Source: Candidatus Poribacteria bacterium
Lineage (GTDB): Bacteria > Poribacteria > WGA-4E > WGA-3G
Direction: 5' to 3'
Assembly (NCBI GenBank): GCA_963665235.2
Contig: CAXXLX010000001.1
Location: forward strand, 1,088,001 to 1,152,000
Length of the DNA: 64,000 nt
This document shows, one piece after another, positions 1 to 64,000 of this stretch. How positions within the stretch are numbered: the stretch's first letter is position 1; the number at the start of each line of letters is the position of its first letter. The notes under the pieces were generated by a model, which saw nothing but the letters and a program-made list of their open reading frames with translations, ran no database searches and was not told where the DNA came from. Position numbers and translations under genes: made by a program.

Positions 1-3
1 TCC

Positions 4-657
4 TTATTGAACAGTTACGGGTATCGCAGAGGCTGCCGTGAAGTCCGGATGGTCCCCATGCATGAGCTGAAATGTGATTTGTGTCTCGCCCGCCTTTCGG
101 CCGACAACCTCAAATCGCCACCGCTCTTCGTCCGCATGGTCATCCCCCTCATGGTCATCCCCCTCATGGTCATGGTCATCCCCCTCATGGTCATGGTCAT
201 CCCCCTCATGGTCATCTTCACCTTCAGGCAGATGAATATCAATAATCGCGGGGTCATAATCCGTCAAGCGCAACATGAACATTTCCACTTCATCCCCCTC
301 ATGGTCATGGTCATGGTCATGGTCGTCGTCCTCCTCTTCACTAACGGTGGTTTCCGCGCCGTCTGGGCCAAGAAAGGTGACATGCACCTCAATCTCTTCA
401 CCGACACTCACTGTGAGCTTGCCAGTTGCGGTACCCTGAAATTGGCGATACGCCTCTGCGCCGTCGACCTCTAAGACAAAGCCGTCGACATCCGCATGGA
501 ATGGTTCTTCATGATCATCATCATCAACAATAGGATTGTCAGTCTCGCCACAACCGCCAAGGAAGGGGAGCACTGCAACGAAACTCAGGAATATCAATCG
601 ACAAATAGCGACAGAAGGGCCGCCTCTAAAAAAATGCTTTAACATTATATTCTCCAA
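4..657 (-). CDS. His/Asp-rich lipoprotein, probable metal-binding protein
   Basis: Signal peptide with lipobox-like FLGGC; HEGDDHD repeats; C-terminal HGDHPDF motif. Confidence 0.75.
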   Translation of the reverse strand: MENIMLKHFFRGGPSVAICRLIFLSFVAVLPFLGGCGETDNPIVDDDDHEEPFHADVDGFVLEVDGAEAYRQFQGTATGKLTVSVGEEIEVHVTFLGPDGAETTVSEEEDDDHDHDHDHEGDEVEMFMLRLTDYDPAIIDIHLPEGEDDHEGDDHDHEGDDHDHEGDDHEGDDHADEERWRFEVVGRKAGETQITFQLMHGDHPDFTAASAIPVTVQ

Positions 658-781
658 TTAATTTTTTTAAGTAGCTGTAATAAAATAAATTCCAAATAAA
701 CACGGGTGTCTTCGGGCTTCAATTAACTATTCCCGATTGAACGTAGAAAAACCCGACAGCACCCAACCATCTATAGATGCG

Positions 782-1132
782 TTAATCAGAGAATGTAGGG
801 GGAGCACGACTACGGGGGTTAACAGTCGGTCGTAAAGGAGGGCGCGCGCCCTTATAAAGCGGCGGTTTAGACCTGCAAAAGTCAGGGGAGACAAACGTAT
901 GGGCATAAACTTCAATCCCGACGCTCTGGCTGATATAGACACACGCAGCACAGTGCTCGTCAGCATGGCAGGGGTCGGCATGTTCATGTTCATGTTCATG
1001 TTCATGTTCATGTTCATGCTCATGCATCAGCACGGCAAAACTCAGAACCCCTACATACCAAAGTATTCCTAAAAGGAGTACCGTATTGAAAAAAGTCTTA
1101 TCGTTTCCCACAAATCTAAACACGTTTTGCAA
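782..1132 (-). CDS. DUF2946-like leader protein (hydrophobic segment, poly-HE, CxxC, C-terminal RAPP)
   Basis: TM segment, (HE)n tract, HCAAC, ends RSRAPPTFSD; TTG start uncertain. Confidence 0.7.
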   Translation of the reverse strand: MQNVFRFVGNDKTFFNTVLLLGILWYVGVLSFAVLMHEHEHEHEHEHEHEHADPCHADEHCAACVYISQSVGIEVYAHTFVSPDFCRSKPPLYKGARPPLRPTVNPRSRAPPTFSD

Positions 1133-1204
1133 TAGGAGGGTGACCAGACGCGAGGTCCGCCGCTCCTTTCCTTAAAAAATGATTTTCTATTGAACGTGCT
1201 AAAT

Positions 1205-1234
1205 ATTATACCGTGACCATAGTGCAAATGTCAA
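1205..1234 (-). promoter_or_regulatory. sigma70-type promoter TTGACA-N18-TATAAT
   Basis: Perfect -35/-10 hexamers on the minus strand upstream of the leader ORF; conserved in the copy at 4993-5022. Confidence 0.7.
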
Positions 1235-1250
1235 ATAAAATTTGAATCTT

Positions 1251-1277
1251 CTGTAGGAGCGTGCTTTGCACGCGATA
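1251..1277 (+). repeat. GTAG-type REP-like palindrome
   Basis: GTAGGAGCGTGCTTTGCACGCGA; relatives at 13508-13600, 41775-42125, 53306-53366. Confidence 0.6.
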
Positions 1278-1380
1278 CCGTTCTAAAGAGACATACTTTA
1301 CACACCCGTTACCGATGGGTGTGTAAAATTTTTGTACTTAAACGTGAGTTTGAAAATAAATGTCCGTTTTCACTAATCTC

Positions 1381-2077
1381 TATAAATATATCGTCCCTAC
1401 GGGACTATGGGTTGTTGAAACATCTGCTTGTATAAATATATCGTCCCTACGGGACTATGGGTTGTTGAAACATCTACTTCTATAAATATATCGTCCCTAC
1501 GGGACTATGGGTTGTTGAAACATCTGCTTGTATAAATATATCGTCCCTACGGGACTATGGGTTGTTGAAACATCTACTTCTATAAATATATCGTCCCTAC
1601 GGGACTAGGGGTTGTTGAAACATCTGCTTCTATAAATATATCGTCCCTACGGGACTATGGGTTGTTGAAACATCTGCTTGTATAAATATATCGTCCCTAC
1701 GGGACTATGGGTTGTTGAAACATCTGCTTGTATAAATATATCGTCCCTACGGGACTATGGGTTGTTGAAACATCTGCTTGTATAAATATATCGTCCCTAC
1801 GGGACTATGGGTTGTTGAAACATCTACTTCTATAAATATATCGTCCCTACGGGACTAGGGGTTGTTGAAACATCTGCTTGTATAAATATATCGTCCCTAC
1901 GGGACTATGGGTTGTTGAAACATCTACTTCTATAAATATATCGTCCCTACGGGACTAGGGGTTGTTGAAACATCTGAAACTTCTATAAATATATCGTCCC
2001 TACGGGACTATGGGTTGTTGAAACATCTGCTTCTATAAATATATCGTCCCTACGGGACTAGGGGTTGTGGAAACATC
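1381..2077. repeat. Tandem array of 14 x ~50-bp REP-like units
   Basis: Unit TATAAATATATCGTCCCTACGGGACTATGGGTTGTTGAAACATCTRCTTS with GTCCC-TAC-GGGAC hairpin; near-identical units, no unique spacers. Confidence 0.95.
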
Positions 2078-2164
2078 GTCCTCTGTGTAATCCGCGATTC
2101 AGACAACGCCGCAAATGCAAACCCCTAAAACTGTCCAAAGTTTAGTATATAAAGGGTAGCCCGG

Positions 2165-4519
2165 TTACAAAGAGGATTCCACAATCTCCGCTTGGGTCTT
2201 ACCGAAACGGGAGGAAACCTTTACTAAATCAAGGATATTTACGCGCCCATCCATATTCACATCCCCAACGAGACCATCGCCAATTTCACCGAATTGATTG
2301 GCAACCTTCACTAAATCCAAAATATTTACCACACCATCAGCATTCACGTCTGAGGGTACAGGAGTTATCGTCGTTGTTATGGTAAGCACAGCGGTTTTCG
2401 TGCTATCCGCGTGTGATGTCGCCGTAACGTCAATCTCATAGGTGCCCGGTTTTGTAAAGAAATCTCCCGCCGCTATGAAGATAACCTCGGCAGACGCACC
2501 GGCAGCTAGCACAATCTCTAACTGGCTAACCGGCTGTTCTGACGAACTTGTAGCAATGAATGTGCCGAGCACACTGCCCTCAATGCCAGCCTCTGCGGAA
2601 GAGTCAAGCACTATCGTGTCATCAGTATTCCCAGTGTTTGTAAGGGTAAGCATATAACTCACACCCGATAGCACATCCACGGTTGACCCAGTGCGTTCGC
2701 TATCCCCTTCAAACATCACCCTGTAAATAGGAGTAACTGGCAGAAGAGTCGTTGTAGTTGTCATTTTAGCGGTCTGTGTGCTATCCCCCTGGGAAGTGGC
2801 GGTAACCCTGACCGCGTAATCGCCGGCAGTCGATAGTGCAGTCGTAGACACTGTCATCGTCACTTCTGCTGAAGCCCCGGCGGATAGTGATACAGTGAAT
2901 TGACTTAATGTAGCAGCTGCATCGCCTATTGTTGTGATATCTATCACATCCGTTGTATTGCCAGCATTTGTGATTTTGAGGGTATAGCTAATCGGTTCAC
3001 CTGCTGCCGCTATCTCTTTTGTTAGATCACCCACGCCTGCTAATGTGACTCCGTAAATAGGGAGGATAGTAGTAGTCGTTGTAATATCAGCAGTTTTTGC
3101 GGTATCGTTTTGTGGTGTTGCTGTAAGTTTGACAACATAAGTCCCCGCGGTCGATAGTGTGGGATCGGACACTGTCACTATCACCTCTGCTGAAGCCCCA
3201 CTGCCGAGTGAAACAACAGACTGACTGACGGTAGCATTAACATCGCCTGACGTTGACAGGTTGAACGTATCATCTGTGTTGCCAGTGTTTGTGATTTTGA
3301 TTGTATAGCTAACTCCTGCACTTGCGTCTTCGGTCTCTTTTGTCAGCGTTCCTACAGCTGCTAACGTAACATCCGACCACGCGATGGGACGATGTAACGC
3401 GGTCGGATGTGTCTCGATCAATTTGGCGATATGCACCTGTCCCAATGCACGTGCTAGTTGTGCGGGTGTTTGTTTGCGCTTGTTCATGAGGTTGACCTTG
3501 ATGCTCGCTTGCGCTAACAGTAGCTCCACCATTACGCGGTCAGTGCGCTGCACGGCATAATGCAGTGCAGTCATCCCGCCTACATCGTAGGCGTTAAGGG
3601 CAAGGGTGGCATCGTCTTGCAGTATTTTACTTACCGTGTCAAGCGTCCCGTGCTTGGTCTCAAAAATTAGCGGATGCTTGGGGCGACAGCCGTAGGTTTC
3701 TTCCTCAAAGACATAATTGGGGAAGAAACAGTCTTCCACAGAGATGTCTTCGTGCAAGTACTTGTAGAGCCAGATGATGCCGTTTTTGTCATCTTCACTT
3801 AGATAGAAAGGTGGAGAATTTACAAAGGAGAAATCCGCCATGATGGATGACGGCTGCCTACCCATCGTGTGGGCGAGACCACCTGTGCTTAATCCGCCTA
3901 TGCTTAATCCGCCACCAACGTAGGTGTCAGCCAAGCCAAAGGCATGCCCTAGCTCATGCATGAGAATGTAGATGAGCTCTTGATCGCCATCGACGATACC
4001 GAGTGCTTCTTGCAGGCATACCCAAGGACCGTTGCCAGGACGGATGCCCATATATACTGTGGCGATGGATAAAGATCTGTCGCCTTTGCAGGCGAAGGTG
4101 ATGCCAGCGTCTAGCTCGGGCCAAGGGCGGTCAGGAACCGCACAGTCATCCATATCTGGCTGCCGCACGAAGATAAAGTCATCGGTAAACTGCTTGTCAG
4201 GGTAGTGGTCGCGCAGCGGCTGTATCCATGCTCGCAAGGCTTTGGCAATCAGTCCCTCAAGTTCTTTGTCCTTCTGCTTGAACTCATCAGGACAGTCAGC
4301 GGTGAAATTGTAGGCAATACGCCACTGGGGTCTATGTATTCTGTCCATCAAGACAGCAAGGCTGAATTCTCCTTTGAAGAGGTCTATAAACCCCTGTGCG
4401 GTGTGGCCAGTGTAAACCCGAAACCCCTGTGCGGGGTAGGCAGTATGAAAAAATAGACTGCACACCACTACCACCATAAAAATCCGGATTGTTTTTAAGT
4501 GTTTTCGTGTCCGTTGCAT
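2165..4519 (-). CDS. Secreted multidomain protein: metzincin-like Zn-protease, ankyrin repeats, 3 Ig-like repeats, dockerin-like C-terminus
   Basis: HELGHAFGLAD plus SSIM Met-turn; GMTALHYAV and QTPAQLA ankyrin motifs; repeated ITNTGNTDD modules; DVNADGVVNILDLV x2; start set at MQRTRK (AAAGGA RBS). Confidence 0.8.
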   Translation of the reverse strand: MQRTRKHLKTIRIFMVVVVCSLFFHTAYPAQGFRVYTGHTAQGFIDLFKGEFSLAVLMDRIHRPQWRIAYNFTADCPDEFKQKDKELEGLIAKALRAWIQPLRDHYPDKQFTDDFIFVRQPDMDDCAVPDRPWPELDAGITFACKGDRSLSIATVYMGIRPGNGPWVCLQEALGIVDGDQELIYILMHELGHAFGLADTYVGGGLSIGGLSTGGLAHTMGRQPSSIMADFSFVNSPPFYLSEDDKNGIIWLYKYLHEDISVEDCFFPNYVFEEETYGCRPKHPLIFETKHGTLDTVSKILQDDATLALNAYDVGGMTALHYAVQRTDRVMVELLLAQASIKVNLMNKRKQTPAQLARALGQVHIAKLIETHPTALHRPIAWSDVTLAAVGTLTKETEDASAGVSYTIKITNTGNTDDTFNLSTSGDVNATVSQSVVSLGSGASAEVIVTVSDPTLSTAGTYVVKLTATPQNDTAKTADITTTTTILPIYGVTLAGVGDLTKEIAAAGEPISYTLKITNAGNTTDVIDITTIGDAAATLSQFTVSLSAGASAEVTMTVSTTALSTAGDYAVRVTATSQGDSTQTAKMTTTTTLLPVTPIYRVMFEGDSERTGSTVDVLSGVSYMLTLTNTGNTDDTIVLDSSAEAGIEGSVLGTFIATSSSEQPVSQLEIVLAAGASAEVIFIAAGDFFTKPGTYEIDVTATSHADSTKTAVLTITTTITPVPSDVNADGVVNILDLVKVANQFGEIGDGLVGDVNMDGRVNILDLVKVSSRFGKTQAEIVESSL

Positions 4520-4643
4520 CTTTAATATGTTATCCTTTGGTTTGATACTAATTACGCCAGAGGGTATTAACCAAATAATGATGCACAAAAATGCAGCCTC
4601 TCTGAACAGCATTACATCATCGCTATTTTAGGAATTTACGCCG

Positions 4644-4898
4644 TTACATGCAAAAGTCGGGTGAGACAAACGGAAGGACATAAACTTCAATCCCAACGCT
4701 CTGGCTGATATAGACACACGCAGCACAGTGTGCGTCAGCATGGCAGGGGTCGGCATGTTCATGTTCATGTTCATGCATCAGCACAGCAAAACTCATAACC
4801 CCTACATACCAAAGTATTCCTAAAAGGAGTACCGTATTGAAAAAAGTCTTATCGTTTCTCACAAATCCAGACACGTTTTGCAATAGGAGGGTGACCAA
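4644..4898 (-). pseudogene. Truncated second copy of the DUF2946-like leader ORF (no RAPP tail)
   Basis: Near-identical to 782-1132 up to FVSPDFC, then stop; shorter HE tract. Confidence 0.6.
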
Positions 4899-4992
4899 AC
4901 GCGAGGTTGCAATAGGAGGGTGACCAAACGCGAGGTCCGCCGCTCCTTTCCTTTAAAAGGTAAAAAATGATTTTCTATCGAACGTGCTAAAT

Positions 4993-5022
4993 ATTATACC
5001 GGGACCATAACGCAAATGTCAA
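4993..5022 (-). promoter_or_regulatory. Duplicated sigma70-type promoter TTGACA-N18-TATAAT
   Basis: Same hexamers and spacing as 1205-1234. Confidence 0.65.
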
Positions 5023-5034
5023 GTGAAAATTGAA

Positions 5035-5330
5035 AGATGTTAGCAACAAACCTCTTTTTCGGTGTTTTCCGCGTCCTCTGTGTCCTCCGCGATTCAGACA
5101 AAACACAGGCGAAATCCACCCTTCCCCTCTTCCATCCTTCCATTCTTCCATGTGCATTCTGACAAAAAAGGCACAGATGTTAGCAACAAACCTCTTTTTC
5201 GGTGTTTTCCGCGTCCTCTGTGTCCTCCGCGATTCAGACAACACAGGCGAAATCCACCCTTTCACCCTTCCCCTCTTCCATCCTTCCATCCTTCCATCCT
5301 TCCATCCTTCCATCCTTCCATCCTTCCACC
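5035..5330. repeat. Two ~140-bp direct repeats with 9-bp sub-repeats, followed by (TCCATCCT)n
   Basis: AGATGTTAGCAACAAACCTCTTTTTC...CCGCGATTCAGACAA at 5035 and 5175; related copies at 13175-13390 (inverted) and 51770-51860. Confidence 0.8.
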
Positions 5331-5475
5331 TCTCCCTGTGACAAAAACTGGACGCACCCGATAAATAATTTATCCCTTGCTATTTTTTTGTATATCGTTT
5401 ATCAAATCTTCCGCTACAAAACCCCCATGCTTTAGCTGGGGGATGTAGTAGCGGTGCATGAGTTGAAATTTTAAT

Positions 5476-5504
5476 TTGACTTTTCCTCAAAAATGGGGTA
5501 TACT
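5476..5504 (+). promoter_or_regulatory. tnpB promoter TTGACT-N17-TATACT
   Basis: Consensus-like hexamers with 17-bp spacer inside the IS left region. Confidence 0.6.
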
Positions 5505-5595
5505 CTATTTAATGCCTTAGCGGAGAATCTATAGACTTCTCCGCCCCTTTTTAGAGGCAGGAAACCGAAAACTTTTCAAGGCAGGATACCCTTAG

Positions 5596-6798
5596 ATGTA
5601 TACCACAAAATACAAACTTTTTCGTGCCCCGCGTAATCGTAATCTCAAGCGTTTAACGTGGGTGGCCCATGATGTTTGGAACTATTTTTTAGGTTGGCAG
5701 CGGACGCGCTATTCTCTTGGTCTTGCGTATATGTCGCTTCCTGAGATGTCGCGTGCCTTTACCGTCCTTAGGAACTCACATCCTGAAGTGTTTTCGCATT
5801 GGCGTGAGTTAGACTCTTGGGCGGCGCGTGATATACTGCGGCGTTTAGACACCGGGTATCAGCGTTTTTTTAAGTGTATTGCGAAGCGTCCGCCTAAGTT
5901 TCGTTCATGGCGCAAACCGTATTCATTCACAATGTCCCCCTCTGGCTATAGTTTCTATGGTGATAGGGTCCGTATAATGGAAAAACAATATCGGTTTAAT
6001 CTAAGCCGCGAGATAGTAGGTAATATTAAGACAGTCACTATCAAAGCAGATAGCGTTGGTGACTTCTATATGTGTGTTGTAACAGATGACACCGTATCTG
6101 AAATCCTACCTAAGACGGGTAGTGCTGCAGGATATGATTTCGGTATCAAAACGATGTTCACTTGTTCCGATGGCACAGAATATGAGTCTCCTGAGTTCTA
6201 TAAAACCTCTATGGCGGATTTGTCTGTGGCACAACATGCCCATGCTAAGAAAGTAAAGGGTAGCAACAACTGTGAGCGTTCCCGCTTAAATGTGGCGCGC
6301 AAACACCGTAAAATCAAGAGACAACGTGAGGATCATCATTGGAAACTCGCGAAGCGTTTTGTGCATGAACACGATGACCTCTGTTTTGAGACGTTGACTT
6401 TTGAGGGGATGAAACGGTTGTGGGGGTGTCAAGTTTCTGATATTGCGCCCTACTCGTTTCATCAAAAGTTGCAACATCAAGCGGTCAAACACGGTAAAGA
6501 GGTTCACTATATTGACCGTTTTGAACCGACTTCTAAGACTTGTAGCCACTGTGGACAGCGAAAACAGCAGCTGGACTTGTCTGTTCGTCAATGGTGTTGT
6601 TCTACTTGCCATCAGAAACACCATCGTGACGTTAACGCTGCGATAAATATTTTAAAGGTTGGGGCGTCAACCTTTGGATTAGAGGATGTCAGCCTTGCTA
6701 TTGCGAGCAGCCCTCGCAGACTTCACCCGAAGTCTATACCCCACAATCCGCACCAGAAAGCATGGGATTCACTTTCAAAAGAATCCCCCTTGCTTTAG
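5596..6798 (+). CDS. tnpB: RNA-guided endonuclease TnpB
   Basis: RuvC residues GYDFG / FETL / RDVNAA intact; CSHC...CSTC zinc ribbon. Confidence 0.92.
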   Translation: MYTTKYKLFRAPRNRNLKRLTWVAHDVWNYFLGWQRTRYSLGLAYMSLPEMSRAFTVLRNSHPEVFSHWRELDSWAARDILRRLDTGYQRFFKCIAKRPPKFRSWRKPYSFTMSPSGYSFYGDRVRIMEKQYRFNLSREIVGNIKTVTIKADSVGDFYMCVVTDDTVSEILPKTGSAAGYDFGIKTMFTCSDGTEYESPEFYKTSMADLSVAQHAHAKKVKGSNNCERSRLNVARKHRKIKRQREDHHWKLAKRFVHEHDDLCFETLTFEGMKRLWGCQVSDIAPYSFHQKLQHQAVKHGKEVHYIDRFEPTSKTCSHCGQRKQQLDLSVRQWCCSTCHQKHHRDVNAAINILKVGASTFGLEDVSLAIASSPRRLHPKSIPHNPHQKAWDSLSKESPLL

Positions 6799-6815
6799 CT
6801 GGGGGAGTATGTCAA
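6650..6815 (+). ncRNA. Predicted TnpB omegaRNA (reRNA) scaffold overlapping the tnpB 3' end
   Basis: Hairpins (AAAGGTTG..CAACCTTT; AGACTTC..GAAGTCT) ending at the right end; inferred from family knowledge, 5' boundary approximate. Confidence 0.5.
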
Positions 6816-6877
6816 TATATAAAAAGACGAGGCAGACAATCCATGCTGGTATCAAAACATAAAAGGAGTAGGCGATT

Positions 6878-7897
6878 ATGGCAGGAAAACTGAAAGTAGC
6901 AGCAGTCGGTTGCGGCGGTATTGGATATTTACACCAACAAGGATATCTCCAACACCCAGGAGCGGAATTGGTTGCGGTTTGCGATATAGATGCTGCCAAG
7001 GCAGAAGCGCGTGCAAACGAGCTCGGTGTCCCTAACTGGTATCCCTCCGTTAAAGAGATGCTCGCCAACGAGCCTTGCGACCTCGTTGACGTCGTAACAG
7101 CCGACCACTTGCACTTTGAACCCGTAATGGAATGCCTTGAAGCCGGAAAACACGTCATTTCCGAAAAACCGCTCTCCCTCTCTATCGACGAGGCGGAACA
7201 GATGGTCGCCAAAGCCGACGAGAAAGGCGTACACCTCGCAATAGATTACAATCGCAGGTTCGCACCGGGGTACGTACAGGCACGGAAATGGTTCGACGCA
7301 GGGGCTATCGGGCAAACCTATTATCTGGATATGAAGTTATCACAAGGGGGACCCGCCTCGACATGGAAAGGCGAGTACTACCTCCTATACGAATTGGAAA
7401 CTCACGCCATTGACATCCTGCGATGGTTCGGCGGTGAAATTGTCGGCGTTTGCGCAGAAATGGCAAAACCCAGAAAACATGAAGCACGCGAAGGTGAAGA
7501 CGCTTGCTATACAAGCATGGCAATCGCCGTACGATATGAGACAGAAGCCGTGGCAACCCTAATGGCAAGCTGGGATAGCGACTTCATTCATCCCATCGAA
7601 CGCTTAGAAATCTGCGGCTCCGCTGGCGAAATTGTTGTCGACAACGTCCTCAGCCGTGCAACTTTAATGAAACGCGAAAACCAGGTCGTTGAAGAATACC
7701 GACCCTCTATCTTTCGCATGGAACAACTCGCCTTCGATGGCACCTTTGCCCTCCGAATGGCCGCCCTAGTGGATGACCTGCTTGAAGACCGCCCACCTGA
7801 ACCTACAGGACGAGACGGTTTACAAGCACTGCGCGTTACAGAAGCTATCGTTCAATCATGGAAAGAAAGGCGAGAAGTCGAAGTTAAACTCGATTAA
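6878..7897 (+). CDS. Gfo/Idh/MocA family oxidoreductase
   Basis: GCGGIG Rossmann motif, SEKP motif, AGGAG RBS. Confidence 0.9.
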   Translation: MAGKLKVAAVGCGGIGYLHQQGYLQHPGAELVAVCDIDAAKAEARANELGVPNWYPSVKEMLANEPCDLVDVVTADHLHFEPVMECLEAGKHVISEKPLSLSIDEAEQMVAKADEKGVHLAIDYNRRFAPGYVQARKWFDAGAIGQTYYLDMKLSQGGPASTWKGEYYLLYELETHAIDILRWFGGEIVGVCAEMAKPRKHEAREGEDACYTSMAIAVRYETEAVATLMASWDSDFIHPIERLEICGSAGEIVVDNVLSRATLMKRENQVVEEYRPSIFRMEQLAFDGTFALRMAALVDDLLEDRPPEPTGRDGLQALRVTEAIVQSWKERREVEVKLD

Positions 7898-7907
7898 CGG
7901 CAAAAAT

Positions 7908-8039
7908 CTTAGTCCCAGTATTCGGGCAAACAGCCCGCTCTTCAAGGACGATATCTTTATAGAAAACCTATAACACCAAAACGCTTAGTCCCAGTATTCG
8001 GGCAAACAGCCCGCTCTTCAAGGACGATATCTTTATAGA
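7908..8039. repeat. Two copies of a REP variant with an expanded loop
   Basis: CTTAGTCCCAGTATTCGGGCAAACAGCCCGCTCTTCAAGGACGATATCTTTATAGA at 7908 and 7984. Confidence 0.8.
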
Positions 8040-8049
8040 GGATAAAATT

Positions 8050-9933
8050 TTGAAGGCATTACCATTTACAGATATTACAATTACCGACCGTTTTTGGGCA
8101 CCTCGGCAAGCCACAAACGCAGCCGTAACCATCCCCCATGAAATTGAACAGTGTCGCACAACCGGTAGGATTGATAATTTCGCAAAAGCCGCCGGCCTGA
8201 TGGACGGAAATTTTGAAGGTATTTTCTTCAACGACTCAGATGTCCACAAATTGGTCGAAGCCGCTGCCTATACGTTACGCACACATCCAAACCCACAGTG
8301 GGAATCCGACTTAGACGACATTATCGACAAAATCGCTAAAAGTCAACAACCGGATGGCTATCTGAATTCCTACTTTACGTTAGTTGAGCCGCAGAAGCGA
8401 TGGCAAAACCTCGGCATGATGCATGAGCTCTACTGCGCCGGACATCTGTTCGAAGCGGGTGTCGCGCACTATCAAGCCACCGGCAAAGACAAGCTCCTAG
8501 ATGTCGCCTGTCAATTCGCCACGCTCATTGACAACACCTTCGGACACGGCAAACGGGATGGACTACCAGGGCACCAAGGCATCGAACTCGCCTTAGTGAA
8601 ACTAGCACGTGTAACAGGAGAGGCGCGTTACATGTCCCTCGCCGAATACTTCATTACCAAACGGGGACATTCCCCATCCGTTTTTGAACGAGAATTGGAA
8701 AATCCTGACCTCCCCGGAGGACTCGGAGCGTATAAACACCACTATACGCGAGATGATAAATATGAGGGAACGTATTCACAAGCGCATCTGCCGATACAGG
8801 AACAGACTGAGTGTGTCGGGCATGCGGTACGAGCCATGTACCTCTATGCTGGTGCCGCCGATATCGCCTATGAAACGGGAGACACCGACATTACGAAGGC
8901 ACTTGACGCACTGTGGCAGAACGTTGAAAAACGGTTATATATCACCGGCGGTGTCGGCCCGTCTGGACACAATGAAGGGTTCACAAAGGATTACGAATTG
9001 CCGAATTTCTCCGCTTATGCAGAGACATGCGCCTCAATCGGGTTGATATTTTGGGCACATCGGATGTTTCTGTTGAAAGGCGAGTCCCGTTTCGTGGATG
9101 TATTAGAGACAGCACTTTACAACGGCGCACTTTCCGGAGTTTCACTTGATGGCAAAGGATTCTTTTATCAAAACCCATTAGCCAGCCGCGGCGGAAGACA
9201 TCGACATCCTTGGTTCGGATGTGCTTGTTGCCCACCCAATATCGCACGGTTGCTCGGCTCCCTAGGGCAGTACATCTACGCACATACTGATAAAGCACTG
9301 TGGGTTAATCTCTATGTTGGCAGTACCGCCTCCACCACCGTAACAGGAAATATCCCCGTGAAATTGACACAGGAGACCGATTATCCGTGGGCAGGCGATG
9401 TCAAGATAACGGTTCAGCCGGAAACCCCCGCAACATTCAGCCTGAATTTGCGGATTCCGAGCTGGTGCGACAACTTTGACGTGAGCATCAACGGAGAAGC
9501 TTACAGAGCCCAAGCAGTCCCTAACGGTTACCTGACAATTGACAGGCAATGGCACGCTAACGACACGGTAGAATTGAACATGGCCATGCCGATAGAACGT
9601 ATACATGCCCACCCACTTGTTAGGGAAAACCTCGGGCGGTATGCACTGCAACGTGGCCCACTCGTCTACTGTTTTGAGGATATTGACAACCCCGATGGCA
9701 ATTTTGAAACACTCTCTCTGGGAGATGATGCATCTTTGGATGTCGTATTTGACGGTGAACTCCTTGGTGGTATCACGCGCCTACGTGGCACCGGCACAGT
9801 GTTCAACGCCGAGCAGTGGCAGAATAGCCTCTATCTTTCCAAACCGAGTGCTAAACAGATGGATGTCACAGCTATTCCCTACTATGCCTGGTGCAACCGG
9901 GGTGCAGGGCAGATGGCCGTATGGATACTTTGA
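8050..9933 (+). CDS. GH127-family beta-L-arabinofuranosidase-like glycoside hydrolase (DUF1680)
   Basis: HELYCAGH, GHAVRAMY, YAETCASIG, CACCPPN, IPYYAW motifs. Confidence 0.9.
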   Translation: MKALPFTDITITDRFWAPRQATNAAVTIPHEIEQCRTTGRIDNFAKAAGLMDGNFEGIFFNDSDVHKLVEAAAYTLRTHPNPQWESDLDDIIDKIAKSQQPDGYLNSYFTLVEPQKRWQNLGMMHELYCAGHLFEAGVAHYQATGKDKLLDVACQFATLIDNTFGHGKRDGLPGHQGIELALVKLARVTGEARYMSLAEYFITKRGHSPSVFERELENPDLPGGLGAYKHHYTRDDKYEGTYSQAHLPIQEQTECVGHAVRAMYLYAGAADIAYETGDTDITKALDALWQNVEKRLYITGGVGPSGHNEGFTKDYELPNFSAYAETCASIGLIFWAHRMFLLKGESRFVDVLETALYNGALSGVSLDGKGFFYQNPLASRGGRHRHPWFGCACCPPNIARLLGSLGQYIYAHTDKALWVNLYVGSTASTTVTGNIPVKLTQETDYPWAGDVKITVQPETPATFSLNLRIPSWCDNFDVSINGEAYRAQAVPNGYLTIDRQWHANDTVELNMAMPIERIHAHPLVRENLGRYALQRGPLVYCFEDIDNPDGNFETLSLGDDASLDVVFDGELLGGITRLRGTGTVFNAEQWQNSLYLSKPSAKQMDVTAIPYYAWCNRGAGQMAVWIL

Positions 9934-9956
9934 ACTCGTCACAAGAAGGAACAGAT

Positions 9957-10499
9957 ATGAGATTAATAGCATTACCGTGCATCCTTATCCTTTGCGCAGC
10001 CATCCTATTTACCGGGTGTCCCGAACAGACGAAACAACCGATTACAGATATAATTACGCCATCCCCGCCGAGCTCTCTACAAAAGGCTACAGAGGCGATA
10101 GAACGTGTCAATCAGAGACGAACAGCCACATATCAAAAGGCGGAAGCCGCAGGCGACTTCTCCACCGTATTTATCGACTCTGAAATTATCCTCAGAGAAG
10201 AACTCGATTTTCAAAAGGGGTTTTGGGTCGAATTAGTGGACATTTATCGCAAAGAAAATTCTGAAAATTCGGAGGTAGTGGCAGGATTTAACGGCCTACA
10301 AACGGTTTTCGCTCAAAAATTGGAAGCAGGCACGCTCGGCATGTTTTACTTCGAATACATCAAAATTTTCGACCCGTTAATTGTCGAATATCTCCGGTTG
10401 TCCTATGAATTTCCCAATCAGAACGCAGAGGCCCTTCTGATAAAATACCGAGACTCCATTCGCAATCAAAAAGTGACCATAGTATTTCCTGAAAGTTAA
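9957..10499 (+). CDS. Hypothetical lipoprotein
   Basis: Signal peptide with FTGC lipobox; AAGGA RBS. Confidence 0.7.
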   Translation: MRLIALPCILILCAAILFTGCPEQTKQPITDIITPSPPSSLQKATEAIERVNQRRTATYQKAEAAGDFSTVFIDSEIILREELDFQKGFWVELVDIYRKENSENSEVVAGFNGLQTVFAQKLEAGTLGMFYFEYIKIFDPLIVEYLRLSYEFPNQNAEALLIKYRDSIRNQKVTIVFPES

Positions 10500-10714
10500 G
10501 AAAATCTAGCAGGAGCCTCAGTATTCGGGCAAACAACCCGCTCTTCTGGGCGGGGTCCCCCCGCCCGCTAGGTCCCCCTTTAAATCCCACTATCATGAGG
10601 ACGCTGCATGTTGGCCGAAAACCGCAAAAATTCTATATTATGAAAAATTGCCGAAAACCGCAATATAAAATTCTATATTACGAAAAATTTTTAAAAATCG
10701 TAATATAAAATTCT

Positions 10715-10808
10715 TAGGACTTACGCACTCCCCCCCGCCTGCGGGGGGGTAGGGGGGGGTAAACCCCTGCGAAAACCCGAGAAATCTGTTCTATTTGCGT
10801 AAGTCCTG
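10715..10808. mobile_element. MITE with 13-bp TIR and 5-bp target duplication
   Basis: TAGGACTTACGCA...TGCGTAAGTCCTG flanked by ATTCT on both sides; interrupts a ~40-bp AT-rich tandem repeat (10615-10820). Confidence 0.75.
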
Positions 10809-10916
10809 ATTCTATATTAACCCATTCATCCTTCCAATCTTCCACCTATCCCTTTGACCAGAACGTTACACACCTAAAATTGTCCAAAGTTGAGTATAGG
10901 GTAGCTACATCATATT

Positions 10917-12800
10917 TTATCGATGGAACCTCCGCTCCAGCTCATCGCGTCCCATTTCAACGATGATAGGACGTGAGTGCGGACAATTGAAAGGAAGTTT
11001 CGTCTCCGATAACTCTCGGACAAGGTTAATCATCTCCTTCGTGTCCAATGTGTCCCCCGCCTTAACAGCGGACCGACATGCGAGCGTTATCAGCGCGTTA
11101 TCAAGAGCCTCCGGTATTTCCACATCCGTATGCGGTTGCTCAGGAAGTTTATCAAGTAGGTCCGTGACCGTCTCCGCGGTAGTTCGGGTCGGCAGTATAG
11201 ACGGAATCGCCCGAATTAGTATAGTGTTCCCGCCGAACTCCTCCAGCTCAAATCCGAGTTTTTTGAAAAGCGCCTCATGTGCCTTGAAGATTGCAACTTG
11301 TTGCGGTGTAGCCTCCAAGGTAACAGGAAGCATCAACCCTTGCACAGGAATACCATCCTCCGCCAATTGGTTCACGAAACGTTCGTAAAGTACACGTTCC
11401 GCGGCAACGTGTTGGTCAATAAAGAAAACCTTATCCTCTCCCTCAGCGACAATATAGGTTTTGAAGAGATTCGTCTTCAGTTCAACCGTATCAAAATCGA
11501 GCAATTTGAGCATCGCACCTTCAGGAATCGGTTGCTGCGGCGGTTGCACCACAGCACCAGTACCCTCAGGTGTTTGTGCTGTTTCCTCCGCCTCTATCTT
11601 TTGCGTAGCTGCTTCCGTCCGGTCAGGCGTTTCCGTAGTAGAAGCGTGACTTTCCTGTGGAGCCTCCGTTTCATCAGTTGTCTCACTCGGTTGTGGTCGG
11701 GGTATAGGTGTTGTAGGTCGCTGCTCGGTGCTGGTAGGCCGGTGTTCAACCGTGCGCTGTTCACCAGTGGATTGTGATGTATCAATAGACGTTTCTATTT
11801 TCGGAATATACTTCTGTTTATGAATGACACTCCGAAGCATCCGGACGAGCCCGCTATAAATCATCCGTTCGTTCCGAAACCGCACCTCAATTTTGGCGGG
11901 GTGGACATTCACATCTACTGTATTAGGCTCCAACGTTAGAAAAAGCAGGGCGATAGCATGTCGGTCCTTCGAGATAACAGCCCCAAGGGCCTCCGTGAGT
12001 GCCGCCCCAATGATACGACTACGAATCGGCCGCTGATTCAGGAAAAAGAGTTGATACTCCCGATTAGCCTTAGTAAATTCAGGTTTACCGAGAAAACCGA
12101 ACAGCTGCAAATCCGGCAGCTCCTCTTCAAACTTGATGAGGTTGTCAGCGAATTCTTTGCCATATAAGAGCTGCACACGCTCCAGATGCGAATCGCAAGC
12201 GCGTACATCTATAACCGACCTCCCGTTATGTGATAACGAAAATTGAATCTTCGGATGTGCAAGCGCAGCCCACGTCACCTGATTCGTGATATGGTTCACC
12301 TCAGTCGTGTCCGTCTTGAGGAACTTGAGCCGGGCAGGCACATTATAAAAGAGATTGTTAATAGACATGTGTGTGCCGGGGGAACATCCACTCTCCTGAA
12401 CGGAGCGAAAAACGCCCCCTTCAACATTCACCTTCGTCCCCTCTATAGCATCAGCAGTGCGGGTCAGCAGCTCAAACTGTGAGACAGAGGCAATGCTTGC
12501 CAACGCTTCGCCTCGGAAACCGAAAGTTTGAACGTTTTCAAGGTCTTCCACGCGTGTAACCTTGCTAGTGGCGTGCCGTTCTAAAGCGAGGAGTGCATCT
12601 TCGCGTTCCATACCGACCCCGTTATCGGAGACACGGATAAGGCGTTTACCGCCTGCGCGAATCTCAACGCGGATGTTTGTGCTTTCCGCGTCTATCGCGT
12701 TCTCTATAAGTTCTTTGACAACAGATGCCGGCCGTTCAACGACTTCGCCAGCCGCAATTTTGTTAGCAACATCTGCGGTAAGTATTTTAATTTTTGGCAT
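10917..12800 (-). CDS. mutL: DNA mismatch repair endonuclease MutL
   Basis: IAAGEVVERP, GFRGEAL, DQHVAAER, ACRSAVK, CPHSRP. Confidence 0.97.
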   Translation of the reverse strand: MPKIKILTADVANKIAAGEVVERPASVVKELIENAIDAESTNIRVEIRAGGKRLIRVSDNGVGMEREDALLALERHATSKVTRVEDLENVQTFGFRGEALASIASVSQFELLTRTADAIEGTKVNVEGGVFRSVQESGCSPGTHMSINNLFYNVPARLKFLKTDTTEVNHITNQVTWAALAHPKIQFSLSHNGRSVIDVRACDSHLERVQLLYGKEFADNLIKFEEELPDLQLFGFLGKPEFTKANREYQLFFLNQRPIRSRIIGAALTEALGAVISKDRHAIALLFLTLEPNTVDVNVHPAKIEVRFRNERMIYSGLVRMLRSVIHKQKYIPKIETSIDTSQSTGEQRTVEHRPTSTEQRPTTPIPRPQPSETTDETEAPQESHASTTETPDRTEAATQKIEAEETAQTPEGTGAVVQPPQQPIPEGAMLKLLDFDTVELKTNLFKTYIVAEGEDKVFFIDQHVAAERVLYERFVNQLAEDGIPVQGLMLPVTLEATPQQVAIFKAHEALFKKLGFELEEFGGNTILIRAIPSILPTRTTAETVTDLLDKLPEQPHTDVEIPEALDNALITLACRSAVKAGDTLDTKEMINLVRELSETKLPFNCPHSRPIIVEMGRDELERRFHR

Positions 12801-12974
12801 GTATTTCTTAAAAACCCTATTCTTTGAAAATAGAGCCCTTTCCTTATGTATGTATGTGATAGTGCGGAGCGAGGCTAAAGAACAGAGCCCCCGCCCTCCA
12901 AATCCGGTTATCTTATTTCACAAAACAGGTATTTCCAATGTCTATTTTAACACAATCTATCCAAAAATGCAAGT

Positions 12975-13637
12975 GGGTGTGTAAAGTTTTTGTACTAACG
13001 TGAGTTTGGAAAAAGTTTTCCCTTAGTATTCCGGCAACCAGCTCGCTCCTTAGGAACGCTATCTTTATAGAAGCAGAGGGACACGCCCCAAATCTTAGTC
13101 CCATCGGGACGATACCTTTATAGGGGTTAGTGCAAACCGACATTTATTATCAAACTCACGTTGCACTATGATAAATGGAAGGGTGGAAGGGTGGAGCGGG
13201 GCAGGGTGGATTTCGCGTGTGTTGTCTGAATGCACGTCGCATTTGGGCGAGGATGCCGCAAAGTGCGGTGGACACAGCGGACACAGCGGACGCGGAAAAA
13301 AGAGGTTTGTTGCTAACATCTACGCATTTTTTGCTGAATCAAGGAAGGTGCGGAGGACGCGGCGGAGGCGGAAAGAAGCGGGGTTTGGGTAACATCTATA
13401 ACCATATCGCCCCGCTGGGGCTATTTTGTGTTTTGTTTGGGTTTTCTATAAAGATACCGCCCCGCTGGGGCTAAGAGCGGACTGTTCCCCTCAAGTTACG
13501 TTAGGAGGTCGCGTGCGAAGCAGGTTTCTACATAAGATGAATGTCGGGATTCCAGACAGGTCGAGGGGTGCCAGTCGCGTGCGAAGCACACTCCTACATA
13601 AGACATCGGACTGTTTGTACAAAAACTTTACACACCC
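12975..13637. mobile_element. Composite MITE-like element with perfect 21-bp TIR
   Basis: GGGTGTGTAAAGTTTTTGTAC at 12975 and its reverse complement at 13617-13637; interior is a mosaic of REP and short repeats. Confidence 0.7.
12997..13162. mobile_element. Nested MITE (AACGTGAGTTTG TIR family)
   Basis: AACGTGAGTTTG...CAAACTCACGTT flanked by GTACT/GCACT; same family at 23603-23755, ends at 1341 and ~48445. Confidence 0.7.
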
Positions 13638-13650
13638 GTAAAGTTTTTTC

Positions 13651-13679
13651 TTGACATTCACACAAATTTCTGGTATCAT
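13651..13679 (+). promoter_or_regulatory. sigma70-type promoter TTGACA-N17-TATCAT
   Basis: Upstream of the TPR gene. Confidence 0.55.
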
Positions 13680-13716
13680 GTTTCTATATCTATAATTCCA
13701 GTTTCGTAGGAATACC

Positions 13717-15684
13717 ATGCAGAACATTAATCCTCTATTTCCATTAATCCGTTTCGTCCTACTGTTTCTGCTCTGTGCAAGTCTTGCCTACAGTCAGGAG
13801 TATGTTATCGTAGACCGTGAAAACGGTGATAGGCTCACCGGAATTTGGCGCGGTGCAACTGAAACCCATTTCAATATTGAATACAACGGACAGGTTTTAA
13901 CGTTCCCGCTGGAAGGCGTTACGCTCAATTTCACGTCAAACCTACAAAATGTTCCGGACCAGAACTCCGAAAAACATTTTCGCAACGGACTTGACCTATT
14001 AACGTTAGAATTCCCCGAATTAGCGAAACGGAAGTTTGAAGCTGCCCTAGAGGAATTTCCAAACCACGCCAACGCCCATTATCAACTCGGTTTACTGCTA
14101 AAGGTTGATGGACAGATAGACGAGGCTCTGAAACATTTCCGCTCAGTGGCGAAAATAGACGCAAAGAATTTTGACCTTGTACCGCTGCTCAAGGAAATCG
14201 GTGACGATGCCCTTACGACAGAGGCGTACGTTCAAGCTGTCAACGCCTACCTGCTAATCTTAATCCATTACCCTGAGCATGAATCCGTTGAAATGCTCAG
14301 CTACCAAACAGGTTTTCTGCTCTCCGAAAAATTAGATAACCCTGAAGCAAGCTTGGAACTGCTTGAAAAAGCGATTACGCAATTTCCGGATGCCTACGAA
14401 CAGGAGAAAGCCGTTTACCAGATTGGAACGTTACAGGCCGAAATAGGCAAACCTGAAAATGCCCTGCATACCCTGGAAAACCTTGTCAGACTCTACCCCG
14501 ATGGTGAATGGGTCGATGATGCGCACTTGAAACGTGCAATTATCTATCTCCACCTCGGGGACAATGAAAAAGCCAGCGAGGAAGCCACCCTTGTGCGAAA
14601 TATGACCGAAGACACCTTCTTAAAGGAGCAAGCCCGGAAAGTATTAGAAGAGAGCGCCTGGGATGTCTACACAAATGGATTGCCCGACACCCAAATTCAG
14701 GCAATTGCCGTAGATGGCACATCCCTCTGGATAGGCACACCGCAAGGGATAGCACAAATCGAAACTGACAACGCCAGCGGTTGGGAAGTGAATGAAGGGG
14801 CTGCTTGGCAGATTAACAATCATTTGCCAGTCGTACCGGATGTCACAACTATTGCTGTTAGTGCATCCGAAATTTGGGTCGGCACCCGAAATCAGGGTAT
14901 TCTCTATTATGACAGAAAAACGACTGAAGTAAAAAATTACGCGCTCACCGAAAATTTACGCAACGCATGGATCCGAGACATCAAGATGGATAAAAGCGAA
15001 ATCTGGTTCGCTACCGAGGCGGGAGTCGTTCGATGGATGCGTGAGAGCGGGACGACGCTGCACTACCATGCAAGCAACAGCCCGGTTCCAAATAATATTC
15101 ACACATTGGCACTCACACCAGAAACGGTGTGGATAGGCACATCTGGTAACAATATCGCTATCTTTGACCGGGAATTCGAAATCTGGAATCCTTACAAATC
15201 CACCGAAATTGCCCCGGAAACCCAGATTGTCAAATTCAGCGTCGTTGACGAAAAATTGTTTTTAACCTGGTTCAATACAGAAAACAGGGAGAACGGTTAT
15301 TTTCAATCAGACTGGGATGGTGCGCGGGGTGTTTCTTTCACAATATCAAGCGGCAGTGACGCAAAAACAGTGTTAGATAACATTTACATCACAGGTATTG
15401 TCGATACAACGGAAGTGCAACCGCCTCCGCCACCGGTTCCAGCAGATGAGGAAACTCAACCGCCCCCGGAACCGCAAACGCCGCTGGTCCTGTGGCTTGC
15501 TACAAACGACTATCTGGCTATCCAGCACACCCGCTCCGAGGCATGGGACGACAACATCGGATATCCAAAGATAGTATTGGAGGACTCAACGCTTCAGTGT
15601 ATTGTCCTCAACAAAGACCGGGTATGGATAGGCACAACAAACGGCATCGCAACAATAGACGAAAAAACACTGAAAACAAAATAG
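13717..15684 (+). CDS. Secreted TPR-repeat plus beta-propeller (two-component-regulator-propeller-like) protein
   Basis: Signal peptide; AHYQLG/AVYQIG TPR helices; repeated LWIGT/IWVGT blades. Confidence 0.75.
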   Translation: MQNINPLFPLIRFVLLFLLCASLAYSQEYVIVDRENGDRLTGIWRGATETHFNIEYNGQVLTFPLEGVTLNFTSNLQNVPDQNSEKHFRNGLDLLTLEFPELAKRKFEAALEEFPNHANAHYQLGLLLKVDGQIDEALKHFRSVAKIDAKNFDLVPLLKEIGDDALTTEAYVQAVNAYLLILIHYPEHESVEMLSYQTGFLLSEKLDNPEASLELLEKAITQFPDAYEQEKAVYQIGTLQAEIGKPENALHTLENLVRLYPDGEWVDDAHLKRAIIYLHLGDNEKASEEATLVRNMTEDTFLKEQARKVLEESAWDVYTNGLPDTQIQAIAVDGTSLWIGTPQGIAQIETDNASGWEVNEGAAWQINNHLPVVPDVTTIAVSASEIWVGTRNQGILYYDRKTTEVKNYALTENLRNAWIRDIKMDKSEIWFATEAGVVRWMRESGTTLHYHASNSPVPNNIHTLALTPETVWIGTSGNNIAIFDREFEIWNPYKSTEIAPETQIVKFSVVDEKLFLTWFNTENRENGYFQSDWDGARGVSFTISSGSDAKTVLDNIYITGIVDTTEVQPPPPPVPADEETQPPPEPQTPLVLWLATNDYLAIQHTRSEAWDDNIGYPKIVLEDSTLQCIVLNKDRVWIGTTNGIATIDEKTLKTK

Positions 15685-15685
15685 A

Positions 15686-16546
15686 ATGAAACGTCCGCAA
15701 CCGACCTGCACAAAACAGATTACCCGTTGGCATCAGTCGAAACCGATGCCCACTAAAGACGAGCTCGTTGTTGAAGAACCGCTTGAAATTCGGGTTAGTC
15801 AACAGAGTTTAATCGTTGTTATGCGGACCCCAGGGCACGATTTTGAATTAGCAGCCGGTTTTCTTTATACCGAGGGCCTCATAACGGAGAGCGATGATAT
15901 TGAAATCATAGCGTACTGCGATGATGAAGGGCAGGCTGAAGTGGAAACAGACACACAAAAACCGCTCCTATCGCCGATGCAAAACATCGTCAACGTGCAG
16001 CTCGGACAAGCACTGAACCTAGAGACACAAACGGGATGGCAGCGAAACTTTCACGCAAACGCCAGCTGCGGGCTCTGCGGCAAAATGACAATTGAATCCG
16101 TTAAACATCAGGTGCCCCCGTTGCGGACAACGTTTCATGTGAATCAAGCTGTCTGTTATCAACTCAACGACCGCTTACGAACCGCACAATCGGTCTTTGA
16201 AAAAACGGGGGGGTTACACGCCGCGGGGCTGTTTGATGAAAATGGAGAACTTCTCATCATCAGAGAGGATATCGGAAGACATAATGCGGTAGATAAGGTT
16301 ATCGGACAAGCGTTGTTGGCTGATATGCTGCCGCTTGGTCAGCATATTTTGATGGTAAGCGGACGGGCTAGTTTTGAAATTGTACAAAAGGCACTATTCG
16401 CTAGAATCCCGATAGTCGTTGCCGTCTCGGCTGCGTCCACACTTGCTGTCGACCTTGCAGAAGAAGGGAATCTCACCTTAATCGGTTTCATGCGGGGACA
16501 AAGCATGGCGGTCTATAGCCGTCCAGAGCGAATTCGGCAGGAATAG
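15686..16546 (+). CDS. fdhD: Formate dehydrogenase accessory sulfurtransferase FdhD
   Basis: MRTPGHD, SCGLCG, TGGLHAA, EDIGRHNAVDK. Confidence 0.95.
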   Translation: MKRPQPTCTKQITRWHQSKPMPTKDELVVEEPLEIRVSQQSLIVVMRTPGHDFELAAGFLYTEGLITESDDIEIIAYCDDEGQAEVETDTQKPLLSPMQNIVNVQLGQALNLETQTGWQRNFHANASCGLCGKMTIESVKHQVPPLRTTFHVNQAVCYQLNDRLRTAQSVFEKTGGLHAAGLFDENGELLIIREDIGRHNAVDKVIGQALLADMLPLGQHILMVSGRASFEIVQKALFARIPIVVAVSAASTLAVDLAEEGNLTLIGFMRGQSMAVYSRPERIRQE

Positions 16547-16642
16547 GAAAAAACGAAAATAGATGGCTGGCAAAGTTTTTACTATCTTTTTTGTATCGTA
16601 ACGTCTCTATAAGATTAAATAAAACTTAAAAGGAGTAAAATA

Positions 16643-16933
16643 GTGATAAATTTCATTTTAGAGAGCCTCCAACTTTTCGTTAATCTGATATTCCTCGCGG
16701 TTGTTGTTGGCACCTTAGGCATCTCGGCACTATACGCCGGGCGGTTAAAAAAACGGTACAATGCGCCCTTCCCATGGAGCAAAACGGCGGCTATCGTAGG
16801 TATCGAAGTCCTGCTTTGGATTGGGTTTAACATCTTCTTTGAAGCATTTCAAGCCAACTGGTTATGGATTTCAATCGCGTCTGTTATTCTTATCGTTTTG
16901 ATTGTCTCGCGAAAAAAGCGGAAATATACCTGA
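16643..16933 (+). CDS. Small membrane protein (about 3 TM)
   Basis: AAGGAG RBS; hydrophobic segments; basic C-tail. Confidence 0.7.
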   Translation: MINFILESLQLFVNLIFLAVVVGTLGISALYAGRLKKRYNAPFPWSKTAAIVGIEVLLWIGFNIFFEAFQANWLWISIASVILIVLIVSRKKRKYT

Positions 16934-17013
16934 ACTAACAAATTATTCATTGTAGGCACTTTCAAAACGTGCCTACAATGTGCTAAATTAACGCGGAAAC
17001 AGGAGGCGGAAAC

Positions 17014-18066
17014 ATGCCCCGAACAGGAAGAGCTGTAGTAGCCTACGGCAAAGATTTTGAAATTCGCGAATACCCGATCCCCGAACCTGCCCCGAACACC
17101 CTGCTACTCCGCCAAGAGTTAGCCGGTATATGCGGTACCGACCTGCATAATTGGCAAAACGGTTTCCAAAAGGAAATCCTATTGGGGCATGAAAATGTCG
17201 GCATCGTTGAAGCAATCGGGGAAGGTGTCACAACGGACTATGTTGGTAAACCGATTAAAGAGGGAGATAGGCTCATCTTTGCACCGGGGACAAACTATGG
17301 CGGTTACGGGTTTCAATGGAATCCGGATGAAGCTCCCCATTTCCGTGGCGGGTTCGCCGATTATATGTATCTGACCTATCCCAACACCTGTTTTATGAAA
17401 ACGGATGCATCGCCAGAGGTTGCAGTCCTTACAGAGCCTTTCACTGTAGGCGTTCATGCAGTGATGCGTGGGGAGATAAAATTAGGCGATACAGTTGTCG
17501 TGCAAGGGTCAGGGGCCATCGGTCTTGTAACGCTTGCCTGTGCAAAATTGAGCGGTGCCGCAAAAGTAATTATGGTCGGTGGCCCCGCCGGACGCTTAGA
17601 ACTTGCAAAACGGTTCGGTGCAGATGTCACTATCGATATTGAAGAGGTACCCTCCGCTGAGGAGCGGACAGAGCTTGTGAAAGCGGAAACCCCGCGCAGT
17701 GCTGGCGCAGATGTCGTCTTTGAATGTGCTGGATTTCTCCCCGCTACCCCTGAAGGCTTGGGTTACACGCGACACAGCGGCACCTTTGTCGAAGTCGGTC
17801 ATTTTGTAGATATGGGCTCAATTGATTTCAACATCAATCAGCTGCTTATGCGTAAAAATCTTCGCGTTGAGGCAATTTGGGGCAGCAGCTATGAGCACTT
17901 CGTCCGTGGACTGCCGCTTCTCGAAAAAAGTGAATTACCCTTCGCAGATATGATTAGTCATCAACTGCCGCTCTCCCAAGTTGAAGATGGGTTTAAGGCA
18001 CTTGATGGAGGTTACCGTATTAACGGCGAAACAGCAATCAAAATCGCTGTCCGCGCCGAGGGATAA
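17014..18066 (+). CDS. Zinc-dependent (MDR) alcohol/sugar dehydrogenase
   Basis: GICGTD, GHE, GSGAIG motifs; lacks the 4-Cys structural zinc loop. Confidence 0.9.
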   Translation: MPRTGRAVVAYGKDFEIREYPIPEPAPNTLLLRQELAGICGTDLHNWQNGFQKEILLGHENVGIVEAIGEGVTTDYVGKPIKEGDRLIFAPGTNYGGYGFQWNPDEAPHFRGGFADYMYLTYPNTCFMKTDASPEVAVLTEPFTVGVHAVMRGEIKLGDTVVVQGSGAIGLVTLACAKLSGAAKVIMVGGPAGRLELAKRFGADVTIDIEEVPSAEERTELVKAETPRSAGADVVFECAGFLPATPEGLGYTRHSGTFVEVGHFVDMGSIDFNINQLLMRKNLRVEAIWGSSYEHFVRGLPLLEKSELPFADMISHQLPLSQVEDGFKALDGGYRINGETAIKIAVRAEG

Positions 18067-18104
18067 TAGACCGAACACATTAATATAACCTAAGTTGCCA
18101 CATA

Positions 18105-18160
18105 GTAGCACAAACTTCCTAGTTTGTGTCATAAGGGCGCAAACTGGAAGTTTACGGTAC
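18105..18160. repeat. Inverted pair of GTAGCA..AAACT REP-like units
   Basis: GTAGCACAAACTTCCTAGTTTGTG facing GCAAACTGGAAGTTTACGGTAC; same family as the 48121 array. Confidence 0.55.
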
Positions 18161-18261
18161 AAGATATTGGCGAATTATAATCATTTTTTGCCTAAAGACG
18201 GAGTGCCCATGTCTAAAAACTTATAGGTAGCAACTTGGATTAATAGAGGAGATTAAAACTC

Positions 18262-19281
18262 ATGTCAAAAACCTATCGCGTTGGCTTCGCCTCCTTAGTC
18301 CACGACCACGTCTGGGGAGAGCTGAATCGGTGGAAGGCGCATCCAAACGTTGAAATCGTCGCAGCAGGTGATGTCAACGCGGAATTACGCGACCGATTCA
18401 AAGCGGAAAGTGGCATCAACACCGTCTATGATTCATGGCAGGACATGCTAGAAAAAGCGGAGCTGGACATTGTTCAAGCATCAGCAGAAAACAACGCAGG
18501 CCCGGATATCGTTGAAGCTGCAGCAGCGAGAGGAATTCACGTCGTTTCCGAAAAACCGATGGCAGCACGACTGGACCAAGCGGAGCAGATGCTTAACGCT
18601 GCGGAAAAAGCGGGTACCGCTCTGATGATTAATTGGCCTACTGCTTGGAGCCCTGCCCTCAATACGGCAATGCAGCTTATCAAAGATGGCGCAATCGGTG
18701 ATGTTTTCTATTTCAAATGGCGTTCCGCACATAACGGGCCAAAGGAAATTGGATGCTCGCGCTACTTCTATGAGTGGTTATACGATGAAGAGAAAAACGG
18801 GGCAGGGGCATTGATGGATTACTGCTGTTATTGCGCGGATATGTGTGCCTACCTACTCGGTTTACCGGAACAGGTAACAGCCTTCCGGGGCACCTTTGTC
18901 AAAGACTATCCCTTGCCGGACGATAACGCCGTTATCCTTATGAAATATGGAAACGCCTTCGGTATTACGGAAGCCTCTTGGACACAGAAGGTTGGTTATG
19001 TCACACCAAATCCCGTGGTCTACGGTACAGAGGGCGCGCTGACGGTAACCGGCAATCAGGTAAACCTAAGCCCTGCAGGCGGCGATGCACACACCGTAGA
19101 CCCCGACCCACTTCCGGAGGGCAAACGAAACGCCCCGGAATACCTCATTCACTGTCTGGAAACGGGTGAACCGATTGAGGGGTTATGTTGTCCCAAAATC
19201 AGCCGAGATGCACAAGAAATCCTTGAAGCAGGCCTCATTTCAGCGGACAGCGGACAGGTCGTCAACTTACCGATGACGTAA
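18262..19281 (+). CDS. Gfo/Idh/MocA family oxidoreductase
   Basis: SEKPMA, GAGALMDY motifs. Confidence 0.88.
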   Translation: MSKTYRVGFASLVHDHVWGELNRWKAHPNVEIVAAGDVNAELRDRFKAESGINTVYDSWQDMLEKAELDIVQASAENNAGPDIVEAAAARGIHVVSEKPMAARLDQAEQMLNAAEKAGTALMINWPTAWSPALNTAMQLIKDGAIGDVFYFKWRSAHNGPKEIGCSRYFYEWLYDEEKNGAGALMDYCCYCADMCAYLLGLPEQVTAFRGTFVKDYPLPDDNAVILMKYGNAFGITEASWTQKVGYVTPNPVVYGTEGALTVTGNQVNLSPAGGDAHTVDPDPLPEGKRNAPEYLIHCLETGEPIEGLCCPKISRDAQEILEAGLISADSGQVVNLPMT

Positions 19282-19473
19282 GTGCGAACGTCCGGCAGCT
19301 CGCTAGTGTTCTGTTTATCTTAAATATGACTATTGGCTTTTGGCAAGACGCTTCGATACATCAAAGGATACATCAAAGCGGTTTGATGCGCGTCAGAGGT
19401 TTCAAATACCTCTCTTGCCAACTGCTAATTGCCAATTGCTAATTGCCAAATTACAAGAAAGGAAAATGTTATT

Positions 19474-20232
19474 ATGAGCGATAGAATTCCGATTGCGTTA
19501 CAACTATATTCCGTTAGAGAAGATTGTGCTCGAGACCTATCCCTTACACTGCAAGCAGTCGCACAGATGGGATATGAAGGCGTTGAATTTGCTGGCTACT
19601 ACGACCGGTCAGCAGAAGAATTGCGGGATATGTGTGACGACCTTGAATTAAAAGTTGTCGGCACCCATACCGGTTTGAACACACTCCTCGGAGATGAACT
19701 TGACAAAACAGTGGCGTTCAATCAGATTCTCGGCAATCCGTATCTGATTGTCCCGGGGTTACCCGAACAGTCCCGGAACTCACGGGAGGCTTGGTTAAAC
19801 ACAGCGAAACTTTTCAACGAAATTGCGGAAAAAATCGCTGACCAAGGGATGTTCACCGGGTATCATAATCATGCTGTTGAATTTGCACCGATGGAGGGTG
19901 AACTGCCTTGGGATATCTTCTTCGGAAACACCCGGGACGATGTCGTTATGCAACTTGACACCGGTAATTCCCTTCACGGCGGGGCTGATTCCGTACCGTT
20001 TCTAGAACGTTATCCCGGCAGAGCGAAGTTAGTGCATCTGAAGGAATATTCGGCTACTAACAACAAAGCCCTCATTGGGGAAGGCGATGTCCGTTGGGAT
20101 GACCTATTTGAGGCGTGCGAAACTATCGGGGGCACCGAATGGTATATCGTTGAGCAGGAAAGTTACGCGTACCCTCCGATTGAATGTGTAGAACGTTGCT
20201 TGGAAAATCTACGGAAAATGGGAAAAATATAG
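19474..20232 (+). CDS. Sugar phosphate isomerase/epimerase (xylose-isomerase-like TIM barrel)
   Basis: LQLYSVR, GVEFAG, YHNH, LDTG, HLKE, VEQE. Confidence 0.88.
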   Translation: MSDRIPIALQLYSVREDCARDLSLTLQAVAQMGYEGVEFAGYYDRSAEELRDMCDDLELKVVGTHTGLNTLLGDELDKTVAFNQILGNPYLIVPGLPEQSRNSREAWLNTAKLFNEIAEKIADQGMFTGYHNHAVEFAPMEGELPWDIFFGNTRDDVVMQLDTGNSLHGGADSVPFLERYPGRAKLVHLKEYSATNNKALIGEGDVRWDDLFEACETIGGTEWYIVEQESYAYPPIECVERCLENLRKMGKI

Positions 20233-20234
20233 TT

Positions 20235-20978
20235 TTGAACGGGACGGATGCTTTGCGGTCAGAAGGCCGGGCATACACCGTTGAGACGGAGCTCCTGCTC
20301 TGGTGGGAAGATTTCTACCTACCTGTCTTTGAGTATGTCCTGCCGAAAATGGGAACATTAGCGGGCAAAAAAGTGCTTGAGTTAGGCACAGGCACGGGGG
20401 GCACTGCGACGCTGCTTGCTAAACAGGGGGCATCTGTTTTCGGCATCGATCTGTTGTCTTTTCGGCTTGTTGAAGCGAAGGAACGGGCAATTCAACACGA
20501 CGTTGCCGAGGCAGTTCACTTTTCGCTGATGGATGCAACGCAACTTGCATTTCCAGACAATACCTTCGACTTTATCATCTCAAAATCTGTCTTGGTTTTC
20601 ACCGAGCATGCGGAAACGGCGAAGGAGTGCTATCGTGTTCTGAAACCGGGGGGCAAGGCAATTTTCATAGAAAATATGCAAAACCACCCGATGGTGTGGC
20701 TGTATCGCAAGGTATTCCTGAAATACTCCCGCGAGCTGCACTATTTTTCACTTGCGGATATTGAGGCAATTGGCGGGGAATTTGAGCAGATGGAACATCG
20801 TCAATTTCATCTCTTCTCCTTAGCCGCGCTGTTCTGGAAACGCGCTATCCCGATTCAACCGTTTTACCGGTGGACCTTTCGACTTCTCAAAGCAATTGAT
20901 AGCAAGCTTTTAAGACTGTTCCCGACACTCAAACGTTTCTGCTGGATTGCTGCGATGATTTGCCACAAAGAACGTTGA
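20235..20978 (+). CDS. Class I SAM-dependent methyltransferase
   Basis: VLELGTGTG motif I; RVLKPGG; start uncertain. Confidence 0.82.
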   Translation: MNGTDALRSEGRAYTVETELLLWWEDFYLPVFEYVLPKMGTLAGKKVLELGTGTGGTATLLAKQGASVFGIDLLSFRLVEAKERAIQHDVAEAVHFSLMDATQLAFPDNTFDFIISKSVLVFTEHAETAKECYRVLKPGGKAIFIENMQNHPMVWLYRKVFLKYSRELHYFSLADIEAIGGEFEQMEHRQFHLFSLAALFWKRAIPIQPFYRWTFRLLKAIDSKLLRLFPTLKRFCWIAAMICHKER

Positions 20979-21063
20979 ACGTTTCACCTTGTTCGGGCGA
21001 GAAGCCCAATGCTTTAGCTTTGGGAGGAAAGCCCGCTAACCCCGTTGGTACATCGTTTTTAAC

Positions 21064-21092
21064 TTGACATTGACCATAAAACATGGTATAAT
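21064..21092 (+). promoter_or_regulatory. tnpB promoter TTGACA-N17-TATAAT
   Basis: Perfect hexamers with extended -10 TG. Confidence 0.7.
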
Positions 21093-21188
21093 TAAAGTAT
21101 TAAGTTGGCGGACATTCTTAGCGTTACCGCTTGGTAATGTGTCCGCTTCCCACTAAGAAGGGGATAAACGCTTGATGCTTAATATACT

Positions 21189-22451
21189 ATGAAACTAACT
21201 TTCAGATACCCTGTGTATCCTACGAAAACACAGGAAACAACATTATTAGACTGGCTTGCCCATTTGTGTGAACTTCAGAACTCTGCTCGCCATGATCGCA
21301 AGGTCGCTTGGGAAACGGAACGCGAAAAAGTTTCTTGCTACGACCAACAACGGAAGTTGACGGTTGCGCGTAAAAAATACGATGACTTTCGCGAAGTCCC
21401 ACAAGATATGCAAGTCTGTGCTTTGGAACGTAACGATAAAGCCTTCGACGGTTTCTATAGACGCTGCGAAGAAGGCACTGCGAAAAAAGGGTATCCAAGA
21501 CACAGAAAAAGCATAAAGTCTATGTCGTGGAAACTCCGCAAGTCCAAAGGTATTCGCGAGCATCCGATACGCGAAACAGCATGGAAACACGACCGTTTGA
21601 AAGTCCCCAAACTTGGCGAAGTCAAAATCTATATGCACCGCCCGCTTCAAGGGGATCCCAAAGGCGTTACGCTCGTTAGAAAAGCAAGTGGCTGGTATGC
21701 TCATATTACCTGTGAACTCACGGACACCCCGAAGGTTGACCCAACAACTGCTATAGCTGTTGATATGGGAACGATGCATTATCTGACAACATCCGGAGGC
21801 GAAAGAGAGAACAACCCACGCTGGTATCGTCAAGCAGAAGGTTTAACCCAAAAACATTCCAAAGACCTTTCTCGAAAGAAAAAAGGTAGCAACCGTTCAA
21901 AGAAACAACAACACAAACTTGCATTACACCACGAGCGAACCGCGAACAGACGCAAAGACTTTATTGGCAAACTCATCTACAAACTCTACCACCACAAGAA
22001 AAACAGTGTATTAGTGGCAGAGGACTTAAGCGTTTCTAACATGGTCAAGAACAAACACCTCAGCAAGAGTATTAGCGATGCGTCTTGGGCAACCTTCTTT
22101 GAGTGGTGTGGAAACATAGCCGAAAGAGACGGTTTCCATTTCCACCAAGTTGATCCCAAAAACACTTCGCAAATCTGCTCAAGTTGCGGTGAGAAATCGC
22201 CAAAGAACCTCTCTCTGGCGATACGGACCTTTAATTGCAGTTTCTGTGGCACGTCTTTAGACCGAGACCACAACGCTGCATTAAACATTCTTTTTAAGGC
22301 AGCTGCTGCCTTTCGTGGAGAGCGGTGGGTTACCACCCTCTATGAAGCGAGAAACAAGAACGAAGCACAAGACAAAGGTTTAATAGACGCGGTACAGTTA
22401 ACGCTGTTCGATGCTCTTAACAAGCCCAAGTCTTTAGGCTTGGGTAGTTGA
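21189..22451 (+). CDS. tnpB: RNA-guided endonuclease TnpB
   Basis: N-terminal YPTKTQ helix; AVDMG / AEDL / RDHNAA RuvC triad; CSSC...CSFC. Confidence 0.93.
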   Translation: MKLTFRYPVYPTKTQETTLLDWLAHLCELQNSARHDRKVAWETEREKVSCYDQQRKLTVARKKYDDFREVPQDMQVCALERNDKAFDGFYRRCEEGTAKKGYPRHRKSIKSMSWKLRKSKGIREHPIRETAWKHDRLKVPKLGEVKIYMHRPLQGDPKGVTLVRKASGWYAHITCELTDTPKVDPTTAIAVDMGTMHYLTTSGGERENNPRWYRQAEGLTQKHSKDLSRKKKGSNRSKKQQHKLALHHERTANRRKDFIGKLIYKLYHHKKNSVLVAEDLSVSNMVKNKHLSKSISDASWATFFEWCGNIAERDGFHFHQVDPKNTSQICSSCGEKSPKNLSLAIRTFNCSFCGTSLDRDHNAALNILFKAAAAFRGERWVTTLYEARNKNEAQDKGLIDAVQLTLFDALNKPKSLGLGS

Positions 22452-23600
22452 CAAACTTTGATACACTACCTGTCCATCCAAAATTGTTGCTATCAAATCC
22501 ATTTCACAAGTTATCTGATTCCATGTAAAAACAATCAGGTTCGCTGCGCTGTTTTCTTCCATGCTGGCAACCCTCTTTTCCACACCAAGTAGTCGGGCAG
22601 GCTTTAAGGTTGCCAGCGACACAGCCTCCGCCAGCGAAATACCTGCAAATCGCACGCTGTTTTCTATCCCCCGCGCCAACGCGATTGCTGAACCGGCGAG
22701 ATATTCTGTCCCGACCAAACGGATACGCTGCGATGCAGTCAACTCCACCGCCTTACCAGCAAACTGATAGCTGCCGGGGGGCATTCCCGCTAAGGAGGTC
22801 GCGTCGCTAATGAGAATGCACCGCGCCACTGTTTTTGCCCGCATCATCGTTTTCACAACAGCAGGCGGCAGATGATGTCCATCAACAATAAGGCTTGCGT
22901 AAAGTTCATCTGCGGCGAGCTGCTCCCAAATATAGTTTGGGTGCCGTGGTATAAGCGCGTGTGCTCCGTTGCCGAGGTGTGTGGAAAGCTTCGCCCCTGC
23001 ATCAACCGCTGCATGAATATCATTCGGCGCGGCATCCGTATGGCCTAACGCCACAACTATACCGTTTTCAACTAATTTTTCAATAAACGGAATGGCCCCG
23101 TTTGTCTCAGGGGCGAGGGTCACAATGCGAATCATCCCTTCGGCGATGTCCTGCCACTGTCGAAATTCGTCCCAGTCTGGTTCCCTGACATGTTCTAATG
23201 GATGTGCTCCACGTGGTCCATCCGCCTTAGAGATATAGGGCCCTTCAAGGTGAATTCCGAGTATGGAATGGGCAACCCTTGCGTCCATTTTACACGTTTC
23301 CACAACAGCCCGGAGCGAATTTCCGGTATTTTCAAAGGAGGCAGTTATCACCGTAGGGCATAAGAAACCTGTGCCGACACGCCAGAGCGCACGAACCATG
23401 GCACACACATCCGCTGCTGTGACGGTGTCAACATTGAGTTCAAAACCAGCAAACCCGTTCACCTGGATATCTACAAGGGCAGGGGCAATCCATGTTGTGC
23501 TGTCAGCAGATGCTGCCTCCTGAATGGACTGAACGCGTCCATCGTCAAGAACAACTTCGATAGGTGTGTTATTGAAAATCTCGTGTCCACTAAATTTCAT
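22434..23600 (-). CDS. nagA: N-acetylglucosamine-6-phosphate deacetylase-like amidohydrolase
   Basis: DIQVNG, HLEGPY, TLAPE, GHT, THLGN, DGHH, LAGS; start set at MKFSG. Confidence 0.8.
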   Translation of the reverse strand: MKFSGHEIFNNTPIEVVLDDGRVQSIQEAASADSTTWIAPALVDIQVNGFAGFELNVDTVTAADVCAMVRALWRVGTGFLCPTVITASFENTGNSLRAVVETCKMDARVAHSILGIHLEGPYISKADGPRGAHPLEHVREPDWDEFRQWQDIAEGMIRIVTLAPETNGAIPFIEKLVENGIVVALGHTDAAPNDIHAAVDAGAKLSTHLGNGAHALIPRHPNYIWEQLAADELYASLIVDGHHLPPAVVKTMMRAKTVARCILISDATSLAGMPPGSYQFAGKAVELTASQRIRLVGTEYLAGSAIALARGIENSVRFAGISLAEAVSLATLKPARLLGVEKRVASMEENSAANLIVFTWNQITCEMDLIATILDGQVVYQSLSTTQA

Positions 23601-23602
23601 AA

Positions 23603-23755
23603 AATGTGAGTTTGAAAAAAGTTTTGACCTAGAGCGTTCTGTGGTAGTTTTAGCAAAAAACAGCACAAACTAGGAAGTTTATGCTACAATTATTCCGCTT
23701 TTTTCGCGATGAAAAAGGTTTAGAGCAAACGGATATTTATTATCAAGCTCACGTT
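23603..23755. mobile_element. MITE (AACGTGAG TIR family) with 5-bp TSD CATAA, carrying one REP
   Basis: CATAA-AATGTGAGTTTGA...TCAAGCTCACGTT-CATAA. Confidence 0.75.
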
Positions 23756-23794
23756 CATAAAGATTGCTCGTTGCCAGAGTGCTACCCGTGTTTT

Positions 23795-24361
23795 CTATAG
23801 CTTTCTGAGAACCAATTTTTCCGAATTCCCTTGTAGAGTGAGTCTATTTTTCCGTATAGTCCCCGCGTAATTTTGAATACCCCCAAAGTCAAGAATGATT
23901 GCCTCTTCAAGCTCCTCCTCGGTTTGACCATGGAGCAACTCCCCCAAATCCTTTGGGTCATATATAATATCAGCCCTGTCTAGAATAAGTGATACGGTTG
24001 AACCCGATACAGTGTAAGTCCCGTTTAGTTCACGAGTTAGCGTGAATTGTTGAACCGTCTCCGCATCTAGTGGAATTAATATCTGCCAACTGACATTCCA
24101 GAACCATGAATTGTTAGCGGTAAAGACAAAGCTATTTTGGGTAACCGTTATTTCTTTCTCGCCATAGCTAAACGCTAAAGACTCCTGAAATATTTCACCA
24201 TCAATTGACACGACTTCCCAAGAACCGAGTAAATCTTCCGCTGTTACTTCAAACTGTTCTTCATCCGGCGATTCTTCATCATCGCCACCGCAACCAATTA
24301 ACAGTCCTGACAAAATCAGACCGCAAAGTAGGATAAGTAGTGTGTAATTTTTATTTCGCAT
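23795..24361 (-). CDS. Lipoprotein, lipocalin-like
   Basis: LIGC lipobox; LLGSW motif. Confidence 0.7.
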   Translation of the reverse strand: MRNKNYTLLILLCGLILSGLLIGCGGDDEESPDEEQFEVTAEDLLGSWEVVSIDGEIFQESLAFSYGEKEITVTQNSFVFTANNSWFWNVSWQILIPLDAETVQQFTLTRELNGTYTVSGSTVSLILDRADIIYDPKDLGELLHGQTEEELEEAIILDFGGIQNYAGTIRKNRLTLQGNSEKLVLRKL

Positions 24362-24523
24362 CTATTTTCTGGGATTAAAACCCTAGGTCTTTAGACTTTA
24401 GGGAAAATCCGCCTCCTTCGCTAAGTTTTGCAGCAAAGCGGTGCAGATGTTTTCCTGCACACCCTGCTAAATGCAAAGTATACCATACCCTTTACTAAAA
24501 AACAATTTTTTAAAAAATTCTAG

Positions 24524-24552
24524 TTGACATATCCGCTAAAATAGCATATACT
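24524..24552 (+). promoter_or_regulatory. sigma70-type promoter TTGACA-N17-TATACT
   Basis: Upstream of the aldo/keto reductase. Confidence 0.55.
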
Positions 24553-24610
24553 TTATCATAGAGGTGCGCGTTGTCGGAAACCGCACCTGACGAATGAACG
24601 AAAAACGCAG

Positions 24611-25420
24611 GTGGACAAACACACTATGGAGGCAGAAATGGAATATCTAACTTACGGAAAAACAGGTTTAGAAATCTCACGTCTCTGTTACGGCGCAGGT
24701 CGACTCACGGATACCTGCAAAACATATCAAGCCGGTGCCAAACTCATGCTGAAGGCATTTGACGAAGGGATTACCTTCTGGGATACCGCCGAAGGATACG
24801 GAACACAACCGCACCTCGGCGAGGCTGTCCGACAGCTTAACCGCGAAGAAATTGTCATTCAAACGAAGACAGCTGTCAAAGATTACGACAGCGCATCCGC
24901 CAGTATCGGCAAAGCACTGACCGAATTGCAAACGGACTATGTAGATGTGATGCTGTTACATGCAATCTCTTCCCCTGAAGATTTGGCAACGCGGGAACGC
25001 GAAGGCGCGTTTGATGCGTTCCGGGAAGCAAAAACCGCAGGAAAAGTCCGTGTCATCGGGTGCTCCACACATATCTACACGGGGGCGGTCATGGATGCCG
25101 TTATCGAGCATCCGGAAATAGAGGTTATCCTCACAACGGCAAATAAAGAGGGTAGAATGTTAGAGGGTGGCCCTTTTGACAAACATCTCGACTATATTCA
25201 ACGTGCATATCACCTTGGGAAAGGCATCAGCATTATGAAGGTTGTCGTAGCAGGCGATATTCCTGCGGAAGATATGCCTGAATGGATTGAATGGGGGTTC
25301 AATCTTGAAACCGCACACGCGATTAACCTCGGCATGACTGAGGAACGGCACATCACGTTGGATGTTGGAATAGCGCGCGCCAGTGCAAGGCAGCGGCTAA
25401 TCGAACGCAAGGCAGCATAG
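24611..25420 (+). CDS. Aldo/keto reductase
   Basis: GKTGLEIS, WDTAEGYG, IQTK, LQTDYVDVMLLH; start may be a downstream ATG. Confidence 0.88.
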   Translation: MDKHTMEAEMEYLTYGKTGLEISRLCYGAGRLTDTCKTYQAGAKLMLKAFDEGITFWDTAEGYGTQPHLGEAVRQLNREEIVIQTKTAVKDYDSASASIGKALTELQTDYVDVMLLHAISSPEDLATREREGAFDAFREAKTAGKVRVIGCSTHIYTGAVMDAVIEHPEIEVILTTANKEGRMLEGGPFDKHLDYIQRAYHLGKGISIMKVVVAGDIPAEDMPEWIEWGFNLETAHAINLGMTEERHITLDVGIARASARQRLIERKAA

Positions 25421-25453
25421 CACGTCTACCGGGAAAACTTCGGAGCAAAAACT

Positions 25454-26263
25454 ATGATGACCCCTGAACAACGTTATCTTTTCGATGTCACCGGATATCT
25501 CCATATAGAGAATGCGGTTAGCGGCGAAGCATTGAAAGCAGCCCAAGCAGCAGCGGATGCATATATCAATGCTTCCCCTGAAGACCTGCCCCCTGGATTT
25601 GACTCGAGCGGCAAACACCTGCCGAACGGTTTCGCTTTCTCTAGGGCTTTGGAAGCACTCACAATGCTGCCAGCAACATGGCCTATCATCAAAGAGCTGA
25701 CCGATAACAGACCGCAGCTTGCACGCGGCACGATGATTGCGGATAGAGCAGGATTAGTGGAATCAGAGGAGGCTCTACGCCTGCATTGCGCGAGAGAAGA
25801 CTATGGTCGCGATAGGAACTGTTTTGAGAATCGAAACGGGAGAATCTATTGCGATGATTTTGTTGTCTTTCCCTACCTGACAGATGTACATCCGGGGGAT
25901 GGGGGGTTGTTAGTTGTTCCCGGCTCACACAAAGCGGAATTCGAGCGCCCAGAACATATCTTCAACAACGGAACGATTGATGATGTCAATCAAATTCCGC
26001 GAGGTGTAGAGAATATTACGCCAAAAGCGGGAGATGCCGTGATTATCTCTGAACTTTTGACCCATGGCGCATTACCCTGGAAACCGAAAGACCGCTACCG
26101 CTGCTTTCTTGTTTTGCGCTATAGACCGCAAGACCGGGGGGAAAGTCGCGTCCCGGAAGAGGTCCGAGAACGGTTAGCACCGGAGACGTTGGAGTTGATT
26201 GCGCGCGCAACCCCCGCTCACATCAAAGAAATTGTTAAAAAGGACGTTGTCACGTTGACATGA
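25454..26263 (+). CDS. Phytanoyl-CoA dioxygenase (PhyH)-like Fe/2OG enzyme
   Basis: FDVTGYL, LTDV...GGLLVVPGSHK, KAGD...THG. Confidence 0.85.
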   Translation: MMTPEQRYLFDVTGYLHIENAVSGEALKAAQAAADAYINASPEDLPPGFDSSGKHLPNGFAFSRALEALTMLPATWPIIKELTDNRPQLARGTMIADRAGLVESEEALRLHCAREDYGRDRNCFENRNGRIYCDDFVVFPYLTDVHPGDGGLLVVPGSHKAEFERPEHIFNNGTIDDVNQIPRGVENITPKAGDAVIISELLTHGALPWKPKDRYRCFLVLRYRPQDRGESRVPEEVRERLAPETLELIARATPAHIKEIVKKDVVTLT

Positions 26264-26283
26264 ACAATCTCGGTATGTAGCGG

Positions 26284-26886
26284 TTAGCGCGCCATCAAAT
26301 TAATGGACCCAATTGATGATTCAATGGCTCGAAGTTCCGTTTTGTATACATTTCTGGGAACGTGGTAATCGACCGCAAAGACCGCGCTTTCAGGGGCATC
26401 ACATATCAGCTTGATAAGCACAAACTCGGAAGCAATTACCATCAATTGATGCACGCGAAATGTCCCTTTCATAAAAATCGTCCGCTGAATCGTTGCTTTC
26501 GGAAAATTTTCACGGTAAGCGGTCTCCAGCGTTTTTAATAAGGTTTCGTCTGGCGCAATTTCCACGCCATCCAATCTTGAGACGATACACATCGCTCGCG
26601 AACTTTCATTCAAGAAAATCCAGCGGGGGACTACCTCAATCTCCTGTGTGAGTTGACCCTTCAATTGATCGGGAACCTGTGCTAGCAGTGAATCGTCAAC
26701 TTTTTCCCAACCCTTCGGAGGGGCTATCATGATTTTGAGGGTTGTATCTGTTATTCGGGGCCCCAGAACCGTTTTATCCACATTAAATTTGAGCGTTTCA
26801 TACTTGTGCTTTTGAGAATTGGGGGAATCACACCCGATTGCACTGCCGATTATGATTCCGCACAATAGCAGATGTAGAAATTTCAT
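26284..26886 (-). CDS. Hypothetical lipoprotein
   Basis: AIGC lipobox; AAGGAG RBS. Confidence 0.7.
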   Translation of the reverse strand: MKFLHLLLCGIIIGSAIGCDSPNSQKHKYETLKFNVDKTVLGPRITDTTLKIMIAPPKGWEKVDDSLLAQVPDQLKGQLTQEIEVVPRWIFLNESSRAMCIVSRLDGVEIAPDETLLKTLETAYRENFPKATIQRTIFMKGTFRVHQLMVIASEFVLIKLICDAPESAVFAVDYHVPRNVYKTELRAIESSIGSINLMAR

Positions 26887-26948
26887 GTTTCCGCTCCTTG
26901 ACAAGGGGTTGGGATAAAAGTGCTATCTTCTCGCAGCCCGAGAGAAGG

Positions 26949-27722
26949 TTACCTATCAAACGGCACGTTACCTTCTTGTGCCCCGCCGCCTTCTCGTGCT
27001 CCGCCACCTTCTCGTGCGCCACCACCTTCTATTGACACGCCGCCTTCGCGGGTATAATAGGTGTAAATTGCCCTTCTCTTGAGAACACCGAACAGCAGTT
27101 TTTCGTAGGTTGATAAATCATATAAGGGGAGTTCTCCCTCGTGTATCTCGTTGTAAAAGTCCAGGTCAATGTATGCCCAGACCCCATCCCATCTGTTGAG
27201 GTGCCCCGGTTGATTCTTATCCTCCAAGATATCGGCAAGGACACCGCCTGACGCTTCTTTTCCCGCAATTTCATGTACGTTTACCCGTGAAATATAGGCA
27301 TTGGAATAAACGAGCGTTTCGCCATCGAGCCAAATCATGCCATCGTTGAGAATCTTGTCCGGTTCGCCGAGCTCTTCGACACTCTGCTTGACGATGGTAT
27401 CTGCACCTTTTACCGGTTTATCTGTGATGTAACCAGCCGCTCGCAACCGATTGTTTTTGAAGGTATAAACCAGTTTGATAGGAATCCCGTTCAGCCGATG
27501 ATTGAAGATAAGCACATTTTCTGTTCTGAAATGTAGCGACTTCCCCTGTTCTGCAAGTAAAACCCGCTGTTTGTTGTAACCCCATCGCGTTTCGCGAAAA
27601 TTGTAGTCCAGCTTCTTCGATTCAGATAACATCTGTCCGAGGTTCGCACATCCTAAAGACAGCATTATCGGAATTAACAGTAGCACGTTTTTGAATCTGC
27701 CTAAGTCATAATATCTTTTCAT
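26949..27722 (-). CDS. Hypothetical lipoprotein with C-terminal EGGGAR repeats
   Basis: SLGC lipobox; FRETRWG motif; AAGGAG RBS. Confidence 0.7.
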   Translation of the reverse strand: MKRYYDLGRFKNVLLLIPIMLSLGCANLGQMLSESKKLDYNFRETRWGYNKQRVLLAEQGKSLHFRTENVLIFNHRLNGIPIKLVYTFKNNRLRAAGYITDKPVKGADTIVKQSVEELGEPDKILNDGMIWLDGETLVYSNAYISRVNVHEIAGKEASGGVLADILEDKNQPGHLNRWDGVWAYIDLDFYNEIHEGELPLYDLSTYEKLLFGVLKRRAIYTYYTREGGVSIEGGGAREGGGAREGGGAQEGNVPFDR

Positions 27723-27795
27723 GATGTATCTCCTTATAGATTACGAAGTGATAATCTGTTATTGAGGCTAAATTACAAAGAAGATGGCCTCCGCT

Positions 27796-28383
27796 TCAAA
27801 CTCTTGGATTAATTAGCTGGCCAAAGTAAATTGTGGAACGGCCCGAAATTTTCCGATAAACCGCAGGTTGGTTATGCAACTTACCTTTGTCCTGAAAAGC
27901 TTGTGTTCCTCCCTTTCTGGGGTCATTAGGACGGACAACACTTATAAACCGGTATTCATAATCGTCTAGGAATTCATTTGATTCCCAGAACAATTTTCCG
28001 ATACATCTGCAGTAACTGATGAAGCACGCTGCGCCCTTTAATTGTTGGACGACATGTGATGCCCTTTTAGAGTCCATTTTCTGAGTTTCAATACAGACAA
28101 TCCACTTTTTTGCGTTCTCCTCATTAGATATAATCACAAAATCGGCCCGCTTTCGTTGACCCTTCGCGTCATTAAAAACAGCAAGCGGATGCTCAAAATT
28201 TTCTGCTCTTATAACAATGGAGTCATGAGGCAATCCCTTGATTTTCACTGTCGTGCCAGATTGTGCGTCGGTTAGGTGAACGGACGGTTTACCCGGCCCT
28301 GATTGCAACGTAACTAGAGCATCGGGCTTGAGCATTTCCCGCAATATCTGTATGTCATTCACAAGGTTTACTCTTCCTCCCAT
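27796..28383 (-). CDS. Hypothetical protein, possible PD-(D/E)XK-like nuclease
   Basis: KRADFVII...CIETQK...QQLKG pattern; overlaps the ATPase stop. Confidence 0.55.
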   Translation of the reverse strand: MGGRVNLVNDIQILREMLKPDALVTLQSGPGKPSVHLTDAQSGTTVKIKGLPHDSIVIRAENFEHPLAVFNDAKGQRKRADFVIISNEENAKKWIVCIETQKMDSKRASHVVQQLKGAACFISYCRCIGKLFWESNEFLDDYEYRFISVVRPNDPRKGGTQAFQDKGKLHNQPAVYRKISGRSTIYFGQLINPRV

Positions 28384-29741
28384 ACAATTTCGTCCTGAAT
28401 CCTGTTCATCTCATCAATTGTGCTGTCGAAGCTGGGGACCCCAATACCGAACTCAGGATGGACATCAGCCGGGACGAGGGTGTCCCCTCTTTGCCGCCGC
28501 TTCTGCCCCTCTTCCAACGGTAACAACGCCTTTTCCGCTACGTATACTTTAACCTGTTCTGCCGTAATTAACTCGTCTTTTTGATAGCCGTTTTCTTCAG
28601 CGATTCTCTTCAGGTGCGGTTTGTCATGGTTGAGCATGATAAGGGTGTTCAGCTCCTTGACGATGTAATCGCTATGGGTGGTGATGAAGACCTTAACGCC
28701 TAAATTAACAAGCCGCGCGAAAAGCCTGGCAATACGCCGTTGATTTTCCGGATGCAGGCTTGATTCCGGACCGTCTACCATAAGCAAATCCCCTTCTTCA
28801 GCGATGTGATGAAGGTAGAAGCTCAGGTCTAGGAGTGAGCAGACAGTACTCGAACTCTGGGGAATTGTCAACTTCAACCGTGTGTCTTTGGGAATAAAGT
28901 AGAGCTGGTCCTGCTGTGTTATGACATAATCCCCGCCGACGATGTCCGCAAAGTCTTCCAAAACTTCAGGATGTTCTTTGGCGATAAAACTCCTCCTTTT
29001 CGTGATATCTTCAAGCTGTTGTGCAAACGCCACGTTGCTTTCTACCGGGGCGGGATAACTTTGATATGACTTGAACAGCAATTCGCGTAGCTCAAGATGT
29101 TTTTCGGCTTGCCACATCTCCTCAAGCAGTCGGTTCCGCGCAAAATTGAGCTCTTTCCGAAAAATCGCTATCCCTGTACGCTCCGCTGAAGATATGAACG
29201 GAGCGGGCAGCGAATCAGAAAAAATCGCATTTGTGACAACAAAATTGATAATCTTTCGGACAGTGAAATCATCAATCTCCTTTTCTATTTCCAAGGTAAG
29301 TGTGAGGTCTTCGGCACCTTTCCGCTTTGAAATTATAAAAGATGCTCCCTGAGGGCTCTCAACTCTGCCGTTAAACTCTTTTTGGCGTAAGTCAATTTCG
29401 TCTGTAAAGAGGTGAAACTCACTATTCTGAAATGTGCCTTCGGATGCAGCAAAAAATTCGTCCAATCGGTTAGTATACGCCTCACAAGCTTTTGAGAGGA
29501 TCTGATTCGTTGTTTGTGTCAACCTAATCTTGATAACTTTCTCTGAGAACAAGTTTCGAATTTGCGAGTTGTCAATGGGAATATCGATGAGACTCCGCAG
29601 AGAACGTAAGAAACCGTAAAGCGCGTAAGTTGCATAAGTCTTGCCGGTGTTGTTTTTCCCGCAGATGATAGTCAAATCTCCGAGCGAGAATTCCGCCTGT
29701 TTTAAGACCCCGACGTTTTTTAATCGGACTGTAAGGCTCAT
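28368..29741 (-). CDS. ABC/AAA_15-21-type ATPase
   Basis: Walker A GKNNTGKT; atypical Walker B LLMVDGPE; SLHP; TTHS. Confidence 0.85.
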   Translation of the reverse strand: MSLTVRLKNVGVLKQAEFSLGDLTIICGKNNTGKTYATYALYGFLRSLRSLIDIPIDNSQIRNLFSEKVIKIRLTQTTNQILSKACEAYTNRLDEFFAASEGTFQNSEFHLFTDEIDLRQKEFNGRVESPQGASFIISKRKGAEDLTLTLEIEKEIDDFTVRKIINFVVTNAIFSDSLPAPFISSAERTGIAIFRKELNFARNRLLEEMWQAEKHLELRELLFKSYQSYPAPVESNVAFAQQLEDITKRRSFIAKEHPEVLEDFADIVGGDYVITQQDQLYFIPKDTRLKLTIPQSSSTVCSLLDLSFYLHHIAEEGDLLMVDGPESSLHPENQRRIARLFARLVNLGVKVFITTHSDYIVKELNTLIMLNHDKPHLKRIAEENGYQKDELITAEQVKVYVAEKALLPLEEGQKRRQRGDTLVPADVHPEFGIGVPSFDSTIDEMNRIQDEIVWEEE

Positions 29742-29777
29742 ATTAATCCCTCCATAATTGTGCCTATATCATTTCAG

Positions 29778-31856
29778 TTATGATAGCATTCCTACAAACG
29801 TCTCAATATCCGTTGTGGGGGTTTGGCAGGCGTAATTTTCACAGACATAAACCGTTGACGTGTTATCAATCTGTGGCTTATTTGCAAGAAGGGGTAACGT
29901 TGCGTCATCAGCGGGTTCACGCAAGGCGACGATTTTGTGAGGCAAATAGATGCCGTGCAACGCGGACAACATCGCATCCGTTTCGGTATCGCCTCTCTTA
30001 CCGATGATGGCAATTTCCTTGGGGGTAGAAAGCAGGAACGCCAATTCACAAAGCAATTGTCCTGACCCTGAAGGCATCCGTTCCATCTGATGGAAGTAGA
30101 GCTTCAAGGTCTCAACGGCTTTGTCGTGGAATTCCGGTGCGTCGAGGTGTTTGGCAAGGCGCAACAGACTGTGAATCGCCATGGATGCCCCAGCAGGCGT
30201 GGCACCGTCGTAAGCGGATTTGGATTGAACGATAAGCACTTCGTGTGCTTTGCCTGTGAAGAAAAATCCATCACCCGCTTCATCGCTGAATTGGTCAATC
30301 ATTAGATGCGCAAGCCGTTCCGCTTCCGTGAGCCATCGAGGTTCAAAACTGGCTTCGTAAAGCGCGATTAAGCCAGCGATGAAATAGGCGTAATCTTCAA
30401 GATAGGCATTGAGGTGGCTTTTGCCCGCACGATAGGTTCGCCAGAGGAGCCCATTTTCCTGTGAGAGTGTCGTCAAAACGAATTCGGCAGATTTTTCGCA
30501 TGCAGCGAGGTATTCAGGTTTCCCAGTTAATTGGTACCCCATCGCCATGCCGCGGAGCATAAGTCCGTTCCAGCTGGTCAAAATTTTGTCATCCAGCCCC
30601 GGCTTAATTCGTTTCTCTCTCGCGTCAAATAGTTTTCGTCTACCCTCTGATAGGAGCGTCTCCAATTCCTCGAGCTCCATTTGCAGTTTTCGGGCAAAGA
30701 TGTCTGGCGGTGTTTGAACGTGGAGGATGTTCTCTCCCTCAAAGTTGCCGTGTGGTGTGATGTCATAAAATTCACAGAAGACCTCAGCGTTTTCTTCCCC
30801 GATGATGTCTTCGACTTCAGGGGGCTCCCAGACAAAAAATTTGCCTTCTACGCCTTCACTATCGGCATCCTGTGTAGAATAGAAGCCGCCATTTTCTGCG
30901 TCGTACATCTCGCGTAGGACGTAGTCGAGCGTTTCGGTGGCGATATTGCAATAGAACGGATTTTGCGTGGCTTGATATGCTTCAAAATAGGCGACAACGA
31001 GTTGCGCGTTATCGTAAAGCATCTTCTCAAAATGTGGTACGAGCCAACGTTCGTCGGTAGAATATCGGTGGAATCCGCCGCCGAGTTGGTCATACATACC
31101 GCCGCACGCCATCTTTTGCAAAGTGAATTCAACCATCTCAAGCGCGTTCGCATTCCCGCTGTGATGCCAATACCGCAGTAGGAAAGGCAACCCCATACTG
31201 GGCGGAAATTTGGGGGCATTGCCGAACCCGCCGTAGTGCGAATCGAATTGGGTGCGGTAGTGTTGGAATGCATTGGTCATGAGTTCTTCCGTGAGTTCAT
31301 GCTCATGCGGGTCAACGATGTTGCTTATCTGATTGAGCTGCGTCGTAATCTGGTCTGCCTGTTGTAGCACTTGCGCGTTCTGCTCGTTGAACGCCTCTGC
31401 TACGGCTTGCATCACCTTCGGGAAACCGGGTCTACCGTATCGGTCAGTAGGGGGGTAATAGGTGCCACCGTAGAAGGGTTTGAGGTCCGGTGTGAGGAAG
31501 ACAGTCATCGGCCAGCCGCCGTGGCGGGTCATGACTTGGACAGCGTTCATATAGATTTCATCTAAATCGGGCCGTTCCTCTCTATCCACCTTGATATTAA
31601 CGAACAGTTCGTTCATGATAGCGGCGATGCCCTCATTTTCGAAGGATTCACGTTCCATGACGTGGCACCAGTGGCATGCGGAGTAACCGATGCTCAGCAG
31701 GATAGGTTTCTGTTCGCGTTTTGCACGTTCTAACGCTTCCTCACCCCACGGATACCAGTCAACGGGGTTGTGGGCGTGCTGGAGTAGATACGGACTTGTT
31801 TCATGGATAAGGCGGTTGGTGTGTTTGGGTGTGTTTTGCATGTGTGTTTTCTCCAA
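29778..31856 (-). CDS. Thioredoxin-domain protein (YyaL/SSP411, DUF255)
   Basis: [32 protein letters not shown]. Confidence 0.92.
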
Positions 31857-31943
31857 TATGTGGGTTTCTAATTTAGAAGGCGTTCACGTGCTTGAGACAA
31901 CGGGCGGAGAGTGTGCATTCCCGCCCGAAGATTGATGAGAAAA

Positions 31944-32015
31944 TACCGCTACGGGGATTCGAACCCCGGTTTGATGGCTGAGAACCACCCGTCCTAACCC
32001 CTAGACGATAGCGGC
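31944..32015 (-). tRNA. tRNA-Glu (CTC)
   Basis: GCCGCTA acceptor stem, TT-CTC-AG loop, GGTTCGAATCC T arm; CCA not encoded. Confidence 0.93.
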
Positions 32016-32028
32016 ACATAATAACGGA

Positions 32029-32099
32029 CTGCCCGGGAAGGACTCGAACCTTCACTACATGGTCCAGAGCCATGCGTCCTGCCATTAGACGACCGGGCA
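32029..32099 (-). tRNA. tRNA-Gln (CTG)
   Basis: TGCCCGG acceptor stem, CT-CTG-GA loop, GGTTCGAGTCC T arm. Confidence 0.93.
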
Positions 32100-32117
32100 T
32101 TAATTCATGTATTATCA

Positions 32118-32146
32118 AGTATACCGGAATGACTATCGTTTGTCAA
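32118..32146 (-). promoter_or_regulatory. tRNA promoter TTGACA-N17-TATACT
   Basis: Directly upstream of tRNA-Gln. Confidence 0.65.
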
Positions 32147-32168
32147 TCTTTTTTCTCTCAATTAAGGT

Positions 32169-32369
32169 TCAACCTACCCCTTTGAAGAGATTTTTGAACC
32201 AATTGAGGATGTCACCTTGTTGTACAATACCGACGATGACGAGAATCACAAAGATAATTGCGCTCCAGACTAGGAGCCGCATAGCACGTTTGACGATACC
32301 AATTATTAGGAGCACGGCAAATATGGCAGCAAATACAAAAAGCGGGTGAGTCTTGATGAATTCAAGCAT
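32169..32369 (-). CDS. Small membrane protein
   Basis: Two hydrophobic segments; follows nuoN. Confidence 0.6.
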   Translation of the reverse strand: MLEFIKTHPLFVFAAIFAVLLIIGIVKRAMRLLVWSAIIFVILVIVGIVQQGDILNWFKNLFKGVG

Positions 32370-32413
32370 AATTTCGCCTACGTCTTAGCGGACAATCTGC
32401 CGAAGCCCGGCTG

Positions 32414-33889
32414 TTATTGCAAGGTAATATTCTTAGAGAACGTATAGAAGATATTGAGAAGGCCGATGAGAATTGTTGGCACAACAAAGACACTCAACAA
32501 CGCAAAGGTGCCTTTAGAAAAAGAGAACGTATCGGTTTCTTCAGCGTCTTCAAGGTACATCGCTTTGACAATCCGGGCGTAGTAGTAGAGAGACACAACA
32601 CTGTTCAACAATCCAACAATTGCCAGCCAGTACATGCCTTTATCAAGGACAGCGGTAAATAGTAGCCATTTTCCAAAGAAACCGGCAAACGGTGGTATGC
32701 CTGTTAGTGAGAAGAGGAAAATCGCCATTGCCCCAGCGACTAAGGGGGCGCGTGAGGCTAATCCTTGGTAGCCTTCAATCATCTCACTGCCAGCCTCGTT
32801 GGCAATCAGCACGACGACGTAAAACGCTCCCAAGTTCATAAAGAGGTAGACGACCAGGTAGAAGAGGATAGCTCCGATTCCTTCAGCGGTAAGCAGGACT
32901 GCCCCCATCAATAGATAACCACCGTGCGCGATGCTGGAATACGCCAGCAACCGTTTGACATTCCGTTGCGGCAGCGCGGCAAGGTTGCCCAACGTCATCG
33001 TTAGCGCGGAGATTATTGCTAACAGAAATGGCCAATCAATAGATGTTATCAGCTCTGAACTGTCAAACCCTTCGTAGAAAAACCTGATGAACAGTGCGAA
33101 CCCTGCGGATTTTGAGGCAACAGAGAGAAAGGCTGTTATCGGAATAGGCGCGCCTTCATAAACGTCGGGGGACCACATGTGGAACGGTACAGAGGCTATC
33201 TTATACCCTATACCTGCAAGGATAAAGATGATTGAAATTAGGACAGGTAGCGAAGTCACCTCGCCTGCAGCGAGCAGCTCCGGGAGTCGGGTACTAATTT
33301 GCCCGAGGTCGCCTGTTCCTGCCATACCGAACAGTAGCGATAGCCCGAATAGCATTGTACCTGAAGCCACTGCCCCATAAGTGATATACTTGAACGCCGC
33401 CTCGCTTGAACGCGGACTATACGTTAAAAACCCTGCGAGAATATAGGATGTCAGACTCACTGTCTCCAACGAAATGAATATCATCAACAGGTTTGTTGAG
33501 GATGCCATGAGGAACATGCCGAACGTGACGGCTAACAATAAGGCGTAGTATTCGCCTTTCAACCGGGCATCCAGTTCTTCGGAACGTAGGGAGAACAGAA
33601 TCGTTGCGGCGGTCGCCAGAATTAGCAGAACTTTGAAAAATGCGGCAAATTTATCAAGGCGAATCATGCCGTGAAACAGAGAAAGCGAGTCGTTCTCACC
33701 GAGGGATGTGTGTGTGATAAGGACAGCGACTAAGGTGCACCCAAGCCCGACAAGCGAGAGATACCCAACCTTTTCACTTTCCCGATTTTTAACAATCAAA
33801 TCGAGGATAATGACTGCCGCTGCGAACACGACAAGGAGTATCTCCGGTGTGAAATAGGGAAGGCTTTCTATATTCTTTAAGTAATCCAC
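32414..33889 (-). CDS. nuoN: NADH-quinone oxidoreductase subunit N
   Basis: SEAAFKY, PFHMWSPDVYEGAP, KRLLAYSSIAH. Confidence 0.95.
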   Translation of the reverse strand: MDYLKNIESLPYFTPEILLVVFAAAVIILDLIVKNRESEKVGYLSLVGLGCTLVAVLITHTSLGENDSLSLFHGMIRLDKFAAFFKVLLILATAATILFSLRSEELDARLKGEYYALLLAVTFGMFLMASSTNLLMIFISLETVSLTSYILAGFLTYSPRSSEAAFKYITYGAVASGTMLFGLSLLFGMAGTGDLGQISTRLPELLAAGEVTSLPVLISIIFILAGIGYKIASVPFHMWSPDVYEGAPIPITAFLSVASKSAGFALFIRFFYEGFDSSELITSIDWPFLLAIISALTMTLGNLAALPQRNVKRLLAYSSIAHGGYLLMGAVLLTAEGIGAILFYLVVYLFMNLGAFYVVVLIANEAGSEMIEGYQGLASRAPLVAGAMAIFLFSLTGIPPFAGFFGKWLLFTAVLDKGMYWLAIVGLLNSVVSLYYYARIVKAMYLEDAEETDTFSFSKGTFALLSVFVVPTILIGLLNIFYTFSKNITLQ

Positions 33890-33898
33890 ACCGTCCTC

Positions 33899-35425
33899 CT
33901 ATAGACCCGCTTGGAGGGTGCCCACAATTTTTGTGAGTTCCATAACGGATTCCCTGAACATATCGATGGCGAAATGGGGCCAGATGCCGAGGACAATGGT
34001 GAGAATGCCGAGCGGTACAAGTGTTAGGATTTCCCTGCCATTAATTTCGGGAAGTGCTTCATACTTCGGATTGAGTGTGCCTAAGAAAACCCGTTGGAGT
34101 GTCCAGAGGAAGTATGCTGCGCCAACAACAATTCCAATCGTAGACAAAATAGCCAACGTCTCGAATTTCTCGTAAGCTCCGAGCAGGGAGAGTGCTTCAC
34201 CCACAAATCCGCTTAAGCCGGGCAATCCCAAAGATGCCATAAACGCAAGCGTTGTGATGCCTGTATAGATGGGCATTTTGCTTCCTAAACCGCCGAACCC
34301 GTTAATTTCACGATGGTGCGCGCGGTCGTAAAGCACACCGACAAGTAGGAAGAGCATCGCACTGATAACGCCGTGATTGAACATCTGGAGAATCGCTCCT
34401 GTAACCCCCGCACTGTTTCGCGCAGCGAGCCCCAAGATGACAAACCCCATGTGCCCAATACTGGAATACGCGACCAATTTCTTAAAGTCGGTCTGCGCTA
34501 ATGCACAGAAGGAGCCGTAGACGATATTAATAAAACCGAGTAAGGCAAGACTATTGCCTACGAAACCAACCCCGTTAGTGAAATAGTCTAAACCTTGCGG
34601 GAACATCGCCATGTTAATCCGCACTAAGCCGTAAGTGCCCATCTTTAAAAGGATACCGGCAAGGATAACGCTAATCGCTGTCGGTGCTTCAACGTGTGCA
34701 TCCGGGAGCCAGGTATGGAAGGGGAAAATTGGCACTTTAACAGCAAATCCAACGAAGAAACCGAGGAACACCCAAATCTGGAAACTTAGATTATTGAGGG
34801 CATGGCCTTCTGTAGAAGCCAACGTGATAAGCGTTGGGATATCAAACGTCCGGGCACCTGGGGCACCACTATTTAGATACACCGCTATCATTGCAACTAA
34901 CATCAGTACACTGCCGAAAAGTGTATAGAGGAAGAATTTAATGGCAGCGTATTCTCGACGCGGTCCACCCCACACACCGATGAGGAAATACATCGGCAAC
35001 AGTGTCAATTCAAAGAAGACGTAGAAGAGAAATAGGTCTAACGCAGCGAAAAAGCCAAGCATGCCTGTTTCCAATAACAGGAACAGTGCCATATACGCCT
35101 TAATGCCCTTCTCGATATTGCGCCATGACGCAAGCACACAAATTGGGCCCAAGAGGGCAGTGAGTAGCAGGAGCGTTACGCTTAAACCGTCAATGCCGAC
35201 GTGATATTGGATATTGAACGCCTCAATCCAAGCGATGGGCCCCTCGACTTCTTGCTTTCCAGCAAGCGTCCGGTCGTAAGTTATAAATAAGTACACTGCG
35301 ATGATGAGCGGAACAAGCGTAAAGGCGAGTGCAACCCGCTTAATCAATTCCTCCGACTCTCGCGGTAGAAGTAAAACAACTATCATCCCAAGTAATGGGA
35401 CAAAAATCATGAGTGACAATACCAT
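33899..35425 (-). CDS. nuoM: NADH-quinone oxidoreductase subunit M
   Basis: FPFHTWLPDAHVEAPT, KKLVAYSS. Confidence 0.95.
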   Translation of the reverse strand: MVLSLMIFVPLLGMIVVLLLPRESEELIKRVALAFTLVPLIIAVYLFITYDRTLAGKQEVEGPIAWIEAFNIQYHVGIDGLSVTLLLLTALLGPICVLASWRNIEKGIKAYMALFLLLETGMLGFFAALDLFLFYVFFELTLLPMYFLIGVWGGPRREYAAIKFFLYTLFGSVLMLVAMIAVYLNSGAPGARTFDIPTLITLASTEGHALNNLSFQIWVFLGFFVGFAVKVPIFPFHTWLPDAHVEAPTAISVILAGILLKMGTYGLVRINMAMFPQGLDYFTNGVGFVGNSLALLGFINIVYGSFCALAQTDFKKLVAYSSIGHMGFVILGLAARNSAGVTGAILQMFNHGVISAMLFLLVGVLYDRAHHREINGFGGLGSKMPIYTGITTLAFMASLGLPGLSGFVGEALSLLGAYEKFETLAILSTIGIVVGAAYFLWTLQRVFLGTLNPKYEALPEINGREILTLVPLGILTIVLGIWPHFAIDMFRESVMELTKIVGTLQAGL

Positions 35426-35441
35426 ATTATCAATCCAATCC

Positions 35442-37649
35442 TTACAAAATTCGGAAAATCAATATTATCAACACTATTCCGCCAAGGACAATAAACAGAT
35501 AGGTCTGAATTGCCCCTGTCTGAATTCGACGGATTCTGCCACCGGCTCTCCACGTAACGTGGGCAACCCGATTGACAATCCCATCAACCACGCGGTTATC
35601 AAAAAAGCCGATGAAGGCGGCAAAGATATTTCGCGTCACAAATCCGACACCGTTGACAATCCCATCAACGATGCTCCCATCAAACCGGGCGAAAAGCCGC
35701 GACTTCCACACCGTTAGCGCGACTAGCACCCCGTCGTAAAATTCATCAAAATAGTACTTGCGCCAAAACAGATTGTATAGCGGTCGGAAAGTCGTAGCGA
35801 CAGATTCCGGGGAAAGCCTACGCGCATAGTAAAACAACCACGAAAGTAGGATGCCTAACCCCGCAACACAGATAGACAACACCATAGCGATGGTATGCGC
35901 CGGTCCGTGTCCATGATGTGCATCCGCTCCCAGTTCAGTACCGTTCGCGCCCTCCTCTTCAGCGGCTACTGCTTCAGAAACCCCGAAGAACGTTATGTTG
36001 AACTTTGCATCGCCTATTTCGGTATCAGGTAAGACCTGTGCATGTTGCACACTATGCATAAAGGGTTGTTCTGGCGGTTTTACATAGTCCTTGTTGAACC
36101 AGATAGTATTCACGACAGGAAAACTCAGCAGGGCTAGCACGACAAGCGGAACCGTCATGACCAGCGGGGATTCGTGTGCCATGTTGTGCATCTCCTGATT
36201 GCGCGGCTCACCGAAAAAGGTCATGAAGATGAGACGGAACATATAGAACGCGGTAATCCCTGCTGCAAGAAGTGCTATACCGAACAGAATATAGTGATGT
36301 GCAGAATTCCATTCCATCGCCCGTTCAAGTACGCCCGCTAAAACCTTATCCTTACTCCAGAAACCGGAGAAAATGAACGGGACACCAGAGATAGACAACG
36401 TTGCGATGAGCATCGTGACGAAGGTAATAGGCATCTTGCGGCGGAGCCCCCCCATGTTTCGCATATCCTGGTCGGGTGGGATGTCGGAACCGTGGGCATG
36501 TGCTAAACTGTGGTCATCGTGTTCATGTTCATCATCGTCATCATGAGAATGGGCATGCATCGCATGGAAGGCGTGAATAACACTGCCAGAGCCGAGGAAC
36601 AGCAACGCTTTGAAAAAGGCGTGCGTCGTGAGATGGAAAAGTCCTGCGACATAACTGCCAGCCCCTATTGCTAACATCATATACCCCAATTGGCTAATCG
36701 TAGAGTATGCCAAAACGCGCTTAATGTCAAATCGAACGATAGCGATAGTCGCGGCGACCAGGGCAGTAATGCCGCCAACATAAGCGATTACCAACGACGA
36801 GGTCGGTGTCAAAATCGGGAACATCCGCGCAGTGAGATAGACCCCTGCGGCGACCATCGTCGCGGCGTGAATTAAAGCACTGACAGGTGTCGGGCCCTCC
36901 ATGGCATCGGGCAGCCATGTGTGTAACGGCACCTGTGCAGATTTACCGACGGCACCACAAAAGATAAGAATACCCGCAATTGAAAGCCACACCAGCCCGG
37001 TAGTATCCGCCGTAAAACTTTCAGGGTTGGTAATCAGCGTAAAAATGCCGTTGTCTCCGTAGAGGGAAAGCGTTTTAAATTTGGCAAACAGCATCATCAT
37101 GCCGATAAACATGCCGACATCTCCGACGCGTGTCGTGAGGAAGGCTTTCTTACATGCATTCGCAGCGGAGTCCTTTTCAAACCAGAAACCGATAAGCAGG
37201 TAAGAGCAGAGACCGACAAGCTCCCAACCGATGTAGATGCCGAGCAGGTTGTCCGATACAACTAAAAATAGCATCGAAAAGGAGAAAAGCGAAAGGTAAG
37301 CGAAAAACCTGGGGTACCGCGGGTCGCCGTGCATGTAGCCTATCGAGAAAATATGGACGAGGGCACTAACCAGCGTGACGACAATCAGCATTATGACTGT
37401 GACGCTGTCTAGGTAAAACCCCATTGAAAAGGTAATATCACCGAGTGAAATCCAATCCACAGTGTGTGGTGCCGGTGTCGGAACGACTTCTCGTAAGAGC
37501 CAGAGGGAGCAGCCGAGGGCGATAAGCATTGCCGCGGTGGACAGATAGTCTTGCCTGGGGAAGCTCCGTTTCGCTAATCCCAATAGCGCGAAGACTGCAA
37601 AAGCCGCAAGCGGGCAAAGTAAGATGATACTAATTAATGGAACAACCAT
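35442..37649 (-). CDS. nuoL: NADH-quinone oxidoreductase subunit L
   Basis: GKSAQVPLHTWLPDAMEGPTPVSALIHAATMV. Confidence 0.95.
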   Translation of the reverse strand: MVVPLISIILLCPLAAFAVFALLGLAKRSFPRQDYLSTAAMLIALGCSLWLLREVVPTPAPHTVDWISLGDITFSMGFYLDSVTVIMLIVVTLVSALVHIFSIGYMHGDPRYPRFFAYLSLFSFSMLFLVVSDNLLGIYIGWELVGLCSYLLIGFWFEKDSAANACKKAFLTTRVGDVGMFIGMMMLFAKFKTLSLYGDNGIFTLITNPESFTADTTGLVWLSIAGILIFCGAVGKSAQVPLHTWLPDAMEGPTPVSALIHAATMVAAGVYLTARMFPILTPTSSLVIAYVGGITALVAATIAIVRFDIKRVLAYSTISQLGYMMLAIGAGSYVAGLFHLTTHAFFKALLFLGSGSVIHAFHAMHAHSHDDDDEHEHDDHSLAHAHGSDIPPDQDMRNMGGLRRKMPITFVTMLIATLSISGVPFIFSGFWSKDKVLAGVLERAMEWNSAHHYILFGIALLAAGITAFYMFRLIFMTFFGEPRNQEMHNMAHESPLVMTVPLVVLALLSFPVVNTIWFNKDYVKPPEQPFMHSVQHAQVLPDTEIGDAKFNITFFGVSEAVAAEEEGANGTELGADAHHGHGPAHTIAMVLSICVAGLGILLSWLFYYARRLSPESVATTFRPLYNLFWRKYYFDEFYDGVLVALTVWKSRLFARFDGSIVDGIVNGVGFVTRNIFAAFIGFFDNRVVDGIVNRVAHVTWRAGGRIRRIQTGAIQTYLFIVLGGIVLIILIFRIL

Positions 37650-37659
37650 ATTTTTATTT

Positions 37660-37968
37660 TTAACCTTTCAATGTATCTACTTCGTCCGGGCGTATGCTGC
37701 CAAATTCACGGTAGATAGCGAGGATAATTGCGAGAAAAACCGCTGCTTCCGCTGCAGCAAGCACAATACCGAAAATCGAGATTATCTGTCCCTCAATGTT
37801 TTCGGGCGGTGTAACGAACCGAGAAAACGCCGCAAAGTTCAGATTACACGAATTAAGAATGAGTTCAATACCCATCAAAATACTGATAGCGTTCCGGCGG
37901 GTTAGCACCGCGAAAATGCCAAGCGTGAACAAAATAGAACTGATTACCAAGTAGTGTTGTAATGTCAT
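37660..37968 (-). CDS. nuoK: NADH-quinone oxidoreductase subunit K
   Basis: RRNAI..IELILN, AAAEAAV. Confidence 0.95.
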   Translation of the reverse strand: MTLQHYLVISSILFTLGIFAVLTRRNAISILMGIELILNSCNLNFAAFSRFVTPPENIEGQIISIFGIVLAAAEAAVFLAIILAIYREFGSIRPDEVDTLKG

Positions 37969-38003
37969 CTTCTCTTTTTATCCTACAAGCGTGCTTCAGG
38001 GGT

Positions 38004-38522
38004 TTAGTCCCGGACCTCTTTCCGAGAAATTAGGGCTGCACCAATTAGCGCGACTAACAACAGCACGGAGACAACCTCAAACGGAAGTAGAAACTTATCA
38101 TTTAAAATCAGGGTACCGATGCGCTCCGTTGTCGGCTCAAGGGGGGTGCCATCATCCCCTAAGTTTTTCCACATCGGTGTATTGGCGATGACAGTCAAAA
38201 GCAGCATCAGCAATGCGATTGCAACCCCCGCCCCTAGCAGGAGTTGTCCCCGTTCAATGTGAATTCGCATCTCCAACCGGCCGCTGGTCATCATCACGCC
38301 GAAGAGGATGAGAACGAGGATGCCGCCGACATAGACGATGACCTGTGTGGCAGCGAGAAAATCTGCTTGTAGAAAGACGTAAAGTCCCGCCACACCGAAA
38401 AGTGTCACCATTAATGAAAATGCCGCATGGACAATGTTCCGCACTGTCACCACAACAAATGCCGAGGCAACTGTTAATAGGGCAAATCCGTAAAAAATAA
38501 ATGTTTTGAGTGTGAATTCCAT
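38004..38522 (-). CDS. nuoJ: NADH-quinone oxidoreductase subunit J
   Basis: QVIVYVGGILVL, LLPFEVVSVLLL. Confidence 0.93.
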   Translation of the reverse strand: MEFTLKTFIFYGFALLTVASAFVVVTVRNIVHAAFSLMVTLFGVAGLYVFLQADFLAATQVIVYVGGILVLILFGVMMTSGRLEMRIHIERGQLLLGAGVAIALLMLLLTVIANTPMWKNLGDDGTPLEPTTERIGTLILNDKFLLPFEVVSVLLLVALIGAALISRKEVRD

Positions 38523-38530
38523 CTATACAA

Positions 38531-39259
38531 CTAATCTGCAGCTTCTACTTCAGCCGCTTCCTCTTCTTCCTCTTTGTCGTACATCTCCTGCTTATCAAAA
38601 TGGTAGATTAAATCGGTGCGGTCAAACTTCGAGTACTCAATTCCCTCAAGCGTATCCTTCATCGTGAGGCATTCTGTCGGGCAAACCTCGGTACAAAGGC
38701 CACAATACATACAGAGGGACATATCAATATCGAACTGGTCAAGATAAAAGACGACCGGATTTCGCGTAACGACGCGCGAGACCTCATCTCCAGCCAAGGT
38801 CTCTGTCCGACTCTCATCTCCCGACGGTTCGAGCCGGTCTGCGACGACCTGGGGCCCTTGACGTGAGGTGATATTTGTGAGGGTTATTGCGTCTTCGGGG
38901 TTTATTTTTTTGCTGTCCCCCTCAATGATACCGATGACTTCACGTCCATCCTTGAGATGCACGACGTTCATGCTATCCCACAGTTGTTCACCTTTTGGCA
39001 GTTTGTCGCCTACAATCGTAATGCAATCCACCGGACAAATCAGCTCACACTTTTTGCATCCGATGCAATCCTCGATGCGATTGTAGAGTTGTCCGCGATA
39101 TCCTTTCGGAATTTCTCGAACGTTCCGTTTCTTTTCGTAATCGTGCTCGTAAGGGTATTGATGTGTCACGTTCGGTTCAAAAAACTGCCGAATCGTAATC
39201 CGCATCCCGACGAGAACGGTGTAAACACCTTTGTATATGTTCCGTATATATTTGTCCAT
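38531..39259 (-). CDS. nuoI: NADH-quinone oxidoreductase subunit I with large internal insertion
   Basis: THQYP, YRG, CIGCKKCELICP and CMYCGLCTEVCP; start set at MDKYIR. Confidence 0.9.
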   Translation of the reverse strand: MDKYIRNIYKGVYTVLVGMRITIRQFFEPNVTHQYPYEHDYEKKRNVREIPKGYRGQLYNRIEDCIGCKKCELICPVDCITIVGDKLPKGEQLWDSMNVVHLKDGREVIGIIEGDSKKINPEDAITLTNITSRQGPQVVADRLEPSGDESRTETLAGDEVSRVVTRNPVVFYLDQFDIDMSLCMYCGLCTEVCPTECLTMKDTLEGIEYSKFDRTDLIYHFDKQEMYDKEEEEEAAEVEAAD

Positions 39260-39276
39260 TAGGATAAAGACCTCCG

Positions 39277-40497
39277 TTAAGCAGAACTTGCTTGTGCATC
39301 CGGTTTCCGCGAGAGGCTCCGCCCGGCAATCGCGTACGCACTGATTAGACCGACATAGATAATCGCACAACTGATTCCTGTGCTCCACACACTGTCCTGT
39401 TTAAAAATCAATCCCCATATTCCTGTGCCTAATATGTTGAAGAAGGAGATTGGGATGAAATATTTCCAACAGAGATTCATGAGCTGATCGACGCGTAGGC
39501 GCGGTAGTGTCCACCGCAACCACATCATCAAAAAGACAAGTGCTAACGTCTTGATAACGAAACCGGGAAACCCTGCAAGGAAGTGAAAGTCTACCCCCGG
39601 CAAAATACCACCCCAACCACCGAGGAAAAGCGTCACGCCAATGGCACTGACGGCGAACATATTTGCGTATTCCGCGATGAAGAAGAGCGCGAACCGCATG
39701 CCGCTGTACTCTGTGTGAAACCCGGCAACAATTTCGGACTCCGCCTCAGGTAAATCGAACGGGGTACGGTTAACCTCAGCGATAGACGAGATAAAGAAGA
39801 TAAAGAACGCAATGAAAGTAAACGGTGTCCGGAAAATCAACCAGTCAAAGATGCCGTTGCTCTGGTTTTGTACAATCTCCGCCATATTCAGGGTACCAAC
39901 TAACATGACAACGGTAAGAATAGCGAGCCCGAGCGGGATTTCATAGCTCACAATTTGTGCAGCGGAGCGGAGTGCACCTAATAACGACCATTTGCTGTTT
40001 GAAGACCAGCCCGCCATAATCACGCCCATGACAATCACAGAGGAAATCGCCATAATGTAGAAGATGCCGATGTTAAATTCGCTTACGAGGATGCCTTGTC
40101 CGAACGGAATTGCGGCGAAAACGGCGAAGGAACATGCAAAAATGATATACGGCGCAAGCAGGAAAAGAAGTCTATCCCCCTGCGGCGGAATGTAATCCTC
40201 TTTGAAGATGAGTTTTACGCCATCTGCTAACGTTTGGAGCGTGCCCCAAGGACCAACGCGCATCGGGCCGGTACGGTTCTGAAAACGGGCGGAGACTTTA
40301 CGTTCCGCAAGCACTAATACTAGAGGGAGCAACGGTACAACAGCAACGAAAATGCCGGCACATGCAAACATGACTAGCACCGTGCTGAGCTCCAGCGGGA
40401 AGTTTGGCAGAACATTCTGCGCAAACCTTTCCGCCCAATTTCCGGCGGTTCCATCCTGAACCTGCATAAAAAAACCACTAGGTAAAATATCGTTCAT
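39277..40497 (-). CDS. nuoH: NADH-quinone oxidoreductase subunit H
   Basis: ERKVSA..GP, ADGVKL, NRTPFDLPEAESE. Confidence 0.95.
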   Translation of the reverse strand: MNDILPSGFFMQVQDGTAGNWAERFAQNVLPNFPLELSTVLVMFACAGIFVAVVPLLPLVLVLAERKVSARFQNRTGPMRVGPWGTLQTLADGVKLIFKEDYIPPQGDRLLFLLAPYIIFACSFAVFAAIPFGQGILVSEFNIGIFYIMAISSVIVMGVIMAGWSSNSKWSLLGALRSAAQIVSYEIPLGLAILTVVMLVGTLNMAEIVQNQSNGIFDWLIFRTPFTFIAFFIFFISSIAEVNRTPFDLPEAESEIVAGFHTEYSGMRFALFFIAEYANMFAVSAIGVTLFLGGWGGILPGVDFHFLAGFPGFVIKTLALVFLMMWLRWTLPRLRVDQLMNLCWKYFIPISFFNILGTGIWGLIFKQDSVWSTGISCAIIYVGLISAYAIAGRSLSRKPDAQASSA

Positions 40498-40518
40498 GTG
40501 ACATCCTTATTAGAAAGA

Positions 40519-41721
40519 TTACCGGTCAACTTCTCCCATCACGATATCAATACTGCCGATAATAGCGATAATATCGGCGACCATCAAGCCTCGACTCAGT
40601 TCCTGTAACGCGCTTAATGCACTGAAACAGGGTGAACGGCCTTTGACACGTACCGGTTTCGGTGTGCCATCACTGACGATGTAAAATCCAAGTTCGCCGC
40701 GGGGGGCTTCACTCCGGAAATAGATTTCGCCTTTCGGCGGGCGGACCGCCTTCAAATCTGCCATGACGGGGCCATCTGGAAGGCCCTCAGCTAGAATCTG
40801 TCGGACTATCCGCACGGACTGTTTCATTTCATCCATGCGGACTTTGTACCGGCTCCAGCAGTCTCCAAGGACCGCGCCTAACTCCGGAATATCCTTTGCA
40901 ATAGGTACATCAAAGTCAAATCTGTCATAGATGGAATAAGGTTCGTCTCGCCGCAGATCCCAATCTACTCCGGAGCCGCGTATATTCGGTCCGGTTGCGC
41001 CGTAGCTAAGTGCCATCTCTGCTGACATGATAGCGACACCCATAGTTCGCTCAGCGAAAATGCTGTTTGATGTTAGCAGCTCGTTGTATTCATCAATCTT
41101 CGGCTCAAAATAGTCCAGAAATTCTGCAATTTCATCTAGAAAGCTCTGTTCCGTGAGGGAGCCCGGTTCCATGGGGATGATTTCAGAAACACCGCCGATA
41201 CGGATATAGTTATAGGTAAGCCTCGCGCCGCAGACCTTCTCAAAAAGGAGGAGAAGTTTCTCCCGGTCTCGGAAGGCATAGAGAAATGGGGTAAATGCCC
41301 CGATGTCCATTCCATAAGTTCCGAACGAGAGCAGATGGCTTGCGATTCGATTCAGTTCACAGATAAGCACTCGTAGGTATTCCGCCCGTTCTGGAACTGC
41401 AAATTCGCGTTTTTCATCTGCCTCGAGCAGTTTTTCGACGGCAAGGCAAAATCCCCAATTCTGGTTCATTGCAGCGACGTAATCCATCCGGTCGGTAAAC
41501 GGGATAATCTGAGGATAGGATAGGTTTTCCGAATGCTTTTCAAAACAGCGGTGAAGGTACCCGATGTGCGGAATCGCTTCTCGTACCACTTCACCATCTA
41601 GTTTCAATTCCAGCCGTAAAACCCCGTGTGTGCTCGGATGCTGGGGCCCCATGTTAACGACCATCTCATCGGCGAACGGTTTCAACTCTACAAATTTGCT
41701 TTCTGTTTGTTGTGCTTCCAT
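40519..41721 (-). CDS. nuoD: NADH-quinone oxidoreductase subunit D
   Basis: NMGPQHPSTHGVLRL, GYLHR, GEVDR. Confidence 0.96.
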   Translation of the reverse strand: MEAQQTESKFVELKPFADEMVVNMGPQHPSTHGVLRLELKLDGEVVREAIPHIGYLHRCFEKHSENLSYPQIIPFTDRMDYVAAMNQNWGFCLAVEKLLEADEKREFAVPERAEYLRVLICELNRIASHLLSFGTYGMDIGAFTPFLYAFRDREKLLLLFEKVCGARLTYNYIRIGGVSEIIPMEPGSLTEQSFLDEIAEFLDYFEPKIDEYNELLTSNSIFAERTMGVAIMSAEMALSYGATGPNIRGSGVDWDLRRDEPYSIYDRFDFDVPIAKDIPELGAVLGDCWSRYKVRMDEMKQSVRIVRQILAEGLPDGPVMADLKAVRPPKGEIYFRSEAPRGELGFYIVSDGTPKPVRVKGRSPCFSALSALQELSRGLMVADIIAIIGSIDIVMGEVDR

Positions 41722-41774
41722 AGCATAGGCTCTAAAAAGATTAATGTGTTCGGTATGATGTTTAATAATACTTT

Positions 41775-42140
41775 TTTTTCAATCTGCTGTCAAGTCGCGA
41801 GCACAGCTCGCTCCTACAGAAGAGGTTTGCTGATTTTTCAATCTGCTGTCAAGTCGCGAGCACAGCTCGCTCCTACAGAAGAGGTTTGCTGATTTTTCAA
41901 TCTGCTGTCAAGTCGCGAGCACAGCTCGCTCCTACAGAGGAGGTTTACTGAACAACTGGCGAAAATATAGTCGCGAGTCCAGCTTGCTCCTACAGAGGAG
42001 TTTTGCTGAACAACTGGCGAAAATATAGTCGCGAGTCCAGCTTGCTCCTACAGAGGAGGTTTGCTGATTTTTCAATCTGCTGTCAAGTCGCGTGCACAGC
42101 ACGCTCCTACAGAGGAGGTTTGCTGATTTTTCAATCTGTT
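41775..42140. repeat. Tandem array of six ~58-bp GTAG-REP units between nuoC and nuoD
   Basis: GTCGCGAGCACAGCTCGCTCCTACAG core, two linker types. Confidence 0.9.
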
Positions 42141-42154
42141 GTGAGGAATAGCAG

Positions 42155-42640
42155 CTAATACGGGACCTGCATTCCACGGTATAATTCCGGCTCCTTGTAA
42201 TCCTTACGTAGCGGATATCCTTCCCAATCATCGGGGAGTAGGATGCGGCGGAGGTCGCTGTGTCCCTCAAATACAATTCCGTAAAGGTCAAAAGTTTCTC
42301 GTTCGTGCCAATTTGCGGTTTTCCAGATATGTTCGACAGTCGGAAGCCGCGGGTCCGTTTTGGAAACAAGGGTTTTGATAACGACCTTGGAGCGGTGTTG
42401 CATAGAGTAGAGATGATAGACGACTTCAAAATTCTCCTCTTTTGTGCCGAGGTCAACCCCGCTCAGACACATTAGGGAATCGAACGCCAATGTATCGGTT
42501 TCGGCGAGATATATGCACACCTCGGCGACTGCCGAAGCGGCGATGCTGATGTTCGGGTCGCCAGCCTGTTCCGTGTCAAAACTGAGAACGGCTTCACCAA
42601 ACTGCTCGGCAAGTGTCTGATAAATCGCTTCGAGGTTCAC
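42155..42640 (-). CDS. nuoC: NADH-quinone oxidoreductase subunit C
   Basis: ANWHERETFDLYGI, LRRILLPDDWEGYPLRKDY. Confidence 0.95.
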   Translation of the reverse strand: MNLEAIYQTLAEQFGEAVLSFDTEQAGDPNISIAASAVAEVCIYLAETDTLAFDSLMCLSGVDLGTKEENFEVVYHLYSMQHRSKVVIKTLVSKTDPRLPTVEHIWKTANWHERETFDLYGIVFEGHSDLRRILLPDDWEGYPLRKDYKEPELYRGMQVPY

Positions 42641-42666
42641 GTTCTTATTTACTCCTTATCTGTCCG

Positions 42667-43269
42667 CTATTCGCTGGGTTGTGCTGTTTCTTCTGCTGCT
42701 TCTTCCGCTGCTTCCGCTTCAGCCTCGGCTGCTTCCTTCTCATACCATTCCGTTTTTGTAAGAAGCTTTTTCAGAAACGGAACATGGGCGCGTTTTGCAA
42801 CGGTTTGCGTTTTAATCTTTTCCTGCAATTTGAGCAGCCCTTCAATGAGTGCTTCCGGACGCGGCGGACAACCCGGGACATAAACGTCAACGGGAATGAT
42901 TCTATCGACCCCTTTGAGGACATGATAACCGTGCTGCCAATAGGGGCCTCCACTGGTTGCACAGCTGCCCATTGAAATGACGTACTTCGGTTCAGGCATC
43001 TGTTCATAGAGTCGCTTAATGCGGGTTGCCATTTTTAGTGTCACTGTGCCGGAGATAACCATCAAGTCAGATTGGCGTGGTGTTGCTCTGGGTACCCCCG
43101 CTCCAAAGCGATCTAAGTCGTAGTTAGATGCGGCTGTTGCCATAAATTCGATTGCGCAGCATGCAAGCCCAAAAGTCATGGGCCAGAGTGCGGAGGCGCG
43201 TGCCCAATTTGCGACTGCGTCAATGGAGGTAACAATAACATTTTTGTCAAGTTTCTCATCAATTATCAT
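42667..43269 (-). CDS. nuoB: NADH-quinone oxidoreductase subunit B
   Basis: [22 protein letters not shown]. Confidence 0.96.
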
Positions 43270-43670
43270 GCACTTTCCTCCCTTCGGAGGGATTGCACGG
43301 CTTGTTGTGTGCCTCTAATCCACTCCAGGTCGCCTTTTGCCCAGACGTAGGCAAGGCCGATTAGTAAGATAGCGATGAAGACAAGCATCTCTACAAAAGC
43401 AAAGAGTCCTAGGCTCCGGAAGACGACCGCCCATGGAAAAAGGAACACGACTTCCACGTCGAAGATTAAGAAGATGAGTGCGATGACGTAAAAGCGCGTA
43501 TTAAACTTAATTCGCGTGTCCCCGATTGGGTCTTCGCCGCATTCATAAGGGATGTATTTTTCGCCTGAGAACAGTTTCGTATGCAGCAGACGAGAAATTG
43601 TCAAGTTTAGTACGACAAATAAACATCCGACGACTAAAAAAATGAGTACGTTGGCAAAGTGAAAAATCAT
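43266..43670 (-). CDS. nuoA: NADH-quinone oxidoreductase subunit A
   Basis: PYECG, FLIFDVE, KGDLEW. Confidence 0.95.
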
Positions 43671-43741
43671 AATACCATCCTAAAAAACTGAAGTTGCATG
43701 TGTCTTGCTCTTGGCGTGGCATCTTTAAATAACTCACTATC

Positions 43742-43770
43742 ATTATATACCAAATTGCATGTATTTGCAA
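43742..43770 (-). promoter_or_regulatory. nuo operon promoter TTGCAA-N17-TATAAT
   Basis: Minus-strand hexamers ~70 bp upstream of nuoA. Confidence 0.6.
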
Positions 43771-43953
43771 GAAAAAAAGTGTCAACTCACGAATTTCCGC
43801 AGGTTGGACTCACGAATTTCCGCAGGTCAAAAAAGCGTTCCCTCCGCAATTTTCATCTCGGCACAGCATTTCCTCTATTTTTTTCTTGCAATGCATCTTG
43901 AATTTTGTGATAATGTATCAGAATAGAAACGATTAGGTTGAAAGGAGCAGGAA

Positions 43954-44724
43954 ATGCTAAGATGTGATTACCACATTCATACGCAACTTTCCGGATGTGC
44001 GGACAACGCGTTGAGTATAGAGAAAATTATTCAATTTCAACAAGAACAAGGTATTGAAGTCATCGGCATAACTGACCACGACTACAGTTATCAAGCCGAA
44101 GTTAAAACGATTCAAGCTGCACAACAGGCGATTAAGGCAGCGGCACCTTCAATTGAGGTGTACTTCGGTGTAGAGGCACAGATGCTAGAATATCAGGCTA
44201 CGTCTATTAACATTCGTCTGGCATCGTATTTTGATTACGTCTTGATGGCTCCCAATCACTATCATCTGCGGGGGGTAGCACAACCTCGGAGTTTTTTTGA
44301 CCCTCGGCAGGTTGCACTTCACGAAATCTATATGTTTGAGGCAGCGGTTGCATGCCCAATTACCGATGCAATTGTCCATCCGTTCCTCCTCTCCCCCGAA
44401 GTTTTCCAATTTTCTAATGAGGAACTCGCTGCCTTTGGACAGGAGATGATGCAGAACATTGAAGAGAAACGTTTAATTTATCAACTCGACCTCGTCTCGC
44501 AGCGCGGCCTCGGCATTGAAATTAGCCCTAAGATGGTTCGTTACAATCAACTACATCTCACCGAATTTTATCAACGTTGCTTGGACCGTGATGTAAAACT
44601 TCTCATCGGGAGCGATGCCCATAGCGTAAAGCAGTTGGCGGAGCTATCGCTGCTATCCCCTATTCTAGAAGAATTGGGTGTTACAGAAGAACATCTCTGG
44701 CATCCGAATAGCCCCTCCCTTTAG
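43954..44724 (+). CDS. PHP-domain phosphoesterase
   Basis: DYHIHT, ITDH, VHP, GSDAH. Confidence 0.85.
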   Translation: MLRCDYHIHTQLSGCADNALSIEKIIQFQQEQGIEVIGITDHDYSYQAEVKTIQAAQQAIKAAAPSIEVYFGVEAQMLEYQATSINIRLASYFDYVLMAPNHYHLRGVAQPRSFFDPRQVALHEIYMFEAAVACPITDAIVHPFLLSPEVFQFSNEELAAFGQEMMQNIEEKRLIYQLDLVSQRGLGIEISPKMVRYNQLHLTEFYQRCLDRDVKLLIGSDAHSVKQLAELSLLSPILEELGVTEEHLWHPNSPSL

Positions 44725-44769
44725 CATCCATTGGTCAAAATGGTTGCAGCACGCAGCACTATTCCGAAT

Positions 44770-45513
44770 CTATTTTAGGGTTAGCGAAATAGTGTTGGAT
44801 GAGAGCAACGTTTTGCCCCGCCGCGACTTGATAGGCAGATAAATACCTTGGAGTTTGTCCTTATATTTCTCCTGAATGTATTTAATCTGCTCTTGGGTAT
44901 CGCCAATCGCTTCTTTTTTGACTTCCGGTGTGAACCGTGCATCCTTACTATTTTTAATGTTCTGAATTTCGCGTTCCAACTCAATGACCTGCGGATGTTG
45001 GTCCGGCAAAGATTCCCGGTAGACCTCTAATTCAATATTAACCGCTACCGTGTATTTTCCTGGGGGCAGCTGATAATGCTGCTGCATGTCTTCCAATGAA
45101 ACAACCTGTATCGCGTCTGCCTTCATTTCAAATCCGAGAATACATCGGACATTTTTTCCGTTGTGGAAGAGGTTTTTGAGGGTATTTTCCCGCTTAATTG
45201 TACGTTTGGGTTTGATAACGTCACCGTTCGCATTTTCCACCGTGAGTCCAATAAAAGCAGTTTGCGCAGCAACGTTGGAAAACGGCACAAGGAGCTCGAA
45301 TTTACCGTTCTGAATTTTAAGTTCAAGTGGAACGGCTTCTTGGGCTGAATAACTCGGATTGGGTGTAGAGAGCTGAAGCTCTGCAAGGGTACTCGGTGCC
45401 GCTGTTTCCGAAGAATCGGTTGGCTCCTCAACCGACTGTGTTGTTTGCATGCTTCCAAGGCACCCACACAAATTAATAATTAGAAAAAGGTAAAAAAGTG
45501 TAAATCGTTTCAT
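44770..45513 (-). CDS. Hypothetical lipoprotein
   Basis: LCGC lipobox. Confidence 0.65.
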   Translation of the reverse strand: MKRFTLFYLFLIINLCGCLGSMQTTQSVEEPTDSSETAAPSTLAELQLSTPNPSYSAQEAVPLELKIQNGKFELLVPFSNVAAQTAFIGLTVENANGDVIKPKRTIKRENTLKNLFHNGKNVRCILGFEMKADAIQVVSLEDMQQHYQLPPGKYTVAVNIELEVYRESLPDQHPQVIELEREIQNIKNSKDARFTPEVKKEAIGDTQEQIKYIQEKYKDKLQGIYLPIKSRRGKTLLSSNTISLTLK

Positions 45514-45767
45514 CGTAATTCGCAGTTTGGAAATCCAAACCGCCCTCCTAAAAGTTGTTTATATGTCATTGGCAATTAGCAATTGGCGATTGGCAGAAAG
45601 GAGAAATAGATGAAAATCTGCGATTTTCATTATTTTCTCTCCTGGCAAGATGTTGTGATTCTAAGCAGGTTTCTGACGCGCGTGCATCTACCTCTTCCTC
45701 TTGCCAACGGTTTCCAAATAAAAGGGAAACATAGCGGGCGAGGTGACCTCGCCCCTACGAGCCTAGA

Positions 45768-46898
45768 CTACGGGAAAAAATCGCGTGTCTTCAATTTTCC
45801 GTGTAAGTCCTGTGGGAATTCAAGCGACACGCCAAAGCCCGCTTCGGTGGGTACTTCAATAAACCCCTCGACAATTCGTTCAGGCGGCGTAAGGAGGGTA
45901 CCGCGCCACTCTACTTCCCCCCAGGCGTATTCAAGGATTGCAAAGTTTGGTATACTCGCCACACACTGTACACTCGCCGCGGTGGCAACAGGCCCACTCG
46001 GGTTGTGTGGCGTTACCGCAATATTCACCGATGCAGCCAGCCCGGCTATCTTTTTCAATCCCAATAATCCCCCGACGTGTTTAACATCCGGCAGGATATA
46101 GTCAACCTGCCCCTGGTTCAGCAGTCTATGGAAATCTACGAGAGTACGCAACTGTTCGCCTGTTGCAATTGGCATAGACGTAGATTGACTCACATGTGCA
46201 AGGGCAGCTAAGTCTGTCAATGGCACCGGGTCTTCAATCCAGAACAGCTGTAGGTCATCCAATTCCTTAGCTGTCTGAATGATAAGTCCCGGGTTAAAAC
46301 GGCTGTGACAATCTACCATGAGGTCAATATCGGGTCCAATTGCGGCACGAATGGCGCGAATCCGTTCTATACCAAGTCGAATAGCAGGCGTGAGCGTGCC
46401 TTTTGAGATATTCTTGACAGAGACATCGTCAAAAGGGGCACATTTTATTGCAGTAAATCCCTCTGCGACCGCCTGCTCGGCATTTCGGGCAAAGCCGAGC
46501 GGGCTCCTATCGGTTGTTGCACGGTTGATATTCGCATAAAGCCGGACCTTTTCACGACATTTGCCCCCTAACAATTGATAACTCGGAATTTTTAACGTTT
46601 TACCCGCTAAATCCCACATGGCCTGTTCAATTCCGCTGATTGCGGTATGATAGGCGTGCCCTTCCGATTCTCGGTAAAAACGCTGGCGAAATGCCTCTAA
46701 CTGCAACACATTCCATCCGATAAGCGAGGGGGCAAAGGTGCGAATCAGTTCCATGATACGTTCATCATCGCCGCCATGTGACGCTTCACCGATTCCAATC
46801 GTTCCATCCTCGGCATGGAGCTTGACGAAAAGCCAACCGCCTCTATGATTGACATCAATTTTTATCACCTCTATCGCTTTAATGTCTATCGCTTGCAT
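45768..46898 (-). CDS. Mandelate racemase/muconate lactonizing family enzyme (galactonate dehydratase-like)
   Basis: GIEQAMWDLAGK, DCH, WIEDP, ATGE, PHNPSGP. Confidence 0.88.
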   Translation of the reverse strand: MQAIDIKAIEVIKIDVNHRGGWLFVKLHAEDGTIGIGEASHGGDDERIMELIRTFAPSLIGWNVLQLEAFRQRFYRESEGHAYHTAISGIEQAMWDLAGKTLKIPSYQLLGGKCREKVRLYANINRATTDRSPLGFARNAEQAVAEGFTAIKCAPFDDVSVKNISKGTLTPAIRLGIERIRAIRAAIGPDIDLMVDCHSRFNPGLIIQTAKELDDLQLFWIEDPVPLTDLAALAHVSQSTSMPIATGEQLRTLVDFHRLLNQGQVDYILPDVKHVGGLLGLKKIAGLAASVNIAVTPHNPSGPVATAASVQCVASIPNFAILEYAWGEVEWRGTLLTPPERIVEGFIEVPTEAGFGVSLEFPQDLHGKLKTRDFFP

Positions 46899-46952
46899 TT
46901 TATGTGTCCCTTAATATTACGACGCGGCACGGAATTCACGCGCAATTTGTCT

Positions 46953-47600
46953 TTATGACGCTGATGCCCATTTTACCGCTTGTGTGATGAATTTCTGCAT
47001 AGCGGGCCGTTCAAAGGTGCCAGGGCCATGCCCTAACGTTGTGTAAAAGACGCGCCCTGAACCGTAGGGTTTAGCCCACGCCATCGGGTGTGCTTTCCCG
47101 AACCATTCCGCTGTTGCCAACACATGGATATGCGGGTCATGCGCGGAGATATAGATTTCATCCTCTACGTCAAAATCGGCAACGCCTTGAGTTGTCGGAT
47201 GGTCATGGTCTTCGATACGCACAGTGAACGTTGAGCCCGGCGGGTGCCAGTTCGCATGTCCGCCGATAAGGTCAACAGCACGCCCACCAATCCACCATGC
47301 AGTGCCGTGAATGCCGACTAAACCTTTGCCATCATGGACAAATTGGAACAAGCCATCTTCTTCCGCCGATGTTAAATCCGCGACGCGTGCGACGGTCCCA
47401 TCTTCCTGCCGCTCCGAGCGGGTAAAGCCGGTGCCAAAGACACAGGCATCGTAGGCATCCAGCTCATCGGACGCTAAAATCTCTTTATCTTCGGTTAATG
47501 TCACTGTAAGGTTTGTATCTGCAGCGAGAAAACTGTGAATGACACTAGCACTCGCATTAAAACGGTGGTTTTCGCCAGATAGCACGAGAACTTTTGACAC
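46953..47600 (-). CDS. ThuA-like domain protein
   Basis: GKGLVGIH, DEIY, GRVFYTTLGH; GTG start after AAGGAGG. Confidence 0.82.
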   Translation of the reverse strand: MSKVLVLSGENHRFNASASVIHSFLAADTNLTVTLTEDKEILASDELDAYDACVFGTGFTRSERQEDGTVARVADLTSAEEDGLFQFVHDGKGLVGIHGTAWWIGGRAVDLIGGHANWHPPGSTFTVRIEDHDHPTTQGVADFDVEDEIYISAHDPHIHVLATAEWFGKAHPMAWAKPYGSGRVFYTTLGHGPGTFERPAMQKFITQAVKWASAS

Positions 47601-48120
47601 AATTTGCCTCCTTAATAACATGGCACAAGTGCCGTTGTTATGCTGAAAAATAAAATTTGAATTGCACTTTAACGCTCAAAAGATAGTATAATTGAAAAGC
47701 GAAAGTGTGTCAATAGGTGTGTAAAGTTTTTGTACAAAACCGGTGGAAATGTTACACTTTTGACACAAAGTGTAACTTTTGGTTTTCGGTTTTGAATGTG
47801 CCTGAACGCACGCCGCGTCTATGTTTTCAAGCGTTTTTGCCCTCTCTTTTTCGCGACACAAAAAAAACGTGTTGTGTCATTTCGGCTGACGATTTCGGTT
47901 ATCAGTCCTGCCTACTTTTCTTATCGTTCTGCCTGCTACTTTTTGGTGCTGTTCCGGTGGAAATGTTACACTTTTGACACACGCTATCGATGTCTGGTCA
48001 GGTGAGTTGCAAACCGTGCCGCTTCCCTCTCAAAAATGTTTTGGTTTTCTGTTATGTTATACCATTTTTATTAATTATCCTATCATTACCGGTCGTTAGA
48101 AATGAAACGGAGAACGGAAG

Positions 48121-48296
48121 ACACAAACTGGAAGTTTATGCTACAAGACCGCACAAACTGGAAGTTTATGCTACAAGACCGCACAAACTGGAAGTTTATG
48201 CTACAAGACCGCACAAACTGGAAGTTTATGCTACAAGACCGCACAAACTGGAAGTTTATGCTACAAGACCGCACAAACTGGAAGTTTATGCTACAA
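48121..48296. repeat. Six tandem 30-bp REP-like units
   Basis: GCACAAACTGGAAGTTTATGCTACAAGACC; bracketed by ATACCATTT/AAATGGTAT inverted repeats (48059-48326). Confidence 0.92.
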
Positions 48297-48461
48297 TAAA
48301 GAGACATTTCCAATTAGAAATGGTATTAGTTGCGAACTGTTTGATTTTTCTTCATAAAAAATATCATTGGCGCATTGGCGATTAGCGAGTGGCGATTGGC
48401 AATTTGGCAAGAGGTTAGAACAAACGGACATTTATTATCAAGCTCGCGTAGGAATAAAAAG

Positions 48462-51374
48462 TTATGACTCCAGCTGCACCTTCGATTTTTTCCCACCGTG
48501 AATGCTCGGCTCTTTGGATAGCATGTTGCGAAGCAGGGCAAGCCCCTCATGCACATCGGGACGCTCTGTCTCCGTAATGCCCAGCACGTCTGATAACAGG
48601 AGTCGGTCAAGTTCGTGACGCACTGGGTCGTCATCTATCTGGTTGAACGGTAACATCTTTTGATGCTTGAGCTGATTGAAAATACGCTCGGCAGTGGTGA
48701 GTGCTTCATCGGAGAGTTTACGGACATCCAGGGTAGGCATGGCGTTAAAAGTGGCTCGACTGAGCACGCCTCGTCCCGGTTGTTGTTTACCGCTTTGATA
48801 GTAGTGACAGAGTAAACCAAGCGTTGAATTGCCCCACAAGGTCCACGCGTATTCATGGCTTTTATTATCAAAAACGACATTCGGCAGTTTATTCACGCCG
48901 ATAGCATTCTCCGCAGTAAACATCACCAATAAAGAATTCGCATTGAACCGTAATTCTGTGTTGTAATGCACGCGTCCGTTCAATTTCATGATTTTTTGAA
49001 CCTTTTCAGCCGAATTCGGTCGAGGGTGCGCGTGGGCATTCGGGGGGACAAGCATTGCGCGCTGCGTATCGGAGTCCGAATCGAGATGCCATAGACACGG
49101 ATATATTGCAGTGTCAGGACATCCGTTCTCTGCGTCAAAAGCCCCTCGGCCATCACCACCTATTATATCCTTCGTTCCAATTCCTAGCGTTGCAATTTCA
49201 GATACCGGTCGTATCATGAGTTGGATATCGGAGGTTTGTCGGGGAAGGCGTAACACGCTATGCGCGAGATGGTGGGCAGATTGAACGACGGTCATGTCTT
49301 TAACCCGTGAGAGCGGCCATCCCGCCTCGTTCTGAATAATAGGGGCGGTGATAGCGTGTCCGAGCGTCTCATCTCCTATTCTGATAGGGGTGCCCCCGCT
49401 AAGTATGTCATCGTCAAGTTGGCGCGCATCCTTAATGCGGTGGAGCTCTTTTGCAATTTCCAACGCCTCTAGCGGCCCGGCAGGACATCGCTTAAGGCAC
49501 ACGAACGTTCCCGTTCCCGTGTTTCTGTTTCTATGTCCCTTTGTAGCAATGACGAGACACTCCGCCATCTCTGTATCTGCCGAAAAGGCGCATGCCTTAA
49601 TGTCGGCATCGGCGACCGTAATGACAAGGACATTGTGATATTCTGAGGCCCATAACTTTCGCACCTTTTGCCAACTACTTCCCGTGATAGCTGTGACAGG
49701 CAGCACAAATGCCATTTTGCCGTTTCGCTTGAGCATCCTGTCTGCCAAATCGACAAAATAGGGGCCGAGTCCAGGGTTGTTTCCTGTCAGGCGGCACTTC
49801 TGTACCTTGCGCGCAGCTCGCATTTTTGCAGCCTCTTTTTTATCGCCGAAAATACTTTTGGGCATGTTAGAATTTCCATCTGCACCGCTTCGCGTATAGG
49901 GTGGATTTTGGATAACGATGTCAAATTCGCCATGTTTGAACGCATCCCGGAGCTCGGTTGTTTCAGTGCCCTGTCCAGTGGCGGTTTCTGCCGTTCCCAA
50001 TTTCAAAGGAAGTGTTCCCGCTGGGTCGCTGAGCAGATTGAGGGCCCCGATGCTGTAGAGGCCGTCTTTACGTTGTGTCCCGTAAGGCATCGTGTGGATG
50101 CGCGTGCCACCGATACGTACGTCAGGATATGTGCTGGCAATGATGGAGGCGGTCAGGTGTGCGGCGTTCGGCAAAATGTCACACCCGACGAGGTTATGCT
50201 CCATCATATATTGATGGATAGTCTCGCCTTTACCCCCCGCCTGCTCGTAAAGCATCAGCAAACGTTGGTAAACCCCGTTGAGAAGCGAACCGGTACCACA
50301 AGCGAAGTCTGCGATTTTTAGTTTTTTAGCATCTCTCTTGAGTTCTGGTAACGCGAGGGCACAGAGCAGTGCCGAGGATTCGGGACGGGTGTAGTTCGCC
50401 TTGAGAATTTTCCGATTGGCGATGAGTTTCTGGAAGACGATGCCCGCGAGTTCATGTTCCTGTGCAAGCCCCATCTTCTCTAATTCACGGGCGGTATCGC
50501 GCAGCACGCTCAACACCTCACCGACAAGTTTATCATCGGCTGCAAGCACTTCGACGAGATTGTAGGCGACGTTGAAAATCGGGGCATAATTCACCTTTTG
50601 AATGTCCCGCCATGCGCGCAGGACTTCGTCTGAATCGAGCTGCCCATAATCAGCAGTAAGTTCACTGAGAGAGGGGATAGTTTCCAGGTCCGGCTTGCGT
50701 GCGAGGGAGCTCTGAAACACCAGCGCGTTGCTGATGATAAGCATCGCCATCTGTGTTGCCTGTTTGCCGGGCTCCTGTACGAGAAGTTGTGCTATTTTTT
50801 CGCCGATATGTGGTCGCTGTTGAATTGCGCTGTTCACGATAACGGCGGCGCGGTAGATACCGTTTTCTAACACTTCGGCGGCTCTCTCTATTTTGGCAAT
50901 AGGGGTTGCCCCGATGCGGATAGCGGTTGCAATGTCGGCGATGCTGCCTTGAAGCCAACCTTTTTTGGGAAATCTGTAGGGTTCATCAACGCTTAGCAGT
51001 GTGTATGCGAAATCTTTTGCCTTTTCTAAGTGCTCGCGTATTTCGGGGCGCGGCATTGTGCGGAACCTATGTGGTACGCGGATTGCTATTGCACTATTAA
51101 GCGTTTCCCGTGTCATGCCGAGTGTTTTACCAAGGTATTGTTCACGGGCCTGTTTTTCACCGGTTTCATTGGGCCCGCGCTGGGTGTCGATTTTGACTTC
51201 AACCGCCATCGGGTATCGTTCGATTGTGCGGATGATGGCATCCGGTTTGCTCTGATTTTCTACGAACGGTTTTGTTGTCTGCTCGTGGATATGCCACGTG
51301 GCACTCATCGGCATCAGGATTTCGACAAATAGGGTGGTGATAGTGTTTTCACTGTTGGTGTGTTGGTGGTTCAT
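48462..51374 (-). CDS. Type IIG-like restriction-modification fusion (PD-(D/E)XK plus N6-adenine MTase)
   Basis: KPDAII..AVEVK nuclease-like N-terminus; DFACGTG motif I; NPPY motif IV. Confidence 0.78.
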   Translation of the reverse strand: MNHQHTNSENTITTLFVEILMPMSATWHIHEQTTKPFVENQSKPDAIIRTIERYPMAVEVKIDTQRGPNETGEKQAREQYLGKTLGMTRETLNSAIAIRVPHRFRTMPRPEIREHLEKAKDFAYTLLSVDEPYRFPKKGWLQGSIADIATAIRIGATPIAKIERAAEVLENGIYRAAVIVNSAIQQRPHIGEKIAQLLVQEPGKQATQMAMLIISNALVFQSSLARKPDLETIPSLSELTADYGQLDSDEVLRAWRDIQKVNYAPIFNVAYNLVEVLAADDKLVGEVLSVLRDTARELEKMGLAQEHELAGIVFQKLIANRKILKANYTRPESSALLCALALPELKRDAKKLKIADFACGTGSLLNGVYQRLLMLYEQAGGKGETIHQYMMEHNLVGCDILPNAAHLTASIIASTYPDVRIGGTRIHTMPYGTQRKDGLYSIGALNLLSDPAGTLPLKLGTAETATGQGTETTELRDAFKHGEFDIVIQNPPYTRSGADGNSNMPKSIFGDKKEAAKMRAARKVQKCRLTGNNPGLGPYFVDLADRMLKRNGKMAFVLPVTAITGSSWQKVRKLWASEYHNVLVITVADADIKACAFSADTEMAECLVIATKGHRNRNTGTGTFVCLKRCPAGPLEALEIAKELHRIKDARQLDDDILSGGTPIRIGDETLGHAITAPIIQNEAGWPLSRVKDMTVVQSAHHLAHSVLRLPRQTSDIQLMIRPVSEIATLGIGTKDIIGGDGRGAFDAENGCPDTAIYPCLWHLDSDSDTQRAMLVPPNAHAHPRPNSAEKVQKIMKLNGRVHYNTELRFNANSLLVMFTAENAIGVNKLPNVVFDNKSHEYAWTLWGNSTLGLLCHYYQSGKQQPGRGVLSRATFNAMPTLDVRKLSDEALTTAERIFNQLKHQKMLPFNQIDDDPVRHELDRLLLSDVLGITETERPDVHEGLALLRNMLSKEPSIHGGKKSKVQLES

Positions 51375-51449
51375 GGGTTTTCCCTATTTTACGACTTGTG
51401 CCAGTTAATTAATTGTTTTTGTTGTTTTCACAGATATTTGACATCCATA

Positions 51450-52290
51450 TAAACATATCGTCCCTACCGGACTAAGAGGAGGACAGAAACCGTCGCTTCT
51501 ATAAATATACTGTAGTTTGGGCAATATCTGTGAGCCTGATGCCCGATTTTCAAAGCATTTCTGATTTTTTCTCACAGTTGCTCACACAAGGACAACTTGT
51601 AGAAAATAGACTCGAATGCACGGAAGCGCAGCCCCAGCGGGGCGGAATGTTTATAGAAGAACGCAACCCCCTCACAACCTAGCCCCAGCGGGGCGGAATG
51701 TTTATAGAAGGACGCAAACCCCTCACAACCTAGCCCCAGCGGGGCGGAATGTTTATAGATTTTACCAAACCCCGCTTCTTTCCGCGTTCTCCGTGTTCTC
51801 CGTGCCTGCCGTGATTCAGACAACACACGCCAAATCCACCCTTCCAAACTTCCACCCTTCCCTTTGACAAAAACGTTGCCTGCTCCTAAAATTGTCCAAA
51901 GTTTAGTAAATATAACGCCCATATTGGGCTAAGAAGGGAGGGTGTGTGTCACGCTATAAACATAACGCCCATACTGGGCTAAGAGGAGGGGCGTTTTGGG
52001 TTTCTATAAAAATATCGTCCCTACGGGACTAAGAGGAGGGGCGGAAACCATCGCACCTATAAATATATCGTCCCTACGGGACTAAGAGGAGGACAGAAAC
52101 AACCGCACCTTGTTCTTTTCATTATTCCGCTCCAGCGGAGCGAGCCGTGAACACGATGAATCAGATAAATTTGGTATAAGAGGAGGGGCGGAAACCATCG
52201 CACCTATAAATATATCGTCCCTACGGGACTAAGAGGAGGACAGAAACAACCGCACCTATAAACATACCGCCCATACTGGGCTAAGAGGAG
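51450..52290. repeat. Cluster of REP-like hairpin units in both orientations
   Basis: Three 51-bp units AGCCCCAGCGGGGCGGAATGTTTATAG (51630-51760); about six CTATAAA..G(T/C)CC..GG(A/G)CTAAGAGGAGG units (51905-52290). Confidence 0.85.
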
Positions 52291-52297
52291 GTCGGTC

Positions 52298-53245
52298 TTA
52301 GCTTCGCCACCATCTCTTTTTTCCCTGATAGGCGGCAAGACGTTTTGAAATCGCTTTGTCCTTTTTGTTGAGACGCAATACCGCCTCACATGCTTCAATT
52401 ACCTTCTGCCTGTCGGAATCGGCATTGGTTGTTTGATAAATATGATGATAACTCTCCGCAATGGCAGTGTAATACTCTACCGGAACGACATCTGGCGGCA
52501 CTTCGGTTGGAAGTTGGACAATCAAAGCGACCGCTTCAGCCCACGCCTCAGCCTTGGCGTGACAGATAACCTGATGATATAAAGGGGTAGGGGTGGAGTC
52601 GTCAAGCCAATACGCCTGCACATAGCACGTAAGAGCATCGGGGTAGGCGGCATTGTCTACATGCAACTGGGCAAGTGCCATATAGAAGGCATATAACCCA
52701 CTATCCGCAATAGTGTAAAGTTCCGGGTCGGTGTTAGCAAGCCAGGCTCTCTCTAATAAAAATTCAATTGCCGAATTTCGCTCCGAGTCGGTGATACGGA
52801 TATCGGTGAGGAGGTGTTTGGCAACAGCAGCGTTCGGAAAAATTTTGGTCCGACTTTTCATTAGCGGGTACGCTTGCACCGGTTTGTCCATGGTGAGGAG
52901 TTTGATACCGGTTGCAATGCGGAAAAGAGAGACGATTTGGTCACCGTTCTGGCGCGACATTTCATCTACAACCTGTTCCCGATTTTGTGAGAAGTGAAGA
53001 TTGAGAGCCTCAAGTGCCTCTCGGATGTTAACATTTTCTGGGTTCAACTGATGGGCCTGTGTCAAGAAACGTTGCGCTGCGAGGAGCTCCCCCCACTCTT
53101 GATAGATACATCCGAGTCGAAAGGTGGCATGGGCGCGCGTTTCAACACCCGTTTCACATCGGATAACGTCAGCGTAAACCTGTATGGCTTGTGCAAGGTG
53201 TCCATCAGCTTCTAAAGTCTCAGCACTGTCAATCAGATTTTTCAT
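52298..53245 (-). CDS. TPR-repeat protein
   Basis: Helical repeats FRLGCIY, ALAQLH, AIAESY. Confidence 0.7.
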   Translation of the reverse strand: MKNLIDSAETLEADGHLAQAIQVYADVIRCETGVETRAHATFRLGCIYQEWGELLAAQRFLTQAHQLNPENVNIREALEALNLHFSQNREQVVDEMSRQNGDQIVSLFRIATGIKLLTMDKPVQAYPLMKSRTKIFPNAAVAKHLLTDIRITDSERNSAIEFLLERAWLANTDPELYTIADSGLYAFYMALAQLHVDNAAYPDALTCYVQAYWLDDSTPTPLYHQVICHAKAEAWAEAVALIVQLPTEVPPDVVPVEYYTAIAESYHHIYQTTNADSDRQKVIEACEAVLRLNKKDKAISKRLAAYQGKKRWWRS

Positions 53246-53305
53246 GGCGAATTCCCTTCAACACGGAGGTTTTGTCGGATTTTTCTCAGAGTTCCCAATA
53301 GCTAC

Positions 53306-53366
53306 TCTTCTGTAGGAGCGAGCTGTGCTCGCGACCTCTTCTGTAGGAACGTGCTGTGCAAGCGAC
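53306..53366 (+). repeat. Two tandem GTAG-REP units
   Basis: CTCTTCTGTAGGAGCGAGCTGTGCTCGCGAC-like x2. Confidence 0.7.
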
Positions 53367-53374
53367 GGTTTCCG

Positions 53375-54319
53375 TTACAGTAATTTTAGACACATAACCT
53401 CTAGGACCAATATTTTGTTAACGCGGGTGTTCTGAAGCAGCGTCTTTGCTTGAAAAACAGTTTTGATAGCTCGCTGGAGGCGCGAACGGGAGTAGCGAGG
53501 AACGAGGGTTTTAAGTTCCTCCAGGGTACTGACGTGCGTTATTAACTCCGTAGGTGCCCCTTGCTGCAAAAACAGAAGGTCTCGGTACCACGTTATCAAC
53601 TCGTCTAGGGTTTCCTGATTTTTTTCAAATTGTTCTGCCAATCGGAAGGCGGCTAATGGGTCGGTCTCCTTTAGGATTTCTGGAACGACCTCATTTTCAA
53701 GCATATCCCCTTCAAGTTGTGTGATAGCTTTTCCGACTAAACCGTTTACCATTCCCGCCACGGTGGCAGCCGTTTCTTTATCAACAGGAAATCGTTTCAT
53801 TAAGGCTTCGGTTAATTCGTCAAGGGGCATCGGATAAAATTGGAGAATTTGACAACGGGACCGAATTGTCGGCAGGATAACTTCAAGATTTTCTGTCAAC
53901 AAAATCAAAGTTGATGAAGCCGGGGGTTCCTCAAGTGTTTTAAGCAAGGAATTTGCAGCGTATTCATTCATCCGTTCCGCGTTGGTTAGAATGTAAACTT
54001 TCCGTGGCCCCTCAAGCGGTTGATAGATAATTTGCTGCTGTATTTCACGAATCTGATCGATTTTCATCTGTCCGCCGGCCGGTCGAACAATTTGCAAGTC
54101 CGGATGGTTCCCGTTTTTTATCTTCCTGCAAGGGAGGCATTCTCTGCACGGTGCAGTGCCCGCCATCCTTTGTTCACACAAAATCAAATTTGCGAAGTAG
54201 GCAGCGACTGTCTCCTTACCCACACCGGCTAGCCCGGCAAAGAGATACGCGCCAGCAACACGTTCCGAAGCGACAGCACTATGGAGCTGCTCTATAATGT
54301 TTTGATGCCCTATTATCAT
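53375..54319 (-). CDS. holB: DNA polymerase III subunit delta'
   Basis: IIGHQ, AYLFAG, C..C..C zinc module, HPD, ANSLLKTLEEP, TIRSRC; downstream of tmk; current ATG lies inside the inserted element. Confidence 0.92.
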   Translation of the reverse strand: MIIGHQNIIEQLHSAVASERVAGAYLFAGLAGVGKETVAAYFANLILCEQRMAGTAPCRECLPCRKIKNGNHPDLQIVRPAGGQMKIDQIREIQQQIIYQPLEGPRKVYILTNAERMNEYAANSLLKTLEEPPASSTLILLTENLEVILPTIRSRCQILQFYPMPLDELTEALMKRFPVDKETAATVAGMVNGLVGKAITQLEGDMLENEVVPEILKETDPLAAFRLAEQFEKNQETLDELITWYRDLLFLQQGAPTELITHVSTLEELKTLVPRYSRSRLQRAIKTVFQAKTLLQNTRVNKILVLEVMCLKLL

Positions 54320-54746
54320 AATATTCGGTGTCAAAACCCCCAAGCTTTAGCTGGGGGATGTAGACACCGCTAAAAACTTTGATTGCACACTAAACCTTTT
54401 AGACTATTTTTCGTTTAAATAGTTAGAGTGTACGGTTGCTATAGAGGGCAGTTACGCGCCTCATGATTAGACTTCCTATAGTGTAAAGCTCTAATGTCGT
54501 AGTCAGAAAGTGTAGCATGACAGTCGTTAGTAGGGAAAGACAGGTAATGCTGAAACCCGTTTGAACAATACGACTCAAAACAAATTTCACAAGGACACTT
54601 CGGTGTCGCAGTCGGGGTAGCGACTGTTGCAGTAGGCTTCTGTCCCTGGAGAACCGCTATAGGTTTTCTAAACAAGGTCGTTAATCGCACGAACGCTTTC
54701 GCATAACTTTGCGGAAGCCCCCTTGCTTTAGCTGGGGGTCTATCAC
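54317..54746 (+). mobile_element. Non-autonomous IS200/IS605-type element (430 bp, no transposase or tnpB)
   Basis: Follows TTAT; AAAA plus CCCCCAAGCTTTAGCTGGGGG left hairpin; GAAG plus CCCCCTTGCTTTAGCTGGGGG-TCTA-TCAC right end; removal restores holB MHNT-IIGHQ in frame. Confidence 0.85.
54435..54746 (+). ncRNA. Putative structured ncRNA inside the non-autonomous element
   Basis: GACAC-TTCG-GTGTC, GCAGTCG/CGACTGT, GAGAACC/GGTTTTC hairpins; long-range GTCGTA/TACGAC pair; boundaries approximate. Confidence 0.55.
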
Positions 54747-54775
54747 GGTATTGTGCATCTCTTTGTCCGTGAGTT

Positions 54776-55405
54776 TCAATTTGTCCGCAGTGATTTGATA
54801 ACTTTTTCCGTTTCTGTTAGGAGCATAAGGTGAATGTCATCAACGTCAAGTTGTGCATCGATTAGTTTGACCCGCTGTGGGTCCGCTGCTGCGATGGCTA
54901 GATACCCCTCCCTCACCTTTTCATGCGACGCTAACGCCTCAAGCTCTATGCGGGTAAGGGGTTCCGCTGATTCCCGTTTCCGCTGGCATCCAATATCTGG
55001 GGGCAGGTCAAGTAGAAATGTTCTGTCCGGGGTTAATCCGGCTGTGGCAATATGGTTTACCTGCTCTATAAGCGGACAGTCAATCCCCTTGCGATATCCC
55101 TGATAAGCGATGGTAGCATCGATGAACCGGTCGCAGATAACAGTCCGTCCAGCGTTGAGTGCCGGCTGGATACGCTCGGTGACGTGCTGGGCGCGTGCGG
55201 CAGCAATTAGCAGCAATTCGGTTACGGCTGCCATGTCGTGATGTGTAAAAAAGAGTTCACGAATCTGTTCGGACAGCGGTGTGCCGCCGGGTTCCCGCGT
55301 AACAAGAACATCTCCGTCGAGTGCTTCTGCTAATCGGTGTGCCTGCGTTGTTTTGCCAGCCCCCTCTACACCTTCTAATGTGATAAAAATTCCTCTGTGT
55401 TTCAT
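54776..55405 (-). CDS. tmk: Thymidylate kinase
   Basis: FITLEGVEGAGKTT, TREPGG, CDRF, AYQG; start set at MKHRG. Confidence 0.95.
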   Translation of the reverse strand: MKHRGIFITLEGVEGAGKTTQAHRLAEALDGDVLVTREPGGTPLSEQIRELFFTHHDMAAVTELLLIAAARAQHVTERIQPALNAGRTVICDRFIDATIAYQGYRKGIDCPLIEQVNHIATAGLTPDRTFLLDLPPDIGCQRKRESAEPLTRIELEALASHEKVREGYLAIAAADPQRVKLIDAQLDVDDIHLMLLTETEKVIKSLRTN

Positions 55406-55581
55406 TGTTTTAAAATGATACCATATTGTGCCAAACGTATCAAGCAAAATTTTCTAGGAATTTCAATTTTCTTGACATAAACATATATTCCATGCTATTA
55501 TAAAAAAACGGTTTAACGGTTTAGTTGTATTAACAGATTTAGGCAATTTGCTAAGCAGCAAGGAGCGGAAGTTCAAATCCA

Positions 55582-58179
55582 ATGAGACAGAGTATCCAGA
55601 AAATAAGAACAGAATGGTGCCCCAAGCAACCAGACATTGACGTAAGTCTTGCACTTGCAGCCGAACTCGGGCTTTCCCCGCTAGTCGCCTGTCTACTTGT
55701 CAATCGTGGCATTAAGACAGCACAGCAGGCGAAAACTTATTTGGAGCCGACCTTTGCCGACCTACACTCCCCGTTCGATATGGCTGATATGGGGAAAGCG
55801 GTGGAGCGTATCCGGCGAGCGATAGAAAACGGTGAGCAGATTTACATTTATGGCGATTTTGATGCGGATGGAACAACATCGACTGCTCTCCTGCTAAATG
55901 TGTTTCGGCATCTGGATGTCTCTGCTAACTATCACATTCCTAATCGATTCACTGATGGCTATGGGCTTAATAAAAAGGCGGTTGAAAAGATATGTAAAGA
56001 TGGGGGCAACCTGTTAATTACGGTCGATTGCGGCATTCGTTCAATAGATGAAATTGAACGCGCAAATGAACTCGGCATGGATGTGATTCTTACCGACCAT
56101 CATCAGCCGCCTGAAGGCTTCCCGCCGCCTGCACACGCTATTATTTCGCCGAAGGTAGAAGGAAACGAATACCCTTACGCGGATTTAGCAGGGGTCGGGT
56201 TAGCTTTCAAAATGGCGCAAGCATTGATAGAAAACGATGAACCGTTTCTCGTTTCACTGCTAGATTTGGTCGTGTTAGGCACAGTGGCAGACATAACCCC
56301 GCTCACGGGGGAAAATCGCACGTTAACTCGCCTCGGGCTAACAGAAATTAATAAGCGGAACCGGCCCGGTATTGAGGCATTGTGCAATGTGGCGGGGTAC
56401 CAGGACAAGCCGCTTGTCGGACAGTCGCTCTCATTTGGCCTGGGACCCCGGATAAATGCAGCGGGACGAGTCGCTACCGCACAAAAAGCGGTTGAACTGC
56501 TGACAACCGAATCCAGCGAAACTGCCCAAAAACTTGCAGCGGAGTTAGACGGTTACAACGAAGAACGTAAAGAGATTGTAAATGAGATTCAGGAAGAAGC
56601 TGTAGAGCACCTTGAAAAAGATAAAAAATTAGAGCAGAACACCGGATTGGTAGTGGAGGGTGAATGGTCTGAGAAAGCACAAGGCGTTGTCGGAATTGTT
56701 GCATCACGCCTAGTTAATCAATACTACCGGCCTGTTTTCGTTCTCGCTATTAATGGGGACGAGGCAACCGGGTCAGGCCGTTGTATTGAGGGTATGAATC
56801 TCGCGGACAGTTTGACCAGCTGCGCCAATTTACTGATTAAATACGGCGGGCACGCGGCAGCAGCGGGGGTTACGCTGAAAACTAAAAATATCGCTCAGTT
56901 CGAAAAGGCATTTAACGAATACGCGTGCGAAAATCTCACCGAAGCTGACTTAAAACCGAAGCTGACTCTGGATTTTGAAACAGAGCTCGCGGCTCTAACG
57001 TTAGAAACCTTAGAACAATTTGAAAAATTGGAACCGTTTGGGGAGCAAAATCGTGCCCCCTGTTTCTCAAAGATGGGGGCGGCGATTAAAGGGAACCCCA
57101 CAGCGATGGGGAAAAAAAAGAAAGAACACCTCAAGATGTTTGTCAGCGATAGCAGCAACGGCCCCCCTAAAAAGGCAATCGGCTGGCGGAAAGCGGAATA
57201 CATCACATCTCTCAAAAATCGTAATATCTCGTTAGATATCGCATTTTCACCAAGTATCAATGAATATCAGGGAGTTCGCTCGGTCCAACTTACTCTCGAA
57301 GACTTTCATATCCATACAGCAAACCGGGCACCTAACTTAACACTCTTTCCGCCTGGCGATAAGCCTGCTTCTGTCCGAGTTGTTGACCATCGCAATCAGC
57401 CAAAAAAGGATTACCTTTTAAACTTGATTAAAACAGGCGAACCGAGTATAATCTATGTACAAAGCTCAGAGAAACAGGCACAATTGTTGACAAAGGTTAT
57501 CCCTGAAAAGTCGGCAGTTATCGGTCGACACGACGCGACAACCTCGGAGGCGGAAGAGATTGCTTTATTGAAAAAACTTGAAAGTGGCGAGCTGCATGCA
57601 GCTGTTTCCGATACAACGTTTTCTGATGCAGCCCTAGAAGCGGTGCCTATTGTAAAGCATTTAGTGTTTTGCCATCTTGTACCCCAGCGCGAATGTTTTT
57701 TCAGGAAATGCCGACCCGCAGCAAGTTCTAAAGAGACGACACGCATCCATCTCATCTATAATAAGGATTCAGATGTGGCGTTGCTAACGGAGTGGGTGCT
57801 GCGAAAATATCCAGATGATAACGCGCTCCGGGCATTTTACAAAAAATTAAAAGAGATAGCCGGCACCGATTTCATCGACTTGGAAACGTTTACAGATGCC
57901 TTGGGAACTGATTCGGAGTGTGCAATTGAAACCGGGCTTACTATCTTCGAAGAGCTACAATTGCTTGAACAGAAGACCGTGGCGGGACAATCCCAGGTAA
58001 AAGTCCTACCCGCCAAGAAAACGGGATTAGATAGGTCAAAAACGTATCTTAAATGTCAATGGCTTAGGCAGACATGTCGGACGTTTTTGAAGTTTCAACG
58101 TCAGGAAAACATCGAACAAATTTGGAGACAGGTAAAAGATGAGTGTAGAATCCCTGATTCAGAAGATTCAGAAACATAA
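55582..58179 (+). CDS. recJ: ssDNA exonuclease RecJ with long C-terminal extension
   Basis: GDFDADG, TVDCG, TDHH, GPRINAAGR, GGHAAAAG. Confidence 0.94.
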   Translation: MRQSIQKIRTEWCPKQPDIDVSLALAAELGLSPLVACLLVNRGIKTAQQAKTYLEPTFADLHSPFDMADMGKAVERIRRAIENGEQIYIYGDFDADGTTSTALLLNVFRHLDVSANYHIPNRFTDGYGLNKKAVEKICKDGGNLLITVDCGIRSIDEIERANELGMDVILTDHHQPPEGFPPPAHAIISPKVEGNEYPYADLAGVGLAFKMAQALIENDEPFLVSLLDLVVLGTVADITPLTGENRTLTRLGLTEINKRNRPGIEALCNVAGYQDKPLVGQSLSFGLGPRINAAGRVATAQKAVELLTTESSETAQKLAAELDGYNEERKEIVNEIQEEAVEHLEKDKKLEQNTGLVVEGEWSEKAQGVVGIVASRLVNQYYRPVFVLAINGDEATGSGRCIEGMNLADSLTSCANLLIKYGGHAAAAGVTLKTKNIAQFEKAFNEYACENLTEADLKPKLTLDFETELAALTLETLEQFEKLEPFGEQNRAPCFSKMGAAIKGNPTAMGKKKKEHLKMFVSDSSNGPPKKAIGWRKAEYITSLKNRNISLDIAFSPSINEYQGVRSVQLTLEDFHIHTANRAPNLTLFPPGDKPASVRVVDHRNQPKKDYLLNLIKTGEPSIIYVQSSEKQAQLLTKVIPEKSAVIGRHDATTSEAEEIALLKKLESGELHAAVSDTTFSDAALEAVPIVKHLVFCHLVPQRECFFRKCRPAASSKETTRIHLIYNKDSDVALLTEWVLRKYPDDNALRAFYKKLKEIAGTDFIDLETFTDALGTDSECAIETGLTIFEELQLLEQKTVAGQSQVKVLPAKKTGLDRSKTYLKCQWLRQTCRTFLKFQRQENIEQIWRQVKDECRIPDSEDSET

Positions 58180-60322
58180 TCCGGAGGCGGAAATCGATTT
58201 TGACCGCTTCGCGGCATGTTACACATTTGCTGAAGATGCACATAAACATCAACGTCGAAAGTCCGGAGAACCGTATTTCACCCACTGTGTAAAAACTGCG
58301 GAGACACTCGCCCGGCTACGGTTGGATTCAGATACAATCTGTGCTGGCTTGATGCACGATGTGTTAGAAGATACAGGCATTACGCGTTTAGATATGGAAA
58401 AACAGTTCGGAAAAAGCATCGCGAATTTGGTTGAGGGGGTAACAAAAATCGGTAAATATCAGTTCGACAGCGGGCAGCGCAAACGGCAAGCGGAAACCTA
58501 TCGAAAACTTTTGTTAGCCACCGCAGAAGATATGCGTGTTATTTTGATTAAACTCGCCGACCGACTCCACAACATGGAGACACTAGAATATCTATCCCTC
58601 GAAAAACAGCAACGGATTTCCAAAGAGACGTTGGAAATCTATGCACCGATTGCCCATCGCCTCGGAATCTGGTGGCTCATGAGCCGGCTTGAAGATTTAT
58701 CACTTAAATATCTTTACCCAGATGAATACAGAGAAATCGCCAATCTGCTCGACGAAAAATTGGTCGAACGGCAGGCGTACTGTAAGAAAATGGAGGCAAT
58801 AATTCACGCAGAATTGGCGAAATCCAACATCTCCGCGCAGGTCAAGGGACGCACCAAGCATATTTATAGCATCTACCAGAAGATGCATCAGAAAGGCACG
58901 CCGTTTAAAGAAATTTGTGACTTGGTGGGCATCCGCATCGTTGTTAAAGATAATGAAACCGCTGTTAAAGATAAGGAAACCGCCCGCAAGGGAAATGCTT
59001 GTTACGTTGTACTCGGTGTGTTACATCACAAATGGGGTTACCACCCAAACCGCCTCCGAGATTGGATTGGACAACCCAAAAAAAACGGATATCAATCCTT
59101 GCATACCACTATTTTAGACAACGGCAAACCGGTTGAAATCCAGATTCGGAGCCCGGAGATGAACGAGGTCGCTGAAAACGGTATCGCAGCACACTGGGGT
59201 TATAAGGAGGGGGTACCTATAAGCGAAGAGGGACGCTCAATTTACGCCAATTATAAGGAGATGCTTGAAGACCTCCAAGATACACAGGATGGCCCGCACC
59301 GGTTCATTGAATCTATGAAGCTCAACCTCTTCCAAGATGAAGTTTACGTCTTTACACCGAAAGGGGACATTCACGCGCTCCCAGCAGGTTCAACGGCAAT
59401 TGATTTCGCATACAAAATTCACACCGATATCGGGCACACCTGTTGTGGTGCAGAGGTGAATAATGTGCTTACGCCTATCCGTGAACCGCTCCAGAATGGG
59501 GACCGCGTTAATATTCTCACAGACGCAAACTGCACACCGAGTAAAAAATGGTTGCAATTTGTAAAAACAGCTAACGCGCGCAGCAAAATTCGGCACTGGT
59601 TTCGCGACAAAGACCGCGAAGGCTGGCTCAAATTAGGGAAGCAGCTCCTCAAAAACGAACTTCAAGCCTCCTACCTCAATGCTAAAGACTATCTGAAGTC
59701 ACCTAAATTGCTTGATATTGCAAAGGAGCTTGGACTTGACAGTGCTGATGAACTTTACATCCGCATCGGGATGGGGAACGAGTCCGCCACCCAGGTAGTC
59801 AATCGCTTGAAACCTGAAAAGGTAGAACCCGCAGCGGAAGAAGCAATTGCTGCCCAACACCGTTCAGAACCCACTATACAACTTGAAAATGGTATTGACA
59901 TAGGCGGATTAGAACGGCTTATGAAATGCTGTAACCCGATTCCGGGAGACGATATTATCGGTTACGTGACACGGGGACGCGGTGTCTCTGTACATAGAGC
60001 GGGCTGCACTCGGCTGCTTGATGAACCGGAGCGTTTTGTCGCAATCCGAAACTGGGAAGCAGAAGAAAGCATCACCTACCCGGCACAAATTTTTATTGAA
60101 TGTCACGATAAGCCCGGCATGCTACGCGAAATTACAGCCGCAATCGCTAAATTTCAAGTTAACATTCGCGAAGGCAGCTTCAAACCCTCAACCATTACCA
60201 GAATTAACGACACCGCTACAGATTACTTTATACTTGATGTAACCGGTGCCGCACAGTTAGAGGAAGTCATGAACGCAATTAAACAGCTAAAAGGTGTCCA
60301 AAGCGTCATCCGAAAAATTTAG
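58139..60322 (+). CDS. relA: Bifunctional (p)ppGpp synthetase/hydrolase (RelA/SpoT)
   Basis: RKSGEPY, HDVLED, DRLHNM, YQSLHT, TGS and ACT domains. Confidence 0.93.
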   Translation: MSVESLIQKIQKHNPEAEIDFDRFAACYTFAEDAHKHQRRKSGEPYFTHCVKTAETLARLRLDSDTICAGLMHDVLEDTGITRLDMEKQFGKSIANLVEGVTKIGKYQFDSGQRKRQAETYRKLLLATAEDMRVILIKLADRLHNMETLEYLSLEKQQRISKETLEIYAPIAHRLGIWWLMSRLEDLSLKYLYPDEYREIANLLDEKLVERQAYCKKMEAIIHAELAKSNISAQVKGRTKHIYSIYQKMHQKGTPFKEICDLVGIRIVVKDNETAVKDKETARKGNACYVVLGVLHHKWGYHPNRLRDWIGQPKKNGYQSLHTTILDNGKPVEIQIRSPEMNEVAENGIAAHWGYKEGVPISEEGRSIYANYKEMLEDLQDTQDGPHRFIESMKLNLFQDEVYVFTPKGDIHALPAGSTAIDFAYKIHTDIGHTCCGAEVNNVLTPIREPLQNGDRVNILTDANCTPSKKWLQFVKTANARSKIRHWFRDKDREGWLKLGKQLLKNELQASYLNAKDYLKSPKLLDIAKELGLDSADELYIRIGMGNESATQVVNRLKPEKVEPAAEEAIAAQHRSEPTIQLENGIDIGGLERLMKCCNPIPGDDIIGYVTRGRGVSVHRAGCTRLLDEPERFVAIRNWEAEESITYPAQIFIECHDKPGMLREITAAIAKFQVNIREGSFKPSTITRINDTATDYFILDVTGAAQLEEVMNAIKQLKGVQSVIRKI

Positions 60323-60328
60323 CAATGT

Positions 60329-60565
60329 TTATAACTGAGCAGACATTCGAGAAACGATTTTATTTACTTTACCGCTTCGTAAGCATTTTGTACAGATGCG
60401 AATCCGCCTCGGGCCCGACTCAGTTTGAACCCGCACGCGTTGGAGATTCGGCAACCAGCGACGTTTGCTACGACTCACAACATACTTGGGATTTTCACGG
60501 GGCCGCTTCGTAACAGCGTTACCAGATATAGGTTTTTTTCCACACAATTTACATATTCGTGCCAA
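60329..60565 (-). CDS. rpmB: 50S ribosomal protein L28
   Basis: MARICKLCGK..SKRRWLPNLQ..CTKCLRSG. Confidence 0.95.
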   Translation of the reverse strand: MARICKLCGKKPISGNAVTKRPRENPKYVVSRSKRRWLPNLQRVRVQTESGPRRIRICTKCLRSGKVNKIVSRMSAQL

Positions 60566-60634
60566 TTTGAACGCCTCCTTTACTTGAAAACTTAAATCTA
60601 AAATATAATAATCCGGTACTTAAGGGTACCACAA

Positions 60635-61447
60635 TTGGAGCAGCAAATGCAAATTTTTCTTTCAAAAAACAGCTTAATCCTATTTTTACTAGGACTTTCA
60701 ATCCTGTTCGCATGTGGCGCGTCCGAGAAAGATGACGAAGTACCACCTGAACCACCTCCGCCAACCGGAACGCTTGAATACGGCACCGTATCGGGGACCA
60801 TTACCGATGCAGGAACAAAAAATCCGATTCCAGGCGCAACTGTTACACTGCTTGACCAAGAAATCAAAACCGAGGTAGATGGTATGTACGCATTTCAAGA
60901 GGTACCCTACGCGGATACCCACACCTTAATAATAAAGGACCCCGATTACAAAACGCATACAGCAGATTTTTCGATAAACCAAGAACGTTTGGTCATCAAT
61001 GTGGAACTCACCCCCAAACATGACCCAGAGGTGGAATTAACACAATTCCTTGAGAATCTTTCGGACCTGCTGGAAACGTTGGACCCAGAAAACAGAGAAG
61101 CGATTCAGGCTCTTTTCTCAGAGTCTTACGTGGCAGCTGATGACCCGGTCACGGATTTTGCTGTCACCACGGGGGTCGTTCCAGCAAATTATGAAAAAGT
61201 TATACCAACCGTTATAGCCCTCTTCGAAACCTATACCTCACTGAAATTCACTTTCAAAGATATAAAAATGGACATAACCCATGCAAGAAAAGCAGCACTC
61301 AGCGTCCTGCTTGATATAAACGCTACGAACGCAGAAGAAGACAATGCAAGGCACCTTGAGGCGAAGTCTCTTTTCGAATTCCGTCGGGAGGGTGAGGCGT
61401 GGAAAATTATCTATTGGCAGGTCTTACAGATAAACCTATTGCAATAG
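60635..61447 (+). CDS. Lipoprotein with carboxypeptidase-regulatory-like domain
   Basis: LFAC lipobox; GTVSGTITDA..PIPGATV; start may be 60647. Confidence 0.7.
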   Translation: MEQQMQIFLSKNSLILFLLGLSILFACGASEKDDEVPPEPPPPTGTLEYGTVSGTITDAGTKNPIPGATVTLLDQEIKTEVDGMYAFQEVPYADTHTLIIKDPDYKTHTADFSINQERLVINVELTPKHDPEVELTQFLENLSDLLETLDPENREAIQALFSESYVAADDPVTDFAVTTGVVPANYEKVIPTVIALFETYTSLKFTFKDIKMDITHARKAALSVLLDINATNAEEDNARHLEAKSLFEFRREGEAWKIIYWQVLQINLLQ

Positions 61448-62263
61448 ATTAGCTAACGCTGCAAACTCCGTAATATTTAGTGTTTCAGGCCGCCGTTGCG
61501 GCGCAATGTCCAATGCTGCAAGGGCACCTGACAACGTCTCTGCCGATGCAAACCGACGTAACGAATTTTTGAGCATCTTCCGTCTGCCACGAAACGCCTC
61601 ACGAACCAGTTTAAAAAAGAACGTTGCATCATCTACAGAAACCCGCGGTTCATCAAGCATCGTCAGTTTTAGCAGGGCTGAATCCACCTGCGGAGCAGGA
61701 TAAAAATTGTCTGGGGAAAGCACGTTAATTAACTCGGTATCCGCAAAATAGGAAACTCCCACCGTCAATGCTCCGTAAGTCTTCCCCCCAGGCGAGGCAA
61801 CAATCCGTTCAGCGACCTCGCGCTGCATCATTAAGACGCAGCTGTCCAGCTGCTGGGCATACTCCAAAAGTTTCCACAAAATGGGGGTGGTAATCCCATA
61901 CGGGAGATTGGCGATAACTTTCGGCTGAACCCCCGACGGTAATAAGGTTGAAAACTCCAACTTAAGAATATCCCCCTGAACAATCCGGATTGCCGAATCA
62001 GCCGAAAATTGGGCATCCAATGCCGCAGATAACAGCGGGTCCACTTCAACAGCTATCACCTTTGCTGCGCGAGCTGCCAAAACAGCCGTGAGGCAGCCCA
62101 GGCCCGCACCGATTTCTATGACTACATCGGTCTCTGCTACTTCACCGGCTTCAACGATAATTGATAAAACATCAGGATTGATAAGAAAGTGCTGTCCCAA
62201 TCGCTTTTTGGGATGTGTGCCGTGTGTTCTAAGAAACGCGCGGACATGTTGCTCAAGTGTCAT
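61436..62263 (-). CDS. rsmA: 16S rRNA dimethyladenosine transferase
   Basis: LGQHFL, EIGAGLG, ANLPY, QREVAERI. Confidence 0.95.
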   Translation of the reverse strand: MTLEQHVRAFLRTHGTHPKKRLGQHFLINPDVLSIIVEAGEVAETDVVIEIGAGLGCLTAVLAARAAKVIAVEVDPLLSAALDAQFSADSAIRIVQGDILKLEFSTLLPSGVQPKVIANLPYGITTPILWKLLEYAQQLDSCVLMMQREVAERIVASPGGKTYGALTVGVSYFADTELINVLSPDNFYPAPQVDSALLKLTMLDEPRVSVDDATFFFKLVREAFRGRRKMLKNSLRRFASAETLSGALAALDIAPQRRPETLNITEFAALANLLQ

Positions 62264-62267
62264 CGGT

Positions 62268-63479
62268 TCAAGCTCTATATGATTTTGCTAATAACGTTAC
62301 GACCCGGTCAAAGATAGCATCTGCTACATCTCGCTTGGAGAGGCGTGGCAGCTGTTCACAGTTTCCGGTGCTATCCAGCAGGGTTACAACATTTGTATCG
62401 CCTGCAAATCCTGCTCCCTCAGCGAGAATATCATTGGCAACAATTAGCTCACAATTTTTGCGGATTAACTTCTCTCGGGCGTTCTCCAAGACATCGTTTG
62501 TCTCCGCTGCAAAACAGACGATTAGCTGATGCGTTTTGCTTGCACCGAGGGTCTGTGCGGTATCAGGATTTTTTTCTAGGGCGAGCGTTAGTGCGTCTGT
62601 CCGTTTCTTTATTTTATGGGGTGTAAATTCTGCGGGCCGGTAATCGGCAGGTGCCGCTGCCATAACGACAATATCTGTCTCCTCAAACGCTTGTAGGACA
62701 GCCTCGTGCATCTCTAAAGTCGTCCTTACATGACAAATTTCAATGCCGGGGGGTGGGGGTACAGTGGCATGGCCACTAATTAATTGGACAGTGCCGCCTC
62801 GTGCCGCTGCGGCTTGAGCGAGGGCATACCCCATCTTTCCGCTGGACGCATTGGTGATAAATCTAACCGGGTCAAGATATTCTCGCGTCGCGCCTGCTGT
62901 AACAAGGATTCGTTTCCCTTGCAAATCCTGACATTTCCCCAAAATCTCATGCGTCCGTTCGAGAATAATATCTATAGGGCTCAATCGGCCTATGCCTTTA
63001 TACCCACATGCAAGGTCGCCGCTTTCAGGCGCAACGAATTGCATCCCGTGCTCCCTGAGGATGTCTATATTTTTTTGCACGAAGGAATTGTGATACATGT
63101 GCCCGTTCATCGCTGGGGCAACGAGAATCGGACAGTGTACAGCGATAGCGATGGTAGAGAGGGGGTCATCGGCGATGCCGTTAGCCAGTTTTCCGAGAAT
63201 ATTAGCGGTCGCGGGGGCAATCACAAGTAGGTCAGCCCGGTCAGCCAAATCGATGTGCGGTGGTTTCCACTCCTGTCCGACCTGAAATAGGTCTAGCAGC
63301 ACAGGATTCCGTGAGATGACCTGAAATTGTAGCGGATTTACCAGCCGCGTGGCATTTTCTGTCATCACCACATGAACATCAGCACCCGCCTTAAGCAGCT
63401 GGCTGGCAAAATCAAGCGATTTATGGATAGCTATCCCCCCGGTAACACCTAAGAGAATAGTTCTGTTTTTGAGTTCCAT
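62268..63479 (-). CDS. coaBC: Bifunctional phosphopantothenoylcysteine decarboxylase/ligase
   Basis: GVTGGIA, APAMN, LACG, DPVRFITNASSGKMG. Confidence 0.96.
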   Translation of the reverse strand: MELKNRTILLGVTGGIAIHKSLDFASQLLKAGADVHVVMTENATRLVNPLQFQVISRNPVLLDLFQVGQEWKPPHIDLADRADLLVIAPATANILGKLANGIADDPLSTIAIAVHCPILVAPAMNGHMYHNSFVQKNIDILREHGMQFVAPESGDLACGYKGIGRLSPIDIILERTHEILGKCQDLQGKRILVTAGATREYLDPVRFITNASSGKMGYALAQAAAARGGTVQLISGHATVPPPPGIEICHVRTTLEMHEAVLQAFEETDIVVMAAAPADYRPAEFTPHKIKKRTDALTLALEKNPDTAQTLGASKTHQLIVCFAAETNDVLENAREKLIRKNCELIVANDILAEGAGFAGDTNVVTLLDSTGNCEQLPRLSKRDVADAIFDRVVTLLAKSYRA

Positions 63480-63490
63480 GAGGTTAATGA

Positions 63491-64000
63491 TTACAAATCT
63501 ACACTACGCGGGGTGCTAAAAGATTCAACAAACCGTGAAGTCTGTTCAGGGTTGATACGGCAGCGTTCTGCAGTGATAATCGCCTGAATCTGATGAACTG
63601 TATGTTGCATCTTATTTTCAGTATTGATAACACAGTAATCGTAATACTGAATCTGTTGCAACTCCTTTTTGGCTATCTCCAATCTATTGGTAAGTTCTGC
63701 CTCAGATTCAGTTTTTCTACTCCGTAGCCGCTGCTCAAGCACAGCGAAAGATGCTGGCATCATAAAAATTAGAACACTTCTAGCGGGGGCGATGTCCTGT
63801 TTTCGGACTTGGCGTGCGCCTGCCACGTCAATCTCTAAAATAGTGTCTTTCCTAGCTTCGCTCGCGGCTGTAACTTCAGATATAGGGGTCCCGTAAAAGT
63901 TTCCAGCGTATTTTGCCCACTCTAGAAAAACGTTCTGCTCAATCTGTTCCTCAAATTGTGCGGTTGACAAGAAATGATAATTCACCCCATCAACCTCTCG
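63491..64000 (-). CDS. gmk: Guanylate kinase (5' end outside window)
   Basis: NYHF, FLEWA..GNFYGT, LEIDVAGA, LEQRLRSR. Confidence 0.92.
   Translation of the reverse strand, partial: REVDGVNYHFLSTAQFEEQIEQNVFLEWAKYAGNFYGTPISEVTAASEARKDTILEIDVAGARQVRKQDIAPARSVLIFMMPASFAVLEQRLRSRKTESEAELTNRLEIAKKELQQIQYYDYCVINTENKMQHTVHQIQAIITAERCRINPEQTSRFVESFSTPRSVDL

What the first reader, a model, noticed from the sequence alone, without database searches (positions are those of the whole stretch)
54317..54746. Protein-free IS200/IS605 element carrying an ornate structured RNA
Seen: both ends obey the IS608-type guide/cleavage rule (AAAA selects TTAT on the left, GAAG selects TCAC on the right), and the hairpins are almost identical to those of the tnpB element at 5403-6815. 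The ~330-nt interior shows no recognisable tnpA or tnpB remnant. It is dense with helices: 54439-54481, GTCGTA 54496 with TACGAC 54569, a c(UUCG)g hairpin at 54594-54607, 54608-54627 and 54649-54668; the G-U pairs mostly favour the + strand. It does not resemble the omegaRNA region of either local tnpB. Inference: a mobile RNA gene moved in trans by TnpA. From memory only, blocks such as CTCATGA.TAG, GACAGTCG, GTAATGCTGAAACC, GAACAATACGAC and GTAGGCT recall large ornate ncRNAs of the ROOL type, here at about half length. It could instead be a long trans-acting guide RNA whose spacer is the flank GGTATTGTGCATCTC.
Basis: partly seen in the sequence, partly recalled or inferred. Interest (0 to 1): 0.9.

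Follow-up and report, generated by a model that had tools for sequence, protein, structure and literature searches.

The report
Protein-free transposon carrying a guide RNA
This is a small protein-free IS200/IS605 transposon whose cargo is a stand-alone TnpB-type guide RNA (a known kind of element), here fused to an unusually large, strongly conserved extra RNA domain of unknown role.

Summary
A 429-nt protein-free IS200/IS605 element (54318-54746) lies 3' of TTATC. It has 5 copies in this poribacterial genome and homologues in sister genera. The interpretation needs correcting. The RNA is not ROOL-like: Rfam gave no hit. It also does resemble the local tnpB guide RNAs. A covariance model of its 3' ~160 nt hits the 3' ends of tnpB genes, including window 6639-6813. 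That part has the TnpB omegaRNA layout: a stem-1 loop pseudoknotted to nt -7..-3, and a stem-4 UUUA loop at -20..-17. So the element is a stand-alone, mobilised omegaRNA, a class already in print (Meers 2023; Altae-Tran 2023). It is probably moved by TnpA and used by TnpB from co-resident IS605 copies.

The new part is a 183-nt 5' domain (54425-54607). It shows covariation and has its own pseudoknot. It is the least variable part among the 5 copies. One of its hairpins matches the RuvC-I coding region of the cognate tnpB. It also occurs without the omega part, as the leader of a PF04018 gene and as a solo RNA.

Transcription and TnpB use were not shown. In this genome the internal promoter is weak.

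The parts
54313..54317 (+). Target / presumed TAM, TTATC, directly 5' of the element
   Evidence: In alignment A1, 4 of 5 own copies have TTATC and 1 has TTTTC. A T[TA]ATC motif lies upstream in 28 of 29 aligned copies. Whether the final C belongs to the target or to the element was not resolved.
54318..54371 (+). Left end. Contains the guide tetranucleotide AAAA (54333-36), the subterminal hairpin CCCCCAAGC-TTTA-GCTGGGGG (54337-57), and an outer inverted repeat CGGTGTC (54326-32) / GACACCG (54363-69).
   Evidence: Read. It is 100% identical over element nt 8-57 to the LE of the autonomous IS605 at C2:340277-340326. The hairpin arms covary among copies (CCCCC/GGGGG versus CCCAA/TTGGG).
54372..54424 (+). 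Spacer holding the internal promoter position. The promoter is degenerate in this genome.
   Evidence: In 25/25 copies from relatives a sigma70-like promoter scores 9-12 of 12 and its -10 box ends 6-7 nt before the RNA start. The own copies score only 7-8 of 12. The scan tool finds a 12/12 site with TG in L146 but none inside the window copy. This is the most variable interior part, with 18/53 variable columns.
54425..54493 (+). 5' domain I. Helices: P1 (54425-29 / 54488-92), P2 (54437-44 / 54476-83), P3 (54446-49 / 54458-61). Its internal loop UGAUU (54464-68) forms pseudoknot PKa with AGUCA (54501-05).
   Evidence: Covariation count on A4: 96.3% of cells paired versus 35-47% when partners are slid. 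14 pairs show double changes versus 0-4 slid. PKa has 3 of 5 pairs with double changes.
54519..54578 (+). 5' domain hairpin II. Helices: P5 (54522-27 / 54570-75), P6 (54533-36 / 54555-58), P7 (54541-43 / 54550-52). Appears to derive from the RuvC-I coding stretch of tnpB.
   Evidence: Covariation is seen in P5, P6 and P7. Model R2 hits inside the cognate tnpB ORF (L122 2166-2283, 21.4 bits, E 8e-4 in 12.7 kb). blastn finds an 18-nt match at 94% identity. A regex found the motif in 17 RNA-only copies and next to no tnpB 3' end.
54594..54607 (+). P8, a c(UUCG)g-type hairpin. It is absent from the tnpB-linked omegaRNAs.
   Evidence: 4 of 5 pairs show compensatory changes. It is not aligned in the tnpB hit at 6639-6813.
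54608..54746 (+). TnpB-type omegaRNA scaffold (139 nt).
- P9 = stem 1 (54608-14 / 54621-27), loop GGGUAG (54615-20).
- P10a = stem 2 (54628-30 / 54687-89).
- P10b/c = stem 3 (54635-39 / 54675-79; 54648-55 / 54662-69).
- P11 = extra hairpin (54695-703 / 54710-18).
- P12 = stem 4 = RE hairpin (54719-38), UUUA loop at -20..-17.
- Pseudoknot strand CUAUC (54740-44).
- Cleavage site TCAC (54743-46).
   Evidence: Model R1 hits 31 places in the genome. 15 of them have a TnpB Zn ribbon within 500 nt. The stem-1 loop is complementary to nt -7..-3 in 12/12 TCAC-type and 15/17 TCAA-type hits. The layout matches ISDra2 as described in PMC10097598 (passages read).
54747..54762 (+). Presumed guide segment (right flank, ~16 nt), antisense to the 3' end of the tmk-like ORF
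   Evidence: This is an inference from omegaRNA anatomy. The 16-mer has no other genomic match with 0 or 1 mismatch. Its transcription was not shown.

Best explanation
The element at 54318-54746 is a non-autonomous IS200/IS605 element (a PATE). Its only cargo is a stand-alone TnpB-type omegaRNA gene.

Inferred transcript: a + strand RNA starts at about 54425 (AGAGUG) from an internal sigma70 promoter. It runs through a 183-nt pseudoknotted 5' domain and a 139-nt omegaRNA scaffold that overlaps the right end. It then continues about 16 nt into the flank, which becomes the guide.

Inferred mobility and use: TnpA of co-resident IS605 copies with matching ends excises and inserts the element 3' of TTATC. 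The cognate TnpB is 403 aa with its D-E-D and Zn-finger motifs intact. It binds the scaffold in trans and cuts the emptied donor site (TAM + flank), so that recombination restores the element.

Shown here: the transposon anatomy, the multicopy state, structure-level homology of the scaffold to tnpB-linked omegaRNAs, the pseudoknot, covariation, and co-occurrence with the cognate TnpB.

Not shown: transcription, TnpB binding, homing.

The 5' domain is under strong constraint and is partly descended from tnpB mRNA. My best guess is that it supports folding, stability, processing or TnpB loading of an omegaRNA that no longer sits inside a tnpB mRNA.
For: ANATOMY AND COPIES
- 5 copies with unrelated flanks in the own genome.
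- The guide/cleavage tetranucleotides covary.
- Autonomous tnpA+tnpB IS605 copies share the LE (100% over 50 nt) and the RE (85-93%). Pfam identifies Y1_Tnp and OrfB_IS605 + TNB in them.

OMEGA IDENTITY
- Model R1 of the 3' domain hits tnpB 3' ends over its full length: 37-51 bits, E 1e-8 to 1e-12 genome-wide. In the window it hits 6639-6813 at E 1e-9.
- The stem-1 loop x nt -7..-3 pseudoknot switches together with the RE type. Within family A, 24 rows pair GRUAG with CUAUC and 2 rows pair GACAU with AUGUC. Genome-wide the pairing holds in 12/12 and 15/17 hits.
- The UUUA loop sits at -20..-17, as in ISDra2.

SELECTION ON THE RNA
- On A2, 89.1% of cells pair versus 36-47% when slid, and 25 pairs show double changes versus 7-14 slid.
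- Variable columns among own copies: 5' domain 7/183, scaffold 13/139, LE 19/54.

PROMOTER AND STRAND
- Promoter matches of 9-12 of 12 in 25/25 relatives' copies.
- 8 G-U pairs favour the + strand.

PARTNER
- An intact 75-80% identical TnpB was found in 5/5 relatives that carry the element.
- D-E-D motifs are present in the own cognate TnpB.

PRECEDENT
- Stand-alone mobilised omegaRNAs that act in trans are in print.
Against: - No direct evidence of transcription, strand or RNA ends. Only contigs of 3 metatranscriptome runs from one study hold related copies (85-95% alike), and DNA carry-over cannot be excluded.
- The internal promoter of the copies in this genome matches only 7-8 of 12, and the scan tool finds none.
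- Folding energy does not separate the strands: z is -4.27 on + and -4.82 on -. Single subdomains are not unusually stable: domain I z is +0.15 and hairpin II z is -0.36.
- TnpB-linked omegaRNAs lack P8 and differ at P11, so compatibility with TnpB is assumed, not shown.
- The 5' domain, which is more than half of the RNA, has no demonstrated role. It is more conserved than the scaffold, which a pure guide-RNA reading does not predict.
- With the query used, TnpA was found in only 3 of 5 relatives that carry copies.
Confidence: 0.78

Rival explanations
1. The real cargo is the 5' domain, an autonomous functional RNA such as a regulator or a protein- or ligand-binding RNA. It merely rides on a PATE. 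The omega-like 3' part is kept mostly because it overlaps the transposon end, and TnpB guidance is irrelevant or secondary.
For: - The 5' domain is the least variable part among own copies (7/183 versus 13/139 for the scaffold and 19/54 for the LE).
- It has its own pseudoknot with covariation.
- It occurs without the omega domain and without IS ends in two settings. One is the promoter-led leader of a PF04018 gene at one locus in 4 genomes. The other is a solo RNA followed by a terminator-like hairpin in G012.
Against: - P9, P10 and the pseudoknot lie outside what TnpA needs, yet they covary.
- 35 of 42 loci examined keep the omega domain directly after the 5' domain.
- Hairpin II descends from tnpB, so the detached versions look derived from the transposon.
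- The 4 leader loci are one orthologous event.
- The 5' domain was found only in one family: 0/51 genomes outside f1 in the phylum sample.
Confidence: 0.14
2. It is a decaying internal-deletion derivative of a tnpB element with no function of its own. The apparent structure is inherited and is fading.
For: - The promoter is degenerate in this genome.
- No ORF is present, and tnpB-derived pieces are.
- Subdomains have weak thermodynamic z-scores.
Against: - Compensatory changes are seen in 25 of 66 pairs across 29 copies from 3 genera.
- The interior is far less variable than the ends or the spacer.
- Promoters are consensus-like in 25/25 relatives' copies.
- Two copies are 100% identical at different sites, which indicates recent transposition.
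Confidence: 0.04
3. It belongs to a known large ornate ncRNA family (ROOL/GOLLD-type), is an IscB-type omegaRNA (HEARO) read on the minus strand, or is an IStron-type group I intron remnant.
For: PATEs with IStron ends exist in Clostridioides (passage read).
Against: - Rfam 15 finds nothing at gathering score in the window apart from 2 tRNAs. At E<=10 over 54200-54900 it lists only 4 chance-level hits, none from these families. Relatives and the leader loci give nothing either.
- G-U pairs and the promoter direction point to the + strand.
- The guide-proximal architecture is of the TnpB type.
Confidence: 0.02

Closest known systems
Stand-alone (effector-less) mobilised omegaRNAs, i.e. PATEs that encode omegaRNAs. 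Sources: Altae-Tran et al. 2023, PMC10691335, passage read; Meers et al. 2023, bioRxiv 10.1101/2023.03.14.532601, passages read.
   Same: - IS200/IS605 ends and no protein gene.
- Multicopy in a genome that also holds effector-encoding elements.
- The omegaRNA scaffold abuts the right end with the flank as guide.
- Presumed use in trans by TnpB and mobilisation in trans by TnpA.
   Different: - Here the scaffold is preceded by a 183-nt conserved, pseudoknotted 5' domain and, in relatives, a dedicated consensus promoter.
- Several such RNA-only families coexist in one genome. 16 of 31 omega-domain hits have no tnpB nearby.
- I found no description of such 5' domains in the passages read or in searches. 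Supplements were closed and could hold some.
ISDra2 TnpB omegaRNA (Nakagawa et al. 2023, PMC10097598, passages read)
   Same: - A stem-1 hairpin whose loop pairs with the nucleotides just 5' of the guide.
- Stem 2 enclosing stem 3a/3b.
- Stem 4 with a UUUA loop at -20..-17.
- A 5' region upstream of stem 1.
   Different: - An extra hairpin (P11) lies between stem 2 and stem 4.
- The scaffold is 139 nt rather than 116 nt.
- The TAM is presumably TTATC rather than TTGAT.
- The ISDra2 5' region is tnpB coding sequence and is dispensable. Here it is non-coding, structured and the most conserved part.
omegaRNAs of the co-resident tnpB elements (IS605 group at C1:31454, C2:338524, C1:3154658, C2:434703; 400-aa group including window 6639-6813)
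   Same: - Full-length R1 matches.
- The same stem-1 loop and pseudoknot logic.
- The RE is 85-93% identical to that of the IS605 group.
   Different: - They overlap an intact tnpB ORF.
- They lack P8 and domain I.
- The hairpin II equivalent lies about 700 nt upstream, inside the RuvC-I coding region.
ROOL / GOLLD / HEARO / IS605-orfB / group I intron (Rfam families)
   Same: Large structured bacterial RNAs. Some are linked to mobile elements.
   Different: No covariance-model match. It is not a member of any of them.

Membership tests
IS200/IS605 non-autonomous element (PATE) | Subterminal hairpins at both ends on one strand, with guide tetranucleotides matching the cleavage sites | tested here: met
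   LE and RE hairpins are present. GAAT pairs with TCAA in 17/17 hits. GAAG pairs with TCAC in 10/11, the 11th being shifted by 1. The IS608 rule itself is recalled, not taken from a call.
IS200/IS605 non-autonomous element (PATE) | No protein-coding gene | tested here: met
   Only 83-aa and 55-aa minus-strand ORFs exist, and they have no Pfam hit. tblastn of TnpB gave a best E of 0.33.
IS200/IS605 non-autonomous element (PATE) | Several copies with different flanks, inserted 3' of a fixed short target without duplication | tested here: met
   5 copies, 2 of them 100% identical. TTATC (once TTTTC) lies on the left and there is no direct repeat. No empty site was recovered to fix the exact left boundary.
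IS200/IS605 non-autonomous element (PATE) | A Y1 transposase with matching ends elsewhere in the genome | tested here: met
   13 Y1_Tnp hits in the genome. tnpA+tnpB elements share the ends. Excision activity is not testable here.
TnpB omegaRNA | Scaffold homologous to omegaRNAs that overlap tnpB 3' ends | tested here: met
   R1 hits 15 tnpB-linked sites over model positions 1-149 and hits window 6639-6813.
TnpB omegaRNA | Pseudoknot between the stem-1 loop and the nucleotides just upstream of the guide; terminal stem with UUUA loop | tested here: met
   The pairing holds in 12/12 and 15/17 hits and switches with the RE type. The loop is at -20..-17.
TnpB omegaRNA | Transcript runs out of the right end into the flank (guide) | tested here: inconclusive
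   Promoter direction and G-U pairs fit this. RNA-library contigs cover the element but show neither strand nor ends.
TnpB omegaRNA | Bound by TnpB and directs TAM-dependent DNA cleavage | not testable with these tools
   Only co-occurrence is available: the cognate TnpB is intact in the own genome and in 5/5 relatives.
ROOL, GOLLD, HEARO, IS605-orfB, group I intron (Rfam) | Match to the family covariance model | tested here: not met
   No match at gathering score. No match at E<=10 over 54200-54900.
cis-regulatory leader / riboswitch (for the 5' domain alone) | Recurrent position in 5' UTRs of functionally related genes in unrelated contexts, with an expression platform | tested here: inconclusive
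   One orthologous PF04018 locus in 4 genomes and one solo copy with a terminator-like hairpin. All other copies sit in PATEs.

The most novel reading that the evidence does not exclude
In Poribacteria, RNA-only OMEGA elements are an evolving lineage of 'RNA-gene transposons', not just debris. Their large 5' domain is a self-standing functional module. It keeps a structured piece of tnpB mRNA (the RuvC-I hairpin) and adds a pseudoknotted domain. It gates or boosts omegaRNA maturation or TnpB capture, for example by out-competing the TnpB gene's own guide or by responding to a cellular signal. It can also be exapted as a promoter-plus-leader for host genes such as the PF04018 undecaprenyl-phosphate translocase-like gene.
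Probability: 0.25. Interest if true: 0.8.

Novelty: new variant of a known kind. Interest (0 to 1): 0.6.

Why it matters
Stand-alone omegaRNAs are known, but what they are for, and what decides which RNA a TnpB loads, is open. This case gives a natural family with enough diversity for covariation analysis: 74 places in 36 of 112 genomes of one family. In it, an effector-less guide RNA carries a second RNA domain that is more constrained than the guide scaffold. That makes three questions directly testable:
- Do 5' extensions control omegaRNA stability, processing or competition for TnpB?
- Do tnpB genes hold a functional RNA hairpin in their RuvC-I coding stretch?
- Can transposon-borne RNA modules be domesticated as host gene leaders?

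It could also supply design ideas for compact TnpB guide RNAs.

Tried and rejected
- Rfam, whole window at gathering score and 54200-54900 at E<=10: nothing relevant. The leader, solo and relatives' loci also gave nothing.
- ROOL/GOLLD/HEARO/group I readings were rejected on that basis.
- The minus-strand (IscB-type) reading was rejected on G-U pairs and promoter direction.
- Folding energies do not tell the strands apart. Single subdomains are not significantly stable.
- Protein remnant search: tblastn of the cognate TnpB against 29 copies gave a best E of 0.33.
- Trans targets: the 16-nt flanks of 4 of 5 own copies have no other match with 0 mismatches, and none is preceded by TTATC. One has a single 1-mismatch match without a TAM. 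The fifth lies in an abundant genomic repeat. I therefore did not pursue a regulatory-guide (TldR-like) reading.
- The leader of the PF04018 gene does not align with a PATE left end upstream of the -10 box. So 'complete PATE relic' is not shown, and neither is 'host riboswitch captured by a PATE'. Descent of hairpin II from tnpB argues for the direction transposon to host.
- RNA evidence: runs X1-X3 (one study) hold only 9-13% of the sampled words. When laid as contigs they cover 54312-54746 with related copies and leave the flanks uncovered. This shows no strand, ends or level, and DNA carry-over is possible. I do not count it as expression evidence.
- A DNA run (X4) showed no contig joining 54317 to 54747, so no empty site was recovered.
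- Supplements of papers were closed. Extended data of Meers 2023 and Altae-Tran 2021/2023 may describe PATE omegaRNAs in more detail than I could see.
- Literature searches found no description of 5'-extended stand-alone omegaRNAs or of Poribacteria TnpB elements.
Full report
**Where it lies and what flanks it.** The region sits between a holB-like ORF (53375..54343, minus strand) and a tmk-like ORF (54776..55447, minus strand). The sequence shows TTATC at 54313-54317. After it comes a left end with the hairpin CCCCCAAGC-TTTA-GCTGGGGG (54337-57). At the far side is a right end with the same hairpin (54719-38) followed by TCTATCAC, ending at 54746.

**Copies in the own genome.** The genome (G000, 5.31 Mb, 4 contigs) holds 5 full copies. 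Two are 100% identical and the others are 96, 90 and 88% identical. In their alignment the flanks are unrelated and homology begins and ends exactly at these points. Variable columns are 53/56 in the left flank and 59/60 in the right flank.

**Ends obey the guide/cleavage rule.** The 4 nt before the RE hairpin covary with the cleavage site across the genome's elements. GAAT goes with TCAA in 17 of 17 hits. GAAG goes with TCAC in 10 of 11, and the 11th is shifted by one base. This covers 28 of 31 hits, because I dropped 3 degenerate ones. The IS608 rule it appeals to is something I also only recall.

**Who could move it.** The genome has 44 matches to the TnpB Zn-ribbon family and 13 to the Y1 transposase family. 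Three tnpA+tnpB elements and one further tnpB element share the ends of the finding. Their LE is 100% identical over 50 nt (C2:340277-340326) and their RE is 85-93% identical. Pfam confirms Y1_Tnp (E 2e-34) and OrfB_IS605 plus the TNB domain in one of them. That TnpB keeps the RuvC-I, II and III acidic residues and the zinc finger, judged by motif.

**Relatives.** Homologous protein-free elements occur in sister genera. All 29 distinct full copies that I collected have an RE end at the expected distance, and 28 of 29 have a T[TA]ATC upstream. Record titles of exact-pattern hits in the genome collection name Candidatus Poribacteria MAGs.

**It is a structured + strand RNA under selection.**
- Start and promoter: the 29 copies (A2) all start with AGAGUG. 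In 25 of 25 copies from other genomes a sigma70-like promoter (9-12 of 12 matches, often TTGACA-17-TATAAT with TG) ends 6-7 nt upstream.
- Pairing: for a hand-drawn structure of 66 pairs, 89.1% of cells pair, against 36-47% when partners are slid.
- Compensatory changes: 25 pairs carry them, against 7-14 when slid.
- Shuffle control: no shuffle of 500 reached the observed score.
- Strand: eight pairs are G-U in most sequences, which the opposite strand could not form.
- Folding energy alone does not separate the strands.

**The 3' 139 nt is a TnpB-type omegaRNA scaffold.**
- A covariance model of the 3' half (R1, 149 positions) finds 31 places in the genome at E<=0.01, all over the whole model. 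Of these, 15 lie within 500 nt of a TnpB Zn ribbon, that is at tnpB 3' ends, and 16 do not.
- One of the tnpB-linked hits is the ordinary tnpB element of this window (6639-6813, 37.3 bits, E 1e-9).
- The layout matches what Nakagawa et al. describe for ISDra2 (PMC10097598, passages read). There is a first hairpin whose loop pairs with the nucleotides just 5' of the guide, a stem 2 enclosing stem 3, and a last stem with a UUUA loop at -20..-17.
- Here the UUUA loop is at exactly -20..-17. The stem-1 loop G(G/A)UAG is complementary to CUAUC at -7..-3.
- Within the family, the 2 of 26 rows that carry the other RE type (ending GUAUGUCAA) have the loop GACAU, complementary to AUGUC at the same place.
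- Genome-wide the rule holds in 12 of 12 TCAC-type and 15 of 17 TCAA-type hits. The 2 exceptions carry a small insertion in that loop.
- Differences from the tnpB-linked versions: an extra hairpin P8 before stem 1, and a different hairpin P11 before stem 4.

**The class is known.** Meers et al. write that PATEs 'often encode' omegaRNAs that must be used in trans (bioRxiv 10.1101/2023.03.14.532601, passages read). Altae-Tran et al. state that stand-alone, evidently mobilised omegaRNAs lacking effector and transposase exist and work in trans (PMC10691335, passage read). I therefore file the element as a stand-alone omegaRNA PATE. It is not ROOL-like: Rfam 15 gives nothing relevant.

**What is unusual: the 5' domain (54425-54607).**
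- Structure: it comprises a long hairpin domain (P1-P3), a second hairpin (P5-P7) and P8. The internal loop of the first domain pairs with the linker behind it (PKa, 54464-68 with 54501-05). On A4, 96.3% of cells pair (35-47% when slid) and 14 pairs have double changes (0-4 when slid). These include 3 of the 5 PKa pairs.
- Conservation: among the 5 own copies it is the least variable part, at 7/183 columns. The scaffold has 13/139, the LE 19/54 and the promoter spacer 18/53.
- Distribution: a model of this domain (R2) finds 74 places in 36 of 112 genomes of the family. It finds none in 51 genomes of the phylum sample outside that family.
- Linkage to the omega domain: of 42 loci examined, 35 have the omega domain directly behind it.
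- Exceptions: four genomes share one locus where a promoter and the full 5' domain, without IS ends or omega part, precede a PF04018 (undecaprenyl-phosphate translocase-like) gene. One genome has a solo copy followed by a terminator-like hairpin and a convergent gene. One locus is another PATE family, and one is cut by a contig end.

**Origin of part of the 5' domain.** R2 also hits, weakly but at the same place in two cognate tnpB genes, the stretch that encodes K-T-G-K-A-E just before the RuvC-I motif (21.4 and 20.1 bits; E 8e-4 and 1.6e-3 in 12.7 kb). blastn finds an 18-nt match there. The same nested hairpin is the predicted minimum-energy fold in three tnpB groups of this genome, though single-sequence z-scores are weak. 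A regex for the hairpin's core found 17 copies in RNA-only elements of four families. I infer that the detached leader and solo versions derive from the transposon rather than the reverse.

**This genome is rich in RNA-only elements.** Besides this family (5 copies) there are at least four other kinds. Each has an LE, a promoter, a long RNA and an omega-like 3' domain.

**Mechanism, with what is shown and what is inferred.**
- Shown: the anatomy, the homology, the covariation, and co-residence with matching tnpA and tnpB. An intact 75-80% identical TnpB is also present in 5 of 5 relatives that carry the element. TnpA was found in 3 of 5 with my query.
- Inferred: transcription from ~54425 through 54746 into the flank, loading onto TnpB in trans, cleavage of the emptied TTATC + flank site, and repair that restores the element.
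- The flank 16-mers have no TAM-adjacent second target. This fits a homing guide rather than a regulator.
- Against: there is no usable expression evidence, and the promoter of this genome's copies is weak.
- The role of the 5' domain is open. I favour help with stability, processing or TnpB capture. I give about 25% to it being a self-standing functional module.

**Verdict.** The feature is real and the observation largely correct. Interest 0.6.

Noticed in passing
window 6097-6145; L122 2171-2223 (-); other tnpB genes of G000: Three tnpB groups can form the same nested hairpin over the codons P-K-T-G-x-A-x-G-x-D-x-G (RuvC-I). Their outer stems are built from different codons. This may be a functional RNA (or ssDNA) structure inside tnpB that the RNA-only elements retain. 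Single-sequence z-scores are weak (-1.3 and -2.0).
   Followed up: partly
L165 446-1649 (-); also L162, L167, L168: A promoter plus the complete 5' domain, without omega part or IS ends, sits about 25 nt upstream of a PF04018 (undecaprenyl-phosphate translocase-like) gene. It is at one orthologous locus in 4 genomes of genus g6. This is possibly exaptation of a transposon RNA module as a leader.
   Followed up: partly
L170 1501-1666 (-): A solo copy of domain I with its own promoter, followed by a terminator-like hairpin and a T run. The gene downstream is convergent. It looks like a small RNA gene.
   Followed up: no
G000 C1:2583950, 1772712, 2603923, 3108742, 546642, 4312773, 3342257, 1018558, C3:14661; C1:491170, 1892179; C1:3013537; C1:1298510: At least four further families of protein-free IS200/IS605 elements occur in the same genome. 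Each has an LE, a TTGAC..TATAAT promoter, a 350-500-nt RNA and an omega-like 3' domain. One family has 9 copies.
   Followed up: partly
G000 C1:469802-470400 (L118): A PATE whose interior holds five tandem copies of a ~31-nt unit (…AAGAACACAAACTGGAAGTTTATGCTACGAT…) upstream of an omega-like domain.
   Followed up: no
G000 C1:3756632-3757078 (copy d); C1:4052068; C1:3108742: Small G/C hairpin insertions of the type GGGG(U)GAAACCCC / GGGAAACC have landed in three different elements. One is a 25-nt insert in the linker of one family-A copy. The other two are in the stem-1 loop of two omega domains, where they break the pseudoknot. This could be a tiny mobile hairpin or a recurrent slippage product.
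   Followed up: no
G000, e.g. C1:807573-808423; about 900 places: A very abundant repeat with core CTTCTATAAA(C/T)ATATC occurs, often in arrays with a ~50-nt period. One family-A copy (C1:646149) is inserted next to one. The repeat was seen as 897 matches with <=3 mismatches to that copy's flank.
   Followed up: no
window 54270-54298 (+): A promoter-like site (GCGACA-17-TATAAT, 10/12) lies just outside the left end, reading into the element. It could supply read-through transcription where the internal promoter is weak, or it may be chance.
   Followed up: no
L038 197-1640: In G013 one copy of a related 370-nt RNA-only element is interrupted by a ~1-kb insertion with two ORFs (143 and 149 aa) that look like a split DDE transposase. 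I did not check this with Pfam.
   Followed up: no
window 5300-5335: A short tandem run of CCATCCTT units lies about 70 nt upstream of the tnpB element at 5403-6815.
   Followed up: no
G000 C1:1060114, 872286, 1029596, 1045871, 1079999; C3:3206: Six ORFs of ~529-550 aa have a weaker TnpB Zn-ribbon match (53-59 bits) and no R1 omega-domain hit nearby. They are a different, larger TnpB-like group whose guide RNA I did not look for.
   Followed up: no
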